NCBI GenBank assembly: GCA_050998515.1 | Contig: JBPCQC010000008.1 | Span: 7,601 to 71,600 of the forward strand | DNA: 64,000 bases | From: Verrucomicrobiales bacterium | GTDB lineage: Bacteria; Verrucomicrobiota; Verrucomicrobiia; Verrucomicrobiales; V1-33 | Direction: 5' to 3' | In this document: one piece after another, positions 1-64,000 of the stretch | Layout of the letters: each line of letters starts with the position of its first letter | Position numbering within the stretch: the stretch's first letter is position 1 | Made by a program: the position numbers and the translations under genes | The notes under the pieces: generated by a model | Told to the model about the DNA's origin: nothing | The model's database searches: none | Seen by the model: only the letters and a program-made list of their open reading frames with translations

Positions 1-1
1 C

Positions 2-139
2 GCCATTTATCAAAACAGCAGCAGCAGCTTTATGGACATGGCAGCGCCCTTCATGGATCTCTTCGATGTTTTCGATCCGCAGACTTTCTCGGACGAAAAG
101 GAAGACGACGCCGAGCCGGAAAAACCAGACGCGCGTTGA
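2..139 (+). CDS. 3' end of a CDS entering from the left edge (acidic C-terminus ...FSDEKEDDAEPEKPDAR*)
   Basis: Open frame from base 2 to TGA at 137-139 with protein-like composition; no family recognisable. Confidence 0.5.
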   Translation, partial: AIYQNSSSSFMDMAAPFMDLFDVFDPQTFSDEKEDDAEPEKPDAR

Positions 140-228
140 GGGCAGAGCCGCGGCCGGCGACACTCACCGGCAAAGACTCCTGCAACCATTCAGCGCCACG
201 GGCGAGACGTCCGGGCCCCCTTCGTTCC

Positions 229-287
229 TGGCAGCGACATTCTTCTCGCGGCTTTGAACGACCCAACGACAAGAGTGTCGCTGCCAC
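229..287. repeat. REP-like inverted repeat downstream of glnA
   Basis: GGCAGCGACATTCTT ... AAGAGTGTCGCTGCCAC: 15-bp near-perfect inverted arms, reading GTGG-initiated on the minus strand. Confidence 0.6.
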
Positions 288-297
288 GCTGCAGCCC

Positions 298-1728
298 TTA
301 CACGTCGTAATACATCACGTATTCCTGCGGGTGTGGGCGAAGGCGAATGGCATCGTATTCGGCGATCTTCATCTCGATGAAGTTTTCGATGAAGTCTTTC
401 GGAAAGACATCGCCTGCGCGCAGAAACTCGTGGTCCGCCTGCAAGGCCTCGAGAGCTCCCTTGAGGGATTCGGGCACCGTCTTGACTTTCGCAGCTTCCT
501 CGGGCGGGAGGTCGTAAAGATTCTTGTCCATCGGCTCGCCGGGATGGATTTTGTTGCGGATGCCATCGAGACCGGCGAGAAGGATGCCGGCAAAAGCGAG
601 ATACGGGTTGGCCGCGGGATCCGGGCAGCGAAACTCGACACGCTTGGCTTTGGGGCTCGGGCTGTAAGTGGGAATGCGACAGATCGCCGAGCGATTGCGC
701 GCGCTGTAGGCGAGATTGACTGGAGCTTCATAACCGGGAACCAGCCTCTTGTAACTGTTGTTGGTGGGGTTAGTGATGGCGCAGAGGGCGGGCGCGTGTT
801 TGAGCAGGCCGCCGATGTAATAAATCGCACTCTCACTGATTCCGGCATAGCCGTTTCCCGCGAAGGTCGGCTGGCCGCCTTTCCAAATCGAACTGTGGCA
901 ATGCATGCCGGAACCGTTGTCTGCGAAGAGCGGCTTGGGCATGAAAGTGGCAGTCTTGCCATTTCTATAAGCGACATTTTTGACGACGTACTTATAGACA
1001 CACAGCTTGTCGGCCATCTTCAAAAGGGTGTCGAAGCGCATGTCGATTTCCGCCTGGCCGGCGGTGGCGACTTCATGGTGGTGGGTCTCGATGTCGATGC
1101 CGGCCCTTTCCATCTCAGCGACCATTTCGTCGCGGATGTCCTGGAGTTTGTCCTGCGGCGGAACCGGCAGGTAACCTTCCTTGTGGGCGATTTTGTATCC
1201 GCGGTTGGGCTGGCAATCGTCTTCGGTTTCGTCACCGGAACGCCACGGGGCTTCAAGTCCATCGACTTCGTGGAACATGATGTTCGGGCCCGTCTCGTAG
1301 CGCACGCTGTCGAAGATGAAGAATTCGGCTTCCGGACCGAACCACGCAGTGTCCCCGATGCCGGTCGAGGCGAGAAAAGCTTCCGCTTTTTTTGCGATGC
1401 CGCGGGGGTCGCGGCCGTAAGGCTCGCGGGTCAGCGGATCCTGCACGTCGCAGATCAGACTCAAGGTGGGACGGACGATAAAGGGATCGATGAACGCTGT
1501 GTTCGCATCCGGCAGAACCAGCATGTCGGAGGCTTCGATGCCTTTCCAACCGCGGATCGATGAGCCATCAAAGCCATGGCCGTTTTCGAAGAGGTCGTCG
1601 TTGAGTTCCTTGACGGGGATGGAAAAATGCTGCCAGCGGCCGTGGATGTCGCAGAATTTCAGGTCGACGGATTCGATCTTGTTGTCCTTCGCCAGCTTGA
1701 AGACTTCGTCGGATGTCCTGTTGGTCAT
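298..1728 (-). CDS. glnA: Glutamine synthetase type I
   Basis: [29 protein letters not shown]...[24 protein letters not shown]; adenylylation motif NLYDLP; start trimmed to MTNRTSDEV. Confidence 0.97.
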
Positions 1729-1840
1729 TTCAGTATGAGTTTGGTTGTGAGAGGGGGTTTTTACCAGCCGTCGGCAGGGTGTCAACAGAACGTAGGCGTT
1801 TCTGCGCCTCCGAAGGCATGCATCGGAGTGCGAAGGGCAA

Positions 1841-1857
1841 AGCAAATCGTGTGCCAG
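1841..1857 (-). promoter_or_regulatory. Sigma54 (-24/-12) promoter of glnA
   Basis: Minus strand reads CTGGCACACGATTTGCT, a perfect TGGCAC-N5-TTGC about 115 nt upstream of the glnA start. Confidence 0.85.
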
Positions 1858-1936
1858 AGTGGTGCCGATTCCTGAGGTGGCGGAACGAGAAAATCTGCGG
1901 CGCGGGGGCGCGCCGGCTCGAACCGGTGACCGGCAC

Positions 1937-2416
1937 TCAATAAACGACTTTGCCGGGCATGGCGTGCCACTGCCTCATGACGAGGAGCGACTCGCGGCGC
2001 AATAGTTGCTTCGTGGGGATGCGCCTTTTGGCGTGTGGGAGCGCTAATTCCTTATAGAGACGGTCATCGTCAAAGCCAATGGCGGCGGCATCCTTGCGGG
2101 TGGCGGCATAGACGATCCGATCCAGTCGTGCCCAATATGCGGCGGCCAGGCACATTGGGCAGGGTTCGCAACTGGTATAGAGTTGAGCGCCAGCCAAATG
2201 AAATGCGCGTGAGGCACGGCAGGCGGCACGGATAGCCACCATTTCGGCGTGGGCGGTGGGGTCGAAGCTTGAAGTCACCTTGTTCCAACCTCGGCCAATG
2301 ATGCGGCCATCGTGGCGCACGATGGCGCCAAAAGGGCCGCCAACACGGGAATGGGAATACTTGTGTCCGAGCCGGATGGCTTGGCGCAAAAACTTCAAAT
2401 CATCCGGGTCGGGCAT
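1937..2416 (-). CDS. guaD: Guanine/nucleoside deaminase (cytidine-deaminase fold)
   Basis: [23 protein letters not shown] zinc motif, AAAIGFDD. Confidence 0.88.
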
Positions 2417-2542
2417 GTTGGTCAATTGTTCTCGGGTAATTGTACTCGGCGTTGAGTTAAACTGCCGGATCGGATTGGCTTTGTGTCCCGAATAACCAAT
2501 ATCCAATAAGAAATAACGTGAATCAGCGATTGTATCGCTGAT

Positions 2543-3853
<1,311 letters not shown>

Positions 3854-3885
3854 TTAAGGCAGATCCGTCCGCGGCTCCTCCGCGC

Positions 3886-4038
3886 TCAGGCGGCGCTCAG
3901 GAACATAAGCACTGAAACAATTGCTCCAACGCAGGCCGCGATGCCAATAATGCCAAGCGTCATGATGCCGCTCGCGCCGGAATCCTTCTTCTTTACCTTC
4001 TTGCCAAAGGCCGCAACAGGTTGGGTGGTCTCGTTCAC
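3886..4038 (-). CDS. Small single-pass membrane protein (50 aa, below the ORF-track cutoff)
   Basis: GTG start; (M)NETTQPVAAFGKKVKKKDSGASGIMTLGIIGIAACVGAIVSVLMFLSAA*, a Lys cluster followed by one C-terminal hydrophobic helix. Confidence 0.65.
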   Translation of the reverse strand: MNETTQPVAAFGKKVKKKDSGASGIMTLGIIGIAACVGAIVSVLMFLSAA

Positions 4039-4147
4039 GGGCCGTGAGTCAAGCGCGCTTTCTTAACGTTGGCAAGAACAATCAGCACAGTCAGCGAATC
4101 AGTGAATCAGAGAGTGTGATTTTCACTTTTGTCTCACTCGAGGAAGC

Positions 4148-4180
4148 AAAAAACCCGGACACCGCGCGGATGTCCGGGTT
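4148..4180 (-). terminator. Rho-independent terminator after the prepilin-type gene
   Basis: Stem AACCCGGACA/TGTCCGGGTT followed by a T-run on the minus strand, about 35 nt after the stop codon. Confidence 0.75.
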
Positions 4181-4216
4181 CGAATGGCCGTCGCAAAGGA
4201 ACTTTGTGAAAAACCC

Positions 4217-4894
4217 CTAACCCTCAGGGTTCTTAATGTTGCTCTCCTGCAATTCCTCGTCGAAGGCGTTGGAGAAGAGTTCGACCTGCTGGCCGCCGCG
4301 GGTCTTCATGATCTTGAGCGTCTTCTTGTCGAGCGCTTCCTGTTTTACCCCGCCGTCGACATAGACAATGATGGCCTTGGTCCCTTTCCATCTACCGCCT
4401 TTCTTGTTTTGGACCTCGGCATATTGGCCGACCGTGTCGGTGAAACCATCGGCGATGATTGGGAGGTTGGCATTCGAGGTGTTGTTCAGGCCATTGATGT
4501 AGGCCCAGTGATTCTCGCCCCGCTCGAGGGCTTGAGCGTAATCTGGCCTGGTGCCAACGTCGTCGTCCGGCTTTTTGTTCTTGGCCCCATCATGCCAGGC
4601 TGAGCCGGGGACATAGAACGGCTTCTCATTGGCGATATAGTCCGGGATTAACTTCTTGTAGGCTTCATTCGCGGTGTTCTCGGTCGACGGAAACGAGCCA
4701 TCGTTGTCGCCCGCGTAGTTCATCAAACCGAGGTGTAAACCATGGGCCTGATTTCCCGCCGCGGTCATTTGTGCGTTTAATTGCGCGCCAGTGAAGGCCG
4801 GAATGGCCACACTTGCGAGCACGGCGATGATCGAGATCACCACCAGTAGTTCAACCAGCGTAAACGCCTGGTTGTGTTGGAGTTTTACTTTCAT
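4217..4894 (-). CDS. Prepilin-type N-terminal cleavage/methylation protein (pilin/pseudopilin-like, PVC type)
   Basis: QAFTLVELLVVISIIAVLASVAIP; C-terminal W-x9-DG-like motif (RWKGTKAIIVYVDGG). Confidence 0.9.
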   Translation of the reverse strand: MKVKLQHNQAFTLVELLVVISIIAVLASVAIPAFTGAQLNAQMTAAGNQAHGLHLGLMNYAGDNDGSFPSTENTANEAYKKLIPDYIANEKPFYVPGSAWHDGAKNKKPDDDVGTRPDYAQALERGENHWAYINGLNNTSNANLPIIADGFTDTVGQYAEVQNKKGGRWKGTKAIIVYVDGGVKQEALDKKTLKIMKTRGGQQVELFSNAFDEELQESNIKNPEG

Positions 4895-5103
4895 GTTATT
4901 GAGTTTTTATAAGCAGTTATGATGTATGTGTTAGTGCAGCCCCCGCGAAGTGCAGGCAAACGGTCCTGCGCTCCTTGATCCGGGCGGCGACTCAACCTAG
5001 AGGATTCCCCTAGGCCCAGCAACACAAAATGCGTCGCAGCCGGCACTTTCTTTCTAAAATCTTCGCGCGGTCTGCGCAACGGGTTTTTGCGGGCCCCAGT
5101 TTC

Positions 5104-5685
5104 TCACGCATCTTTCAAAATGTACCTATTGTTGACGAGATAGCGCGCACCCGACCAAACCGTGGTGAAAACCGCCAGCACCAGTAACAGCCTGCCGAGC
5201 GCAGTAGGCGAAAACAGGGGCCAGGTGAAGAACGGAGCCAACCACGCGAAAGGCGGTTCTTGGATTGCCAGGTGGATGAGACCATAAATGACCACCGCAA
5301 TTTGCGCTCCCGTCTTCCATTTCCCCCACCCTTCGGCCGAGACCACCGCGCCCTGGCTCGCAGCCACCAGCCGCAACCCAGTGACCAGGAACTCCCGAGC
5401 CACGACCAGGCAGGTCACCCACGGGGGGATTTCCTCGCTGCAAGACAGCAGCACGAAAGCCGAGCACATCAAAATTTTATCGACCAACGGATCCATCAAA
5501 GCGCCAAAGTTCGTGACCAGCCCGTGTTTGCGAGCCAGGTAGCCATCGAAGTAGTCGGTGACCGAAGCGATGATGAAAAGGATGGCGCCCCAGCTCCACG
5601 CCCATCGAATCTCAGCCACCAGCACGAGGACAAACAGAGTGGTCAGGCCTAGCCGGGCCACTGTTATTTGGTTGGGAAGATTCAC
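5104..5685 (-). CDS. pgsA: CDP-diacylglycerol--glycerol-3-phosphate 3-phosphatidyltransferase
   Basis: NLPNQIT, TDYFDGYLAR...FGALMDPLVDK, REFLVTGLR, GKWKT; GTG start. Confidence 0.93.
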   Translation of the reverse strand: MNLPNQITVARLGLTTLFVLVLVAEIRWAWSWGAILFIIASVTDYFDGYLARKHGLVTNFGALMDPLVDKILMCSAFVLLSCSEEIPPWVTCLVVAREFLVTGLRLVAASQGAVVSAEGWGKWKTGAQIAVVIYGLIHLAIQEPPFAWLAPFFTWPLFSPTALGRLLLVLAVFTTVWSGARYLVNNRYILKDA

Positions 5686-5770
5686 ATCGAGCTGGAGCGA
5701 TCGGCAAGTCCTGCCGGGGGAAGCCGCCGCTGGCGCCCGAAGAAAATCGCAAGTGGCCAATCCGCAACGA

Positions 5771-6166
5771 TCAATCCGCTGCCAGCACGGCTTCCTTCCA
5801 GATTGGCACCTCGGTTTTAACTCGGCGCAGAAGGTGGTGGCAGAGCTCGAACGCGGCCGTGCTGTGTGGCAGGGCCACCGCCACAAGCACCGAGGTCTCG
5901 CCGGCAGCAACGAAGCCAATCATGTGATGAATCAAAACTCTCGCCTCAGGATGCTCGCGCGCTGCCGCCCAGGCAACCTCGCGCAATATTTTTTCCGCCA
6001 TGGGCAGGTAGGCCGAATAATTCAAGCCGGCAATGGCGCGTGCATTCTCGGTGCCACGAACGATGCCGCGGAAGTGAACTTCGGCGCCGTGGGCCGGCGA
6101 GCCCAGGACGGCGTTTTCCGGCGGCGGATCTGTCGACAGCACAGTCTGGATGGATGGGTTTCCCAT
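5771..6166 (-). CDS. moaE: Molybdopterin synthase catalytic subunit
   Basis: GAEVHFRGIVR, LNYSAY, HMIG...GE, KTEVPIWKE. Confidence 0.9.
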   Translation of the reverse strand: MGNPSIQTVLSTDPPPENAVLGSPAHGAEVHFRGIVRGTENARAIAGLNYSAYLPMAEKILREVAWAAAREHPEARVLIHHMIGFVAAGETSVLVAVALPHSTAAFELCHHLLRRVKTEVPIWKEAVLAAD

Positions 6167-6264
6167 TTGCGCGCTCTGGATTTGCGCCTAGATACTCCGC
6201 CTTTCCCAGGGCTACAACAGCGGGGCCTGCGCGTTTTTTCAACCGGCACATTAACAGTCATCCA

Positions 6265-7722
<1,458 letters not shown>

Positions 7723-7816
7723 TCCGCCGATCAAGCTGGGGTGTCCGCACGCGGAAGGGAACTAAAGCGTCAGCACCCTGGCTTTTGTATTGCACTAGAA
7801 GGCCCGGCATTGAACG

Positions 7817-9529
7817 ATGGCTTCGATGGAAGCTGAGCGAGAATGGCGGGTGCGCGACCTGCCAGGCGCCGCACTGGATATCGTGCGCCAGTGCGAAGCG
7901 GGACGCGCGCTGCCTCGCCTCGTGCAGCGGTTGATCGCGTTGCGCGGCTTCGCCCATGAAAATGAGCTCGCCGGGTTCTTGTCGCCCCGACTCGAGCATC
8001 TCTCGGATCCTTTTTTGTTGCCTCATATGCGCGATGCGGTGGACCGGCTGTTCCGAGCCATCGATCTCAAGGAATCAGTGGTGCTCTACGGCGATTACGA
8101 TGTCGATGGTATTTCATCGCTGGCGATACTTCGGAAGGTTTTCGATGCTTATGGGCTGGAAACGCGACTGTTCCTGCCCCATCGGCTGGACGAAGGCTAC
8201 GGACTCAGTGAAGACGGGTTGCGGCGGTGTCTGGCGGAAGGGGTGCCAAGGCTGCTCATGGCGGTCGACTGTGGCACGGGCTCCGCACATGAAATTGCGG
8301 GCCTTCGGGAGCAGGGAATTGATGTGATCGTGCTCGATCACCACGAACCTGGACGGCAGGGTGTCCCACCGGGCACTGCAGTAGTCAATCCGAAGCTTGG
8401 GCCAGCTTTCCGTTACCTGTGCACAGCCGGTCTTGCCTTCAAACTGGGCCACGCGATGTTGAAGACCAGACCTCTCACGGGTTTCGACCTCCGCGAGTTG
8501 CTCGATCTGGTGGCGCTGGGAACAGTGGCAGACGTAGTGCCTTTGATTGGTGAAAACAGGCTGCTCGTCACCAAAGGTTTGCAACAGCTATCGCGAACCC
8601 GGCATGCGGGCCTGCACGCTCTCAAAGCCGTCGCTGGCCTCCGTGGCATGCCGCGTGCCGCAGACATCGCCTTTCGACTCGGTCCCCGACTCAATGCGGC
8701 GGGCCGACTCGATACCGCTCAGGCGGCGCTCGACCTCTTGTTGAGCCAGCAGAGCGAAGAGGCGCTCGGTCTCGCTCAGGAACTCGACCGACAGAATCGC
8801 CAACGACAGAACGTGCAGGCTCTCGTCCAGACACAGGCCGAAACGCTGCTCGAACAGAGTTTCGATGCCGCGCGGGATTTTGTGATTTTGTTAGGTTCGG
8901 CAGCGTGGCATCCGGGGGTGGTTGGGATTGTCGCCGGTCGCCTGGTGCGTCGCTATCGGCGGCCGGCTTTTGTCGTGGCCTTCGATGAGACGGGAATGGG
9001 AAAGGGCAGTGGCCGCAGCGTGGAAGGTATTTCGCTGGTGGCGGCCCTCGACGATTGCCGCGAATTGCTCGTTCGCGGCGGTGGTCACGCGATGGCCGCG
9101 GGATTAACGGTTTCGACGGATTCTTTCGCAGCTTTGCGTGCGCGCTTGGAGGAGTCGGTCCGACGGCAACTTGGCGGGCGTGGATTCGCTTTCTGCCTGA
9201 ACCTCGATGCCGAGGTGGAACTGGCCGAGCTGGATTTGCAAACGCTGCACGCCTACGAACGTCTCGAGCCATTCGGCTGTGAAAATCCAGCGCCGGTTTT
9301 GCTGGCGCGCGGAGTGGTGCCAGCCGGCGAGCCGAAACTGTGCCGTGAAAAACATCGCCGCTTTGTTCTTCGCCAAAATCACGCGACCGTGCAGGCGATC
9401 TGGTTCGACTCGGTCCATCGCGAGTTGCCGGCGGCACCTTGGGATGTGGCCCTGACGATTCAGCGCGGCGAGTACCGCGGTCAAGAACGGCTGGAAATTC
9501 ACATAGCCGACATGCGCAGTGCCATCTGA
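7817..9529 (+). CDS. recJ: Single-stranded-DNA-specific exonuclease RecJ
   Basis: YGDYDVDG, VDCG, DHH, GTVADVVPL, PRLNAAGR, GGHAMAAG. Confidence 0.96.
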   Translation: MASMEAEREWRVRDLPGAALDIVRQCEAGRALPRLVQRLIALRGFAHENELAGFLSPRLEHLSDPFLLPHMRDAVDRLFRAIDLKESVVLYGDYDVDGISSLAILRKVFDAYGLETRLFLPHRLDEGYGLSEDGLRRCLAEGVPRLLMAVDCGTGSAHEIAGLREQGIDVIVLDHHEPGRQGVPPGTAVVNPKLGPAFRYLCTAGLAFKLGHAMLKTRPLTGFDLRELLDLVALGTVADVVPLIGENRLLVTKGLQQLSRTRHAGLHALKAVAGLRGMPRAADIAFRLGPRLNAAGRLDTAQAALDLLLSQQSEEALGLAQELDRQNRQRQNVQALVQTQAETLLEQSFDAARDFVILLGSAAWHPGVVGIVAGRLVRRYRRPAFVVAFDETGMGKGSGRSVEGISLVAALDDCRELLVRGGGHAMAAGLTVSTDSFAALRARLEESVRRQLGGRGFAFCLNLDAEVELAELDLQTLHAYERLEPFGCENPAPVLLARGVVPAGEPKLCREKHRRFVLRQNHATVQAIWFDSVHRELPAAPWDVALTIQRGEYRGQERLEIHIADMRSAI

Positions 9530-9641
9530 TCCCAGGATGGCCAACCGGCATTTCTCCCGCCGCGACGGCCACGGAGAGGGGCAAATCCAGTTGCAAAGGC
9601 GGGGCACCATCACATAGTCCCGCCTCACTCATTATCCGAAC

Positions 9642-9971
9642 ATGGCTCACTCCTCCATCGTCACCATCGATTCGGGCAATTTTGACAGCGAGGTTGTCAA
9701 GTCAGACAAACCTGTGCTGGTAGATTTTTGGGCGGAATGGTGCGGTCCGTGCAAAATGCTTTCCCCAGTGCTGGACGAACTCGCTGCCGAACTCGGAGAC
9801 AAAGTAAAAATCGCGCAGGTGAATGTCGACGACAACCGGGAACTGGCTGTCCAGTTTGGGGTGAAATCCATTCCCATGCTGTATTTCTTCAAAGACGGCG
9901 AAGTCAGAGATAAAGTCGTCGGCTTGGTGCCAAAAGACACGCTTGCGCAGAAGTTGAACGGCCTGATTTAA
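9642..9971 (+). CDS. trxA: Thioredoxin
   Basis: [17 protein letters not shown]. Confidence 0.97.
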
Positions 9972-10019
9972 CTGCCGCTGCCGTCGGCTGACAGCGCCCA
10001 TGTCACCCGTGGCACTTTT

Positions 10020-10589
10020 TCACTGAATCGAAAGAAGCCTCTCGATTTGGGCGCGGCGCGCGGCATGTTCCGCGTCGGAAATTACGGCGCTGCCGCCGTC
10101 AAATTCGCGTTCCGGCAATTCAAGCCAGGAACGGCAGCCACCAAAGGCCGGCGTGGTCCGCAAAATCCATGGCTCGTGCAGTCTGAACACTCGCACCAGG
10201 GCCAGGCTCACACTTGTTTTCTCACCGCATCCCAGGCGTTCGCGGATGACCTCCTCTCTCCAAATATGGAGCGGCGCCAGTGAAGTCGCCGTCGTCCAAC
10301 TGGAAATAGTCCACGTCCTGTCGAGCTGCGCCGCAAAGCGAATGATTATTTCATCGTCCCCGCCCATCGCATCGTGCGCTTCCGCAGTCGGTTGCCAGAT
10401 AACTTTTTCAGCCTGCTCATGAAAGTGCGTTGGAAACAGAAAAAAGCGATCGGCTTGCCATCGAAAGCCGCCACGCCCTTCGGCGATTCCCCCCTTGCGC
10501 AGAATGATTGACTGACGGCCGGTTCCCAAAGCATCGCATACCAACGACCACTCTTTAAATGCGATCCACCGTGATTTGAGACCTGCCAT
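10020..10589 (-). CDS. DUF1802 family protein
   Basis: AFKEW...GRQSIILRKGGIAE, FFLFPT.FH, GGCRSW. Confidence 0.8.
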   Translation of the reverse strand: MAGLKSRWIAFKEWSLVCDALGTGRQSIILRKGGIAEGRGGFRWQADRFFLFPTHFHEQAEKVIWQPTAEAHDAMGGDDEIIIRFAAQLDRTWTISSWTTATSLAPLHIWREEVIRERLGCGEKTSVSLALVRVFRLHEPWILRTTPAFGGCRSWLELPEREFDGGSAVISDAEHAARRAQIERLLSIQ

Positions 10590-10633
10590 GGAGTAAACCT
10601 GTTTTGAGCTAGCGATCAGGGCCAAAGAATCAC

Positions 10634-10661
10634 TTGGCAACCAGAAGCCGGCCAGTATAAT
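10634..10661 (+). promoter_or_regulatory. Sigma70-like promoter for tRNA-His/rnc
   Basis: TTGGCA-N16-TATAAT about 22 nt upstream of the tRNA. Confidence 0.6.
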
Positions 10662-10682
10662 TCGCCCCTCGTTTTAGCGAAT

Positions 10683-10758
10683 GGTGGCCGTAGCTCAATG
10701 GTAGAGCTCCAGATTGTGGTTCTGGCTGTTGCGGGTTCGAGCCCCGTCGGCCACCCCA
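10683..10758 (+). tRNA. tRNA-His (GTG)
   Basis: G-1 plus acceptor GTGGCCG/CGGCCAC, D-arm AGCTCAATGGTAGAGC, anticodon arm CCAGA-TTGTGGT-TCTGG, T-loop GGTTCGAGCC, encoded CCA. Confidence 0.97.
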
Positions 10759-10823
10759 AATTCCGCCTGGCTGAGCGAGAAAACGGCAGGTTTATCCGTT
10801 CGATGGAGCCCTTTGATTGCAAA

Positions 10824-11537
10824 ATGGAGCCGTTGGAAACCCGTATGAATTACCGGTTTACAAATTCCCTCCTGCTTGCGCAGGCCTTGACGCATCCCAG
10901 TCTGGCTTACGAAACTCAAGGCGCCCCGTTTGACAATCAGCGTCTCGAGTTTTTGGGCGATGCGGTGCTGCAACTCATTTTTACTCGCGAACTCTTCCTT
11001 GACTTTCCAATGCTGGACGAAGGGACGCTGACGAAACTCCGATCCCAACTCGTGTCCAGTAATGCGCTGCATCGTTATGCCCTTCGGCTGAAGCTTGGTT
11101 CCTATCTCAAAATGGGAAAGGGCGAAGCGGCCTCTGGAGGTCGTTCGCGCCCATCCACACTCGCTGATGCATTTGAAGCACTCGTGGGTGCCCTCTATCT
11201 CGATAGCGGACTGGCCGAGGCGACGACCTTCGTCCTGACTCTATGTGAGACTGAACTGCAGCAAATGGATGTTGATCCCGACGAACTTAATCCAAAGGGG
11301 CAGCTCCAGGAACTAGTGCAAAGCGCCGCCGGAGTCAGCCCCAGCTATTCCATTGTCTCACAAGACGGCCCCGACCATCGTAAGAATTTTGTCGCCCAGG
11401 TGGTGTGGGACGGCGTCATCCTGGCCACCGGGTCCGGCCTTAGCAAAAAACAGGCCGAGACTGCGGCTGCCCGCCAGGCCCTGGATCATCCGTTGGTTCG
11501 ACAATTAAAACTGTCATTCTCGGCGGATGGCGAGTAA
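10824..11537 (+). CDS. rnc: Ribonuclease III
   Basis: ALTHPS, NQRLEFLGDAVL, ADAFEALVGA, dsRBD NPKGQLQE...SKKQAE; start could be 10803. Confidence 0.96.
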   Translation: MEPLETRMNYRFTNSLLLAQALTHPSLAYETQGAPFDNQRLEFLGDAVLQLIFTRELFLDFPMLDEGTLTKLRSQLVSSNALHRYALRLKLGSYLKMGKGEAASGGRSRPSTLADAFEALVGALYLDSGLAEATTFVLTLCETELQQMDVDPDELNPKGQLQELVQSAAGVSPSYSIVSQDGPDHRKNFVAQVVWDGVILATGSGLSKKQAETAAARQALDHPLVRQLKLSFSADGE

Positions 11538-11831
11538 CAACCTAATCGACGGTGAAGTAGTGACTGACACATGTGAAGAACAGCCGCAGTGAGCTAAACG
11601 AGTTGATAAGACCCGGGTTACGCCCAGGCCTCTGAGGTTTTTTTCACGCGACCTCGAGCTGTGGAACGACCGTTGGGCTTAAGAAAGCGCTATTTCTCAA
11701 CGTTATTCGCCAGCTAGAAGAAGAGAATCTTAAATGAAAAAGTGCCCAAGTACTTCGCGGATGGAATTGACAGCGAGCTGCCGCAGTTCTTTGGGTTAAC
11801 TTGTTTATAATAAACACTATATGCTAAAAAA
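11538..11831. other. AT-rich intergenic region, candidate replication origin
   Basis: DnaA-box-like 9-mers with 2 mismatches (TGTGAAGAA 11572, AGTTGATAA 11601, TGTTTATAA 11802), AT-rich tract, directly upstream of mnmG, parS sites nearby. Confidence 0.4.
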
Positions 11832-13748
11832 ATGAGCGATCAGGAGTTTGTTTACCCCAGAGGTTTTGATGTTGTCGTCGTCGGCGGGGGCCATGCCGGG
11901 GTCGAGGCCGCGCTGGCTGCGGTGCGGATCGGCGCTGAGGTCCTTTTGCTGACGCAAAACCTGGACACTATCGGCCAGATGTCATGTAATCCCGCGATCG
12001 GAGGTGTCGCGAAAGGACATTTGGTTAGGGAAATTGATGCTCTGGGGGGTGCCATGGGTCTCAACGCGGACGCTACCGGTATTCAGTTTCGAATGTTGAA
12101 TCGTTCAAAGGGGGCGAGTGTGCATTCTCCGCGCGCTCAGTGCGATAAGAAGGCGTATCAGTTTCGGTTGAAGGCGTTGCTGGAGGCGACGCACAGACTT
12201 GACATCATACAGGGAACGGTTTCGGAATTGCTCGTCGAGGGCGGGGAGATTCGGGGGCTGTGCACGCATTGGGGACTCAGAATCGCAACGAAGGCAGTTG
12301 TAATCAGTGCCGGCACCTTTATGAAGGGGCTCCTCCATGTTGGTTTTCGCAAACAGGCCGGTGGGCGGTTGGGGGATGGAAGCTCGACTTTGAGTGACGA
12401 GTTACAACGCATAGGTTTGGAGGTTCGGCGGTTCAAGACCGGAACCCCGTGCAGGCTGAATGGGCGATCCATAGACTTTGCGAAGTGTGAGCGACAGGAT
12501 GGAGATGAGATTCCGCAACCGTTCTCGTTTTGGCCGGAGCGACTTGCGGGCGATCCAGCAGAGATATTCACATTGAATCATTGGCGCAATAACAGGTTCC
12601 ACGTGGAACAGATGCCGTGCTGGATTACTTATACGACGCCCGCCACGCATGACGTCATTCGTCGCAACCTGAATAAATCGCCCCTCTATTGCGGAAGAAT
12701 CGAAGGGCGCGGACCGCGGTATTGTCCGTCAATTGAAGACAAAGTGGTAAAATTTGAAAGCAAAGACCGGCACCAGATTTTCCTGGAACCGGAGGGGCGA
12801 CACACAGGTGAGTATTATGTGAATGGCACTTCGACGAGTTTGCCCTATGAAGTCCAATACGAGTTCTTGCGCACGATACCTGGGCTGGAGAAGGCGGAGA
12901 TCATGCGGCCAGGGTACGCTGTCGAGTATGATTACTGTCCTCCGACGCAACTCCAGACAACCTTGGAGACAAGGAATATAGGCGGCCTTTACCTGGCGGG
13001 ACAGATCAATGGGACTTCAGGTTATGAGGAGGCCGCGGCGCAGGGTTTGATGGCCGGCGCCAATGCAGCACTAAAGATCAAAGGAGCGTCTCCGTTTATC
13101 CTGGCCCGTGACGAAGCCTATGTTGGTGTCCTGCTCGACGATTTGACGGTGAACGGCGTGGTTGAACCGTACCGGATGTTTACGAGTCGAGCCGAGCACC
13201 GGCTGAGTTTAAGGCAGGATACGGCGGATCTGCGGCTAACCGTCCGCGCGGGAGAGTGTGGACTGACAAACGCCGAAGACGTGCGTCGAGTGAAAGCCCG
13301 TGCAGCATTGATGGCTGAGGCGCGCGCCTTATTGCAAAGTGTGGGACCGGACAGCGCCACATGGGAGAAATGGCTCCGACGGCCTGAGAGTTCTTTTCTT
13401 GCCCTGCCGGCCAGCATTATCGAACGAATGCCTCACTCTATTTGGTCGGTTGTCGAAGCTGACATAAAATACGCGGGGTATATCGGGCGCCAGGATCGCG
13501 CACTTGAACGCATGGCGGGTTGGAATCAACACCGTCTTTCTGTTAATATCGAGTATGGTAGCCTCAGGGGTCTGAAGAGAGAAGCTGTGCAGGCACTCAC
13601 GACTTACAAACCAACAACCTTTGCCGAGGCGGCGAAACTCCACGGAGTGACTCCCGCTGACTTGAACGTGTTATTGGTTTGGAGCGAATCCAGGCGCAAG
13701 CATGGATCCGGCGGACAAAGCATCCCGGTGGCGGCAAGTCGGGATTGA
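11832..13748 (+). CDS. mnmG: tRNA uridine-5-carboxymethylaminomethyl synthesis enzyme MnmG (GidA)
   Basis: [58 protein letters not shown]. Confidence 0.98.
12595..12610. promoter_or_regulatory. parS site inside mnmG
   Basis: GGTTCCACGTGGAACA, 15/16 match to TGTTCCACGTGGAACA; translated as RFHVEQ. Confidence 0.85.
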
Positions 13749-13869
13749 AGCAGCGTTCCCTAGTTGCGCGGCCATGCAGAGTGCGGCTCAGGCTCTCGAG
13801 CAACGTCTAAGAGCCAACTGGGGACGTGGGATTGGCGACCCGTTGTGGCGGGTGGCAATGGAATTTCTC

Positions 13870-13885
13870 CGTTCCACGTGGAACG
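13870..13885. promoter_or_regulatory. parS site (intergenic)
   Basis: Perfect palindrome CGTTCCACGTGGAACG. Confidence 0.85.
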
Positions 13886-14229
13886 GACGTGCTAATTTAC
13901 CCCTTCGAGAGAATCTAAGGACAGGACTCAAGTAGACCGCGACTCGGAATACGGCAGCGATAAAATAGGCATTGAATGATATCTCAGTCAGCAAGAATAC
14001 TAGCTAGAATAATTACCATCATTACCATATCAAAGGAAACTTGCAACTTTGAACCTCGCGCTTGTTATTATTAGCGGAGCTGATGAGTTGGGTTCGGCCT
14101 TCACGCGACTCGGCTGGGTGGCGTTAACTGGTCATTCGAAATTGCTCCACCAAAAACCATCGGCGCCCTCACTTCACTTGACTGTGGACGATGCTGTGGC
14201 GTTGATAGGCCGTCTTTGACCCTTTCCAG

Positions 14230-16815
14230 ATGACAAAAACACTAATCATTGCGGAAAAACCAAGCGTGGCCTCGGACCTGGCTCGGGTATTATCGCGAAA
14301 GCCCGGCATGACCAAGTTCCGGCGCGAAGGCGACTATTTTGAGAACGAGACACATGTCATTTCCTCCGCGATTGGACATTTGGTCGAGCTGGCATTGCCG
14401 GGCGAAGCGGACGGGAACCGTCCAAAATGGAAGTTTGAAAGCCTGCCGATCATTCCGGAAACGTTTGCGCTGCAGCCGCGCGAGAAGGGCCAGGAGCGTC
14501 TGAAATTGCTTAAACGACTGATCAAGCGTGCTGACATAGGGGAGTTGGTCAACGCTTGTGATGCTGGTCGTGAAGGCGAATTGATTTTCCGCTATATCAT
14601 GGAAGCCACGGGCGCGAGGAAGCCGATCCGAAGACTTTGGATGCAATCGATGACGGATCAGGCGATTCTCGAAGCCTTTCAGCATTTGCGTCCGGACTCC
14701 GAAATGCGAGCCTTGGCGAATGCTGCGCTGTGCCGCAGCGAGAGCGATTGGCTTGTCGGGATCAATGCGACGCGGGCGCTGACAGCCCACAATTCCCGCC
14801 TGGGTGGATTTCGTCTGACGCCGGCCGGCAGGGTGCAGACTCCCACTCTGGCTATTCTGGTTTCACGGCACAAGGACATCAGCGCTTTCGAGCCGCGGGC
14901 GTTTTGGGAAGTGTATGGCGATTTCGGGGTGGAAAAAGGGGTTTATCGAGGGCGATGGTTTCGCGAGGATTTTCAAAAAGACGAAAGAAATGCGTTCGCC
15001 CGCGCGGAGAGGTTGTGGGCCATCGCGGATGCGGAAGCGATTCGATCCCGGTGTGAAAAAAGGACGGGGACCGTCAGCGAAACCAGAAAGCCCTCGAGGC
15101 AGGTGGCCCCGCTGCTTTACGATTTGACTTCGCTGCAGCGCGAAGCTTCGAACCGATTTGGCTTCTCGGCCCGGCGCACGCTCCAGCTCGCTCAAGGGCT
15201 TTATGAAAAGCACAAGGCGCTGACCTACCCACGGACCGACTCACGCTATCTGCCCGAAGACTATCTCAATACGGTGCGGAATGTAATGCAAACGATCAGT
15301 GCGCGCTCGGGTGGTGTGTTGACAAACCTTCCCGCGCTGGCCTCCCGGCTGCTCACGGAGGATCGCATCAGCCCAAGCCGGCGAATTTTTGACGGCAGCA
15401 AGGTGCGTGACCATTTTGCGATCATCCCGACCGATCAGATTCCTGCGAAGCTGGATGAAGCTGAGCAAAAACTTTACGACATGGTGGCGCGGCGATTCGT
15501 GGCGGTTTTCTATCCGGCCGCGGAATTCGAGATTACGACACGCATCACGCGAATCGCCAGTGCAGAAGCAACGGATGCTTTTTTAACCGAAGGCAAAGTG
15601 CTGCTCGTGCCGGGATGGCTCGAAGTCTATGGCAAGAAGCTGGTTGATGATGACGACTCCTCGGTGGCCCTTTGCGAGGCGAAGGACGGCGAGTCGGCGC
15701 TGAACAGAGCGATCGAAGTCAAGGAAGAAGTTACCAAGCCGCCGCCACATTACACTGAAGCGACTTTACTTTCTGCCATGGAAGGCGCTGGCAAGCTGGT
15801 GGACGATGAAGAATTGCGCGAGGCCATGAGCGAAAGAGGACTCGGGACTCCAGCGACGCGGGCACAAGTTATTGAAGGTCTTATTCTTGATGGATATGTG
15901 GTGCGCAATGGCCGGGATTTGGTCGCCACCCCAAAAGGAATTCAACTCATCGATCAATTGCACGAAGCCGGGGTTGAAGTTCTGGCCTCGCCGGAAATGA
16001 CGGGACAATGGGAGTATCAATTGAAGCAGATGGAGCTGGGCCGAGCCGAACGTTCGGCGTTCATGCGGGAGATCCGCGAGCTCGCAGCAAAAATCGTGGA
16101 ACGGACCAAGGCGTTTTCGGCGAAAGCGAAGGAGGTTGTGCTGCCGGATTTGGACCTGCCTTGTCCACTGTGCGGTGCCGTCGGTCTCAAGCAGACCGAG
16201 ACCTTCGTTTCCTGTCACACGCCGAAATGCAAGCTGCGCATCTACAGAACCATCGCCGCGCGTCCCATCACCCGCGAAGAGCTTCAGCAATTGCTCACTA
16301 AAAAGTTTGTCGGCCCTCTCGACGGATTCCGGAGTCGATTTGGGAAGGACTTTTCGGCAGCCCTCGAACTGAAGGAAACCGGCAAAGCCGACTTCGTCTT
16401 CGAGAAAAGCCCCCAGCAAGAAGCGGCGGTGGTTGCCGCACAAGATCCGGCCAACATTCTATGTCCGTGTCCGGTTTGCCGCGAACAAGGCCGGTCCAGC
16501 AACATCTACGACACCCCGGCGGGCTACATCTGTGAAACTCATCTTCGCGAGAAGGGAGATCGTTGCAAACCGAAGGCCAGTTTGCCCAGGGAGTTGTGTA
16601 AAGTCCCCATCAACCGTGACCAGGCGCTGGCTTTCTTCACCGAGGGACGGACGGGAGTGATCGATAAGTTCATTTCAAAAAAGGGCCGGCCATTTTCCGC
16701 CCAGTTGCTTTGCGATGTGAAAGGCAAACGCCTGCTGAGATGGGAATTTCCGCCGCGCGCGGCAAAACCAAAATCCCCGCGAAAGAAAACGCCCGCGGCG
16801 CCGGTGGGAGGCTAG
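14230..16815 (+). CDS. topB: Type IA DNA topoisomerase III with C-terminal Zn-ribbon and topoisomerase C-terminal repeats
   Basis: IIAEKPSVA, DAGREGELIF, GRVQTPTL, TYPRTDS catalytic Tyr, GLGTPATRA; repeats LDGFRSRFGKDFSA and IDKFISKKGRPFSA. Confidence 0.9.
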   Translation: MTKTLIIAEKPSVASDLARVLSRKPGMTKFRREGDYFENETHVISSAIGHLVELALPGEADGNRPKWKFESLPIIPETFALQPREKGQERLKLLKRLIKRADIGELVNACDAGREGELIFRYIMEATGARKPIRRLWMQSMTDQAILEAFQHLRPDSEMRALANAALCRSESDWLVGINATRALTAHNSRLGGFRLTPAGRVQTPTLAILVSRHKDISAFEPRAFWEVYGDFGVEKGVYRGRWFREDFQKDERNAFARAERLWAIADAEAIRSRCEKRTGTVSETRKPSRQVAPLLYDLTSLQREASNRFGFSARRTLQLAQGLYEKHKALTYPRTDSRYLPEDYLNTVRNVMQTISARSGGVLTNLPALASRLLTEDRISPSRRIFDGSKVRDHFAIIPTDQIPAKLDEAEQKLYDMVARRFVAVFYPAAEFEITTRITRIASAEATDAFLTEGKVLLVPGWLEVYGKKLVDDDDSSVALCEAKDGESALNRAIEVKEEVTKPPPHYTEATLLSAMEGAGKLVDDEELREAMSERGLGTPATRAQVIEGLILDGYVVRNGRDLVATPKGIQLIDQLHEAGVEVLASPEMTGQWEYQLKQMELGRAERSAFMREIRELAAKIVERTKAFSAKAKEVVLPDLDLPCPLCGAVGLKQTETFVSCHTPKCKLRIYRTIAARPITREELQQLLTKKFVGPLDGFRSRFGKDFSAALELKETGKADFVFEKSPQQEAAVVAAQDPANILCPCPVCREQGRSSNIYDTPAGYICETHLREKGDRCKPKASLPRELCKVPINRDQALAFFTEGRTGVIDKFISKKGRPFSAQLLCDVKGKRLLRWEFPPRAAKPKSPRKKTPAAPVGG

Positions 16816-17034
16816 GAGTCTGTTGGACAAGGCCTGCATCCCGTCGGGAGCAGAAAATTGCGAGCGCCCGGCGGCGCAGCCCTGCGGGCTGCCTTCGGGA
16901 GGCAGTTCCGGTCCGCTCGGCTGCCGTGGCCCATGGCGCGACGAAGGACCGGAGCGGGTATGCGCGGGCGCTCTCTTCTTGCCATCCACCGAGCCCAACC
17001 CTGCGCGGGCCGCAGGAGTCAATTCAAAAGACTC
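16816..17034. mobile_element. MITE-like non-autonomous element (219 bp) between convergent genes
   Basis: Imperfect terminal inverted repeats GAGTCTGTTGGA / TTCAAAAGACTC, flanked by CTAG and TTAG; internal hairpins; no transposase. Confidence 0.6.
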
Positions 17035-17874
17035 TTAGCCGCTGATCTGACCACGGGCAGCCTGGTGCAGCATATTTTGCAGGCCCTTTATGTCATCCTG
17101 CAAACGAAGAGTTCGCTGACGCAAAACCTGCAGACGCAACTTCGAAAGGTTCGTCATCCCATACGGCCCTTCCTGGACCGATTTCGCTTCCTTATTGATC
17201 CGCGAGATTTCAGCTTTCCGTGCAAAGATGCGGTCCTTGAGCCGCTTTAAAATGATAGGGTCGACGCGCGAGGCGACATCCTTTGGGATGTCCGCCTCGG
17301 GAACGGCTTCGCTGGCAGCCGCCTGCGCCAGTTTCGCGGCCTCGATCGCCTTGATCTCCTCGGGATCATAGAAAAACTTCTTCTGCCATTCGGTGGCAAG
17401 TTTTTCCAGCGGGAGACGACTCACGCCTCCGGAATGCTGAAAGCTCAGCGTGTCTGGCGTCACGTCGGAGATGGTGACGCCTTCAAAGACTTTGCCGTCG
17501 GCGGCTTGCAGCATCGGAATTTGCAGACCTTTGGCCTTCTGACGCATGCTGATCTTATACTTGGCCAGGTGTTCCTGCAGTTCCTTCCTGCTCTTGTCGG
17601 CCTCATCCTGGGCCTTCTCGAGTTGCTGCTTCAATTCGTCATTCGCCTTCTGAAGGTCCTCCGCCTGTTTCAGCGCGTTATGGTATTTGTTTTGAAAATC
17701 CTCTCGGAGCAGCTTCAGTTCGCTCTCCAGCGTCAATCGGACCTTCTCTGCGCGCGCCAATTCCTGTCCCTCGACGCTGACCTCAGGCTCCGGGGGGTTG
17801 CCGCAAGACACTGGGAGCCACAGGCCGAAGAGGGCGAGCGAGAAGCGGAGAGACATTGCTGCGGTGCATTTCAT
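17035..17874 (-). CDS. Hypothetical lipoprotein with coiled coil
   Basis: Hydrophobic signal ending LPVSC; heptad-rich segment; C-terminal region DGKVFEGVTI...FQHSGGVSRLPLEKL. Confidence 0.75.
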   Translation of the reverse strand: MKCTAAMSLRFSLALFGLWLPVSCGNPPEPEVSVEGQELARAEKVRLTLESELKLLREDFQNKYHNALKQAEDLQKANDELKQQLEKAQDEADKSRKELQEHLAKYKISMRQKAKGLQIPMLQAADGKVFEGVTISDVTPDTLSFQHSGGVSRLPLEKLATEWQKKFFYDPEEIKAIEAAKLAQAAASEAVPEADIPKDVASRVDPIILKRLKDRIFARKAEISRINKEAKSVQEGPYGMTNLSKLRLQVLRQRTLRLQDDIKGLQNMLHQAARGQISG

Positions 17875-18029
17875 GGCTTTGGGAAATACGGATGAACTGA
17901 GAACAATTTAGACCTTGGCTGAGTTTTTTCGCTCAAAGGTTTTTCCTTGCGTGGCCTCCGGCAAAGGAACTTCCAAAAGCTTAGAGAAAACACCTAGTGA
18001 GCCGCAAACGCTCCACTCTCCGGCCCGCT

Positions 18030-20342
18030 CTATTTCACCGCCACGGGAGAGGGATCGCTGGGAAACTTGAGCAGCCGGCGCGTTTCTTCGAGAAGAAAGT
18101 CTGGCTTCATAAAGGGATTGAAGCTGATATGCTGCCAGCGAATGCGCCCCTGGCCGTCGATGAGTACGGTAGAGTGCAATGGTCTGGCTTCGAAATTGTC
18201 ATAGGCGCGAAAGGCTTTGAAGGCGGCCAGGTCGGCACTTGATACCAGACTGAAGGGAAATGGGTTGCCGGCCTTATCGAATGTCTTCTGCAAGCCCTCG
18301 AGGTTATCCGTGCTCACGGCTATGAGCTGCAGTCCCGCATCTGAATATTCCCTGGCCTTGGGCGCAAAAACATTGAGCTGTTCCATGCAATGGGCGCAGC
18401 TTTTGCCGAGAAAAAAAAGGAGAATGTAAGACTTTCCGGCGTAGTCGGTGGCTTGATGGCGGTCACCCGCGATGCCGGTGAGCTGCCAGGATGGTGCCGC
18501 CGGCGGGTGCCAGTGAGGAGGTCCGAGCTGGTCCAGTGGCGGACGTTTGCCGAGGTCGGACCCAGGCGGTCCAGGTTTTTGCCAGCCGTTCTGAGCGAGC
18601 GGCGACAGGCGTTTGAGGGCCGGCAAATCGGGATCAGCCAACTGAGCCAGTCTGCTGAGTTTATCGAATTCGGTTTTTGCTTCTGCTTCTTTTCCGGCGC
18701 CTAACAAAATCGAGGCGTAATTGGCGAGCGGTGCGAACTGGCCGGGGGCGGCTTCGGACGCATTCTTCGAGAGTTCGATCGCTTTGTTCTGATCGCCCGC
18801 CCGCGCGAAATAACGCGCCAGGCGACCGTCGGGCACACCCTTGACCGCCGCGAGACGCTCTTTGGCGGCATCGACCTCGCCTGAGGTCAACTTCTGCACC
18901 AGCAATAGTTCGGCGATTTTTTCGCGCAGCCGTTTCAGTTTTTCATCAAACGGCTTGCGAACGGACAAGGCGGCGGCCTCGACATCGCTCGCGCTCTTCT
19001 TTTCATCTCGTGCTTTTTTTTCAGCGGTGGCAGTGCTGTCGTCTCGTTCTTTCTGCCAGGCGTGCTCCTTTTCGAAAAGGGCGACGATTTTGCGGAGGCC
19101 TTCCAACTGGCGACCGGTTTCGAGGTTGGCCAAAGCGATGAGCCGGGCGATGCGCAAGTCCTCCTCGGCGTCTCCCGCAGACTCGAAATAGGGCGTCTGT
19201 TCCAGCTTCAGCACTTCGTCCCAGAGTTCGAATTCGAGTAGCGCGTGCAGCAAGCGGCGGCGACCCTCGGCCCAGGCGGAGCCGTCTTTGCTCCAATCCT
19301 GATTTGCGGTGTTGACGCCGGCCTTCGAACGCGGAATGCGCGGCAGCTCGATGAGATTTTTTGCCAGAGTCACGGCATCCCGTGCTCTGCCGATGTAACC
19401 CCAGTCTTCGACCAGCCAGCCATTGTTATGCGCGTAGTTGTGGATTTCATCCGGCATCAAGTGGTATCGGATCATGTGGGCGTGGTCGACCCGGGCGCTG
19501 GCTTCCTGCTGCCAGGCAGCGTCGGCATATCGCTTGAGCGCCGAATAAGTGTGTCCAGGCATATGCCAGTTGTGAGCGATCCCAGGAGCCGACGGGCCAA
19601 GCAGCGCGGCCGAATCGAGTGCGCGCTCGTCCTTTTCGTTGTTCCAAAGATGAATCCGGTAGTGATGAATGCCGGGATGATCGGGGGCTTTGGCCAGCAC
19701 GTCCTTCGCCAGCGAATCAACAGCCAAGTGGGAGTTGATCTTTAAATCCTGATGATGGGCATTGCGCCAAATGCGACCGACCAAAAATGCCTTGGCCTCG
19801 AGGTCATCCGGATGGTCGCTCACAATCTGTTCCCAGTCCCGCACCAGGTTGCGCAAGCGGTTTTTTTCATCATCGCCGCCCTTCTTTTTCTCATAGAAAT
19901 CCGAGAGGCTTTGCAGCCACGCCCGCTCCTTCGGGTTAAGGTGATCGAGCTTCGCTTTCATGCCGTCGCCGATGATTTGCCGCGCCCGCTCCGTGTTCTC
20001 GACGTTTGCCATTGAGATGCCCCAAAAGGCCATCGTACAATCGGGGTCGATCGCCAGGACCTGGCGGAACGAGCGCTCGGCTTCGAGAAACCAGAATCCA
20101 TGCAACTGGGCCACCCCCTGATTGAAAAAGCTCTGCGCGTCTGCGCTCTTCGTCGTGACCGGGAAACTGCAGATCCCGGCCACGCCGGGAAGAAGGTCGG
20201 CTTTCTGGCGGGGCCCTTCGGAAAATCCTTCTCCCTGCACTGAGTGCCCGGCTTTGAGGGGCGAGTCGTCAGTATGATCGGCCAACCCGGCTGATAGAGG
20301 CAGCAAACAGAGAATGAGAGTGCGAAAGCTCACGGGCGCCAT
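18030..20342 (-). CDS. Secreted TPR-like protein with a C-terminal redoxin (AhpC/TSA-like) domain
   Basis: Signal peptide; AQSFFNQGVAQLHGFW; His-rich HPGIHHYRIH and HNWHMPGH; C-terminal CAHC, AVSTD, LIDGQGRIRW. Confidence 0.8.
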   Translation of the reverse strand: MAPVSFRTLILCLLPLSAGLADHTDDSPLKAGHSVQGEGFSEGPRQKADLLPGVAGICSFPVTTKSADAQSFFNQGVAQLHGFWFLEAERSFRQVLAIDPDCTMAFWGISMANVENTERARQIIGDGMKAKLDHLNPKERAWLQSLSDFYEKKKGGDDEKNRLRNLVRDWEQIVSDHPDDLEAKAFLVGRIWRNAHHQDLKINSHLAVDSLAKDVLAKAPDHPGIHHYRIHLWNNEKDERALDSAALLGPSAPGIAHNWHMPGHTYSALKRYADAAWQQEASARVDHAHMIRYHLMPDEIHNYAHNNGWLVEDWGYIGRARDAVTLAKNLIELPRIPRSKAGVNTANQDWSKDGSAWAEGRRRLLHALLEFELWDEVLKLEQTPYFESAGDAEEDLRIARLIALANLETGRQLEGLRKIVALFEKEHAWQKERDDSTATAEKKARDEKKSASDVEAAALSVRKPFDEKLKRLREKIAELLLVQKLTSGEVDAAKERLAAVKGVPDGRLARYFARAGDQNKAIELSKNASEAAPGQFAPLANYASILLGAGKEAEAKTEFDKLSRLAQLADPDLPALKRLSPLAQNGWQKPGPPGSDLGKRPPLDQLGPPHWHPPAAPSWQLTGIAGDRHQATDYAGKSYILLFFLGKSCAHCMEQLNVFAPKAREYSDAGLQLIAVSTDNLEGLQKTFDKAGNPFPFSLVSSADLAAFKAFRAYDNFEARPLHSTVLIDGQGRIRWQHISFNPFMKPDFLLEETRRLLKFPSDPSPVAVK

Positions 20343-20379
20343 GGTAACCCGAAATGCCCAGCCGCACCACCGGAACGCG

Positions 20380-20581
20380 CAGCCGGTGTTGTAGGTGGCC
20401 TCTGCGAGGCCGCCTCTCCGGGGTCTCAGACCCCGGCTACAGCCGACAGCCGGTGTTGTAGGTGGCCTCTGCGAGGCCGCCTCTTCCGGGGTCTCAGACC
20501 CCGGCTACAACCGACAGCCGGTGTTGTAGGTGGCCCTCTGCCAGGCCGCCTCTTCCGGGGTCTCAGACCCCGGCTACAACC
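20380..20581. repeat. Tandem array of three 67-68 bp REP doublets
   Basis: Units start at 20380, 20447 and 20515; each is TGTAG-GTGGCCTCTGCGAGGCCGC-linker-CCGGGGTCTCAGACCCCGG-CTACA. Confidence 0.92.
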
Positions 20582-20584
20582 TGA

Positions 20585-21541
20585 TCATGAACGCCCTGCC
20601 ACCGTGCGCCACCAATCGACAAATTTTTTCACACCTGCGTCGACGCGGGTTTGGGGATGGAAACCCAGGAATCGTTCGGCCTTTGAAACATCGGCGCTGG
20701 TTCGGGGAACGTCTCCGGGTTGCATTGGAAGCTGGTTGATGGTTGCTTTCTTGCCACAGGCGATCTCGCACGCATCAATCAGTTCGTCGAGCGTTACGGT
20801 TTGGCTTCCACCAAGGTTGAAAATATCGAACGTTGGTCCGCGGTAACTGAGCGCACCGAGGACGCCGGCCACAATGTCGTCAATGTAGGTGTAGTCGCGA
20901 CAGGTGGAGCCGTCGCCATATTTATCCACAGGGCGGCCGTCGAGGATCGCGCGGCAGAATTTCGAAATGGCGAGATCGGGACGCTGGCGCGGGCCGTAGA
21001 CGGTGAAGAATCGGAGCGCAACCACCCGAAGCCCGTGCAGATGGGCATAATTCGAGCAAAGGTGCTCGCCCGCGAGTTTGGTGGCGGCATAGGGTGAAAT
21101 GGTGGCCAGCAACGCATCCTCCTCCCGGAATGGGACCCTCGGATTCAATCCATAGACTGACGAACTCGAAGCAAATAAAACGCGCTCGATGCGGGCGCGG
21201 CGCGCCGCTTCCAGGATATTGAACGTACCCTTGATGTTGACGTCGAGGTAAAGCTCGGGCTGCTCGATCGAGGGGCGAACTCCCGCGCGCGCAGCGAGAT
21301 GAATCACGGCATCGAATTCGCCGGCTTCAAAAATGCGCTCAACCAGAGGCGCATCGCGAATGTCGCCTTCGATGACCCGCACGTCGCCTTTAAACTGTGC
21401 GACATTCTCGCGCTTGATGGCGGGATCGTAGAAGTCATTGAAGTCATCCAGAACGGTGACGACTTGCCCGTAGGTTGCGAGCAACCGGTCGACCACATGC
21501 GAGCCGATGAAACCCGCGCCACCCGTCACCAGGAACCTCAC
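20585..21541 (-). CDS. NAD-dependent nucleotide-sugar epimerase (UDP-glucuronate 4-epimerase-like)
   Basis: VTGGAGFIGS, HLAARAGVRPS, ASSSSVYG, YAATK, RFFTVYGPRQRPDLA, QPGDV. Confidence 0.92.
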   Translation of the reverse strand: MRFLVTGGAGFIGSHVVDRLLATYGQVVTVLDDFNDFYDPAIKRENVAQFKGDVRVIEGDIRDAPLVERIFEAGEFDAVIHLAARAGVRPSIEQPELYLDVNIKGTFNILEAARRARIERVLFASSSSVYGLNPRVPFREEDALLATISPYAATKLAGEHLCSNYAHLHGLRVVALRFFTVYGPRQRPDLAISKFCRAILDGRPVDKYGDGSTCRDYTYIDDIVAGVLGALSYRGPTFDIFNLGGSQTVTLDELIDACEIACGKKATINQLPMQPGDVPRTSADVSKAERFLGFHPQTRVDAGVKKFVDWWRTVAGRS

Positions 21542-21543
21542 AC

Positions 21544-22164
21544 TTACTGGGTCGGCGGCTGTTGTGCCGTGTTGCTGGCAACTTTGCCACTTCCCCACGA
21601 GAGCACATTATCTTCCCACGTAGCGCCATCCTTATCTGGACCTGCAGAGTAGATGAGGACTTTTTGATAGAGTTTGGGACTGCCCGAGGCGGGATTGGGA
21701 TTGTCAATCTGCCCATTGTAATCCGAGTCCATGATCACGTAATATTCTTCACCCCAAGGATCCACCACCGTGGACAGATCACCGGCGGATTTCAGACCGT
21801 TCTTCCCGGTTTCTGTCGCATCCTTCAACTCGGGCAAAAACTGGATTTTCTTTGGATTCATCATTAGATCGGTTCCCAGAAGCGCACCGATCAGCACTTC
21901 ATCAGTGCGCAGGGCCGTCACCTCGCTACCCGGCGCGTCCGCCGGCAGGGGAAACCGGTTGTATTCGGCATAGTACTGGCTGATCGAGTTAACCAGCGAC
22001 TTCGCTGTGGTCTCCGCCTGCATGCGCGTCATCTTTTTCAGGATACTTTGGTATGCTGGAATCGAAATACCGGCCAACACTGCGATGATCGTGATCACCA
22101 CCAGCAGCTCCACCAAAGTGAACCCGCGACGGCTTGGCGAAAAATCGAGGCGCGACGTTTTCAT
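21544..22164 (-). CDS. Prepilin-type N-terminal cleavage/methylation protein (GspG-like pseudopilin)
   Basis: RRGFTLVELLVVITIIAVLAG; DPWGEEY; IYSAGPD. Confidence 0.9.
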   Translation of the reverse strand: MKTSRLDFSPSRRGFTLVELLVVITIIAVLAGISIPAYQSILKKMTRMQAETTAKSLVNSISQYYAEYNRFPLPADAPGSEVTALRTDEVLIGALLGTDLMMNPKKIQFLPELKDATETGKNGLKSAGDLSTVVDPWGEEYYVIMDSDYNGQIDNPNPASGSPKLYQKVLIYSAGPDKDGATWEDNVLSWGSGKVASNTAQQPPTQ

Positions 22165-22320
22165 AAATGAGAAGAGTTGAGAGTTCGAACAGAATCGCTG
22201 TGGAGCGCAGACCGGGAAACTTTGCAATTCCCAAAGCTAGCTTAAGAGAATCCCCTAACGACGCAAGCGCTTTATGGCCTTATTTTGTAGATACATGGTG
22301 AGTTGGGACGGCTGGCGGCC

Positions 22321-22705
22321 TTACCCTTCGGCCAACGACTCGGGCAAAAACTGAATGCGTTTCGGGTTCAATGACAAATCCATGCCGGACAACGCCGCGA
22401 TCAGCTTTTCGTCGCTTCGCAAGACAGATGAGGTGTCTGCCACGGGCCACCGATTGTACGCGGCATAGTACTGCTTGATTGAGTTTTCGAGGGCCTTGCT
22501 GACCGTCTCGGCCTGACGCCTGGTCATATTCTCCCGCGTCATTAAACCCGGCAACAAAAACGGAAAAAGCAGAAAAAGCGCCAGTAGAAGTAACGTGACA
22601 ACCAACGGCCCGTTTCGCCCATTTTCTTCCGCGCGAGATTGGCGTGGGAATCGGATCGCTCGCAGTTGGATCGGAACGCGAGTCACCAGGCGCAGGAGAA
22701 CTCAT
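22321..22705 (-). pseudogene. Partial, probably frameshifted paralogue of the adjacent pilin-like gene
   Basis: MTRRQAETVSKALENSIKQYYAAYNRWP...NPKRIQFLPE aligns with the neighbour's MTRMQAETTAKSLVNSISQYYAEYNRFP...NPKKIQFLPE; lacks GFTLVE and the C-terminal third. Confidence 0.6.
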
Positions 22706-22824
22706 CGATATAGCGTAAGCCAACTCCAAATTTCCCAGGCTCAAAAACGGCGAGGCCATCTTCGGAAGGATTTCTCGGTGTTTCGATTTGCGACCGAGCG
22801 GCGCGCGCGTTCTAATCGGGGCAG

Positions 22825-23700
22825 ATGAACAGCATGACTGGATTCGGGCGCGGAGAATTGGTGAGCGGAGGCTGGCGCTACGGCGTCGAGATGTCGTCGG
22901 TCAATCGCAAGCAAAGCGAGATCGTCATCAATTTGCCCCGGGTGTGGCAGGAACTCGAGGGGAAACTCCGGCAGCTCATTGCGGAAAGGATTTCCCGCGG
23001 CCGAGTGCAGGTGAGCGTGACGGTCGAACGGGCTGGCGGCTCGGCTGCGAGCGTGCGGTTCGATGCCGAGCTGGCGCGCGGCTACCTTGCGGCCCTGAAA
23101 AAAATCGAACGATTGCTCAAGCGGCCGGTCGACATCGAGGCCACCGACTTGCTGCGCGCGCCCGGGGTTTTTGCGGTCGAGGAGATCGAACTGGGCGCGC
23201 CGGATGTGTGGCCGCAAGTGGAACGGACGGCCCGAAAGGCGCTCGAGGTGCTTTCGAAGGCGCGCCGGGTTGAAGGCGCTGCCCTTAAAGCGGACCTCCA
23301 ACACAGGCTGGACGCGCTGGCGGGCATTCGTGCGCGTATCGAAAAGCTCGCCGCCGGTCTGGTCAGCCGTTATCGCGAGACACTCCATCGGCGGCTGATC
23401 GATGCCGGTCTTACTCTCGCCCTCGAGGACGACCGTCTGCTCAAAGAGGTGGCGCTTTTTGCCGAGCGTTGCGACATCAGCGAAGAGCTCTCCCGTTTTG
23501 CCAGCCACCTCGGGCAATTTGGTCTCGCTCTTAAGAGCCACGAAGCCGCGGGCCGCACGCTGGATTTTCTCTGCCAGGAACTGCATCGCGAGATGAACAC
23601 CATTGGCTCGAAGGCCAACGATGCGGCTATTTCGCATCTCGTGGTGGCAGCAAAAACCGAGGTGGAAAAACTGCGCGAGCAGGTGCAGAACGTGGAATGA
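22825..23700 (+). CDS. yicC: YicC/YloC family endoribonuclease
   Basis: MNSMTGFGR, SVNRK, DISEE, GRTLDFLCQELHREMNTIGSKAND, REQVQNVE. Confidence 0.93.
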   Translation: MNSMTGFGRGELVSGGWRYGVEMSSVNRKQSEIVINLPRVWQELEGKLRQLIAERISRGRVQVSVTVERAGGSAASVRFDAELARGYLAALKKIERLLKRPVDIEATDLLRAPGVFAVEEIELGAPDVWPQVERTARKALEVLSKARRVEGAALKADLQHRLDALAGIRARIEKLAAGLVSRYRETLHRRLIDAGLTLALEDDRLLKEVALFAERCDISEELSRFASHLGQFGLALKSHEAAGRTLDFLCQELHREMNTIGSKANDAAISHLVVAAKTEVEKLREQVQNVE

Positions 23701-24311
23701 GTCCTTCGCGCACCGGCCTGCTGTGTGTGGTTTCCGGTCCTTCAGGCAGCGGGAAAACCACTCTATGCCGAGCGCTGAGCGCCGCGGAAGGTTGTTATTA
23801 CACCGTTTCTGCGACCACGCGGCCCGCCCGCCCGGGCGAAGTGGATGGCAGCGATTATCATTTTTTGTCCGATGAGGAATTCCGCCGACGCCTCGAGGCG
23901 GGTGAGTTCCTTGAATCCGCGAATGTGTATGGCCGGCTCTATGGGACCTTGAAAAGTGAAGCGCTCCCGCAAATCGCCCGCGGCCGCGAAGTCATTATGG
24001 ATCTCGACACTCAAGGGGCCGCGAGTCTGCGCATGGTCGATCATCCACTGGTGCGGGCTGCGCACTTCGATGTATTTCTCTTGCCGCCAACCTTGCAGGA
24101 ATTGCGCCGGCGTCTCGCCGGCCGTCACTCGGATGCGCCACAGATCCAGGCAAACCGCCTGGCCAGCGCACTGAGCGAAGTTTCACATTGGCGGGAATAT
24201 GCCTACACCCTCATCAGCGGCACACGCGAAGATGACCTCGCGCGGTTTCGCACCCTGCTCGCCGCCGAACGCATGCGTTCGAGCCGGCTGGCCAATGTGG
24301 ACGGATTCTAA
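23697..24311 (+). CDS. gmk: Guanylate kinase
   Basis: SGPSGSGKTT, SATTRPARPGEVDGSDYHF, YGT; ATGA overlap with yicC. Confidence 0.95.
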   Translation: MSPSRTGLLCVVSGPSGSGKTTLCRALSAAEGCYYTVSATTRPARPGEVDGSDYHFLSDEEFRRRLEAGEFLESANVYGRLYGTLKSEALPQIARGREVIMDLDTQGAASLRMVDHPLVRAAHFDVFLLPPTLQELRRRLAGRHSDAPQIQANRLASALSEVSHWREYAYTLISGTREDDLARFRTLLAAERMRSSRLANVDGF

Positions 24312-25088
24312 CTAAGTTTGAGCAGGAGCGACAGGAGCAGGCTTCAATTCAGCGGGACCGGCCCCAAGATTGCGTGTCTCGACCCAGCGCACCGAATAGC
24401 GAACGAGGGCCGCTCCGTTTGGCAGGCCGAGCTTTTCCCGAATGCGGGCGCGATGGACCTCGACGGTTTTCGGACTGATGCCGAGACGTTCGGCAATTTC
24501 GTTGGTTCCGAGCCCTGCCCCGAGGTGTTCGAAAACTTCGAATTCGCGGTCGCTTAATTTCGCCACGGCGCCCCCGGCTTCGGAACGTGCGGCGGCCTTG
24601 CCCGCGAAGGAAGCGAAAATCTCGCCGGCCATGCGATCGCTGACATAGAATCCACCAGCCAGCACCCGACGGATCGCTGTAAGAATGGTGTTACGTTCGG
24701 CGTCCTTCATGAGGTAACCTTTCGCTCCGGCCTTCAAGGCGCGTTCCGCGTAAAGGGTTTCGTCGTGCATGGACACAACCAGGATCGGCAGTTGGGGCTG
24801 TTGGGCAATGAGGTCCTTGATAAGTTCAAGGCCATTACGGCCCGGCAGAGTGATGTCGATCAATGCGAGATCGGGTTTGGTTTCGAGGATGCCCGACAAG
24901 CCTCCACCCGCATCCCCGGCCTGTGCAACCACCTTCATGTCCGGCTGGCTATTAATCAGTTGAGCCATGCCCTCACGCATCAAGGTGTGATCTTCCACGA
25001 TGGCCACGCGGATGGTTTTTTTTGGATCGGCCGATGTCGCCACCGGGGCTTCATCGTCGGGAGGAGCGGCATTTTTCGTCTTTTTCAT
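24312..25088 (-). CDS. NarL/LuxR-family DNA-binding response regulator
   Basis: REC domain (VEDH, DITLPG, SMHDE, GYLMK) plus LuxR HTH (LSDREFEV, ISPKTVEVHR). Confidence 0.93.
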   Translation of the reverse strand: MKKTKNAAPPDDEAPVATSADPKKTIRVAIVEDHTLMREGMAQLINSQPDMKVVAQAGDAGGGLSGILETKPDLALIDITLPGRNGLELIKDLIAQQPQLPILVVSMHDETLYAERALKAGAKGYLMKDAERNTILTAIRRVLAGGFYVSDRMAGEIFASFAGKAAARSEAGGAVAKLSDREFEVFEHLGAGLGTNEIAERLGISPKTVEVHRARIREKLGLPNGAALVRYSVRWVETRNLGAGPAELKPAPVAPAQT

Positions 25089-26176
25089 TTGAGCGGCAAG
25101 GTGAGATGGACGGCTGAGGTGCCTCCATCGGGAGGATTGTGAAGAAAATACATGGTGGCGCCAATGCTTTCGGCACGATGTTTCATGAGAGGCAGACCCA
25201 CACCAGTTTGAGGTGGATGCGTCGGGAACGGGTCGCCGTCGTTGGTGATCGTCAGCACGACTGCGGCCGGCGTCGCGTCCATGGCCAGACTGACGGCTGT
25301 GGCGCGAGCGTGTTTCACGGCATTGGCAATTCCCTCCTGCGCGATCCGATAGATCTGCGTGGCGACATGATGATTAAGGCCGGGACACCCCCCTTTGTGG
25401 TGGAAGTCACAAGTGATCTGAAAAACTTCCTCGGCATTGCGTGCCAGACCGCTTAGTGCCGCCGGCAGCGCTTCGTGCCCGATGTCGACGGGGGATAGTC
25501 CACGCGCCAGGGACCGAGCGGCTCGCGTGGCCTCGGATAAATGTCGAGCGATGACAGTGGCTAGCCTGGAATGCTCGGGATCAGACCGTGAGAGCCCTTC
25601 ACTTAAGTGCTGAAGCTGCATCTTGATCGCAGCCAGACGCTGGCAGAGATCGTCGTGCAAATCCTGTCCGATGCGCCGTTGTTCCCGCTCGGAGACCTCC
25701 AGAATTTCAGTTTGCATGCGTTTTCTTTGCTCCTCGACCTCGATTTCCTCGAGAACCCGCGTGACCACGTGCGGCACGAGCTGCACGAGCTGCGTGTCCT
25801 TGAGCAGGACGTCGCGCGCTCCACGGCGGAAATAGTCGACTGCGGCACGGGCATCGTTCACGCCGCTCAAGACAACATAGGGCACTCTCCGCCCGATCCT
25901 CTCGACCCCGGTGAGCACCTCAGCGCCCCCGCGGTCGGGCAGATCAACATCGAGCAAGAGCAACGTTGGCAAACCCTGATCCAACGACTCGAGGGTGTCA
26001 GCGGCATTCGAGGTGCAAGCAACCTCGAAGCCGGCACTCGACAACGCATTTTTGATCAAGAGGCAGGTTTCCGGATCACTCTCGGCGAGAAGTATGTTCG
26101 AGCACGCGATTGCCCCAGGGGCGCGCCGCCTGGCCCAGCCCGACGCTTCCGTCCTCAGTGGAGGGTGCTCGATCAT
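25085..26176 (-). CDS. Cytoplasmic hybrid histidine kinase (REC-HisKA_3-HATPase)
   Basis: REC LLLDVDLPD; EQRRIGQDLHDDLCQ H-box; QEGIANAVKHA N-box; GVGL; no TM helix. Confidence 0.88.
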   Translation of the reverse strand: MIEHPPLRTEASGWARRRAPGAIACSNILLAESDPETCLLIKNALSSAGFEVACTSNAADTLESLDQGLPTLLLLDVDLPDRGGAEVLTGVERIGRRVPYVVLSGVNDARAAVDYFRRGARDVLLKDTQLVQLVPHVVTRVLEEIEVEEQRKRMQTEILEVSEREQRRIGQDLHDDLCQRLAAIKMQLQHLSEGLSRSDPEHSRLATVIARHLSEATRAARSLARGLSPVDIGHEALPAALSGLARNAEEVFQITCDFHHKGGCPGLNHHVATQIYRIAQEGIANAVKHARATAVSLAMDATPAAVVLTITNDGDPFPTHPPQTGVGLPLMKHRAESIGATMYFLHNPPDGGTSAVHLTLPLK

Positions 26177-26197
26177 CGATTCGCCCGCACCTTGGGA

Positions 26198-26689
26198 TCA
26201 AAAACAGAGGGAGGTTTGACTGGATCTCTCTAGACAAAATGAGTCTCTGAGAAAAGCCTGCCTTTCCACGAGGGGCGAGGGCAAAACTTGGCGGCAACCG
26301 GGGCCATCGTCCGACATGACCTGCCGTACCCTATCTATGGTGGTGATCAGCGCCGTGAACGGCTGCCGAATCTCGAGGGTCCAGTTGCGATTGATTCGTT
26401 GCCAGAGCGGGCCCGGAATTATCGCAGCCGTTCCATCAACCACGAGGTGGGAGTCACTCTCGGCATCATAAAACTTCCAGCGCACAAATGGCCATGCCGC
26501 AGCACGGGTGCAAATTTCATGGTCAGGGGGAATCGGACTGAAGAAGGTTCCGTCTCCGGCAGTCGAAACAGGAGTCCCTATCCACAAATGCTCCTGCCCA
26601 TGCACGTCATAGTTGATAAGCAGACCGGATTCGACCCGATTGACTACTGCGCGTGTCTGGTGGAGCACGCCTTGGGGGATGGAGAACAT
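26198..26689 (-). CDS. Hypothetical protein
   Basis: Only sizeable ORF in the gap, co-oriented with the kinase; start uncertain; no motif recognised. Confidence 0.4.
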   Translation of the reverse strand: MFSIPQGVLHQTRAVVNRVESGLLINYDVHGQEHLWIGTPVSTAGDGTFFSPIPPDHEICTRAAAWPFVRWKFYDAESDSHLVVDGTAAIIPGPLWQRINRNWTLEIRQPFTALITTIDRVRQVMSDDGPGCRQVLPSPLVERQAFLRDSFCLERSSQTSLCF

Positions 26690-26859
26690 AAAGAAAAAAG
26701 CAGGTGAGTAAGGCCGATGCGGCGGCAAACAGATAAATATAACACCTAGAAGCAGAGCAAAGAATGACAAGCAGCGCCCAGAGTATCATCCCTTCGACAC
26801 GACGCTTATCCTCATAAGAGCCAGCTTTAGGGAGGCTAGGGAGGAGGCTTACTACGTAG

Positions 26860-29800
26860 TTACCCCTTGGTTAACACCGCATCCAGATTGAGGAGGGTAT
26901 TAGCGATGAGCATGTAAGCGGCCATCTCCGGCCAATCGATCGCTTTTGGCATCGCGTGAAGGGGATCTTCAGCGAGTTTTTTGGCCTCTGCGGGCACGGC
27001 GGAATAGTTTTTGAACTCAGAGTCGAACAGTTCGAGGAGGGTTTGCAGTTTTGCTGGACTGGGATGTTCGAGCGCGCACAGACGGTAAGCAAACGTGAGC
27101 CGCTCGTTCGGCGTTGCCCCGCCCTCAAGCACGATTCGGCGAGCGAAGGCCCTTGCCATTTCAATAAAGGCGGGATCGTTGAGTGTCACGAACGCCTGGA
27201 GCGGCGTGTTTGTGCGAATGCGGCGCAGGGTGCAGGTTTCGCGGTTTGGCGCGTCAAAGGTCATCAGGCTCGGATAAGGCACAGTGCGGCGCATAAAAAC
27301 ATAGATGCCGCGGCGGTAGCGGTCCTCACCGGTCGAGGTTGGATAACTCCGCTCGCCGTTGAATGCGGCGCGCCACAACCCGTCAGGCTGCGGCGGATAA
27401 ACACTGGGACCAAACATTTTCCGATTAAGCAATCCGGAAATCGCCAGCGCCTGATCTCGCACCATTTCCGCTTCCAGGCGGAAGCGGGGACCGCGGCTCA
27501 ACAATACATTTTGCGGGTCTTTTGCCAGGTGCTCATCGCTGACCTCACTCGACTGGCGGTAGGTCTGCGAAGATACAATCGCCTTCAGCAGCCGCTTGAC
27601 GTCCCATCCACTTTCCATAAATTCAACCGCCAGCCAATCAAGCAATTGGGGATGGCTGGGATAACTGCCCTGCGTGCCGAAATCTTCTTCGGTCTCGACG
27701 AGTCCACGCCCAAAAAGTTGGCTCCAGAAGCGGTTGACCGCTACGCGCGCGGTCAGCGGGTTTTCGCGGCTCACCAGCCATTTCGCCAGCGCCAGCCGGT
27801 TGATTTCGCCACTGGAATCCCTCTTCAGCTCATCTGTCAGCGGGTGAAATGCGGCGGGGATGCCAGGTTCGACGTTCTGAGCGGTCGAAAGATAGTTCCC
27901 TTTTACCATCAATTTGGTGACCCGGCGCTTGTCCTTGGTCAACTCCCGCATGATGGGAGTTTCTGCCGGCTTCAGCGACGCGAGTTTTTTTTCCAATTCC
28001 GCCACCTGCCTCGCGCGGCGATTGAGCTCCGGATCAAGGGTTGCGTAAAATGCGGCGACCTCGGCCGCTTCATTTTGGGACCGTGTGGCGGCGGGTTTGG
28101 CTAGAACGGGCACCAGCGCCTGTGGCAAAGCACGCAATGGCGCGGGCCGGTTCGTCACGCCGAGGCGAAACCTGCCTAACGAATGCTTCGAAAATGTTTG
28201 CGAAATCTCCACGCTCAGCCCGCAATCGCCGCCCTCGCGGCAAATCGGCTCGGCCAGTTCCAAGACCAGCGTGTGCGGCCGCCCAATGTGAGGCGCGATC
28301 GCCCATCCGCTGTCCTTCCCCATGCTTCCATCGATGGCTTTAGCCGCGCCGAATTTTTCCTGCTCGAAGCTGGCGCTGGCGACACGCAGCGGGATTTCGC
28401 GGCGGCCGTCCACGGCTACCGTGGCGCTCGGCCGCGGCCCAGCGCCCGGCTTTTGGGAAAAGAGTTCCTTCCGTTGAGCGTCGAGAATTTTCACTACGTA
28501 GCCATCGAGGCGATTCTGCAATTCGTGGTCGGTGCGATTCCATAGGGTGAGTTGTGAGATCCGGTGCTCGGCCCCGAGATCCACCTCCCACCACGGGTTG
28601 TTTTCCATGCGGGTGTGGATGGTTGAGTTGGCCGCGAAATCACCGTCGGTATTTCCGTCGTTAGCGCGTTCCGGAGTGCCGCCATAGTCTATGCTGGACT
28701 GTCGCCCCTGGCCCTGCGGGGCGATATTCTTTCCCGCTGAGAAGACCTGCACCTCAGCGATGTGCAACTGACGCCCGTCACCGGGCAACTCGAGCCGCAC
28801 GAATCTGCCCAACGGCGCCCCGCCAGCTTTCGGCCGTTCGAAGAGCTTAATTTCATTCACGACAAAGTTGCCGCTACGGTCATGGCCGGGACCACCGCCG
28901 GGAAGCCTGGCATCGGGCAGCGCCTCGATCCGCAGACCGGTGATCGCCTGCGCTGGCGCCGGCGCGTCGATCGAGTACACGTCTGATTCGACACCAGCGA
29001 CTGCCAGCCAGGAACCATCCGGCTGCAATTGAAGCGGCTGGCCGCTCTGGCTGGCGGCCGTTGCTCCTTCGAGGCCGCGCCAATGTTGGTCCTGCTCGAC
29101 CAGCGACGCTTCCCACGCATCCTGCTGTGCCAAAAACTCCGCCGACGGCTTCGCCAGCGTTTTTCTGAGCGCTTCGATTTGCATTCTCAAGGCATCGGCC
29201 CCTGCCTGCTCGTCGGGTGTTGGCGTGGGCGCGGTGGGAAATTCGTCAGGACGATCACTGTCCTGGCTCTGGTTAAAAATAGCGTAAAAGCGGTAGTACT
29301 CCTCGTTGGTGAGCGGGTCGAACTTGTGAGTGTGGCACTGCGCGCATTTCAAAGTAAGTCCCATCCAGACCTGGGCGGTTGTTTCGGCGCGATCCTTCAC
29401 CGCCACCACTCGGAATTCCTCATCGATGGTTCCGCCGAGCGTATTGGTGAGCGTGTTGCGATGAAATGCCGTGGCCAGTAATTGCTCGGACGTCGGGTCC
29501 GGCAATAAATCACCGGCGAGTTGCTCGATCGTGAAACGATCATATGGCAGGTTGCGATTGAAGGCATTGATCAGCCAGTCCCGGTAGCGCCAGATGTTCA
29601 GCCGGAGAGGATCGGAGCCATAACCGCGCGAGTCCGCATAGCGCGCCAAATCCAGCCACATTCGCGCCCAGCGCTCGCCGTATGCCGGCGAGGACAGCAG
29701 ATAGGCAATGAGATTTTCGACGTGGCGCGTCGCGCCGCCAGTCGCTCCTTCCGGATTCTGCGTTCTGGACGCCTCCCTGGCCTCCGGCGGAAGGCCGGTG

Positions 29801-30336
29801 AGATCGAGAAAGAGCCGGCGTGTGAGCGTGCGGGCATCTGCTGGTGGTGAGAGCGCGAGTCCTTCTTTGGCGAGTCGCTGGGAAATGAAGTAATCGACCG
29901 GATGGTGTCCTGTGGGAACCGGTGGCCGGACCGGTTTTTGAAACGCCCAATGACCATCGTATTTCGCACCCGCGTCGATCCATCGCCCCAGCAATTCGAT
30001 TTGTTCGGCTTTGAGGGTGTGCCCTGATTCCGGCGGCGGCATCAACTTGTCGGGATCATTCGACGACACCCGCTGCCATAGCTGGCTCTCGAGGCGTTGA
30101 CCAGGAACGACGGCGTAACCGCCTTTTTTCAGCAGCGCCGTTGCACCGTCGCTTCGATCCAGTCGCAATCCGGCTTTGCGTTCATGCTCGTCGGGCCCGT
30201 GGCAGGCAACGCAGTTGTTGAAAATGATAGGCCGAATATCGCGGTTGAAATCCGGAGCCTCAGCCCGCACCGCGCCGCTGACACCTGCCCACCAGGCGAC
30301 GCTCTTTCCCACCACACGAATGAACGCGAACTTCAC
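26860..30336 (-). CDS. PSD1/planctomycete cytochrome-c protein (PSCyt1-DUF1549-DUF1553) with an inserted F5/8-type lectin-like domain
   Basis: [63 protein letters not shown]; insert [15 protein letters not shown]...WNRTD. Confidence 0.9.
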
Positions 30337-30586
30337 TTGAACCGGAAAGTTATCGGTTCACGCCGCCAGCAGCAACCGCTTTCGTTGGTTCGCCACCACG
30401 GGCGGGGGTAGGGCGCAATGACCCATCACGCCGCCTGATTCGCCGCGGACCCCTGTGATCCAAACGTCTACCTTGGGCCGGGACGACACAAAAAATTGCT
30501 TGTGGTGATCGAATTAACTTTTAATCGTCTGTTTCATCACGCTTCGCGGAAATCCTCATGGCCTGAAACTCAACACTCAATAACTT

Positions 30587-30853
30587 ATGGGCATTCTTTC
30601 ATGGATCATTTTCGGTTTGATCGCCGGGGCGCTGGCCAAATTCATTATGCCCGGCAGGGATCCGGGTGGCTGCATTGTCACCTGCATTTTGGGCATCGTG
30701 GGCGCGGTGGTTGGCGGTTGGGTGGGCACTTTGATGGGCCTCGGCAAGGCCAACCTATGGGACCTGCGCAGTTTTGGACTCGCCATCGTTGGCGCCATCG
30801 TTGTGCTGCTCATCTATCGGATGATTGCGGGAAAGAGGACCCCGCCTTCCTGA
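30587..30853 (+). CDS. GlsB/YeaQ/YmgE family (transglycosylase-associated) membrane protein
   Basis: MGILSWIIFGLIAGALAKFIMPGRDPGG...GIVGAVVGG. Confidence 0.9.
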   Translation: MGILSWIIFGLIAGALAKFIMPGRDPGGCIVTCILGIVGAVVGGWVGTLMGLGKANLWDLRSFGLAIVGAIVVLLIYRMIAGKRTPPS

Positions 30854-31014
30854 CTTTGAATAAAGCGGCGAGGTCCAAGAATCACTGATTCGGATTCGCC
30901 CAATCGCTACTGACACGCCAGCTGCTGGCGTGCGCCGAGCGCCCGCCCCACCGGCGGCAATCGTCCCCGTGGTTAGTTTTTGCACGCTCACCAGCTGCAA
31001 CGTAATTAGGGCCG

Positions 31015-31812
31015 ATGACGGACAAGCTGCAGGAGATCATTGAGCACAAGAGAGCCGAGGTGGCGCGGATTCTGCCCCTCGAGGAAAAATATCGGCATCA
31101 GGCTGCGATGCGGAATGACTTTCGCTCGCTCGAGCGGGCGCTGGATGTCGAGCCCGATTGTCTGGCGTTGATTGCTGAGGTGAAAAAAGCTTCGCCGTCG
31201 GCTGGGGTCATCGCCGGTGGTGTTGATCCGGTGAACCAGGCGCTTCTTTATGCGCAAGCGGGCGCGAGCGCGATTTCAGTGCTCACGGACGAAAGATATT
31301 TTCAAGGGCGGCTCGATTATCTGACGCGCATCCGGAGCCAGGTCCCGGTTCCGGTTTTGCGAAAGGATTTCATCATTCACGAGGTCCAAATTTACGAAGC
31401 TGTGATCGCCGGGGCTGATGCTGTTCTGCTCATCGTCGCGGCGCTCGATCAGGCGACGTTGCTAAAGCTGCTCGGATGCGCGCATGCCTACCAACTCGAC
31501 GTGCTGGTCGAGGTGCATGACGCCATCGAGCTCGACCGTGCGCTCGATACGGACGCCCGAATCATCGGCGTCAACAACCGCAATCTCAAGACCTTCGCCG
31601 TCGATCTGCACACGACCGAGCGGTTGAGTGAAGAGGTGCCAGATGACATTCTGCTGGTCAGCGAAAGTGGCATCAAGACCGCGGAAGATGCGCGCCTGGT
31701 GCATTCGTGGGGTGCCAATGCCATCCTCGTTGGCGAGACACTTATGCGGGCGGACGATGTCGATGCCACCGCCAGAGTGTTGATGAACCCGCTCGGGGCG
31801 CCGGCCTCGTAA
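31015..31812 (+). CDS. trpC: Indole-3-glycerol phosphate synthase
   Basis: IAEVKKASPS, ISVLTD, LRKDF, LVEVHD, GVNNRNL, SESGI. Confidence 0.97.
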   Translation: MTDKLQEIIEHKRAEVARILPLEEKYRHQAAMRNDFRSLERALDVEPDCLALIAEVKKASPSAGVIAGGVDPVNQALLYAQAGASAISVLTDERYFQGRLDYLTRIRSQVPVPVLRKDFIIHEVQIYEAVIAGADAVLLIVAALDQATLLKLLGCAHAYQLDVLVEVHDAIELDRALDTDARIIGVNNRNLKTFAVDLHTTERLSEEVPDDILLVSESGIKTAEDARLVHSWGANAILVGETLMRADDVDATARVLMNPLGAPAS

Positions 31813-31822
31813 GGCGGCGGCC

Positions 31823-33769
31823 TTGTCTCACGCTCAGGATGCGGCATGGTCCGCGGCGATGGCCTCGATTTTCCGACGCATCCCGTTTCGCGAATCGCGT
31901 GGGCTGGTCATTGTCTGTGCAGTGATATTCGGAATGTTGCTGGCGGCGCGGATTCTCATCCCCGCCCCAGTGAGGGCGGAACGGTTGATCGAGAAACGCA
32001 AGGCCGCCGGCCAGGACATCCGTCCCGAGAGCTACGTCCCCGTCTGGCTTCACAAGGGGTTGCGTTGCAATCTTTGGATATCGGGCGCGCTCTTGCTGGC
32101 CAGCCCATGGCTGGGAAGTCGAAAACCGCGCCAACGCGAGGCTGGGATGAATCAGCCTTTCTCGCGGTGGACTCGCTGGCAGCTCGCCGGTTGCGCTGGG
32201 GTGATCGCACTGGCGGCCTGGCATAATACCCCCAGGCTCTTTCAATCGATGTGGGGCGATGAAGAATTCAATGCCAGCCGTTTCATCATCGACGAGGCCG
32301 TCCGGAAGGCTGATGGGGGGTTAGAAATTCGCCAGCGCCCGTGGCAAACGACGCTCTGGAATTGCCGCAAAACCACCAACCACATGGGCTATAGTGCGGT
32401 GGCGCGGCTGTCGCACTCGATGTTTTTCAAAAAGCGGGATGGGCCGAACGATCCATGGTTCAGCGAAGCCATCCTGCGCTTGCCAGTCTTCGTCGCTGGT
32501 TTGGCACTTATCCCGGCGTGGCTCTGGGCGATGAAGGCGTGGGGCCTTAACGGCTGGTGGTCGCTCGGATTTCTGGTATTGCATCCATGGTTTGCGCGCT
32601 TCGGTGTCGATGGACGGGCGTACGGGCTGATGATGCTCTTGGGTACCATCATGCTCGGGGCGATCGGTGAGGGCATGCGCCGGGGCGGCTGGTTCTGGTG
32701 GGGTCTCTTTGCGTTTTGCGAATCCTATCTGCTCTGGTGCAACGCCCAGAGCCTCTACTTGTGCGCCGCCGCCAACCTCACGATCGGTCTCGCCCTGATC
32801 GCATTACGGGCCAGGGGGAGCGAGCCCTGGCCGATTGCGTCCCGTTGGCTGGCCGCCAATATTTTCGCCCTCATGCTGGTGGTTGGTATGCTGGCACCGT
32901 GCTGGCCGCAGCTGCGCGAGTTCATGGCGACGCACCCAATTTCAGGTTCGCTCGATGCGCGTTGGTGGCGCGATTCGCTTTGTGGATGGACCTTCGGTCA
33001 GCCGTGGTCGGCCGCTGGCAGTTCAGCCAATCCCCTGTTGCATGCGATGACACTGTCGATGAAAAACGCGGGATTTATCCACTGGCTTGGCATTGTCGCT
33101 GTAAGCGCATGGTTGGGAAGTGGTCTCGTGTTAATGGCACGCAGTCCAAAGCTGCGCCCTTTGCTCGCGTGGAGCCTCGGCGCGCCGGTTTTAATGCTGG
33201 TCCACATGGGCCTCAGCCATACCCGTCCTTACGATTGGTATCTTGTGCCGTTTTTGCCCGGAATCCTGATCGCCGCTTCGGCGCTCGGTGATGCCATGAC
33301 GCGCGCCGGCTGGCGGGGCCGTGGCCTGCTAGTCCTCGCGCCAACCCTGGCGTTTTTTGCGTATTTGACGCACCGCCCGCGGCAGCTTTTCCGGCAACAT
33401 CCGACGGAACCCGCTCGCGAGTCGGTGGCGTCTTACCGCCCAGTCACCAATCCGCGTCATCCCGACATCGAGAAGCACGTGATCAGCGGTGGCTTCAGCA
33501 TGTTCACTGAAGGGTACGACCCGTGTCTGCATCGCTTCGAGGATGTGGCTGGCCTCGAGGCTTTGATGGCTCATGCCGACCGAACCGGCCGCGAGCTGTT
33601 TATCAACGCAGGATTTATCGACTTCCTCCGATCGGCTCCCGGCACGGCCGCGATCGTGGCGATTCTTGACGATCCGAATCGTTTTGAACACCCCCGCACG
33701 TTTTACGGATTGCTCCCATCCACCACGCGCGAGGTATACCGCTACCGCGGAAAACGCGCGGCCCCGTGA
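31823..33769 (+). CDS. Multi-pass membrane protein, GT-C (PMT/ArnT-like) glycosyltransferase
   Basis: Many TM helices; SMWGDE acidic motif after an early helix, NH, LRLP, GRAYG; start may be 31859. Confidence 0.65.
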   Translation: MSHAQDAAWSAAMASIFRRIPFRESRGLVIVCAVIFGMLLAARILIPAPVRAERLIEKRKAAGQDIRPESYVPVWLHKGLRCNLWISGALLLASPWLGSRKPRQREAGMNQPFSRWTRWQLAGCAGVIALAAWHNTPRLFQSMWGDEEFNASRFIIDEAVRKADGGLEIRQRPWQTTLWNCRKTTNHMGYSAVARLSHSMFFKKRDGPNDPWFSEAILRLPVFVAGLALIPAWLWAMKAWGLNGWWSLGFLVLHPWFARFGVDGRAYGLMMLLGTIMLGAIGEGMRRGGWFWWGLFAFCESYLLWCNAQSLYLCAAANLTIGLALIALRARGSEPWPIASRWLAANIFALMLVVGMLAPCWPQLREFMATHPISGSLDARWWRDSLCGWTFGQPWSAAGSSANPLLHAMTLSMKNAGFIHWLGIVAVSAWLGSGLVLMARSPKLRPLLAWSLGAPVLMLVHMGLSHTRPYDWYLVPFLPGILIAASALGDAMTRAGWRGRGLLVLAPTLAFFAYLTHRPRQLFRQHPTEPARESVASYRPVTNPRHPDIEKHVISGGFSMFTEGYDPCLHRFEDVAGLEALMAHADRTGRELFINAGFIDFLRSAPGTAAIVAILDDPNRFEHPRTFYGLLPSTTREVYRYRGKRAAP

Positions 33770-33995
33770 GATTCGATCCCGCCGCCGATTATTCTTGCGC
33801 CTCGAGCCGCAGAAATCGGGTGGCACCACCTGCCCATGGCACGGTAACATCATTGGTTTCTCAACAGACTCCCAGCCCAACAGCAGTGGCAATGCGCCCA
33901 GACCGCACCCAGCCCGGCGCAAATCCTGGCCAGGTTTGTCCAGCAGGAATGTGTCGCGCCCGCGGTCATGACCTTTAAGGTCTCGCTTCGCAGAA

Positions 33996-35285
33996 ATGAG
34001 CGCGCCTTCCGACTCTACGCGTCCCCGCGTCCTCGCGTCTCCAGGTCTTCGGACCGCGTGGGCGATCGTGGCCCTCCTCGTGCCGGTGGCGCTGCTCAAC
34101 TACCTCGACCGCCAGATGCTCGCGGCGATGAAGTTCTCTGTCATGCAGGACATTCCCAGCATCGGCCTCGAGGCGAACTGGGGGAAAATTCTCGCCGTCT
34201 TCAAGTGGGTGTATGCCGTCCTTAGTCCCATCGGCGGCTATCTCGCGGATCGGTACAGCCGCCGCCATGTTATTGCCGGCAGCCTCTTCGTCTGGTCGGC
34301 GGTGACGTGGGCCACCGGCCACGTAACCACCTACGAGCAACTTCTCGCGACCCGAGCGCTCATGGGTATCAGCGAGGCATTTTACATTCCAGCGGCGCTT
34401 GCGCTTATCGCGGATTTTCATCTCGGCCATACCCGCTCGCGCGCGGTCGGGTTTCACCAGATCGGCATTTACGCAGGAGTCATTGTAGGCGGCTTTAGCG
34501 GCTATGTGGCCGATAACCCGGCACTGGGATGGCGCTGGGCCTTCGATGCATGCGGCATCATCGGGATACTCTACGCGGTGCCGCTCTTTCTGTTTCTGCG
34601 AAACGCCGCGCGCCCTTCGGGGGTGCCGGAACGCGAGCCCGTTTCACCCAGTGGCTCGCTGCGAGAGTTGCTCGGCAACGGCTCATTCATTTTGCTCGTA
34701 CTCTATTTCACACTGCCCGCGCTCGCCGGCTGGGTCGTGCGCGACTGGATGCCGGCGATCCTGAAAACGGAGTTCAACATCGGCCAGGGCAAGGCGGGCG
34801 TCTCCGCCACCCTCTTTTGGCAGACCGCGGCCATCGTCGGCGCCATTTCTGGCGGCTGGCTCGCGGACCGTTGGATGCGGCGTGACGAGCGCGGCCGCAT
34901 TTTCGTCAGCGCCATTGGCATGTCGCTCATTGTACCGGCGATGTTTGGCGTCGGCTTCGCTCCGCAGACCGGACTGCTGTGGGTCGCCATCGCCTTTCTC
35001 ATTTTATTTGGCCTGGGCTGGGGATTCTTCGACGCGAATAACATGCCGATTCTCTGCCAGATCGCCCGCCCGGAGTTGCGCGCGACCGGCTATGGCATCA
35101 TGAATCTCGTCAGCATCAGTTGCGGCGGCTTCGCCGATTGGGGCTTCGGCCTCCTCCGCGACCGCCAGGTGCCGCTGTTCGGCATTTTCAGCATTTTCGC
35201 AAGCGCCGCTGTGGTTTCCATCGTGCTTGTTTTGCTGATTCGTCCGCGCCATACCGATCCCACTTCGGATCCCATCGCCCGTTGA
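33996..35285 (+). CDS. MFS transporter (anion/sugar-acid type)
   Basis: LNYLDRQ, GGYLADRYSRR, RALMGISEA, GGWLADRW; about 12 TM helices. Confidence 0.92.
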   Translation: MSAPSDSTRPRVLASPGLRTAWAIVALLVPVALLNYLDRQMLAAMKFSVMQDIPSIGLEANWGKILAVFKWVYAVLSPIGGYLADRYSRRHVIAGSLFVWSAVTWATGHVTTYEQLLATRALMGISEAFYIPAALALIADFHLGHTRSRAVGFHQIGIYAGVIVGGFSGYVADNPALGWRWAFDACGIIGILYAVPLFLFLRNAARPSGVPEREPVSPSGSLRELLGNGSFILLVLYFTLPALAGWVVRDWMPAILKTEFNIGQGKAGVSATLFWQTAAIVGAISGGWLADRWMRRDERGRIFVSAIGMSLIVPAMFGVGFAPQTGLLWVAIAFLILFGLGWGFFDANNMPILCQIARPELRATGYGIMNLVSISCGGFADWGFGLLRDRQVPLFGIFSIFASAAVVSIVLVLLIRPRHTDPTSDPIAR

Positions 35286-35296
35286 TTTCTTCTGAG

Positions 35297-35520
35297 ATGA
35301 CACTCACACATCCACTCCAAGGTCGGGTCGCGACTACGCACACACCATTTCACGCCGGCGAATCGCTGAATCTTGCCGCGGTCGGGATTCAGGCCGCACA
35401 TTTGTTGAAGTGGCATCTCAAGATGGTTTCCTCGGCGCCAGCAATGGCGGGAGCAACTCGCTCTCACTCGATGAACGCCGCGCCCGCCCGCTCCGATCGC
35501 TTGACGCGACCCATAAATAT
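35297..35520 (+). pseudogene. Decayed 5' fragment of an N-acetylneuraminate lyase/DapA-family gene
   Basis: MTLTHPLQGRVATTHTPFHAGESLNLAAVGIQAAHLL, then after a frameshift FLGASNGGSNSLSLDERRA (eroded GSTGE motif); rest absent. Confidence 0.7.
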
Positions 35521-35665
35521 GGGCGAGGTTCCCACGATGAAAACCGGTTAGGAATGTCGGCACCTTGGTCCACGCTAAAGAGGATGGCCGTTTTGGACAG
35601 GGTCAATTTGGGAGCCGCTCAGGGCGGGCAGCCCCTAATGTGCGCCGAATAGCGGCAGTCCACTT

Positions 35666-35791
35666 TCACAACGCCACCGAGGATGGAAGAAGTATCTCTA
35701 CGACTGCTGCCAGCGGATCATCGTTTGCGACATGCTCCCAGATTTCCAAGAGGTCGATTTCCGCGCGGGAACTGCGGTAAACCGTTGCCAT
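35666..35791 (-). pseudogene. Truncated ParE/RelE-family toxin (41 aa)
   Basis: MATVYRSSRAEIDLLEIWEHVANDDPLAA is a typical ParE N-terminus and jumps to VVEIL; TAATG overlap with the upstream antitoxin. Confidence 0.75.
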
Positions 35792-36027
35792 TAGCCACGA
35801 CAGTCGGCTCCCGACCGAGCGCGGGCTTTGCGTTTGATGTCTGCCATGTCGAGTGGTGCGACTTCGCCCCGCGCAATCTGGTCGAGGCCGATTTGAACCT
35901 CACCGCGCAATTGTTCGCGTCGGACTTCAATGACGTCTATCGCTTCACAAAGCCATGTGACCAACTCGCTACGCTGCTCCGTAGGGAGATTCGCAGCGGC
36001 GGCTTTGATTTCCTGAAGCGTGCTCAT
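35791..36027 (-). CDS. ParD-like antitoxin
   Basis: 78 aa; LRGEVQIGLDQIARGEVAPLDMADIK is a ParD-type C-terminus; coupled to the ParE-like ORF. Confidence 0.75.
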   Translation of the reverse strand: MSTLQEIKAAAANLPTEQRSELVTWLCEAIDVIEVRREQLRGEVQIGLDQIARGEVAPLDMADIKRKARARSGADCRG

Positions 36028-36037
36028 GCGCACTACT

Positions 36038-36694
36038 CTACCAATCGCCTCCTGGCCTTGCAAAGACGGATTCCGCTCGCCCAGTGTGAGACGTTTGCCA
36101 CCACCTTCCCGTAAGGTTCTCACCCCTGCCTGTCTTCATGGACGGGCTGTGAGCGTCGGCATCTCGAACATCGGTGACTTGGTTACACGCAGCAGGACGG
36201 CGAATGCGAATTTGAGATGACGGATCGTTAAGAAATGGGATTAGTAAGTCGACGACATCGCCTGGCGGATGATCATCCAGCAAGTCGCAAAGACGATTGA
36301 TCGGCGCTTCCGGCAGAAGACCCGTTCCTGTGGGAATAGTGAGCTTTGCTCGAAATGACTGGTCAGCAAGAATCCTGATAACTGCCGGATGCACTCGCGG
36401 TCCCAGCGATTGAAGAATCCGTTTTTCGCCCCACGCATCATCGCTGGTTTCCACATCGAAAACAAAATGCCTTACCGCCTGAGTGATTTGAGCGGCGTTC
36501 CAACGCTGGGCCCCTTCGGCGTCATGTTCGGCCTCGAGCCGTCCTTCGGCTATCGCGGTCCACAGGCCGGGATTCTTCACAAAATCCTTGAACCTCGGGA
36601 ATCGGGTCCCATGAGATTTCCGGAACACCCAGACAGCCGCGATGGCAAACGCCGCGATGAACAGCCAGCAAAAGGGTGATCGAATCAAAGTCAT
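36038..36694 (-). pseudogene. Membrane-anchored hypothetical protein, probably 3'-truncated at a HEAT-like repeat
   Basis: N-terminal TM helix; protein-like up to LIPFLNDPSSQIR (about 36205), then loses coding character. Confidence 0.5.
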
Positions 36695-36806
36695 TGCTTG
36701 CGACGATAGCGATCCAGCGAATTCCTTGCCACAAAAAGAACAAACACCGCTGCGCACTCGCAGTGTGTCGGCACATCGCGCCCACCCTTTACAAGCGAAC
36801 AAAACC

Positions 36807-36854
36807 ATGAACACCAAAGAGCTCATTCGCCTTGGCGTGCCTGAAGGCATTTAG
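36807..36854 (+). pseudogene. 15-codon stub resembling the N-terminus of long-form RtcB
   Basis: MNTKELIRLGVPEG then TAG inside the heptamer array; A-rich leader; the xLxxLGxxxG pattern is also seen in the CCA-enzyme tail in this window. Confidence 0.55.
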
Positions 36855-36885
36855 CATTTAGCATGTAAGATTGAGGATTGGGATT
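36847..36885 (+). repeat. Left heptamer array of the four-helix-bundle cassette
   Basis: GCATTTA GCATTTA GCATGTA AGATTGA GGATTGG GATT. Confidence 0.8.
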
Positions 36886-36891
36886 CTTACG

Positions 36892-37254
36892 ATGAACAAG
36901 GAAGAACTGAAGAAACGAACGAAGGCCTTTGCCCTTCGAGTGATCTCCCTGGTGGATCATTTGCCAATCACGTCCAAGGGGCGCGTGCTGGGCGATCAAT
37001 TGTTGCGCAGCGGCACGTCCGTAGGCGCAAATTATCGGGCGGCTTGTCGCGCACGATCGACCGCGGAATTTGTCGCAAAGCTCGGGAACGTTCTCGAGGA
37101 GGCGGACGAAAGCGGATTTTGGCTCGAACTGATCGTGGAGGGCGGATTGCTCCCGGCGAAGCGGGTGGAAGCGCTTCTCGCAGAAGCCAATGAACTCACG
37201 GCGATTTTCTTCACTGCGCGACGCACAACATCGACCAAAAATCCTAAATCTTAA
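36892..37254 (+). CDS. Four-helix-bundle protein (23S rRNA IVS protein / TIGR02436-like)
   Basis: LKKRTKAFALRVI, QLLRSGTSVGANYRAACRARS.AEFVAKL, EEADESGFWLEL, EANELTAIF. Confidence 0.95.
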   Translation: MNKEELKKRTKAFALRVISLVDHLPITSKGRVLGDQLLRSGTSVGANYRAACRARSTAEFVAKLGNVLEEADESGFWLELIVEGGLLPAKRVEALLAEANELTAIFFTARRTTSTKNPKS

Positions 37255-37259
37255 ATCCT
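37239..37259 (+). repeat. Right heptamer array, inverted relative to the left array
   Basis: AAATCCT AAATCTT AAATCCT; reverse complement AGGATTT AAGATTT AGGATTT resembles the left AGCATGT AAGATTG AGGATTG. Confidence 0.8.
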
Positions 37260-37261
37260 AT

Positions 37262-38515
37262 ATGGTAAATTTCCGCCAGTGGGGGGAGGGCCTTGAAGCT
37301 GAGCCGGTGAAGCAGATGGCCAATGCGTGCGCGCTGCCGGTGGCGGTGGCGGGCGCGCTGATGCCGGATGCCCATGTGGGCTATGGGCTTCCCATCGGCG
37401 GCGTACTTGCGACGGACAACGCGGTGATCCCTTACGCCGTTGGGGTGGACATCGCGTGCCGGATGAAGCTGTCTGTGTTCGAGGGCAAGGCGAATATGAT
37501 CGCGGGTCAGAAGGGTCGCCTGGCCAATATCATCGAGAGCGAAACCCGCTTCGGCATGGGCTGCGAATTCAAGCAGCGCCGGCAGCACGACGTGATGGAC
37601 GAGGACTGGAGCGTTTCACCCGTGACACAGCGTTTGCGCGATAAGGCGTGGGCGCAACTCGGCACCAGTGGTTCGGGCAACCATTTCGTCGAGTTTGGTG
37701 CGTTTTCTGTGCCAGATGTTGCCGCGGCTGCTGTAGCTGGGGTCTGTGACCGCGGATCCGGCCTCACAGAGACCGGCTACAGTTCCGGCCTCGCAGAGGC
37801 CGGGTACAACGTGCCCTCGGGCGAATATGTGGCGCTGCTCTCGCACAGCGGATCGCGGGGCACCGGCGCGCAGGTTTGCCAGCACTACAGCCGCATCGCC
37901 ATGAATCGCCGCGCGGATCTGCCCAAGGAACTCAAGCATCTGGCGTGGCTCTCGCTCGAAGACTCGGACGGCCAGGAATACTGGGCCGCGATGAATCTCA
38001 TGGGTCGTTACGCGGCTGCAAATCACGCGCTCATTCATCACCACATCGCGAAAGCACTCGGCCTGCGCGTAATCCTTGACATCGAGAATCATCACAACTT
38101 CGCGTGGAAGGAACGCCACGTGGTGAACGGAGTCGAGCGCGAGGTCATCGTGCACCGCAAGGGCGCAACCCCGGCGGCCACGGGCGTCCTCGGTATCATC
38201 CCAGGTTCGATGGCCTCGCCCGGATTCGTGGTGCGCGGCAAGGGCGAACCCGAATCGCTGCACTCGGCTTCGCATGGCGCCGGCCGCGTGATGAGCCGCA
38301 CCAAGGCGATGCAATCCTTCACCTGGAGCGCGACGAGAAAACTGCTCGCGGAGCGCGGTGTCGAGTTGCTCAGCGCCGGCCTCGACGAAGTGCCGGGCGT
38401 CTATAAGGACATTCACACCGTCATGGCTGCCCAGACTGATCTGGTCGACGTCCTCGGACGCTTTGATCCCAAGCTCGTGAAAATGTGCCCCGCCGGCGAG
38501 AAGGCGGAGGACTGA
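37262..38515 (+). CDS. rtcB: RNA 2',3'-cyclic phosphate--5'-OH ligase RtcB
   Basis: MPDAHVGYGLPIGG, VGVDIAC, LGTSGSGNHFVE, HSGSRG, HHN, HRKGAT, PGSM, SASHGAGR, DEVPGVYK. Confidence 0.95.
   Translation: MVNFRQWGEGLEAEPVKQMANACALPVAVAGALMPDAHVGYGLPIGGVLATDNAVIPYAVGVDIACRMKLSVFEGKANMIAGQKGRLANIIESETRFGMGCEFKQRRQHDVMDEDWSVSPVTQRLRDKAWAQLGTSGSGNHFVEFGAFSVPDVAAAAVAGVCDRGSGLTETGYSSGLAEAGYNVPSGEYVALLSHSGSRGTGAQVCQHYSRIAMNRRADLPKELKHLAWLSLEDSDGQEYWAAMNLMGRYAAANHALIHHHIAKALGLRVILDIENHHNFAWKERHVVNGVEREVIVHRKGATPAATGVLGIIPGSMASPGFVVRGKGEPESLHSASHGAGRVMSRTKAMQSFTWSATRKLLAERGVELLSAGLDEVPGVYKDIHTVMAAQTDLVDVLGRFDPKLVKMCPAGEKAED
37732..37809. repeat. REP elements embedded in-frame in rtcB
   Basis: TGTAG-CTGGGGTCTGTGACCGCGG-AT-CCGGCCTCACAGAGACCGG-CTACA-GTT-CCGGCCTCGCAGAGGCCGG-GTACA matches the reverse complement of the 20380 array unit. 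Confidence 0.85.
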
Positions 38516-38638
38516 ATGAGTTTGAGCTGGCCGCGGTGCCGGAGCCCTCCGCGCTTCTCAGCCTCGCGCTCTCCGTGGGCTAGGCAATTCTGCACCGCCT
38601 CAGCCGAGGCTTTGCCATTCGGTGAAGGACCTGCGGCC

Positions 38639-39580
38639 TCAAACGGCGGACGCGGCGGCAGCGTCTGGAATGGCCCTCTGGCAGTTTGCCACCAGTTGCT
38701 CGAGGCGCCGTCCATACTTGACGTAACTTTCGAATTGCTCGCGTGCCTTCTCTTCAGGATCGCCGTTCTGTTTTTTGCTTAAATCATGAAACACCACACT
38801 GACGTGCGGTTCGATGCTGACAAATCCGCGGTATCCGCTGCGCAGCAGGTCTTCCATAATTCGCGGCACCTGCCCGTCGCCTTCGCCCGGCATGGTATAG
38901 TCGAGGTCCTTTCTGGAAGGGTTCCAAATCCCATCCTTGACGTGGACGTGGGCGATGTGCGCCTTGACCGCCTGATAAAACAACCACGAATCCTGACGCT
39001 GGCCGCGACGATCGCGATCTTCGTTAAAGCAGGGATTGCCGGTGTCGAAGACCCATTTCAAGCCCGGCACATTCTCGAGCAATCGCCGGGCATTGGTAAC
39101 TGACATCCCGCCGTAGTTCATGCAGTTTTCGTGCACAGAGATGATGCCGGCATCATCGAAACGAGCCTTGATTTCGCGCAGCCGGCGAAAGCGCTCCTGC
39201 TCCATTTGATCTGGAGCGTCTGAACCATCCGCATTGAGCCGCGGTTTGTAACTCATAATCCGCACGATCTTCGTATCGAGGCGCTGCATTTTGGGAATGG
39301 CGCGCGCAATTTCCGCCTTCGTAATAGCGAAATCATCCTCGATGTCATGGGCCCAATTGCCGATCACGGAGCCAAATCCTGCTACGCCAATTCCCGCCTC
39401 GTCCAATCGGGCACAGAGCACATCAAAGGCACGATCTGATAAATCGTGAACGTTTCGGACCGGCTCGTCTCCCACCTCCACGTTGCGCAATTCGATGTGT
39501 TGCCAGCCCAATTCCGTGGTGGCCTTGATCTGTGCCTCGATGGCATTGCCTGCTTCGTCTCCGATACCGGTGAGAATCAT
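38639..39580 (-). CDS. Sugar phosphate isomerase/epimerase (xylose-isomerase-like TIM barrel)
   Basis: GIGDEAG, VHENC, FDTGN, HVHVKDG, PGEGDG, SIEPH. Confidence 0.88.
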   Translation of the reverse strand: MILTGIGDEAGNAIEAQIKATTELGWQHIELRNVEVGDEPVRNVHDLSDRAFDVLCARLDEAGIGVAGFGSVIGNWAHDIEDDFAITKAEIARAIPKMQRLDTKIVRIMSYKPRLNADGSDAPDQMEQERFRRLREIKARFDDAGIISVHENCMNYGGMSVTNARRLLENVPGLKWVFDTGNPCFNEDRDRRGQRQDSWLFYQAVKAHIAHVHVKDGIWNPSRKDLDYTMPGEGDGQVPRIMEDLLRSGYRGFVSIEPHVSVVFHDLSKKQNGDPEEKAREQFESYVKYGRRLEQLVANCQRAIPDAAAASAV

Positions 39581-39802
39581 CTCACAGCATTAGCACGCCA
39601 GGAAGAGGGGGCAAGTTGCGAGCGTGCCAGAAGCGCTTACTCCCACCCGCGCCAAAAGCTCACGTCGTTTGCGACGATCTTGATGAGAAGTCCGCGGGCG
39701 GCTGCACAGGAACCTTAAGACCGACTACATGCCCGGCATCGTCATGCGCGTGCCGTTGCCGGGCACGCGCATCGCCGTGTGAGGTTGCAATCAGGAGCCT
39801 CG

Positions 39803-40483
39803 CTATTTCGGGCTGGTCGTCGTGGTCGTCGTGCGTTCTTCGCGAGTTTCGACGGCCGGAGGCGGCACGCTGACGGCTTTCCGAACGATCACCTTCGAGG
39901 CAATCATGCGATCGCCTGTGCGGGTGTAATGCACGGTGACCGGCAAGCCCGACTTGAGCAGCTCGCGAGAAACCGGCGCGCCGGTTTCGTCTACATACGT
40001 CGTCGTTTTTGAGTAGCTGTAGCGGAGTGGCTCGGGTGAGCTTTCCGTGCGCACGACTATGGTTTCGGGGCCGAATTCACTCAGGGTCCCCATCGTGCGT
40101 GTGGTCGTTGTTGTCTCCTTGGCGAGAGTCCCGCCGGGCGTTATCGAGCTCTTTTTCACGACGACTTTCGAGGCGACAAGACCATCCGCAGATTTGGTGT
40201 AATGAACGGTCACGGGCAACCCGGCTTTCAGGTAGGTCCGCTCGACCGGCGCTCCGGTTTCATCCACGTAAGTGGTTGTCTTCGAGTAGCGGTAACGCAA
40301 CGGCTCCGGGGCTGCCTCAGTGCGTACCACAATGGCATCAGGACCAAACTCGCTCAAGGTGCCGACACTGGTAGTCGTGGTGCTCGTCGATGACTCGACG
40401 ACCTGAGCATAAGGCGTGACAGCCAGCATTAGACTGCAGACTGCCGCACCGGGGAATAGGCGTAGGATTCTTTTCATTGTCAT
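39803..40483 (-). CDS. Secreted protein with two tandem ~78-aa beta-rich repeats
   Basis: Signal peptide; GTLSEFGP..IVVRTE..PEPLRY.YSKTTTYVDETGAPV....LK.GLPVTVHYT occurs twice; Thr-rich linkers. Confidence 0.8.
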   Translation of the reverse strand: MTMKRILRLFPGAAVCSLMLAVTPYAQVVESSTSTTTTSVGTLSEFGPDAIVVRTEAAPEPLRYRYSKTTTYVDETGAPVERTYLKAGLPVTVHYTKSADGLVASKVVVKKSSITPGGTLAKETTTTTRTMGTLSEFGPETIVVRTESSPEPLRYSYSKTTTYVDETGAPVSRELLKSGLPVTVHYTRTGDRMIASKVIVRKAVSVPPPAVETREERTTTTTTSPK

Positions 40484-40738
40484 TGATTGGATTGTATTTT
40501 TCCCGCGGAACTTCGCGGGATTACCAAACAATACGCAGCCTTCCCGGTCTTTGAACTCCTTACGGCCCGCAGGGTTCCCGCGGCACAATTAAGGAATTCC
40601 CTTGTCGCAATCCGTGGCGATCATCTATGCCCGCAACGCAGCTTTTACCCTTCGCAAACCCACCATGAGGCATTCTGTGCGAAGACGGCGCATCGGCGCC
40701 ACGCGTGTCGAGCCAGCTTCGTCAACTTATTCCCACGT

Positions 40739-42697
40739 TTAGGGGCGCTCCATCATCCGCTTCGCCACGCGATAACCCATCGCATCGCTGCGCCGGGTGG
40801 TGTGCCGGAGGAGGTCGCGGGTTTTTTCGAAGGAGTGCTGACAAAAATAGCGAACGAGAAGATCGAGCGGGGAGCCATCGATTTTTGTCATGCCGGAATA
40901 ATTGTTTTGCGGTCGCGGCCGGGCGTAATGACCCAGCGGGCGGTTGTTTCTGGATTCGGACGCCTGCGGTGAGGCGTCGCCTTTGGATGCGTTCATCAAA
41001 TGAACGGCCCGGGAGACGGCCGCCGAGGCTGCCATCAATTCTGCGCCGGCCTCGACGAGACGGCCGAGGACGAGCTGCTCGCGGTCGAGTTTGGGTCCGA
41101 AGCGCGCCAGCGCGGCGAGCAGCGCGCGTCCGAGCATTCGGCTGAGGCGGGCGATCTCGCGGGCTTCGCTTTTGAAGGGCCCGGCGTCGACTTTGGGTCC
41201 GAACGGCCACAGAAGAGTTGCGACATGCGGTATGTAGAATCGAATCGCGCCGCCGAATGAACGCAGCCGCTGTCTGAGTGGGCGCCGCGAATCGAGCAAT
41301 GGGGCGCCAGCCTTTAGATGCGGATCGAGCGCTTCGCGTGCGATGAAGAGGCGCATGATTTCGCTCGAGCCTTCGAAAATTGTATTGATGCGGGCGTCGC
41401 GCAGGAAGCGCTCGACTGGTTCGGGCTGTTCTCCACGGGCCCGCAGACTGGCGGCGGTTTCGTAGCCGCGACCGCCGCGGATTTGCATGGTGTCGTTGAC
41501 GATTTCCCACGCTCGTTCTGAGGCCCACATTTTGGCTAGGGCGGCTTCAAGGCGCACGTCCTCTTTGCGGTCGGCCATGGCGGACACGTAAAGAACAAGG
41601 CTCTCGATGGCGAACGCCTGAGCGGACATTCGCGCCAACTTGTCTGCGATGGCGGCGTGGAAGCCGATCAAAGAACCCCATTGTTCGCGTTCGGAGGCCC
41701 AGCGGCGTGAGATTTCGAGACAGCGACTCGACAAACCGGCGCACGCCGCAGGCAAGGTGATGCGGCCGACATTCAACGTGCTCAGCGCGACCCGCAGCCC
41801 CTTGCCCTCGCCTAACAGAATGTTTTCCCGCGGCACCTTCACGTCACGAAACCGAATAACTCCATTATAAAGAGCGCGCAGGCCCATGAACCGGCAGCGA
41901 TGCACGACTTCGACGCCTGGCGCGTCCGCATCGACGATGAATGCGGTGATGGGGGCGCGCGCGCTTGCTTTGCTTCCCGCGGGAACCGCCGTCCGGGCCA
42001 TCACGACGAGGACGCCCGCGCGGGTGCCGTTCGTGCACCAGAGCTTTTCGCCGTTGAGGAGAAAAAAGCTTCGATCTTCGCTCGGTGTGGCGGTTGTTTT
42101 CAGGCGGGCCGGATCGCTGCCGGCGTCGGGTTCCGTGAGCGCAAAAGCGGAGATTTCTCCACCGGCACAACGCGGCAGAAATTTTTCCTTCTGAGCCTCG
42201 GTGCCAAACATCAAAAGCGGCTGTGGAACGCCGATTGATTGGTGCGCGGAAAGCAAAGCGGTGATGTTGCCACAAAATGCGCCGAGTTTCATCGCGGCGC
42301 GGCTGTAATTTATTTGCGAGAGACCCAGGCCGCCGAACCGCGCAGGAATTTTGATTCCAAAGGCGCCAATTTCAGCCAGCGCGCTTATGACTTTGGAGGG
42401 AATCTCGCCGTCGCGGTCGATCTGATCGGGATCGGCCTGTGCGAGCACCGCGTCAAGTCGAGCGATAAAGGCGTCACCCTGATCCTGATCCTCGATTGTC
42501 TGTGCGGGGAAGGGAAAAAGTTTGTCGAACGCAGGACGGCCCAGAAACAAAGTGCCGGCATAGTTTTCCCGCGCTTCTTCACGGGCGGCTTCGGCTGTTT
42601 CCAGCGCGGCCCTCTGGCCGGCCGACATCTTCGAGGTGTCAATGACCGACCCGGGGTCGCTCTGGGGCTCAGGTTGGGGAGGAGTGAGGGGTTTCAT
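40739..42697 (-). CDS. Acyl-CoA dehydrogenase (long/very-long-chain-like)
   Basis: FALTEPDAGSD, LNGEKLWCTNG, LNVGR, MQIRGGRGY, RDARINTIFEGSSEI; start MKPLTPP overlaps the upstream gene. Confidence 0.92.
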   Translation of the reverse strand: MKPLTPPQPEPQSDPGSVIDTSKMSAGQRAALETAEAAREEARENYAGTLFLGRPAFDKLFPFPAQTIEDQDQGDAFIARLDAVLAQADPDQIDRDGEIPSKVISALAEIGAFGIKIPARFGGLGLSQINYSRAAMKLGAFCGNITALLSAHQSIGVPQPLLMFGTEAQKEKFLPRCAGGEISAFALTEPDAGSDPARLKTTATPSEDRSFFLLNGEKLWCTNGTRAGVLVVMARTAVPAGSKASARAPITAFIVDADAPGVEVVHRCRFMGLRALYNGVIRFRDVKVPRENILLGEGKGLRVALSTLNVGRITLPAACAGLSSRCLEISRRWASEREQWGSLIGFHAAIADKLARMSAQAFAIESLVLYVSAMADRKEDVRLEAALAKMWASERAWEIVNDTMQIRGGRGYETAASLRARGEQPEPVERFLRDARINTIFEGSSEIMRLFIAREALDPHLKAGAPLLDSRRPLRQRLRSFGGAIRFYIPHVATLLWPFGPKVDAGPFKSEAREIARLSRMLGRALLAALARFGPKLDREQLVLGRLVEAGAELMAASAAVSRAVHLMNASKGDASPQASESRNNRPLGHYARPRPQNNYSGMTKIDGSPLDLLVRYFCQHSFEKTRDLLRHTTRRSDAMGYRVAKRMMERP

Positions 42698-44927
42698 GGG
42701 AGAGGTCTTTCGAGAAGAACGCCCCGTCGTTGGCAATTCGTGCCAGCAGTCCTTCGGCCGGGGCAAAGGCGGGGCCGCACAGGTTTTCGAGTTGTTGAAG
42801 CTGGCCGGCCACGAACTGCAAACCGGTGGCGTCAGCGTGACGCAACGGCCCGCCGCGAAACGGGGGATAACCAGTTCCAAGCACCATTGCCAGATCGATA
42901 TCTGATGCGCTCGATGCGATCTCTTCGTCCAGACAGCGTGCGGCTTCGTTCGTGAGCAGCAGGGAGAGTCGGGTTTGGAGAGCCTTCGGGTCTATGGCGC
43001 TGCGGTCGCCCAGCGCCGACTCTTCGGAATGCGGGACTGGAGACGACGCGGCCGCGCGCCGCCGCCCGAAGGCGGGCCGTCTCCAGAGTGTTGCGACTGG
43101 TCTTTCGCCGCCCCCTTTGTAGCTGTAGAACCCCAGTCCCGATTTTTTTCCGAGCCGGCCAGTCCCGAGCCAATCAGCAAGAAACGACGGAGCAGCGGCT
43201 TGCCGTGGAAAGGCGGCGCCTAGCGTTTTCGCGACATCAAGCGCGACGTCCAATCCCACTTCATCGAGCAGACGCAGCGGCCCCATGGGCATGCCAAAGT
43301 CCCGCATCGCATCGTCGATAACGCGCGGGTCGACGCCTCTGTCGACCATGCGCGCCGCCTCCATCAGGTAAGGCATCAGGATGCGGTTAACGAGAAATCC
43401 GGGGCTGTCTTTGACGACGATGGGAAGCTTGCCCATGTCCTGAACGAATTTCACGGCGGTTGCGGCTGCATCGTCGGAGACGCCTTCTGGCCGCACGACT
43501 TCGACGAGCGGCATCGCGTGGACGGGGTTAAAGAAATGCAGCCCGATAATCCGCGGTTCGGCGTGCAAACTGCCGACCGGGATCGCCGAAGTATTGGTTG
43601 CCAGCAATGCATCTGGACGGGCACGGGCGACGATGTGTACAAAAAGGCGGCCTTTAAGTGTCGCGTCCTCGGTGGCTGCCTCGATGACGAGATCGGCGTT
43701 GCGGAGGGGAACCTCGTTGAGTGCGAGAGTAACTCGATCCAGCCCGAGACGGGCCTGGGCGTCGGTGAGCAACCCGCGTCTGCGGGCTTGAGCATAAGAT
43801 TGGCGCAGCCGCTGCCTTGCGGCCGCCAGCGCTTCGTGCTTCACATCGAGCAGGAGGACCGGCCAGCCGCGAGTGCTGAGCCAGTAGGCGATGCCTGATC
43901 CCATGATGCCCGCTCCGATCACCGCCACCCGCTTGATCCTGGCGGGCGAGCCCGGCGGCTTGAGCTTTTTCGCGCGTTCGCGGTCAAAGAACAAGCGAAC
44001 CAAATTTTGCGTCTCGGTGCGGCGGACGAGTTTATTAAACTCACGACGCTCTTGCGTGAGTGACTGCGAAGTCGAGCGCCACGGGGATCCGCAGATGAGG
44101 TTCAGTGCTTTGAAGAGGGCGGGGTAGTTGCCGCGGGTTTGGCGCATGAGCCGACGCCGGGCGATCAACCAAACAACGGGCGATGTGACGGCCGTCCAGC
44201 CGCGGCTGGTTTTCGAAACGCGGCCACTTCGAACCAGCGCCTTGGCGCGTTTCACCAGGCATTCACGCGGCATAACCTCATCGACCAGGCCGCGCTTCCT
44301 GGCCTCAGTTGCGGAAAACTGGGTACCCGTGAGGATGACATCCGCCGCCTTCGAGACGCCGATGAGTCGCGGAAGCCTGGTGCAGCCTCCCCAGGCGGGC
44401 AGGAGACCAAGTTGTGTTTCCGGGAGCCCGATTTTTGTGGTCGAGTCGTCCGAGGCCAGACGCCGATCGCAGCAGAGCACAAATTCAAAACCGCCCCCGA
44501 GACAGGCGCCATGGATGACGGCGATTTTCGGCAGGCGCAGCCTCTCGAGTTTCGTGAAGATGCCCTGGCCTCGTTCGATCATCTCGTCAATCTCGAGCGT
44601 CGTGGCGCTCGACAGCGATTTCAGATCGGCGCCCGCGATAAAAATCCTCGGGTGGGCGCTGGAGACGATCAAGCCGGCTACGTGGCGTGATTGCTCGAGC
44701 CAGTTCAGATGCTCTTCGAGTTCGAGCAGGGCATCAATATTGAAAACGTTGGCGGCGCCCCCGGGCGCGTCGAAAATGAGATGGCATACGCCGTCATCAT
44801 CGAGCTCGCGGTGAATGAAGTGAGAGGGGCGGGAAAATTGCGGGCTGGAAGCGTGCGCTGCCGGCGCCCCACCTGGCGGGGTGGCGGCAATGCGTGGAAG
44901 CGAGTCGCGGGAAATAGCAGTGCTCAT
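42669..44927 (-). CDS. fadJ: Fatty-acid oxidation complex alpha subunit (enoyl-CoA hydratase/3-hydroxyacyl-CoA dehydrogenase, FadJ/FadB-like)
   Basis: FIAGADL, GACLGGGFE, GLPETQLGL, VIGAGIMGSGIA, TNTS, HFFNP, GFLVNRIL, GMPMGP. Confidence 0.88.
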   Translation of the reverse strand: MSTAISRDSLPRIAATPPGGAPAAHASSPQFSRPSHFIHRELDDDGVCHLIFDAPGGAANVFNIDALLELEEHLNWLEQSRHVAGLIVSSAHPRIFIAGADLKSLSSATTLEIDEMIERGQGIFTKLERLRLPKIAVIHGACLGGGFEFVLCCDRRLASDDSTTKIGLPETQLGLLPAWGGCTRLPRLIGVSKAADVILTGTQFSATEARKRGLVDEVMPRECLVKRAKALVRSGRVSKTSRGWTAVTSPVVWLIARRRLMRQTRGNYPALFKALNLICGSPWRSTSQSLTQERREFNKLVRRTETQNLVRLFFDRERAKKLKPPGSPARIKRVAVIGAGIMGSGIAYWLSTRGWPVLLLDVKHEALAAARQRLRQSYAQARRRGLLTDAQARLGLDRVTLALNEVPLRNADLVIEAATEDATLKGRLFVHIVARARPDALLATNTSAIPVGSLHAEPRIIGLHFFNPVHAMPLVEVVRPEGVSDDAAATAVKFVQDMGKLPIVVKDSPGFLVNRILMPYLMEAARMVDRGVDPRVIDDAMRDFGMPMGPLRLLDEVGLDVALDVAKTLGAAFPRQAAAPSFLADWLGTGRLGKKSGLGFYSYKGGGERPVATLWRRPAFGRRRAAASSPVPHSEESALGDRSAIDPKALQTRLSLLLTNEAARCLDEEIASSASDIDLAMVLGTGYPPFRGGPLRHADATGLQFVAGQLQQLENLCGPAFAPAEGLLARIANDGAFFSKDLSHETPHSSPT

Positions 44928-46147
44928 GATGAAATCCTTTCCAGCCAGACCGCGCCGCCCTGACCGCCGCCGACGCAGAGAGTTGCAAGGCCGGTGTTTG
45001 CCTTGCGTCGTTTTAGTTCTTTCAGGCAGGTCAAAATGAGACGGGCGCCGGAAGCCCCGACAGGATGGCCGAGAGCAATGGCGCCGCCATTCGGGTTGAG
45101 TTTTTCCTCTGCAACGCCACCGAGTTCTTGCAGCACGGCCAGCGATTGCGCGGCAAAGGCTTCGTTCAGTTCGACGACATCGGCATCACCGACGGGCCGG
45201 CCGGCTTTCTCGATGGCGTTCACTGGACCGAGGCCCATCCGCCGGGGATCGCAGCCGGCATACGCGTAGCGTTCGATGCGGCCGAGCGGCTCGAGGCCGA
45301 GAGCCTGGGCGCGCGACGCGCTCATGACGAGCAGAGCCACTGCGCCATCAGTGATTTGGGAGGAATTGCCTGCGGTCACTGTTCCGCAGCCGTGATTGAG
45401 GAAAGCCGGGGCCAATTTTGCCAGTTTCTCGAGCGTTGAATCAGGACGCACACCGTTGTCCGCTGTGACGGCGGTGCCATCATCGAGATGTACGGGTGCG
45501 ATTTCCTGCGCGAGACTCTCCTTTCCAAGCTCGGCGCGCTGATGGGAACGGAGCGCGAAGCGATCCTGATCTTGACGCGAGATGTGGTGCTCGCGCGCCA
45601 GCAATTCTGCGGTTTCGCCCATATTCATACCCGCGACCGGGTCCACCAGCGCGAGTCGAAGAGCGGGCACCGGTTTGAAATCAGCGGGGCGGAATTTCAA
45701 CGAGGCGCCAAGCCGCGCGGCCAAGCCTCTCCCTCTAGCCAGTCGCGCAAACTTGGCACCAGTCCCTTTCGGGAAAAGCAACGGCAGGTGGCTCATGCTC
45801 TCGGTGCCGCCCACGATGAAAACTTCACCGTGCCCGGCGGCAAGTTTCTCGACGGCTGAGGTCACCGCTTCCATGCCCGAGGCGCAGTTTCTATGAACGC
45901 TAACCGCGGGAATGCGTTCCGGCAGACCGGACCGCAGGGCGATGACCCGCGCCACATTTGCTGAATCAGCCGGCTGGCCGACGCACCCAAAAATGACTTC
46001 GTCAACGATTTCGGGATCGATTCCCGTCCGCGCCAGCAGTGCCGTCACGGCGATACGGCCAAGATCAGCCGCGCCCAGGCCCGCCAGTGTCGTGCCAGCT
46101 TTGCAGAAGGGCGTTCGCACGCCGTCGATGACAACCAATGCATTCAT
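44924..46147 (-). CDS. Acetyl-CoA C-acyltransferase (thiolase, FadA/FadI-like)
   Basis: [38 protein letters not shown]. Confidence 0.93.
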
Positions 46148-47703
46148 ATCAGCAGGGCCGGTGAGGCTTCATCGGCAAAAAATTTTTCTGCTTGTTTTGT
46201 TTTGCCCGCCATAGCGGAACTCTCCGGTCTCCGCGGCACTGCCTCTGGCACTGGACGGTGATCGACGATCTTCTCTTCTTTTAACGCTCGACCGACACCC
46301 TGCCGGTCACTGAGTTCTTCGCGCGAATGCCACTCGAACCGGTTTGGCCGCAATTCGGTCACTTCCAAAAATCGGCGGGCAACCGTCTGTTCAAGATCGT
46401 GATGCCGGCCGCTGCGCTCAGTCGCGGCATGGATGACGATCTCATCGCTCTCGAACGGGTCATCATTATGCTTGCGCAGTTCGATCTGCCAGGCGCCGAT
46501 GCCCTCGACGTCATCAAGGGCATGTTCGAGCGCATTGAAATCGACCAGGGTCCCTTTGAGCTTGGCGACATCGACGCGACGAAATTCGCTGACGCGGGAA
46601 ATGTTTCCCACCAGCCGCGGACAGCGCCGGCCGCAATATTGACACGCATCCCAAGTCAGGCCGCCATCCACACGATCGCCCGTTCGATAGCGGATCACAA
46701 CCGTGCCCCGGCTGTCGAGGCTCGTGAAAACGATTTCACCCGGTTGCCCCGGAGCCACAGGCTTTCCAGAGTCGGGATCGATGACCTCGATGATGCCAAG
46801 GTCCGGATAGAGGTGGTATCCGCTCGGTTCATCGCCGGGCGGGGTGGGGCACTCGATCCACGCCATCTTGGCTTCCGTAAAAGCATAGGTGGCCACCACA
46901 TCGACTCGTCCGGCGCCGAGTTCGGCGCAGAGTGCCCGCAGTTTGCGCCGCATGCCGTTGGGAACTTTTTCACCGCCGAGGACGAGTTTCTGCAAGTGCG
47001 GCCAATGGTGTCCTTCGCTCACGGCCTGGCTGAGCAGGTGATAAAGAAACGTGGGCACGGCGATGAGCACCTCGGGTTTGACTTTGTCGATGAGCGAAAT
47101 GTTTCCTGCGGTGCCGAGGGTTTTGCCGCCGCCGGTTCCGACCATGAATGCGCCGAAGCCGAGGCTTGCATAATGCGCCTGCCAGAACGCGAGGTGCGGC
47201 GCAAACGGAAAGAGATTCGCATGCCGCCAATCCACCTGGGTCCCCCCGACCTCCATGATCCGGCGGCCAGCAATGGTGAGATTGTCGAGATCGTGGGCGG
47301 TGTAGAGAAATGGCAGCGGCTGGCTCGAACGTCCTGTCGTGCTCGTCATGAGAAGAGGCCGGAATTCACGTTCGAAATCGGCGGCCACCCGGCGTTTCCC
47401 GTGCACCAAAGCGCGCCAGATTGTCGAGGGCTGTTTGCGCAAATCCGATGGTCGCGGAATCAGCACGAAATCGCGCGGGTTGGGGAGCAGGTCCGATTTT
47501 TCCGTGAACGGAAGCAAGGACAAGTCGTGCCATGACCTGATATCGTGTGGAGTGATTCCCGTCTCGGCGAAATTGCGCCGATAGAAGTCGGAAAATGGCA
47601 TGACGCGGTGTTTCAGGAAATGCCGCAGTTTTCTCAACTGCCGGGCTTGGATTTCCTCGCGATCATGCGTTTGACACCAGAGTTCTTTGGTTTGGGATTT
47701 CAT
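46144..47703 (-). CDS. PaaK-like AMP-forming acyl-CoA ligase
   Basis: LPFTEKSDL, variant P-loop MTSTTGRS, YAFTE, RYRTGD; start MKSQTK. Confidence 0.8.
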   Translation of the reverse strand: MKSQTKELWCQTHDREEIQARQLRKLRHFLKHRVMPFSDFYRRNFAETGITPHDIRSWHDLSLLPFTEKSDLLPNPRDFVLIPRPSDLRKQPSTIWRALVHGKRRVAADFEREFRPLLMTSTTGRSSQPLPFLYTAHDLDNLTIAGRRIMEVGGTQVDWRHANLFPFAPHLAFWQAHYASLGFGAFMVGTGGGKTLGTAGNISLIDKVKPEVLIAVPTFLYHLLSQAVSEGHHWPHLQKLVLGGEKVPNGMRRKLRALCAELGAGRVDVVATYAFTEAKMAWIECPTPPGDEPSGYHLYPDLGIIEVIDPDSGKPVAPGQPGEIVFTSLDSRGTVVIRYRTGDRVDGGLTWDACQYCGRRCPRLVGNISRVSEFRRVDVAKLKGTLVDFNALEHALDDVEGIGAWQIELRKHNDDPFESDEIVIHAATERSGRHHDLEQTVARRFLEVTELRPNRFEWHSREELSDRQGVGRALKEEKIVDHRPVPEAVPRRPESSAMAGKTKQAEKFFADEASPALLI

Positions 47704-48685
47704 TGGAACCTCCTTTAGAGAGTGTTCGGTCCGCCAGGGCCAGGAGCGCAGGGAGTTGGGCCAAAGCCGCCTTTCTGCCCATCTCGATATAGTGCAAATA
47801 GTTGTGATAATCGTGCCAGCGGGTGGAAACGATCTGCGGGCGCAGGAGAACATCGGCTCGATGTCTGGAATGGTGCGCGAGCCGAATTTGGGCGCTGAGC
47901 ACGGATCGCCGGAGCGTATCAACGACATTTCCATCGGCGAAGACGTTGAAGGAACGATTGAGCCGCTTGAGACGCGACCGGAATGGCCGCACCGGCGGTG
48001 TTTCGGGATCCGGGGCCGCACCACGAGCAATGTCCTCGAATGTGGGAATGACACTGACCCCGATGATGCGATCACAGTTCAAATCTGCCAGAACGCCGAC
48101 CGGCACTGGATCGACGATGCCGCCATCGACGTACCGGCATCCTTCCACCTCGACCGGCACACAGACTCCCGGCACCGCGGAACTGGCATGAACGGCCGTG
48201 GCTACATCACCACTGCTGAAGACGCGCCGCTCGTAGGTGTCCAGGTTGGCTGCGACGACGTGGAGTTCGCGGAGCAGATCGGCAAAACTGGCGCCCTTCA
48301 AAGCTGCCGCGAGCCGCTCTTTGATCATCCGGCCATGGAACAATCCCCGTACCGGAGGCAGCGCCAGATCAAGCCGACCCCACAGGTCGCGCGGCGAGCG
48401 AATTTCCGCAGCGAATTCCTGCAACTCCCGGCCGGAATAGCCAGCGGCCCACAGCGCTCCGACATAGGCGCCCATGCTGGCTCCGGCAATGACATCAATA
48501 GCGATGCCATTTTCCTCGAGCACTTGAATCACCCCCACATGAGCCAGGCCACGCGCTCCACCGGACGACAACGCCAATCCGACTCTGGGTCGCAGCCGAT
48601 CTCCCCCAGGCGTCCAACCCACGTTTTCCGATGCGGTGACCTCGGCACTCCGCGCCTTGATAACTTCTTTGGAAGGAACGTTCAT
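47663..48685 (-). CDS. Patatin-like phospholipase/esterase
   Basis: ALSSGGARGLAHVG, GASMG, DGG. Confidence 0.93.
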   Translation of the reverse strand: MNVPSKEVIKARSAEVTASENVGWTPGGDRLRPRVGLALSSGGARGLAHVGVIQVLEENGIAIDVIAGASMGAYVGALWAAGYSGRELQEFAAEIRSPRDLWGRLDLALPPVRGLFHGRMIKERLAAALKGASFADLLRELHVVAANLDTYERRVFSSGDVATAVHASSAVPGVCVPVEVEGCRYVDGGIVDPVPVGVLADLNCDRIIGVSVIPTFEDIARGAAPDPETPPVRPFRSRLKRLNRSFNVFADGNVVDTLRRSVLSAQIRLAHHSRHRADVLLRPQIVSTRWHDYHNYLHYIEMGRKAALAQLPALLALADRTLSKGGSNEIPNQRTLVSNA

Positions 48686-48883
48686 GGCTGCTTCTGGCGC
48701 CTGCGGCGAGAAGCGGCCGGTCAGAGGAGGGAGAATCTGTTTTCTGGCTCCTTGTGCCGGTCGCGGCTCTCCGCGGCGGCCGTTGGTTGTCAGAAAAGTT
48801 TGGCAGTGGAAACCGCGTTGTTTTTCTACTCAGTATAGCGTTCGGACACCGCTGCTTTGTGTGGGAAATTTAGTCCCGGAGGG

Positions 48884-50101
48884 CTACTTCCTTTTTGCCG
48901 ACCACTCGCCTGAGAAGCGGTCTTCGTAACCTTCTGCGACGACTTTGCCCGCCAGGGCGCCATTATCGAGCTTGCCGGTGTAGACGATGGTGACGTCGGT
49001 CCCATCGAAGTTCCGCTTAATCCGCATTTTGAATTTGTTGTCATCGAGCGATGCTGAGTCGACTGGATGATCACCGCTACGCGGGCTGACTAACGTGCCC
49101 TTCACGCCAGCGCCATCGGGCTGAAATTTAAGGGTGTAGTCGCGGGTTTCGTCTCCCATTTTGAATTCGAGCGTCCACTCACCGACAAGGGGGTTGTTGG
49201 GATCAGGCGCGGCAGCAGGTTTGGCTGTGCGTCCGGCCGCCAGGTATTTCTCAAACCAGGCAACCGTCGCTGCCACCGTCCGCTCGCGGTCGGCGCCGGC
49301 GAATCCATGCCCGGCCTCGGGAAAAAAGATGAGATCTGTTTCGACTCCGTGTTTTTGCAAAGCGGCGAGCATCTCCCGGCTGTGCTTTTCCGGCACCAGC
49401 GTATCCTTGCCGCCGTGGAGGAGAAGCGTCGGCGCATCCTCGGGCGTCACGTGTTCGATCGGCGAAACGCTTTTCCAATCGGCCGCGTCGAACTGCAGGG
49501 CCGGGAAATTGCGGCGGTAGTCTTCGGACTCGAGAAACGTCTTCAGTTCACTGGGCGGGAAAATCGCCACCACGGCAGCAACGCGGTTGCTCGTCTTTTC
49601 CTCTTCGGATTTCCCATTGGCCTTCCCCTCATCGGCGGTGGTGCCGAGCATGAGCGACAGATGCCCGCCAGCGCTGGCTCCAAACACGCCCAAGCGGGCG
49701 GGATTCACCGCCCAATCCGCGGCGCGATGGCGCACGAATCGCACCGCACGCCGGACATCATCGACGCACTCCGGCACTTTGAAGCGGGGACTGCTCCCAT
49801 GCCGCACGAGGAACAGAGTGAATCCCTTTTCGAGCATTTGAGTAAACCCGAGGCCCCTGGCAAAGTCGCTGGTGAGCGCGCTTTCGGGCGGCATCCATCC
49901 AGAAACCCATCCGCCACTGACCATGAAAAGAACTCCAGCGCCATTCGCGCCGGTCTTCGGTTTGATCACATCCATGGTCAATGCCATTCCCAGCTTGTGT
50001 CCGTAGACGACGTCAGGTTTGATCTCATACTGGCTGATGTCAGCATGGATGGGCGTGGAAGCCAACAGGATGGCGGCGAAAGCGACGAAACGGAATATCA
50101 T
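48884..50101 (-). CDS. Secreted alpha/beta hydrolase (esterase) with a C-terminal beta domain
   Basis: Signal peptide, SGGW oxyanion region, GASAGG, HGGKD, GHGF. Confidence 0.88.
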   Translation of the reverse strand: MIFRFVAFAAILLASTPIHADISQYEIKPDVVYGHKLGMALTMDVIKPKTGANGAGVLFMVSGGWVSGWMPPESALTSDFARGLGFTQMLEKGFTLFLVRHGSSPRFKVPECVDDVRRAVRFVRHRAADWAVNPARLGVFGASAGGHLSLMLGTTADEGKANGKSEEEKTSNRVAAVVAIFPPSELKTFLESEDYRRNFPALQFDAADWKSVSPIEHVTPEDAPTLLLHGGKDTLVPEKHSREMLAALQKHGVETDLIFFPEAGHGFAGADRERTVAATVAWFEKYLAAGRTAKPAAAPDPNNPLVGEWTLEFKMGDETRDYTLKFQPDGAGVKGTLVSPRSGDHPVDSASLDDNKFKMRIKRNFDGTDVTIVYTGKLDNGALAGKVVAEGYEDRFSGEWSAKRK

Positions 50102-50341
50102 GGCGGAAATAATTCGGTGCGCATCTTCATCGGGGCCGCTGGTTTTGTAAAACTGTTAGCAAGGCAACCGAGGTGGCCCATTTCCGAAGGTCGCGTGCCC
50201 GACACATCGGATGGCTAAGGGATTTCCCAGCCTTGATGGGGCGGCTTTTTGTTCGTGCGACATTGGCGCCGCTTCTCAGCCCAGCGTTACTGCGAAGGAT
50301 TAATCGAACGCAAGCGGTACGTCGGTAGTTGACGCCCGCCC

Positions 50342-50467
50342 GTGACGCAGACAAGTTGCCCGGCATCTTGCCTGTGCGTACGCCGGCCATCCTGGCCGGC
50401 CGCCCTCAGGCGGCATTGCTCTCAGGCAAGATGCCCGAGGTACGCGCAGGCGGGACGCCTGCGTCAC
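50342..50467. repeat. REP-like palindromic cluster
   Basis: Outer arms GTGACGCAG ... CTGCGTCAC; inner GGCATCTTGCCTG / CAGGCAAGATGCC and CAGGCGGGACGCCTG. Confidence 0.7.
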
Positions 50468-50592
50468 TTTAAATCCGACCAATGTGTAAGTCCGAGAGTC
50501 TGAGCTCATCGATGGGTATCAGCGGCGGGCCGCCCACTGAATCCAGGCACCAGCGGCGCCTGGGACACATCGGCCAGCGACCGATGCCACTA

Positions 50593-51873
50593 TCACCGCC
50601 CAAAGCGATAGACATGCACCTCGAATGGCCCGAACCAATCGGTGAGCTTTCCTTCCCTGGCTTCGACGGAACGCGGCGGCTCGAACATGACTTGGCCTTG
50701 TTTTGCCCAGGCGGGCAGTCCGGTGAAGTTGACGTTGACGGTGGCGCCTTCGCGCTTGCAAGCGAGGATGAATAGTTCATCGCCCGCCTCGCGGACGCAA
50801 AACTCGACATCGGTCGCACCGTTCGTTTGGATGAGCAGTTTTGAATTCGGCGCGATGAGTGCGGGATAAAGCGGGCTCTTTTCGCCGATCTCCTCGATAA
50901 CCGGGCGGAGGACGCGTTGCCAGAAGCGCCAGTTCCAGCCCAACGCCGAATCTTCGGCCGACATCGCCTTGGGAATGTGGCCGCCGAAGTAGATAAGGCC
51001 GCGAGCGCCGTTGATGATCGCCTGGTAGGTCATGAAGCGTTCTTCGGCGAACGTCGGGAAGCGGAGCGTCTTTCCGGGCTTGATCACACCGCTCCATGAG
51101 ATTTGCAGCGTCATCCAGACTGGCATCCTGCCTCCAGCCACTTCCATCATTTTCCTGGTGTAGTCGCCGACCATGCTGATTTCTTTGTTAGGAAGCAGCG
51201 AGTGCGTGCCGGGCGGATAGCCCACAGGATAAATATCCGCGGCGATGATGTCGGTCGTCGCGTTGTAAGGCTTCAGGCTTTCGACCGTGCCGCGCGGGGC
51301 CTGCGTGATTTCAATCGGATGGTTCGGGTCCAGCTCGCGGATGATTTCCGTCACGCGCAGCATCGGGGGGATCGGATGTTTCCCCCATTCCGGCTCATCG
51401 ACGTGTTTCCACATGCCCATGCCCGGATGGTCTTTGAAACGATTGATCAGCTTGCGCAGGGTGGCTTCTTTCGCTGCGTCTTCGGGACCGATGCTGCCCA
51501 GCTCGCGCAGGTTGACCAGGCAATGCATGCCGTACCGGGCCGCCGCGTCCTGATACTTTTGCTCGAGTTCGAACGCCGCGTCGTTCCACTCGGTGCCCAT
51601 CACGCCAGTGCGCAGAAACGTGGCGCCCGCGTCGTGCAGTTCCTCGATGCCGTTCCTGCCGGCCGGCGTCTTTCCGTCCGGCGGCGGTGGCATCGTAAAG
51701 CCAATGGGAAAAACCTTCTTCCCGCCGATGACGAGCAGGCCATCGTGATCGATGGTGACCTTGGAAGCCTGAGCGGCGCTGGTGAGTAGGAAAATAACTC
51801 CCCCTAACAAAGAACGAGACAGCGACAGCAATGCTGCGCTTCGGCGAGCGGGCAGGGGAAGAGCAAGGGCCAC
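50593..51873 (-). CDS. Secreted glycoside-hydrolase-like TIM-barrel protein
   Basis: Signal peptide; FPIG, KDHPG...W...DEP, DIYPV, PVWMTLQ, GARGLIYF. Confidence 0.65.
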   Translation of the reverse strand: MALALPLPARRSAALLSLSRSLLGGVIFLLTSAAQASKVTIDHDGLLVIGGKKVFPIGFTMPPPPDGKTPAGRNGIEELHDAGATFLRTGVMGTEWNDAAFELEQKYQDAAARYGMHCLVNLRELGSIGPEDAAKEATLRKLINRFKDHPGMGMWKHVDEPEWGKHPIPPMLRVTEIIRELDPNHPIEITQAPRGTVESLKPYNATTDIIAADIYPVGYPPGTHSLLPNKEISMVGDYTRKMMEVAGGRMPVWMTLQISWSGVIKPGKTLRFPTFAEERFMTYQAIINGARGLIYFGGHIPKAMSAEDSALGWNWRFWQRVLRPVIEEIGEKSPLYPALIAPNSKLLIQTNGATDVEFCVREAGDELFILACKREGATVNVNFTGLPAWAKQGQVMFEPPRSVEAREGKLTDWFGPFEVHVYRFGR

Positions 51874-52078
51874 GGAGGAAAAAGACGATACCTAAAAGCG
51901 AAACGACTCGAAGTGAAGAAGAAAGCGAATGGTGTCGGTCTTTCGATGCTGGCAGTCAGTGGAACTACGACGCCACCGATATTGGTGGCGATTCCCACTT
52001 TTTGCGTTAGGAATTCCCTGATGGTGCGGCGCTTGCCGGGGCCCGGATCGCGAGTCTATTGGCACCGGCATTCTTCTT

Positions 52079-54256
52079 ATGGCCTACCGCGCGCCCCGTT
52101 CACCTCGATCTCCATGTCCGCCTCGTCGGGTCCCGGCATCCTCCGCCTCCCGCAGGAAAGGCTCAGGCGGAATGGTGAAGCTGATCGCGCTCGGCGCCGT
52201 GGCCGCGGGCGTGGTTTGGTGGCTGCAACGCCCGCCAGGTGCCGAGCCAAGCGCTGAGCCAATCGCGATCCAGCCGTCGGCAACGGCTCCCGCCAAAGCT
52301 GCGGCCGAGAAGTCCAGCCCCCCCAAAGGGCCGAACATCCCGTTGCCTGAAGAACTTTTGATGCCACCGGTCGCAAAGTCCGCCCCGACGGTTCCCGCCA
52401 CCGAGGAGGTTGCGCCACCGGAGATTTCCGAGACCGCGGCCCCGACTATCTCCGCGTCCTCCGAAATTGTTCAGCCGACCGGCCGCTATCCCCAACTTCT
52501 CGTTCTCGATGAAGTCGCCGCGGCCCACTCGGACAACGTCAAAGCGCGCGCCGATGCCCTTAACGAGGCTTTCAGTTTTGCGGATTGGGTCGGCTACCGC
52601 GCGTGTTTGGCCCGTTCGCTGGCCGCTCACAGCAAGAAAATGGGTCAATGGCGGGCCGATGACGACGTGACGCGCCTGGTCAAGAATCCATATTTCGACG
52701 AAGCCCTGCGCCGTTATGCGCTGCTCGCCCGGCTTCGCAACGCCGCGCAAACGCTCTGGCCGAAAAGCCCAACCCATCGTGACTTTGTCCAATGGCTGCT
52801 CGATACACCGGACGCAGCCGAGTCATTTTTGCTGGTGACGCTCTCGCGCGAGAAACTGGTGCCGACGTTGCGCACCTGGGCGGAACTTTGGTCGGAAGAC
52901 AAAGAGGCCGCTGGCCGTTACCGCGAACTGGCGCTGGCTTGCGCGCTCGTGTATCCCGAGCCGCGCAGCTTTTCCTGGAATAAAGAAAAGATCAAAGTTT
53001 CGGCGATGGAACGTTACGCATGGTACAAGCGCCATGCCAGCGAGGGCGACCTCGAAGGCAAGATTCACCAACTGTCAGCACGTGACCTGGTGTGGGTGGT
53101 CAACGCCCGCGTGCCTGAATCCGAACTCGAGTGGGCGCTCAAAAAAGTGCGCCTCAAGCAAAAGAGCTGGGGCGAAGCCTACGGAATGGTCGAATACGAC
53201 ATGGAAAAAGCCGTCAAAGGCGGCTCGAAGTATGACAGCTACACTTTCGCGGAAATCTTAAAGAAGGGCGGCATCTGCGGAGACCGAACCTATTTCGCCG
53301 CGAATACCGCCCGCGCCAACGGCATCCCCGCAGCCGAACTCAGCGGCGATGGCAAACGCGGACCGCACGCGTGGGTGGCGTGGCTCGCCGACGACAACGA
53401 ATGGCAGACCTCGGGTCGGTTTGGCGATTATGGCTTGGGTCATGCCAGTCACCCGCTTACCCGCCGCAGCGTTTCCGAACAGGAATTCTTCTGGCGCAGC
53501 GCGGGACGCAAAGTGGATCCCGACAAAATGGCGCGCACCATCCGCCTGCTGTGGCTGGCCGAACTTTTTCTCGACCAGGATGAAATGGATCGCGTGCTTC
53601 AGTCCTACGATTACGCCGTCAAGGCCTCACCGGCATGGCCCGAGGTGTGGCGCAGCCGCATCGAGTTCTGGCTGGAACATCGCCTCGATGCGCCGGTCGA
53701 ACAGTGGCGCGACCTCGTCGATGCCATGAAAAAGGAATTTCGCGAGGACGGCGAATTGATGAGGCTGGCCCGGCGAGCGGAAGAAGAGGTCATTTTCAAA
53801 CAGTCCGACGCCAAGCTCGTGATGAAGGGCCTGAAAAAGGACACCCGAAAACTGGCGGGTGAAGAGTCGGTAATCGACGTCAAGGATTTGGCGCTCACGT
53901 TTAAACGCCAGGCGGATGTTCATAAAGCGAACAACGATCTCGAGGGGGTGCGCAGCGTTTATCGCAAGGCCATGGGCGACACCACCAATCCTGCCTTCTT
54001 CAAAGTGCTGGCCCGCAATTATTTCGACTGTGTGCGGGCCGAAGTCCAACTGGCCCAGAGAGCGTGCCGGGATATGGAATCGGCGTTCAATCGCCACCTC
54101 GATGAAGGGGGCGACTATTTCGACATCCAGAGCCAGAATTCAGCGCTCGAAATCATCATCGATTGCTACAAGACCGCCGGCGAAACTAAAAAGGCGGACT
54201 CACTGCAAAGAGATCTTGACCGGCGGTCAAATAAGTCAGTGCGCAAAGCGCTGTGA
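52079..54256 (+). CDS. Membrane-anchored transglutaminase-like protein with a helical C-terminus
   Basis: N-terminal TM and Pro/Ala linker; GGICGDRTYFA...ANGIPA...HAW. Confidence 0.65.
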   Translation: MAYRAPRSPRSPCPPRRVPASSASRRKGSGGMVKLIALGAVAAGVVWWLQRPPGAEPSAEPIAIQPSATAPAKAAAEKSSPPKGPNIPLPEELLMPPVAKSAPTVPATEEVAPPEISETAAPTISASSEIVQPTGRYPQLLVLDEVAAAHSDNVKARADALNEAFSFADWVGYRACLARSLAAHSKKMGQWRADDDVTRLVKNPYFDEALRRYALLARLRNAAQTLWPKSPTHRDFVQWLLDTPDAAESFLLVTLSREKLVPTLRTWAELWSEDKEAAGRYRELALACALVYPEPRSFSWNKEKIKVSAMERYAWYKRHASEGDLEGKIHQLSARDLVWVVNARVPESELEWALKKVRLKQKSWGEAYGMVEYDMEKAVKGGSKYDSYTFAEILKKGGICGDRTYFAANTARANGIPAAELSGDGKRGPHAWVAWLADDNEWQTSGRFGDYGLGHASHPLTRRSVSEQEFFWRSAGRKVDPDKMARTIRLLWLAELFLDQDEMDRVLQSYDYAVKASPAWPEVWRSRIEFWLEHRLDAPVEQWRDLVDAMKKEFREDGELMRLARRAEEEVIFKQSDAKLVMKGLKKDTRKLAGEESVIDVKDLALTFKRQADVHKANNDLEGVRSVYRKAMGDTTNPAFFKVLARNYFDCVRAEVQLAQRACRDMESAFNRHLDEGGDYFDIQSQNSALEIIIDCYKTAGETKKADSLQRDLDRRSNKSVRKAL

Positions 54257-54257
54257 A

Positions 54258-54315
54258 GTGGCGGCAGCTTCCAGCTTGCGATTTGCCAGGGTAACAAGCT
54301 GGAAGCTTGCTCTAC
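54258..54315. repeat. REP-like doublet
   Basis: GTGGCGGCAGCTTCCAGCTTG ... CAAGCTGGAAGCTTGCTCTAC, inverted arms with GTGG/GTAG ends. Confidence 0.7.
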
Positions 54316-54360
54316 TTGTCACTTGCAGGCATGCCGCGTTCGCAGTCAGTTCCAACCTCC

Positions 54361-56583
54361 ATGAAAGCGCTTTCGTTTTTCTCGCTGCTTCTCGCCGTTT
54401 CCGCATTCGCGGCCGATTGGAAACCCGCCCCGGGAAAACTCATGAGCCGGTGGGCAAAAGACGTCAACCCCGAGGCGCCGCTGCTGGAATACCCTCGACC
54501 GCAAATGGTCCGCAAGGAATGGGTGAATCTGAACGGCCTGTGGGAATACGCCATCACGCCGAAAGATGCGCCCCAGCCGGACAAATGGGACGGCAAAATC
54601 CTCGTCCCGTTCTGCATCGAGAGCGCGCTCTCCGGCGTGGGGAAAACCGTCGGCGAAAACAGCCGGCTCTGGTATCGGCTGCAAAGCGACAGGCTCGTAC
54701 CGCGCGATGGCAAACGCTGGCTGCTCCACTTCGGAGCTGTGGACTGGCACGCCACCATTTCAGTCAACGGAAAAAAAGTCGGCGAACACAAAGGCGGCTA
54801 CGATCCGTTTTCCTTCGACGTCACTGACGCGCTGAAAAAAGACGGCCCGCAGGAAATCATCCTCAGCGTTTGGGATCCGAGCGACGCAAGCTGGATTCCC
54901 CGCGGCAAACAAGTCCGCAAACCCGAAGGCATCTGGTACACCAGCGTCACCGGCATCTGGCAGACAGTGTGGGCCGAGCCGGTGCCTGTTATTCATATTG
55001 ATTCGATCAAGGTCACCGCCGATCCAGATAAAGGCACGGTCACCGTGACAACGAGCAAGCCGTGGGCAAACGCCTCATTGGTGGTAGCAGATGGCGACGA
55101 GGAGATGGCTGCGGTACAAGGAGTGTCGGGCGCGGCACTGAGCGTCAGCATTTCCGATCCCAAACTTTGGACGCCGGAAAATCCTCATCTCTATGGCCTG
55201 ACAATCTCACTTGCCGGCGGGACTGATATTGTCGAATCCTATTTCGCCTTCCGCAAGATTTCGTTAGGCAAGGATGAAAACGGCGTGACGCGCATTCTTC
55301 TCAACGGCAAACCTTACTTTCACTACGGGCCGCTGGATCAAGGCTGGTGGCCGGATGGCCTTTACACGGCGCCCACCGATGAAGCGCTGAAGTATGACAT
55401 CGAGATGACGAAGCGCTGGGGCATGAACATGGCGCGCAAGCACGTGAAGGTCGAGCCGGCGCGCTGGTATCATTGGTGCGACAAGCTCGGACTGCTGGTC
55501 TGGCAGGACATGCCCAGTGGCGACAAATTCATCGGGCCTCGGGATCCGGATATCACCCGCAGCCCCGAGTCGACGGCGAACTTCGAGAACGAGTGGCGCG
55601 AGATCATCAACGACTTCCGCCATTTTCCCTCGATCATCATGTGGGTCCCCTTCAACGAAGGCTGGGGACAGTTTGATACCAGGCGCATCGTTGATTTCAC
55701 CCGGCAACTCGACCCAACGCGGCTCGTGAACTGCGCCTCTGGATGGACCGACCGCCCAGGCATCGGCGACGTGATTGACATGCACAGCTATCCGGGGCCC
55801 GGCATGTTTCCGCCGGAGGAAAAACGCGCCAGTGTGCTCGGCGAATTCGGCGGGCTTGGGCTGCCGGTCGAAGGTCACACCTGGCTGCAGAAAGGAAACT
55901 GGGGCTACCGCAGTTTTACCGATAAGGAATCGCTCGGCAAGGCGTACGAAGACCTGCTGCGCCGGCTCCGCCCGCTGGTCTGGCAGGGCCTGAGTGCCGC
56001 GATTTATACCCAAACCACCGATGTGGAAATCGAGGTAAACGGCCTCATGACCTACGACCGCGCAGTCGAGAAAGGGCCGGCTTCCGCGCTTGAGCCAACA
56101 AAAAAACTCTACGAGACGCGCGGCAAGGTGGTCACCATCCTTCCGACCTCCCAAGAGAAACCACGCGAGTGGACGTGGACAACATCGAGGCCGCCTGATG
56201 AATGGACGAAAGTCGATTTTGCAGCCACTGGCTGGCAGCGCGGCCCCGCGGGATTTGGGGAAAAATCGACGCCGGGTTCCGTGGTGCGCACCGAATGGAA
56301 AATGAAAGAGCTGTGGCTGCGGCAGGAATTTACACTTCCCGAGATGGCACTGCACGATCCGCATCTCATGATTCATTACGATGAGGACCCAGAGGTCTTC
56401 ATCAACGGCGTGCCCGCCTATTCCACGAAGGGTTACCAGACCAGCTATACCCTCGCGACGATCTCGCCCGAGGCCCGCAAGGCGCTTCGCCCAGGCCGCA
56501 ACATCGTCGCCATTCACGTTCGCAATGCCGGCGGCGGCCAATACATCGATGCCGGGATCGCCGATTTGGTGCCGGCGAGGTAA
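54361..56583 (+). CDS. Glycoside hydrolase family 2 (beta-galactosidase-like), secreted
   Basis: EYPRPQ, LNGLW, HFGAVDW, GIWQTVW, RKHVKVEP, FNEGWG acid/base, GEFGG nucleophile. Confidence 0.92.
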   Translation: MKALSFFSLLLAVSAFAADWKPAPGKLMSRWAKDVNPEAPLLEYPRPQMVRKEWVNLNGLWEYAITPKDAPQPDKWDGKILVPFCIESALSGVGKTVGENSRLWYRLQSDRLVPRDGKRWLLHFGAVDWHATISVNGKKVGEHKGGYDPFSFDVTDALKKDGPQEIILSVWDPSDASWIPRGKQVRKPEGIWYTSVTGIWQTVWAEPVPVIHIDSIKVTADPDKGTVTVTTSKPWANASLVVADGDEEMAAVQGVSGAALSVSISDPKLWTPENPHLYGLTISLAGGTDIVESYFAFRKISLGKDENGVTRILLNGKPYFHYGPLDQGWWPDGLYTAPTDEALKYDIEMTKRWGMNMARKHVKVEPARWYHWCDKLGLLVWQDMPSGDKFIGPRDPDITRSPESTANFENEWREIINDFRHFPSIIMWVPFNEGWGQFDTRRIVDFTRQLDPTRLVNCASGWTDRPGIGDVIDMHSYPGPGMFPPEEKRASVLGEFGGLGLPVEGHTWLQKGNWGYRSFTDKESLGKAYEDLLRRLRPLVWQGLSAAIYTQTTDVEIEVNGLMTYDRAVEKGPASALEPTKKLYETRGKVVTILPTSQEKPREWTWTTSRPPDEWTKVDFAATGWQRGPAGFGEKSTPGSVVRTEWKMKELWLRQEFTLPEMALHDPHLMIHYDEDPEVFINGVPAYSTKGYQTSYTLATISPEARKALRPGRNIVAIHVRNAGGGQYIDAGIADLVPAR

Positions 56584-56702
56584 TGGCGGTGCGTGCGGCT
56601 CGCGCGTTTGGTGATCGGTGGCACGAGCGGCTCGCGCGTGTTGTTCCATGGCCGGCTCGGCCATGGTTGTTTATTTGTTCACGGCCGAGCCGGCCGTGGT
56701 AC
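56584..56702. repeat. REP-like palindromic cluster
   Basis: CCATGGCCGGCTCGGCCATGG and CACGGCCGAGCCGGCCGTGGTAC; two GCGGCTCGCGCGT copies. Confidence 0.65.
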
Positions 56703-56948
56703 TATTGCAGCGGGAACGACTCTGGAATGCAGGAATAGCCTCGAACACAGACCTCATGATCATCGGCTAGTTCAGGATCGACAATAACTTTTAAGTAACC
56801 ACAGGTCTCGGCCCTTCGCAAAAAATCTCTAACAACGGACCACCGATTTTCGCCGTAAATGGCAAAGGTTCGCTGGTAGAAGTCATAACCTGACGGGGTG
56901 ACGGTAAAGCGTATCGTTAATCACATTGCGAATTCGCGCCTGAATCAT
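56702..56948 (-). pseudogene. Lower-GC frameshifted gene remnant
   Basis: MIQARIRNVINDTLYRHP plus, in another frame, SGYDFYQRTFAIYGENRWSVVRDFLRRAETCGYLKVIVDPELADD...*. Confidence 0.35.
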
Positions 56949-57030
56949 TGCGGGAATATTCTTATGGGAGGATAGACGTCGATCCGATAAATCGCCTAAC
57001 CGCGCTCTCGCCGGCGGGATAGTGCAAACC

Positions 57031-57080
57031 TGGTTGGCGAGGGCACCGACCACAGCACGCGAGGGCGCATGCGCTCCCCA
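57031..57080. repeat. REP-like palindromes
   Basis: TGGTTGGCGAGGGCACCGACCA and AGCACGCGAGGGCGCATGCGCTCCCCA share a CGAGGGC loop. Confidence 0.55.
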
Positions 57081-57095
57081 AGGAACTGAGAAGGC

Positions 57096-57590
57096 TCACG
57101 GCTTGCTCGCGATCACTTCCAGCGGCTCGACGGTCCATTTGCCGTCGGTGGAAGGGCGGGCGAGGTAGCGCCGGCGTTCCATTTTGTCTCCGAATGCCCA
57201 GGCAGCGACGATTTCCCGCACCGAGTCCTCACGCGGCTCGACGCTCGTGATCTGCAATTGCAGCGGCTGAAAATTGGTCTCGCGATCGACGACCCGAGCC
57301 ACCGGACCGACCCAGACCTGCGTCATGCGGCTCGATGAAACCAGCGGCAGGCCCAGGTCCGAAAGTCTCCCGCGAAACTCCTGGGAACTGTCTTTCATTC
57401 GCTCGCTGAAAACGATGATGCCAACTTTGGCCTCACCTGCCGGCTCGGCGTCAGCGAAGACGCGGCGCACCACCGCTTCGACAGCAGGCAGCTCGAATTT
57501 CGAAGTATCGATGGGCGGGGGCTGCTTGCGATGGCAAGCCACGGTCAGGCCGGCCAGGGCCGCGAGGGTAAGAAACGCGGGTGCGGACAC
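57096..57590 (-). CDS. Hypothetical lipoprotein
   Basis: Lipobox LTVAC; 6 nt downstream of the OmpA-domain gene. Confidence 0.7.
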   Translation of the reverse strand: MSAPAFLTLAALAGLTVACHRKQPPPIDTSKFELPAVEAVVRRVFADAEPAGEAKVGIIVFSERMKDSSQEFRGRLSDLGLPLVSSSRMTQVWVGPVARVVDRETNFQPLQLQITSVEPREDSVREIVAAWAFGDKMERRRYLARPSTDGKWTVEPLEVIASKP

Positions 57591-57596
57591 TCGTTT

Positions 57597-59198
57597 TTAA
57601 AAGTCGAGGTAAATCTCAGTGCGGCGGTTGCGCGACCGGCCCTCGGGATCATCGCTGCCGTCTGGACGAGTGTTAGGACCAAGCGGCTGCAGCTTGCCGA
57701 ACCCCTGGGTGACGACCTGCTCCGCGGCCACACCGAGCGCAGCGAGCGAACTTTTAACGGCGAAGGCGCGCGCGGCTGAAAGCTGCATGTTGTAGTCGTC
57801 GGTGCCCAGAGCGTCGGCGTGGCCGGAGAGCCGGATTTTCCGGTTCGGATCATCGCGCAGAAGGTTGGCCACAATTTCGAGTTGCCTCTGCGCCCGCGGC
57901 ACCAGGCCCGCTTCATTGAAATCAAAATACACTACTAACGACTCGCCACCGTTTGGGTTTTGCACGATCGGCATGTAAGCCGCGCCGCCGGCTGCCCCGG
58001 CCAATTTCATGTACGAGGCGAGAAGCTTGGAAAAATTAAGCCCTGCCACCTGCCAGGCACCCGCATTGGTTTTCTGGAGCTCGATGCCGAAATCCGAGTC
58101 CTGCGCGTCGCGGGTCGAGTGAACTTTAACGATGACCCACGCGGAATCTGTTCCCGCGACGGTGGCGCTGAGCGGGCGATTCAGCGCCACATGGTAATCA
58201 CCCTCCTCGAACAAAATGCAAAGCCCGGCCACTTTTTCGCGCGTTACCTTTTCGATGGCAGTCACCCCACGCGCGGCAGCGTAATCCTGCGCCAGCACCG
58301 CTTTCAAAAAACGAGCCGCAACTTTGAGGGGATCGTCTTTTTCCTCTTCGGAACTGGCCAGAGCCGCCGGAACCTGGTCCGCTCCCAGGCGCTCGCCGAT
58401 CCGGTTTCGCAACGCTTCTGAAAAATGGACGGCCGCAGCTTTCCATCCTCGGTCGAGATCACGCGTAACGTCGATTTCAAATGTCAGCGCGTCGTCGGAG
58501 AGAGCACTGGGGGAAGCACCGGCGGGTGCCGTTCGGGGTCGGACGATGGCACGAGGTGCGGAGTCGGAGCTGGAGACGTCCGGCACAGCGGTCGAGGATG
58601 GGGGCCGCAACGCCAGTTCGGCGTCCAGTGGCGAAGGAGGAACACCTTCGGCGGCACCGGTGTTGGCAAGGGCCTCAGCGCTCGACGGCGGAATCAAAGG
58701 CGGCGCGGCACTCTTTCCGGCGTCGCCCAAAAGCACGGCCCATCGGTACAACTCGCCCACGTCGCCGATTTCCTGCAGCGAATTTCCAGGGGCGGGGCGA
58801 AACCCGGCCGTGCCAAATACCGTTTCGAAAAACACACCCCTTTCACCTGCCAACGCTTCGCTGCCCAAAAGCTCGGCGGCTTTCTTCGCGTCTCCCGCTG
58901 TAAGTTGCGCGGCCACCGTTTGCACAAAAGAACGGGGACTTGCAAAACGAGCCGGAATAGCCAGAGGGATGTCCACCGGTTTTTCGCTCTGCGGCTGTGC
59001 TGTTTCTTCGGAAGCCGTTGCAGCGGGCACAGCCGCGGGAACGGGTTGGTTGGCCGCCTGTCGCTTGCGCGCCATTTGGCGCGGCAGCGTGAGCACGAAG
59101 AAAAATATGACGCTCAGGATGACGATGCCGAAGAAAACGATAATCGGCGTCGCACTGTTGCCGCGCTGGGCGCCGCGGCCTTGAAACGTGGTGTGCAT
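57597..59198 (-). CDS. Membrane-anchored OmpA-like peptidoglycan-binding domain protein
   Basis: N-terminal TM; C-terminal VYFDFN, GHADALG..YNMQLSAARA, GFGK..P, NRRTEI. Confidence 0.88.
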   Translation of the reverse strand: MHTTFQGRGAQRGNSATPIIVFFGIVILSVIFFFVLTLPRQMARKRQAANQPVPAAVPAATASEETAQPQSEKPVDIPLAIPARFASPRSFVQTVAAQLTAGDAKKAAELLGSEALAGERGVFFETVFGTAGFRPAPGNSLQEIGDVGELYRWAVLLGDAGKSAAPPLIPPSSAEALANTGAAEGVPPSPLDAELALRPPSSTAVPDVSSSDSAPRAIVRPRTAPAGASPSALSDDALTFEIDVTRDLDRGWKAAAVHFSEALRNRIGERLGADQVPAALASSEEEKDDPLKVAARFLKAVLAQDYAAARGVTAIEKVTREKVAGLCILFEEGDYHVALNRPLSATVAGTDSAWVIVKVHSTRDAQDSDFGIELQKTNAGAWQVAGLNFSKLLASYMKLAGAAGGAAYMPIVQNPNGGESLVVYFDFNEAGLVPRAQRQLEIVANLLRDDPNRKIRLSGHADALGTDDYNMQLSAARAFAVKSSLAALGVAAEQVVTQGFGKLQPLGPNTRPDGSDDPEGRSRNRRTEIYLDF

Positions 59199-59337
59199 GT
59201 GCTGGAGGGCAGCTTACGGCGGTTGAGGGCTAAATTCAACGCAGCGGGTTGCGGACATCGGGAGCGCGTGAACCGCGAACAGCGAACCCATTTCGCCGTT
59301 CGACTTGGTTCGATCCTTCGGCAAAAGTGCGGGATTG

Positions 59338-60498
59338 ATGATTGGCATTACTCCTGTCGAACACAGCGATCCGACCAATGCCCGCATTCTTGCGGTGTCC
59401 GAAGACCGCTTGCAGGGCTTTCATGCGGACCCTTTCCATGAGATAGCACGCCAATCAGGACTCGATCTCGATACCGTGCTTTCGCGCATCCGCGCCATGC
59501 TCGAAGGCGGCGTGATTCGCCGCGTGCGGCAAACGTTGAACTCGACCAAGCTCGCCCATGGCGCCCTGTGCGCCTGGAGAGTTGATCCCGCGTCGTTGGA
59601 TCGCACTTTCGACTTCATGTTCGAGCGCGACCCTTTTAGCGGACATGTCGTCACGCGCTCGACTGATCGGGACATTGCCGGGGCTGATTACCGGTTGTGG
59701 ACGACTTTGAAGGTCCCGATCGGGGAGTCCCTCGAACGCCATGCTCGCGTTTTGCAGCGGCTGACCGGCGCCAGCGATTTCGTGCTTCTGCCCGCCAAAG
59801 GGATTTTTGCTTTGGGGGTCGGCCACGTTCGGCGCAAGACCATCGATCCCGGAGATCGCGCGACGGAACCGGCGCGAATGATCCCGACGGACCCGGTGCC
59901 CCTTTCGTCTCTCGAATGGAACGTGCTTTTGGCTTTGAAAGATGAGCTCAACCCCCAGGAAATCGTGGCGGATCCATGGCGGCACAGGGCGGCGGTAGCG
60001 GGGGTCAGCCGAGAGGAATTTGTTCGAGTGTGCCAGGCCCTCGAGTCAAAGAAACTCCTCGGTCGATTCTCGACATTTCTCGAGCACGTCAAACCCTCCG
60101 CGAGTGGGCAGCGGGTCACGCGATTTAATGGGCTGTTTCATTGGGCGGTTCCCAAGGGAATGGAGGTGAAAGCGGGCGGCGAAGTAGGCCGTCACACCTG
60201 CATGACGCACTGTTACTGGCGGGAGGGCGGACCAAGGTTTGGCGACGTGAACATCATGGGGGTCATTCACGGCCAGGAAAAAGATCGTGTCCTCGCCCAT
60301 AAGGCCGCCATCGACCGTCACCTCGTTGAAGAAGGAATCCCCATTCTCTACACAAATGTTTTTTGGGGCGGCCGCAGCGAAATCAAGCCCAGTGAAATTT
60401 CTCCCAAGGTTTTCTGCGTCTGGCACGAGCAAATGAGCGGCCAGGCGGAGGCAAGTTTCGGGGAGGGCTCGAAGCTAATAACCGGCCCTTTGCAGTAG
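59338..60498 (+). CDS. Lrp/AsnC-fold protein, likely a fused siroheme decarboxylase (AhbA/B, NirDL/GH-like)
   Basis: Two HTH+RAM halves (PFHEIA...GALCAW...HVVTR; THCYWR...MGVIHG). Confidence 0.65.
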   Translation: MIGITPVEHSDPTNARILAVSEDRLQGFHADPFHEIARQSGLDLDTVLSRIRAMLEGGVIRRVRQTLNSTKLAHGALCAWRVDPASLDRTFDFMFERDPFSGHVVTRSTDRDIAGADYRLWTTLKVPIGESLERHARVLQRLTGASDFVLLPAKGIFALGVGHVRRKTIDPGDRATEPARMIPTDPVPLSSLEWNVLLALKDELNPQEIVADPWRHRAAVAGVSREEFVRVCQALESKKLLGRFSTFLEHVKPSASGQRVTRFNGLFHWAVPKGMEVKAGGEVGRHTCMTHCYWREGGPRFGDVNIMGVIHGQEKDRVLAHKAAIDRHLVEEGIPILYTNVFWGGRSEIKPSEISPKVFCVWHEQMSGQAEASFGEGSKLITGPLQ

Positions 60499-61011
60499 CG
60501 TTTGCAATTCGCGCTGGAAGGCAGGCATGTCAGCCGGGGGTGGTTTGTAGGCGCGATCCACTCCACCCAGACCCAGGCGTCCCAACTGATCGAGATACCA
60601 GGTTGCTGTCTGGCCGTCGGAAAATGTCACCTTTCCGCTGACCAGAGCGCCGGGCACGGCGAGTTCATCGAGCACTACTTTGGCTGAACCGGCGCCAGCG
60701 GGCGCACCCAATGATGACGGCGGCTCCGCCGTCGGGGAAAACGAGCCGTCAGTTGTCTCTGCCGCCCACTCTTCAGATTTTTCCTCACCGATCAGCGTCC
60801 CGGCCTCTTTGTCGCCTGCCTGCCCGGCGTCGGCGGACGACGGCTGTAACTCGAGGCCGAGGTCGGAAATTAGAAATCGGGTTTCCATGAAGGTGAGTGT
60901 GATACCCAGATCATCCTTCAATCGATCCTGAATCTGGTTGAGGTGTGCGCCCTCGGCCACCCATTGGGCGACCTGCGCTTTTTGTTCGTCTGTCAGCTTT
61001 GGCGATGCCAT
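60475..61011 (-). CDS. Conserved hypothetical protein
   Basis: Globular N- and C-domains (WVAEGA..IQ; PGALVSGKVTFSDG..WYLDQLGRLG) with an acidic linker. Confidence 0.75.
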   Translation of the reverse strand: MASPKLTDEQKAQVAQWVAEGAHLNQIQDRLKDDLGITLTFMETRFLISDLGLELQPSSADAGQAGDKEAGTLIGEEKSEEWAAETTDGSFSPTAEPPSSLGAPAGAGSAKVVLDELAVPGALVSGKVTFSDGQTATWYLDQLGRLGLGGVDRAYKPPPADMPAFQRELQTLLQRAGY

Positions 61012-61147
61012 GGGTCCATTGATACGCCAGCAGCGGTCAGGCGCAACGCCGGCTCACGATGGCGGCGAGTGGCGCGAGATCCCAGCGCTCCCAGCTCGCG
61101 ATTCACTGGATGGCAAGCTCGAAGCATCGCCCCACGAAATCGCAGGT

Positions 61148-62476
61148 TTAAATTGCGGACTGCTCGCGCTGCCCGCGCACCCAGGCGAGGGCTTCGTCCT
61201 TTGTGCGCAGGGTGCCCTCAAGCTGGCGTGACTCGATTTCCTTGAGCAACCCTCCGAGTTGAGGTCCGGGCGGGATACCCACTTCCATTAGATCGTGACC
61301 CGTCACCAGCCGCGGCGGTATCAACGGCTCGCGCGCGAATTCTTCGAGTTTGGCTTCGAGAAATTCATAGTTGTCGAGTTGGCCATGGCTGCCCAGACAG
61401 TCCACCCGGTGCAACTCGAGCTCATGGGCAAATGTGTCGCGCGCCATAAAGCGCCGGAGTTTCGACGTTCGCATCTGCTGCACGTTCATAAACGCCATGT
61501 GCTGCCCGACCATTTCGACCACCGCGTCTGTTATTAAGTTTGGAAAGCGAAGACGCCGCAGAATGGCCTCGGTCATCCGAGCGCCAACTTTGTCGTGCTC
61601 ATTAAAGCGGAAACGTTGAGCCAGCGGGTCCCAACAACGGGTGGCCGGTTTGCCGATGTCGTGGAGCAGGGCTGCCAGCACCAGCGCAATCGGAGCTTCG
61701 GGGGGCAGCTTCGATAGCATGAGCCGGGTATGCACGAAAACGTCCCCTTCGGGATGAAATTGGGGCGGCTGTTCGCACCCCTTGAGGGCGATGATTTCCG
61801 GAAGGATGTGCTCCATTAATCCGCTTTCACAGAGAAGATCAAAGCCGGAGACGCGGCGCGGGTGTTCCAGCGTCTTCACCAACTCCTGGCGGACACGTTC
61901 CTCCGCGATGTGCCGGATGCTCGGTGCCGCCTCACTGAGAGCCGCCCAAGTGGCGCCCTCGATCGTAAAATCGAGCACCGCGGCAAACCTCACCGCGCGC
62001 ATAAGGCGCAAATGGTCCTCGGAAAACCGCGCCTTCGCATCGCCAATCGCGCGCAGCACGCGGCCTTCCAGATCCCGCTGCCCGCCCACGTAGTCGATCA
62101 CACGGTCTTCAATCGGATCGTAGAACAGTCCGTTGATGGTGAAATCGCGCCGTTGCGCATCCCGCTGCGCATCGGAAAAGCGGACGTCTTCAGGCCGGCG
62201 GCCGTCGAGATACAGGCCGTCTTCGCGAAAGGTTGCCACTTCGAAGGCCCCGCTTCCTGATTTGACGATCATGACGCCGAAATGCGCACCGACCGATAGC
62301 GAATGCGGAAAAATCCGCTCAACTTCTGACGGCCGGGCGCTGGTGGCGATGTCGTAGTCATGCGGCGAAACACCGCGCAAGAGGTCACGCACGCAGCCGC
62401 CAGCGAAAACCGCTTCGTGGCCGCCTTCACGCAGACGGCGCACAATCTTTTCGGCTTCCGCCCGAAGTTCGTTCAT
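61148..62476 (-). CDS. cca: CCA tRNA nucleotidyltransferase with HD domain
   Basis: GGCVRD, DYDIAT, EVATFR, RRDFTIN, EDHLRLMRA, HPEGDV, HDIGK. Confidence 0.88.
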   Translation of the reverse strand: MNELRAEAEKIVRRLREGGHEAVFAGGCVRDLLRGVSPHDYDIATSARPSEVERIFPHSLSVGAHFGVMIVKSGSGAFEVATFREDGLYLDGRRPEDVRFSDAQRDAQRRDFTINGLFYDPIEDRVIDYVGGQRDLEGRVLRAIGDAKARFSEDHLRLMRAVRFAAVLDFTIEGATWAALSEAAPSIRHIAEERVRQELVKTLEHPRRVSGFDLLCESGLMEHILPEIIALKGCEQPPQFHPEGDVFVHTRLMLSKLPPEAPIALVLAALLHDIGKPATRCWDPLAQRFRFNEHDKVGARMTEAILRRLRFPNLITDAVVEMVGQHMAFMNVQQMRTSKLRRFMARDTFAHELELHRVDCLGSHGQLDNYEFLEAKLEEFAREPLIPPRLVTGHDLMEVGIPPGPQLGGLLKEIESRQLEGTLRTKDEALAWVRGQREQSAI

Positions 62477-62517
62477 CGCAACACTTTGGCCGCGAGCTTG
62501 CCCCTCGTCGAGGGCAT

Positions 62518-63249
62518 CTACGGCAGACTCAAACCCAGCGAGTATCCCGCGATCGGTTCCCCGGGCATTTGCTCGCCGAGCAATGCATCATTGAAGTGCC
62601 ACCACTCGGTATCAAGAAACGAAAAGCCGGCCGCTTTCATCGCGCGTTGCAAGAGCCGCAAACGATCGCCGATTTTCGAATGGGTTCCGGAGTAAACGAA
62701 ATAAGCCTTGTTCGAAAAATCGTCGAACTTCGAGGGCATCGGGAGCTCGCGGCCTTCCAGGTCGACCAGTGTGACGTCGACGGCGCGGCCATAACAATGC
62801 TTTGACCATCCCGAGCGGGGGTCAGACACAAAGAGACCAGTCGGATGGGCCCGCCACAAATGCAGGTGGGCCTCGGGCGGCCGATACGCATCCCAAATCC
62901 GAAGGCCACAGCCGTGGCCGCGCAAAAATGCCTGCGCCGTTTTTAACTTTCGCGCCGTCTGCCGGTTCAGCAAACAAGGCATTTCAGGCGGATAGATCGC
63001 CCGCCTGAGGATGTTGTTTTTGGTGGCGTAGTGAAGGTCCACGAGGATGGTCGGATCCACATCCACAATACTGACCAAGCCAAATGCCGCAGCCTTTTCC
63101 TTGATTCCAGTGACGTCAAGACGCTCCGCGCGCCTGACTTGACGGGGGTGAGAACAACCTGAGAAAAAGCCGATGAGCGCAGTGCTGAGAACAATGCGGA
63201 GAAACCGCGGGTGGAGGCGAATGAACACAAACAGTGGGCTCTTATGCAC
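62518..63249 (-). CDS. ddpX: D-Ala-D-Ala dipeptidase (peptidase M15D, DdpX/VanX-like), probable lipoprotein
   Basis: WDAYRP, SKHCYGRAVD, EWWHF; lipobox FSGC. Confidence 0.82.
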   Translation of the reverse strand: MHKSPLFVFIRLHPRFLRIVLSTALIGFFSGCSHPRQVRRAERLDVTGIKEKAAAFGLVSIVDVDPTILVDLHYATKNNILRRAIYPPEMPCLLNRQTARKLKTAQAFLRGHGCGLRIWDAYRPPEAHLHLWRAHPTGLFVSDPRSGWSKHCYGRAVDVTLVDLEGRELPMPSKFDDFSNKAYFVYSGTHSKIGDRLRLLQRAMKAAGFSFLDTEWWHFNDALLGEQMPGEPIAGYSLGLSLP

Positions 63250-63403
63250 GCTCCGGGTTTATGCCCGAAAATTCGCGATTCAAGACCCAAACAGCTCTCG
63301 ATGGTTGGAAGGACGGGCGTAGATACTGGATGCCGGCCCCCGCTGGCAGAGAGTTTTCCCTTTCAAAACAATCCGCATAAGCTTTCGTTTCAGATAAATT
63401 AGA

Positions 63404-64000
63404 ATGTCTCACGGTTTTTGGCAAAGCAATCCGACGCTGCAACTGACCCTGGCGGCATTCTCATTCATTCTGGGCGCCTGCATTGGCTCTTTTTTGAATG
63501 TGGTCATTTATCGCCTGCCACGTTCGATTTCGGTGGCCAACCCCAAGCGCTCGTTCTGCCCGGCCTGTCAGGCTGCGATTCCCTGGTATCACAATCTTCC
63601 GCTGCTCAGTTGGGTGGTGCTGCGCGGAAAATGTGCAAAATGCCGGTCACCCATTTCACCTCGCTATCTTTTGGTCGAACTGGTCACGGCCACACTCTTT
63701 TTGCTGACCTATTTGTGGTTCCGCCATGAACCATGGCGCGTGATGCCACTCTGGATTTTTCTCAGCTTCTGTGTCGCCGCCACGTACATTGACTTTGATC
63801 ACATGATCATCCCCGATCAGATCACTTACGGGGGCACCGCCGCCGGCATCCTGTGCAGCGTTGTTTTTCCGTGGATGATCGAGCGTGGTGAGTCGCGCTG
63901 GATTAATCTCGCCCATTCCGTGGGCGGCGCCGTCGCCGGCTTCGCTCTGGTCTGGCTCGTCGTGCAGTTCGGCAAATTTGCCTTTGGACGCCTGAGGTAT
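63404..64000 (+). CDS. pilD: Prepilin peptidase (A24), runs off the window end
   Basis: GACIGSFLNVVIYRLP, RSFCPAC, NLPLLSW..LRGKCAKC, ID..HMIIPD; absent from the ORF track because it has no stop in the window. Confidence 0.92.
   Translation, partial: MSHGFWQSNPTLQLTLAAFSFILGACIGSFLNVVIYRLPRSISVANPKRSFCPACQAAIPWYHNLPLLSWVVLRGKCAKCRSPISPRYLLVELVTATLFLLTYLWFRHEPWRVMPLWIFLSFCVAATYIDFDHMIIPDQITYGGTAAGILCSVVFPWMIERGESRWINLAHSVGGAVAGFALVWLVVQFGKFAFGRLRY

Follow-up and report, generated by a model that had tools for sequence, protein, structure and literature searches.

We present evidence that a 422-nt cassette resembling the intervening sequences (IVSs) of 23S rRNA lies in the 5' region of an rtcB gene in a Verrucomicrobiales bacterium, where it leaves a short stub upstream, carries an intact four-helix-bundle protein gene, and is followed by the catalytic body of RtcB as a putative third cistron. 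We consider it reasonably probable that this arrangement is, in its entirety, the product of an IVS-type cassette from a widespread recombinase-less class. The underlying history at the DNA level, namely a stub, an insertion and a truncated but intact enzyme, is very likely, and membership in a class of mobile cassettes is quite likely. The processing of the cassette stem by RNase III in vivo, which is argued from analogy, is a tentative proposal that falls somewhat short of an even chance.

Architecture of the interrupted rtcB locus

The following features were delineated in the window (the whole 64,000-nt stretch that was analysed); the stub, both arrays, the cargo gene and the restart of RtcB at ATG 37262 all lie where the original prediction had placed them.

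36731-36769 (+): conserved element of the leader or promoter region upstream of rtcB, recognised by eye and retained in the related loci L116 and L120
36807-36854 (+): stub ORF, from ATG 36807 to TAG 36852-36854, reading MNTKELIRLGVPEGI before the stop (sequence and ORF list)
36847-36885 (+): 5' heptamer array, GCATTTA GCATTTA GCATGTA AGATTGA GGATTGG GATTC
36849-37270 (+): whole cassette, 422 nt, delimited from the inverted arms together with homology to L116 and L120
36892-37254 (+): intact four-helix-bundle cargo gene (PF05635/TIGR02436), 120 aa, with its stop TAA 37252-37254 inside the 3' array
37239-37270 (+): 3' heptamer array, AAATCCT AAATCTT AAATCCT ATATGGT AAAT
37262-38515 (+): catalytic body of RtcB (PF01139), 417 aa

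The stub comprises 14 ancestral rtcB codons followed by an ATT codon and the TAG stop, both of which are furnished by the first repeat units. Tandem Repeats Finder recovers a period of 7 on either side, with 2.6 copies of the unit GCATTTA at 36847-36864 and 3.1 copies of AAATCCT at 37239-37260. The cargo stop (37252-37254) and the start codon of the RtcB body (37262-37264) both fall in the 3' array, and homology to the L116 cassette begins at 36849. Stops occur in all three frames of the 5' array (36852, 36859, 36866); the idea that the arrays are three-frame stop signals was rejected, since although the copy in the window fits it, just 15 of 65 arrays do.

The left junction has support from independent assemblies. 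A contig from another study (run X2) is identical to the window over 36707-36953, and in run X4 the segments 36828-36981 and 37163-37341 are matched by contigs at ~95-96% identity, the contig matching the second segment diverging from the window before 37163. No contig in the four runs compared skips the cassette, which, coming from contigs, is weak evidence on splicing. As the leader element is kept in L116 and L120, the stub, the cargo gene and the RtcB body would share the old rtcB transcription signals. A scan of 36600-38700 recovered neither a sigma-70-like promoter nor a plus-strand terminator, although the consensus used may not fit this phylum, and no purine run of the Shine-Dalgarno kind precedes ATG 37262. 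Rfam searches gave no relevant match on the cassette at E-values up to 10, and none on nine related loci at E-values up to 0.1.

Profile searches place the cargo protein in the 23S rRNA intervening-sequence protein family (PF05635: E 5e-15, 56 bits against a cut-off of 33.8; TIGR02436: E 6e-24, 84.3 bits against a cut-off of 24), with residues 6-114 of its 120 matching PDB 2RLD chain A (E 5.5e-18). Its nearest relative, at 76% identity, is the protein of the L116 cassette. Neither contig C30 nor any contig bearing a PF05635 gene has an RVT_1 match, and no reverse transcriptase adjoins the cargo gene; the five RVT_1 matches of the genome fall on contigs C40, C59, C120 and C109, none of which has a PF05635 gene.

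The two arrays as mutually inverted arms

The proposal that the arrays are mutually inverted is borne out by comparison with both random placements and shuffled sequence. The arms, 36849-36879 and 37240-37270, are 31 nt each and 84% complementary. Their ungapped inverted-repeat score of 18.5 exceeds that of all 1500 random placements in the same genome (mean 8.0, sd 1.1, maximum 13.5), and the energy of their RNA duplex, -24.8 kcal/mol, is reached by only 6 of 2000 dinucleotide-preserving shuffles (-13.35 +/- 2.98). In the minimum-free-energy fold of 36840-37275 the arm stem closes the whole cassette, so that the flanks are indeed capable of pairing in RNA as had been suggested, even as the 436-nt stretch taken as a whole has an ordinary folding energy (z = -0.39). 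Across the arms of 69 cassettes, G.U-compatible mismatches on the sense strand show no excess (46 versus 58 of 273). Hence, selection on an RNA stem is not supported, and a cause of the symmetry at the level of DNA is equally possible.

A truncated but complete catalytic RtcB

The body retains the whole PF01139 domain (E 6.5e-85, 286 bits; the genome scan aligned it over profile positions 1-92 and 133-423) and is 76-78% identical to full-length orthologues. Alignment to 1UC2/4DWR shows that all six active-site residues are kept, in the columns of D95, C98, H203, H234, H329 and H404, the metal-binding and guanylylation residues in the numbering of the P. horikoshii RtcB.

What precedes the core in relatives accounts for the stub. 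In all five orthologues from the genomes of relatives, an extra N-terminal stretch of ~77 residues precedes the conserved W/Y-RQWG and begins M-N/K-x-x-x-L-I-x-L-G-V/I-P; this N-terminal domain is also found in most metagenome orthologues, and in the L003 orthologue the PF01139 match does not begin before residue 92. The stub fits the consensus MNTKDLIRLGVPxG in an alignment with 22 metagenome orthologues, all of which have the domain. It thereby matches the first 14 residues of this domain, confirming the earlier surmise that it is the original start of RtcB. The window does not encode the long form of RtcB with its ~77-residue domain: only 14 residues from the start of the domain are left, in a stub of their own, and the cassette takes the place of residues 15-77 (L116 and L003 numbering), i.e., ~63 codons, in keeping with the prediction that most of the N-terminal domain had been replaced. 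The domain can be lost, since 14 of 80 metagenome orthologues, with starts such as MSITYRQWG and MNPESQSPAPWRQWG, do not have enough open frame ahead of the core to encode it. The ATG of the body sits in the last repeat unit, which departs there from the AAATCCT consensus of L116.

A resemblance of the N-terminal domain to the tail of the CCA-adding enzyme, which had also been noted, fared less well. The motif is present in the enzyme tail encoded by the ORF at 61151-62587 (-), but BLASTP gave no match between the domain and this tail, and a profile comparison was weak (probability 20%, E 1e-3, 29 columns).

Filled, empty and solo-array sites at rtcB in relatives

Two metagenome contigs, L116 and L120, carry a cassette downstream of a full-length rtcB, between it and an HNH gene, and the L116 cassette is built of AAATCCT units like that of the window. 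At the corresponding site L141 has an empty spacer of 3 nt, and at the rtcB locus of L118 and L119 there are arrays without a gene. The HNH gene that follows rtcB in relatives is absent from the locus in the window. Within the flanks examined, a cassette occurs at two of 80 metagenome rtcB loci and at none of 19 genome loci. Comparison of related loci revealed no target-site duplication or other mechanistic footprint. Together with the like architecture seen in many phyla (see below), these filled, empty and solo-array sites near rtcB uphold the description of the unit as a transposase-less mobile cassette.

A widespread class of cassettes

A search for inverted 7-mer flanks at all four-helix-bundle genes of this genome was positive: six of its eight PF05635 genes are flanked by inverted 7/8-mer arrays that outscore every one of 1500 random placements. 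The relatives were taken as the best 80 of roughly 600 or more matches in genome contigs, using a profile from five proteins. From these best 80, 69 of the 76 testable loci, spanning more than 10 phyla, score above the 99th percentile of the null, as do 19 of 28 from a second subfamily. The repeat period of the 69 upstream arms is 7 in 51 and 8 in 16, with controls most often showing a period of 3. The repeat unit varies between copies, yet the two arms within one copy agree.

These cassettes lie mostly between genes, in the spacers of housekeeping operons; their neighbors include nuoD/nuoE, HlyD/AcrB genes, iPGM, enolase, LpxC and BREX genes, among others. A preference for defence loci was rejected, the neighbors being mostly housekeeping genes. 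A search of the 80 loci for a gene split by a cassette, with iPGM as the candidate, likewise turned up none, iPGM simply lying upstream of the cassette at two loci and downstream of it at a third. RtcB is adjacent to the cassette in none of the best 80 other four-helix-bundle loci, and no similarity to 23S rRNA was detected in the best 80 related loci or the eight of this genome.

Within the phylum sampled there are up to 17 family matches per genome. Two loci of one genome with the same repeat unit, L103 and L106, belong to a duplication that reaches well past the cassette and so do not reveal the ends of the mobile unit, and an all-versus-all blastn of the loci recovered shared synteny and no recent transposition. 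Separately, we observed that this genome has seven cargo-less hairpins of inverted heptamer arrays with loops of 35-99 nt, some of which share a unit across loci.

Relationship to known systems

The closest known system is the 23S rRNA IVS. One account describes IVSs with the S23p ORF in Coxiella burnetii and Leptospira. It gives the Coxiella element as 428 nt long, with terminal inverted repeats forming a 28-bp stem that RNase III cuts mid-stem, as it does the stems of related elements, and with 2-3 tandem heptamers, variable in copy number, ahead of an S23p ORF that is decaying and untranslated (PMC4990558). The likeness extends to the PF05635 cargo, the size (428 versus 422 nt), a stem of ~28-31 bp, the upstream heptamers, the lack of a recombinase gene, and a patchy, apparently horizontal distribution. 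The differences are equally concrete. The rRNA elements occupy helix 9, 25 or 45 of 23S rRNA, whereas the cassette in the window is in a protein gene and its relatives are in operon spacers; both arms of the window cassette are themselves 7/8-mer arrays; its cargo ORF is intact in contrast to the decaying one of Coxiella; and cutting by RNase III has been demonstrated for the rRNA IVS, whereas for this cassette it is proposed by extension. Given its location in rtcB rather than in a 23S helix, we file the cassette as IVS-like and not as an rRNA IVS. As none of the 88 loci falls in a 23S gene, equating the two rests on architecture and protein family.

The family and its four-helix-bundle fold are related to the Avd protein of diversity-generating retroelements (DGRs), according to another study (PMC10053308), but Avd is accompanied by an adjacent reverse transcriptase and the cargo is not. 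Miniature inverted-repeat elements and REP/BIME palindromes resemble the cassettes as short, dispersed, structure-forming intergenic repeats, and the heptamer STRR repeats of heterocystous cyanobacteria are likewise short, dispersed and intergenic. Unlike any of these, the arms of the cassettes are tandem arrays with a unit that changes from copy to copy, many cassettes carry a conserved protein gene, and no known transposase, such as that associated with REP elements, was seen to be linked to them. Integron cassettes with attC sites are also promoter-less single genes in a co-oriented array or operon, and attC, like the cassette arms, is a site conserved in shape rather than in sequence. Yet, the present cassettes have no integrase or attI, are scattered through housekeeping operons, and possess two arms that pair across the gene in place of a single folded attC. 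In the openly accessible full-text literature, this architecture was not found described outside rRNA.

Proposed history and alternative explanations

We posit that the first 14 rtcB codons survive as the stub, ended by a stop in the first array, and that ~63 codons of a dispensable N-terminal domain were lost. The order of events may have been either of two. An in-frame shortening of the gene may have preceded the entry of the cassette, an order mildly favored by the in-frame relation, as this would otherwise be a 1 in 3 chance; alternatively, insertion and deletion may have been one event. The complete catalytic RtcB would then be made as a third cistron from an ATG that arose in the last repeat unit, 7 nt past the cargo stop, and most likely read through translational coupling. 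The cassette, itself without a recombinase, would belong to a class that lodges in operon spacers and occasionally inside genes. In the transcript the arrays are predicted to pair as a ~30-bp duplex that loops out the cargo gene. By analogy with the 23S IVS this duplex may be a substrate for RNase III, the gene for which is present in the window, and a cut would detach the cassette RNA from the message of the host gene without splicing. That the body is transcribed, processed and translated is projected from the sequence. We hold it rather unlikely, if worth stating, that the class consists of transposase-less mobile genes acting as mRNA intervening sequences cut by RNase III, whose Avd-like cargo, perhaps together with host reverse transcriptases, has a part in copying the unit or in making its arrays and keeping them homogeneous.

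Several other explanations must be weighed against this history. That the arrays are chance AT-rich repeats or an assembly artefact might be entertained given their small size and their AT-richness amid a GC-rich genome; this we regard as negligible in view of an inverted-repeat score above all 1500 random placements, a duplex energy reached by so few shuffles (6/2000), the identical contig from the run of another study, and the like architecture in 69 of 76 relatives from the best 80. The insertion could instead have killed rtcB and left the body as an unexpressed remnant, and the want of an obvious ribosome-binding site before ATG 37262 and of the HNH partner gene would accord with such decay. 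Against this stand a 417-codon frame free of stops and frameshifts, at 76-78% identity to orthologues with all six active-site residues in place, an ATG that arose in the terminal repeat unit and reads in frame into the body, relatives at ~95% identity covering the junction regions, and the existence of natural RtcB forms without the N-terminal domain, making a dead gene distinctly unlikely.

The original prediction had further raised a self-regulating loop, in which the cassette is excised from the mRNA as an intervening sequence and the ends are rejoined, possibly by RtcB itself. The arms do pair, the interrupted gene does encode an RNA ligase, and removal of exactly the 422 nt delimited by the arms has the length of 2 mod 3 that had been calculated as necessary for in-frame fusion, joining codon 14 to body codon 4. 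However, such in-frame joining has a 1 in 3 chance of arising anyway, the spliced product would still be ~63 residues short, and the ends left by RNase III (5'-phosphate, 3'-OH) are not RtcB substrates and would be unfit for joining by it. Moreover, RtcB is beside none of the best 80 other cassettes, which are mostly intergenic and have no need of joining, and no contig skips the cassette, weak as contigs are on this point. We therefore regard the splicing loop as extremely improbable. Finally, the cargo could be a functional partner of RtcB, such as an RNA-binding regulator, with the arrays serving as regulatory elements and not as mobile ends. Three lineages (the window, L116 and L120) have related cassettes, with 65-76% identical cargo, linked to rtcB, and the cargo has diverged to much the same extent as RtcB (76% versus 77%). 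This is nevertheless very unlikely, as the cassette is at just 2/80 metagenome and 0/19 genome rtcB loci in the flanks examined, its position shifts from the 5' coding region to the 3' spacer, the L141 site is empty, and like cassettes are found at other loci, such as between nuoD and nuoE or between HlyD and AcrB genes.

Conclusions

The preferred reading, an IVS-like cassette that settled in the 5' part of rtcB, bears on a long-standing puzzle. The 23S IVSs have been known for decades without an explanation of where they came from, how they move or what their four-helix-bundle ORF does. Our analysis shows that IVS-like units are common outside rRNA, in respiratory, efflux, glycolytic and defence operons across more than 10 phyla, and can also occupy protein-coding genes. 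Their hallmark is a pair of mirrored 7/8-nt arrays in which the sequence is free and the symmetry is kept. For annotation, such units account for orphan stubs and N-terminally shortened enzymes beside genes labeled 'four helix bundle protein'. They also provide hundreds of natural cases for studying movement, the choice of the heptamer, and an Avd-like protein without a retroelement. The processing of the stem by RNase III is a testable idea for how bacteria tolerate insertions in operons: if true, self-removal from the transcript would let a cassette colonise spacers, and even the ORFs of essential genes, cheaply.

Structure of the interrupted rtcB locus

The rtcB locus of the window comprises the following elements, read from the sequence or from its open reading frames:

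ATG 36807 to TAG 36852-36854, plus strand: stub ORF of 15 codons, MNTKELIRLGVPEGI and stop (sequence and ORF reading)
36847-36885, plus strand: first array, AT-rich 7-nt units (sequence)
36892-37254, plus strand: intact cargo gene, 120 codons (ORF reading)
37239-37270, plus strand: second array (sequence)
ATG 37262 to 38515, plus strand: RtcB frame ("body"), 417 codons (ORF reading)

Tandem Repeats Finder recovers a period of 7 at 36847-36864 and 37239-37260. The cargo gene codes for a member of the four-helix-bundle family PF05635 (E 5e-15; TIGR02436, E 6e-24) with similarity to PDB 2RLD (E 5.5e-18), and the frame at 37262-38515 for RtcB (PF01139, E 6.5e-85). The observation of an rtcB gene split by a bracketed cassette is confirmed, with every element located. 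In a run from another study, one contig is identical to the window over 36707-36953; contigs at ~95-96% identity span 36828-36981 and 37163-37341, the latter diverging from the window before 37163. The RNase III gene of the source genome (G000) also lies in the window, at about 10869-11240 (G000:C30:18469-18840).

The arms of the cassette (36849-36879 and 37240-37270) are 31 nt each and 84% complementary. Their ungapped inverted-repeat score is 18.5, against a mean of 8.0, standard deviation of 1.1 and maximum of 13.5 for 1500 random placements in G000. The RNA duplex of the two arms has an energy of -24.8 kcal/mol, which dinucleotide shuffles (-13.35 +/- 2.98) reach in 6/2000 cases. Hence, the arrays are mutually inverted as originally observed, and the alternative, complementarity at the level of shuffled AT-rich sequence, does not hold. 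In the minimum-free-energy fold of 36840-37275 the arm stem closes the cassette; the total energy of this stretch is ordinary (z = -0.39).

Loss of the N-terminal domain and origin of a new start codon

Homology to orthologues ends after codon 14 of the stub (36848) and restarts at FRQWG (37271). Five orthologues from relatives' genomes, 61-78% identical to the RtcB body, all possess ~77 extra residues ahead of the conserved W/Y-RQWG, and this N-terminal domain starts much like the stub (for example, MNSQSLIHLGVPEG...). An alignment with 22 metagenome orthologues begins likewise, with the stub fitting the consensus MNTKDLIRLGVPxG. Judged from these alignments, the stub once formed the start of rtcB, in agreement with the original prediction, and the window lacks residues 15-77 (~63 codons; numbering of the orthologues at loci L116 and L003). 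No Pfam model covers the domain, and in the L003 protein PF01139 begins only at residue 92. The proposed resemblance between the domain and the CCA-adding enzyme's tail (encoded at 61151-62587, minus strand) is weak: BLASTP returns nothing, and a profile comparison gives a probability of 20% (E 1e-3, 29 columns).

The RtcB body aligns across the entire RtcB profile, and the residues aligned to D95, C98, H203, H234, H329 and H404 of P. horikoshii RtcB are unchanged; on sequence grounds the truncated enzyme looks alive. In 14/80 metagenome orthologues, the core is preceded by an open frame too short to hold the N-terminal domain; a fifteenth orthologue, L117, looks interrupted, and L118 has an internal deletion of ~20 residues in the domain. 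Therefore, the domain is expendable. Inside RtcB, two tandem in-frame 27-nt units (37757-37808), each an imperfect palindrome, fall in a ~27-28-residue stretch that does not align to the orthologues L005 and L006; a similar peptide is encoded at C15:41482-41598 of G000.

Aligned to L116, the nearest cassette, the last units of the 3' array in the window read AAATCCT AAATCTT AAATCCT ATATGGT AAAT, and those of L116 are of the AAATCCT type throughout. The ATG of the body lies in the deviant unit ATATGGT, in frame and 7 nt past the stop of the cargo gene, which suggests that the start codon was made in a repeat unit.

No sigma-70-like promoter or plus-strand terminator was found within 36600-38700. 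A leader element at 36731-36769 is common to L116 (~2188-2229) and L120 (~1040-1083); it comprises a conserved A-rich element and then a short hairpin upstream of rtcB, and may be a promoter or leader structure. The same combination occurs upstream of an HNH gene in L003, and a gene for an ECF-type sigma factor lies upstream in L116. We posit that a single transcript from the old rtcB signals would carry the stub, cargo gene and body, with translation of the body coupled to that of the cargo gene at its termination; the arms could pair in this RNA and the duplex might be cut by RNase III. The arm mismatches display no sense-strand G.U bias (46 vs 58 of 273), which counts against an RNA-level constraint on the arms, and the further proposal of self-splicing is not supported.

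Related cassettes at the rtcB locus of sister lineages

A PF05635 gene is present in two of 80 metagenome rtcB loci, L116 and L120, whose cargo proteins are respectively 76% (the nearest relative found anywhere) and 65% identical to that of the window; none occurs in the available flanks of 19 genome rtcB loci (L002-L020). Both cassettes share the AAATCCT/TTTAGGA units of the window and sit between a full-length rtcB, past its stop codon, and an HNH nuclease gene, the first few codons of which they have replaced. The HNH gene is also found downstream of rtcB in L002-L004, L117-L119 and L141.

Spacers between rtcB and the HNH gene
L141: 3 nt, empty site
L117: 24 nt
L118: lone array of CTATCAA-type units, without a gene
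L119: two lone arrays and a hairpin, CTATCAA-type, without a four-helix-bundle gene

The lone arrays resemble remnants of decayed cassettes that had a different type of repeat. The window locus has no HNH gene, the sole G000 match being elsewhere and 33-34% identical; the ATGAGT... directly after its rtcB stop is possibly a remnant of the HNH start. Thus, related cassettes occupy two positions of one locus in sister lineages, beside empty and decayed states. No target duplication was seen at the rtcB locus cassettes. Exact removal of the cassette leaves an in-frame gene. Entry into an allele that had lost codons in frame beforehand would predict this outcome, which otherwise has a 1 in 3 chance.

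A widespread class of cassettes with mirrored arrays

All 8 PF05635 matches of G000 are flanked on both sides by mirrored short tandem arrays, with the unit differing per copy. Six of the eight score above all 1500 random placements; the copy on contig C71 (10.5) falls below the 99th percentile of the null (11.0), though its arrays pair by a second method, and that on C6 fails the score test. With five G000 proteins as queries and one genome per species, the best 80 of 586 relatives come from records with the labels Verrucomicrobia, Planctomycetes, Acidobacteria, Bacteroidota, Chloroflexi, Armatimonadota, Nitrospirota, Ignavibacteria, Binatia, a cyanobacterium and others. Among these 80, 76 have enough flank, and 69 of them score above 12.0, the 99th percentile of 960 controls placed within those loci; the highest control score, 30, is probably due to a cassette nearby. 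A second, independent sample of a different subfamily (top-scoring Pfam matches from 28 genomes in this phylum) gave 19/28 above a control 99th percentile of 13.5. The period of 69 upstream arms is 7 in 51 and 8 in 16; among 365 controls 3 is commonest (102), with 7 in 31 and 8 in 25. The median arm length is 31 nt, and the upstream arm is rich in G and T (GATT in 41/65 arrays), the downstream arm being its complement.

At least one PF05635 match is present in 40/61 sampled genomes of the phylum, and two verrucomicrobial genomes of 2.6-2.7 Mb (G056 and G076) hold 16 and 17. Longer relatives in G000 (C87:26986-27192 and C6:1978-2184) combine the "four helix bundle suffix" domain TIGR04258 with mirrored arrays, partly inside the coding frame, where they yield SDQSD-type peptide repeats. 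A single contig at locus L028 carries a tandem pair of four-helix-bundle cassettes (170-449 and 730-1006), and in L046 the cassette is followed by ~600 nt more than in the syntenic relative L065.

The median distance from the stop of the upstream gene to the upstream arm is 5 nt (such a stop being identified in 57/69), the downstream ORF starts within -3 to +26 nt of the downstream arm end in 46/66, and by a crude longest-open-frame measure neighbours are co-oriented upstream in 54/65 and downstream in 52/65. Therefore, the arms mark the limits of a unit filling the spacer between operon genes. The genes on either side are ordinary: nuoD upstream (6), nuoE downstream (6), HlyD-type (6), AcrB-type (7), iPGM, enolase, LpxC, PglZ/BrxL and others; neither RtcB nor 23S rRNA occurs in any locus of the best 80 of 586 relatives. 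Several acidobacterial loci share the same flanks, so some copies have long been inherited vertically.

In G000 a further cassette (C42; L021, ~1986-2450) lies inside an N6/N4 DNA methyltransferase gene (PF01555). The corresponding sequence of intact homologues with 75-88% flank identity is ...FGEPDVTLLREKDGRLRVKVNGVDVF..., and at that point the G000 enzyme has 137 extra residues, placed at the tip of a hairpin that the homologues keep short; the host frame crosses both arrays and the cargo gene without a stop, the cargo gene being in another frame. G000 also has 150 tandem 7/8-mer arrays, as well as 7 inverted array pairs that lack cargo and enclose loops of 35-99 nt.

Cargo-less inverted array pairs in G000
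C114:69250-69402
C38:4254-4371
C62:23183-23260
C136:3151-3259
C87:251537-251659
C89:95474-95574
C93:7067-7214

Some share their unit across loci (GGTTATT-type in three, CAGAATG-type in two), and the pairs look like miniature derivatives of cassettes. About 2 kb separate the C89 pair from a methyltransferase paralogue, and this pair may fall within an open frame.

Relationship to known systems and conclusions

The rtcB gene of the window has received an insertion and lost codons while its enzyme core is intact. Filled and empty sites at the locus and class-wide mirrored arrays support the reading of a mobile, transposase-less cassette. A role as a diversity-generating retroelement accessory gene (Avd) was rejected because no reverse transcriptase is encoded on any G000 contig with a PF05635 gene. 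[quoted passage not shown] S23p belongs to the same family as the window cargo, PF05635, and the 422-nt cassette with its 31-nt arms is of like size; it has every structural feature of a Coxiella-type intervening sequence except location. No description of the class outside rRNA was found in Rfam or the searchable literature, which excludes older subscription papers and supplementary files. The rtcB gene itself is of less interest than the class: cassettes resembling intervening sequences, with heptamer arms of free sequence and fixed symmetry, in operons of many phyla.
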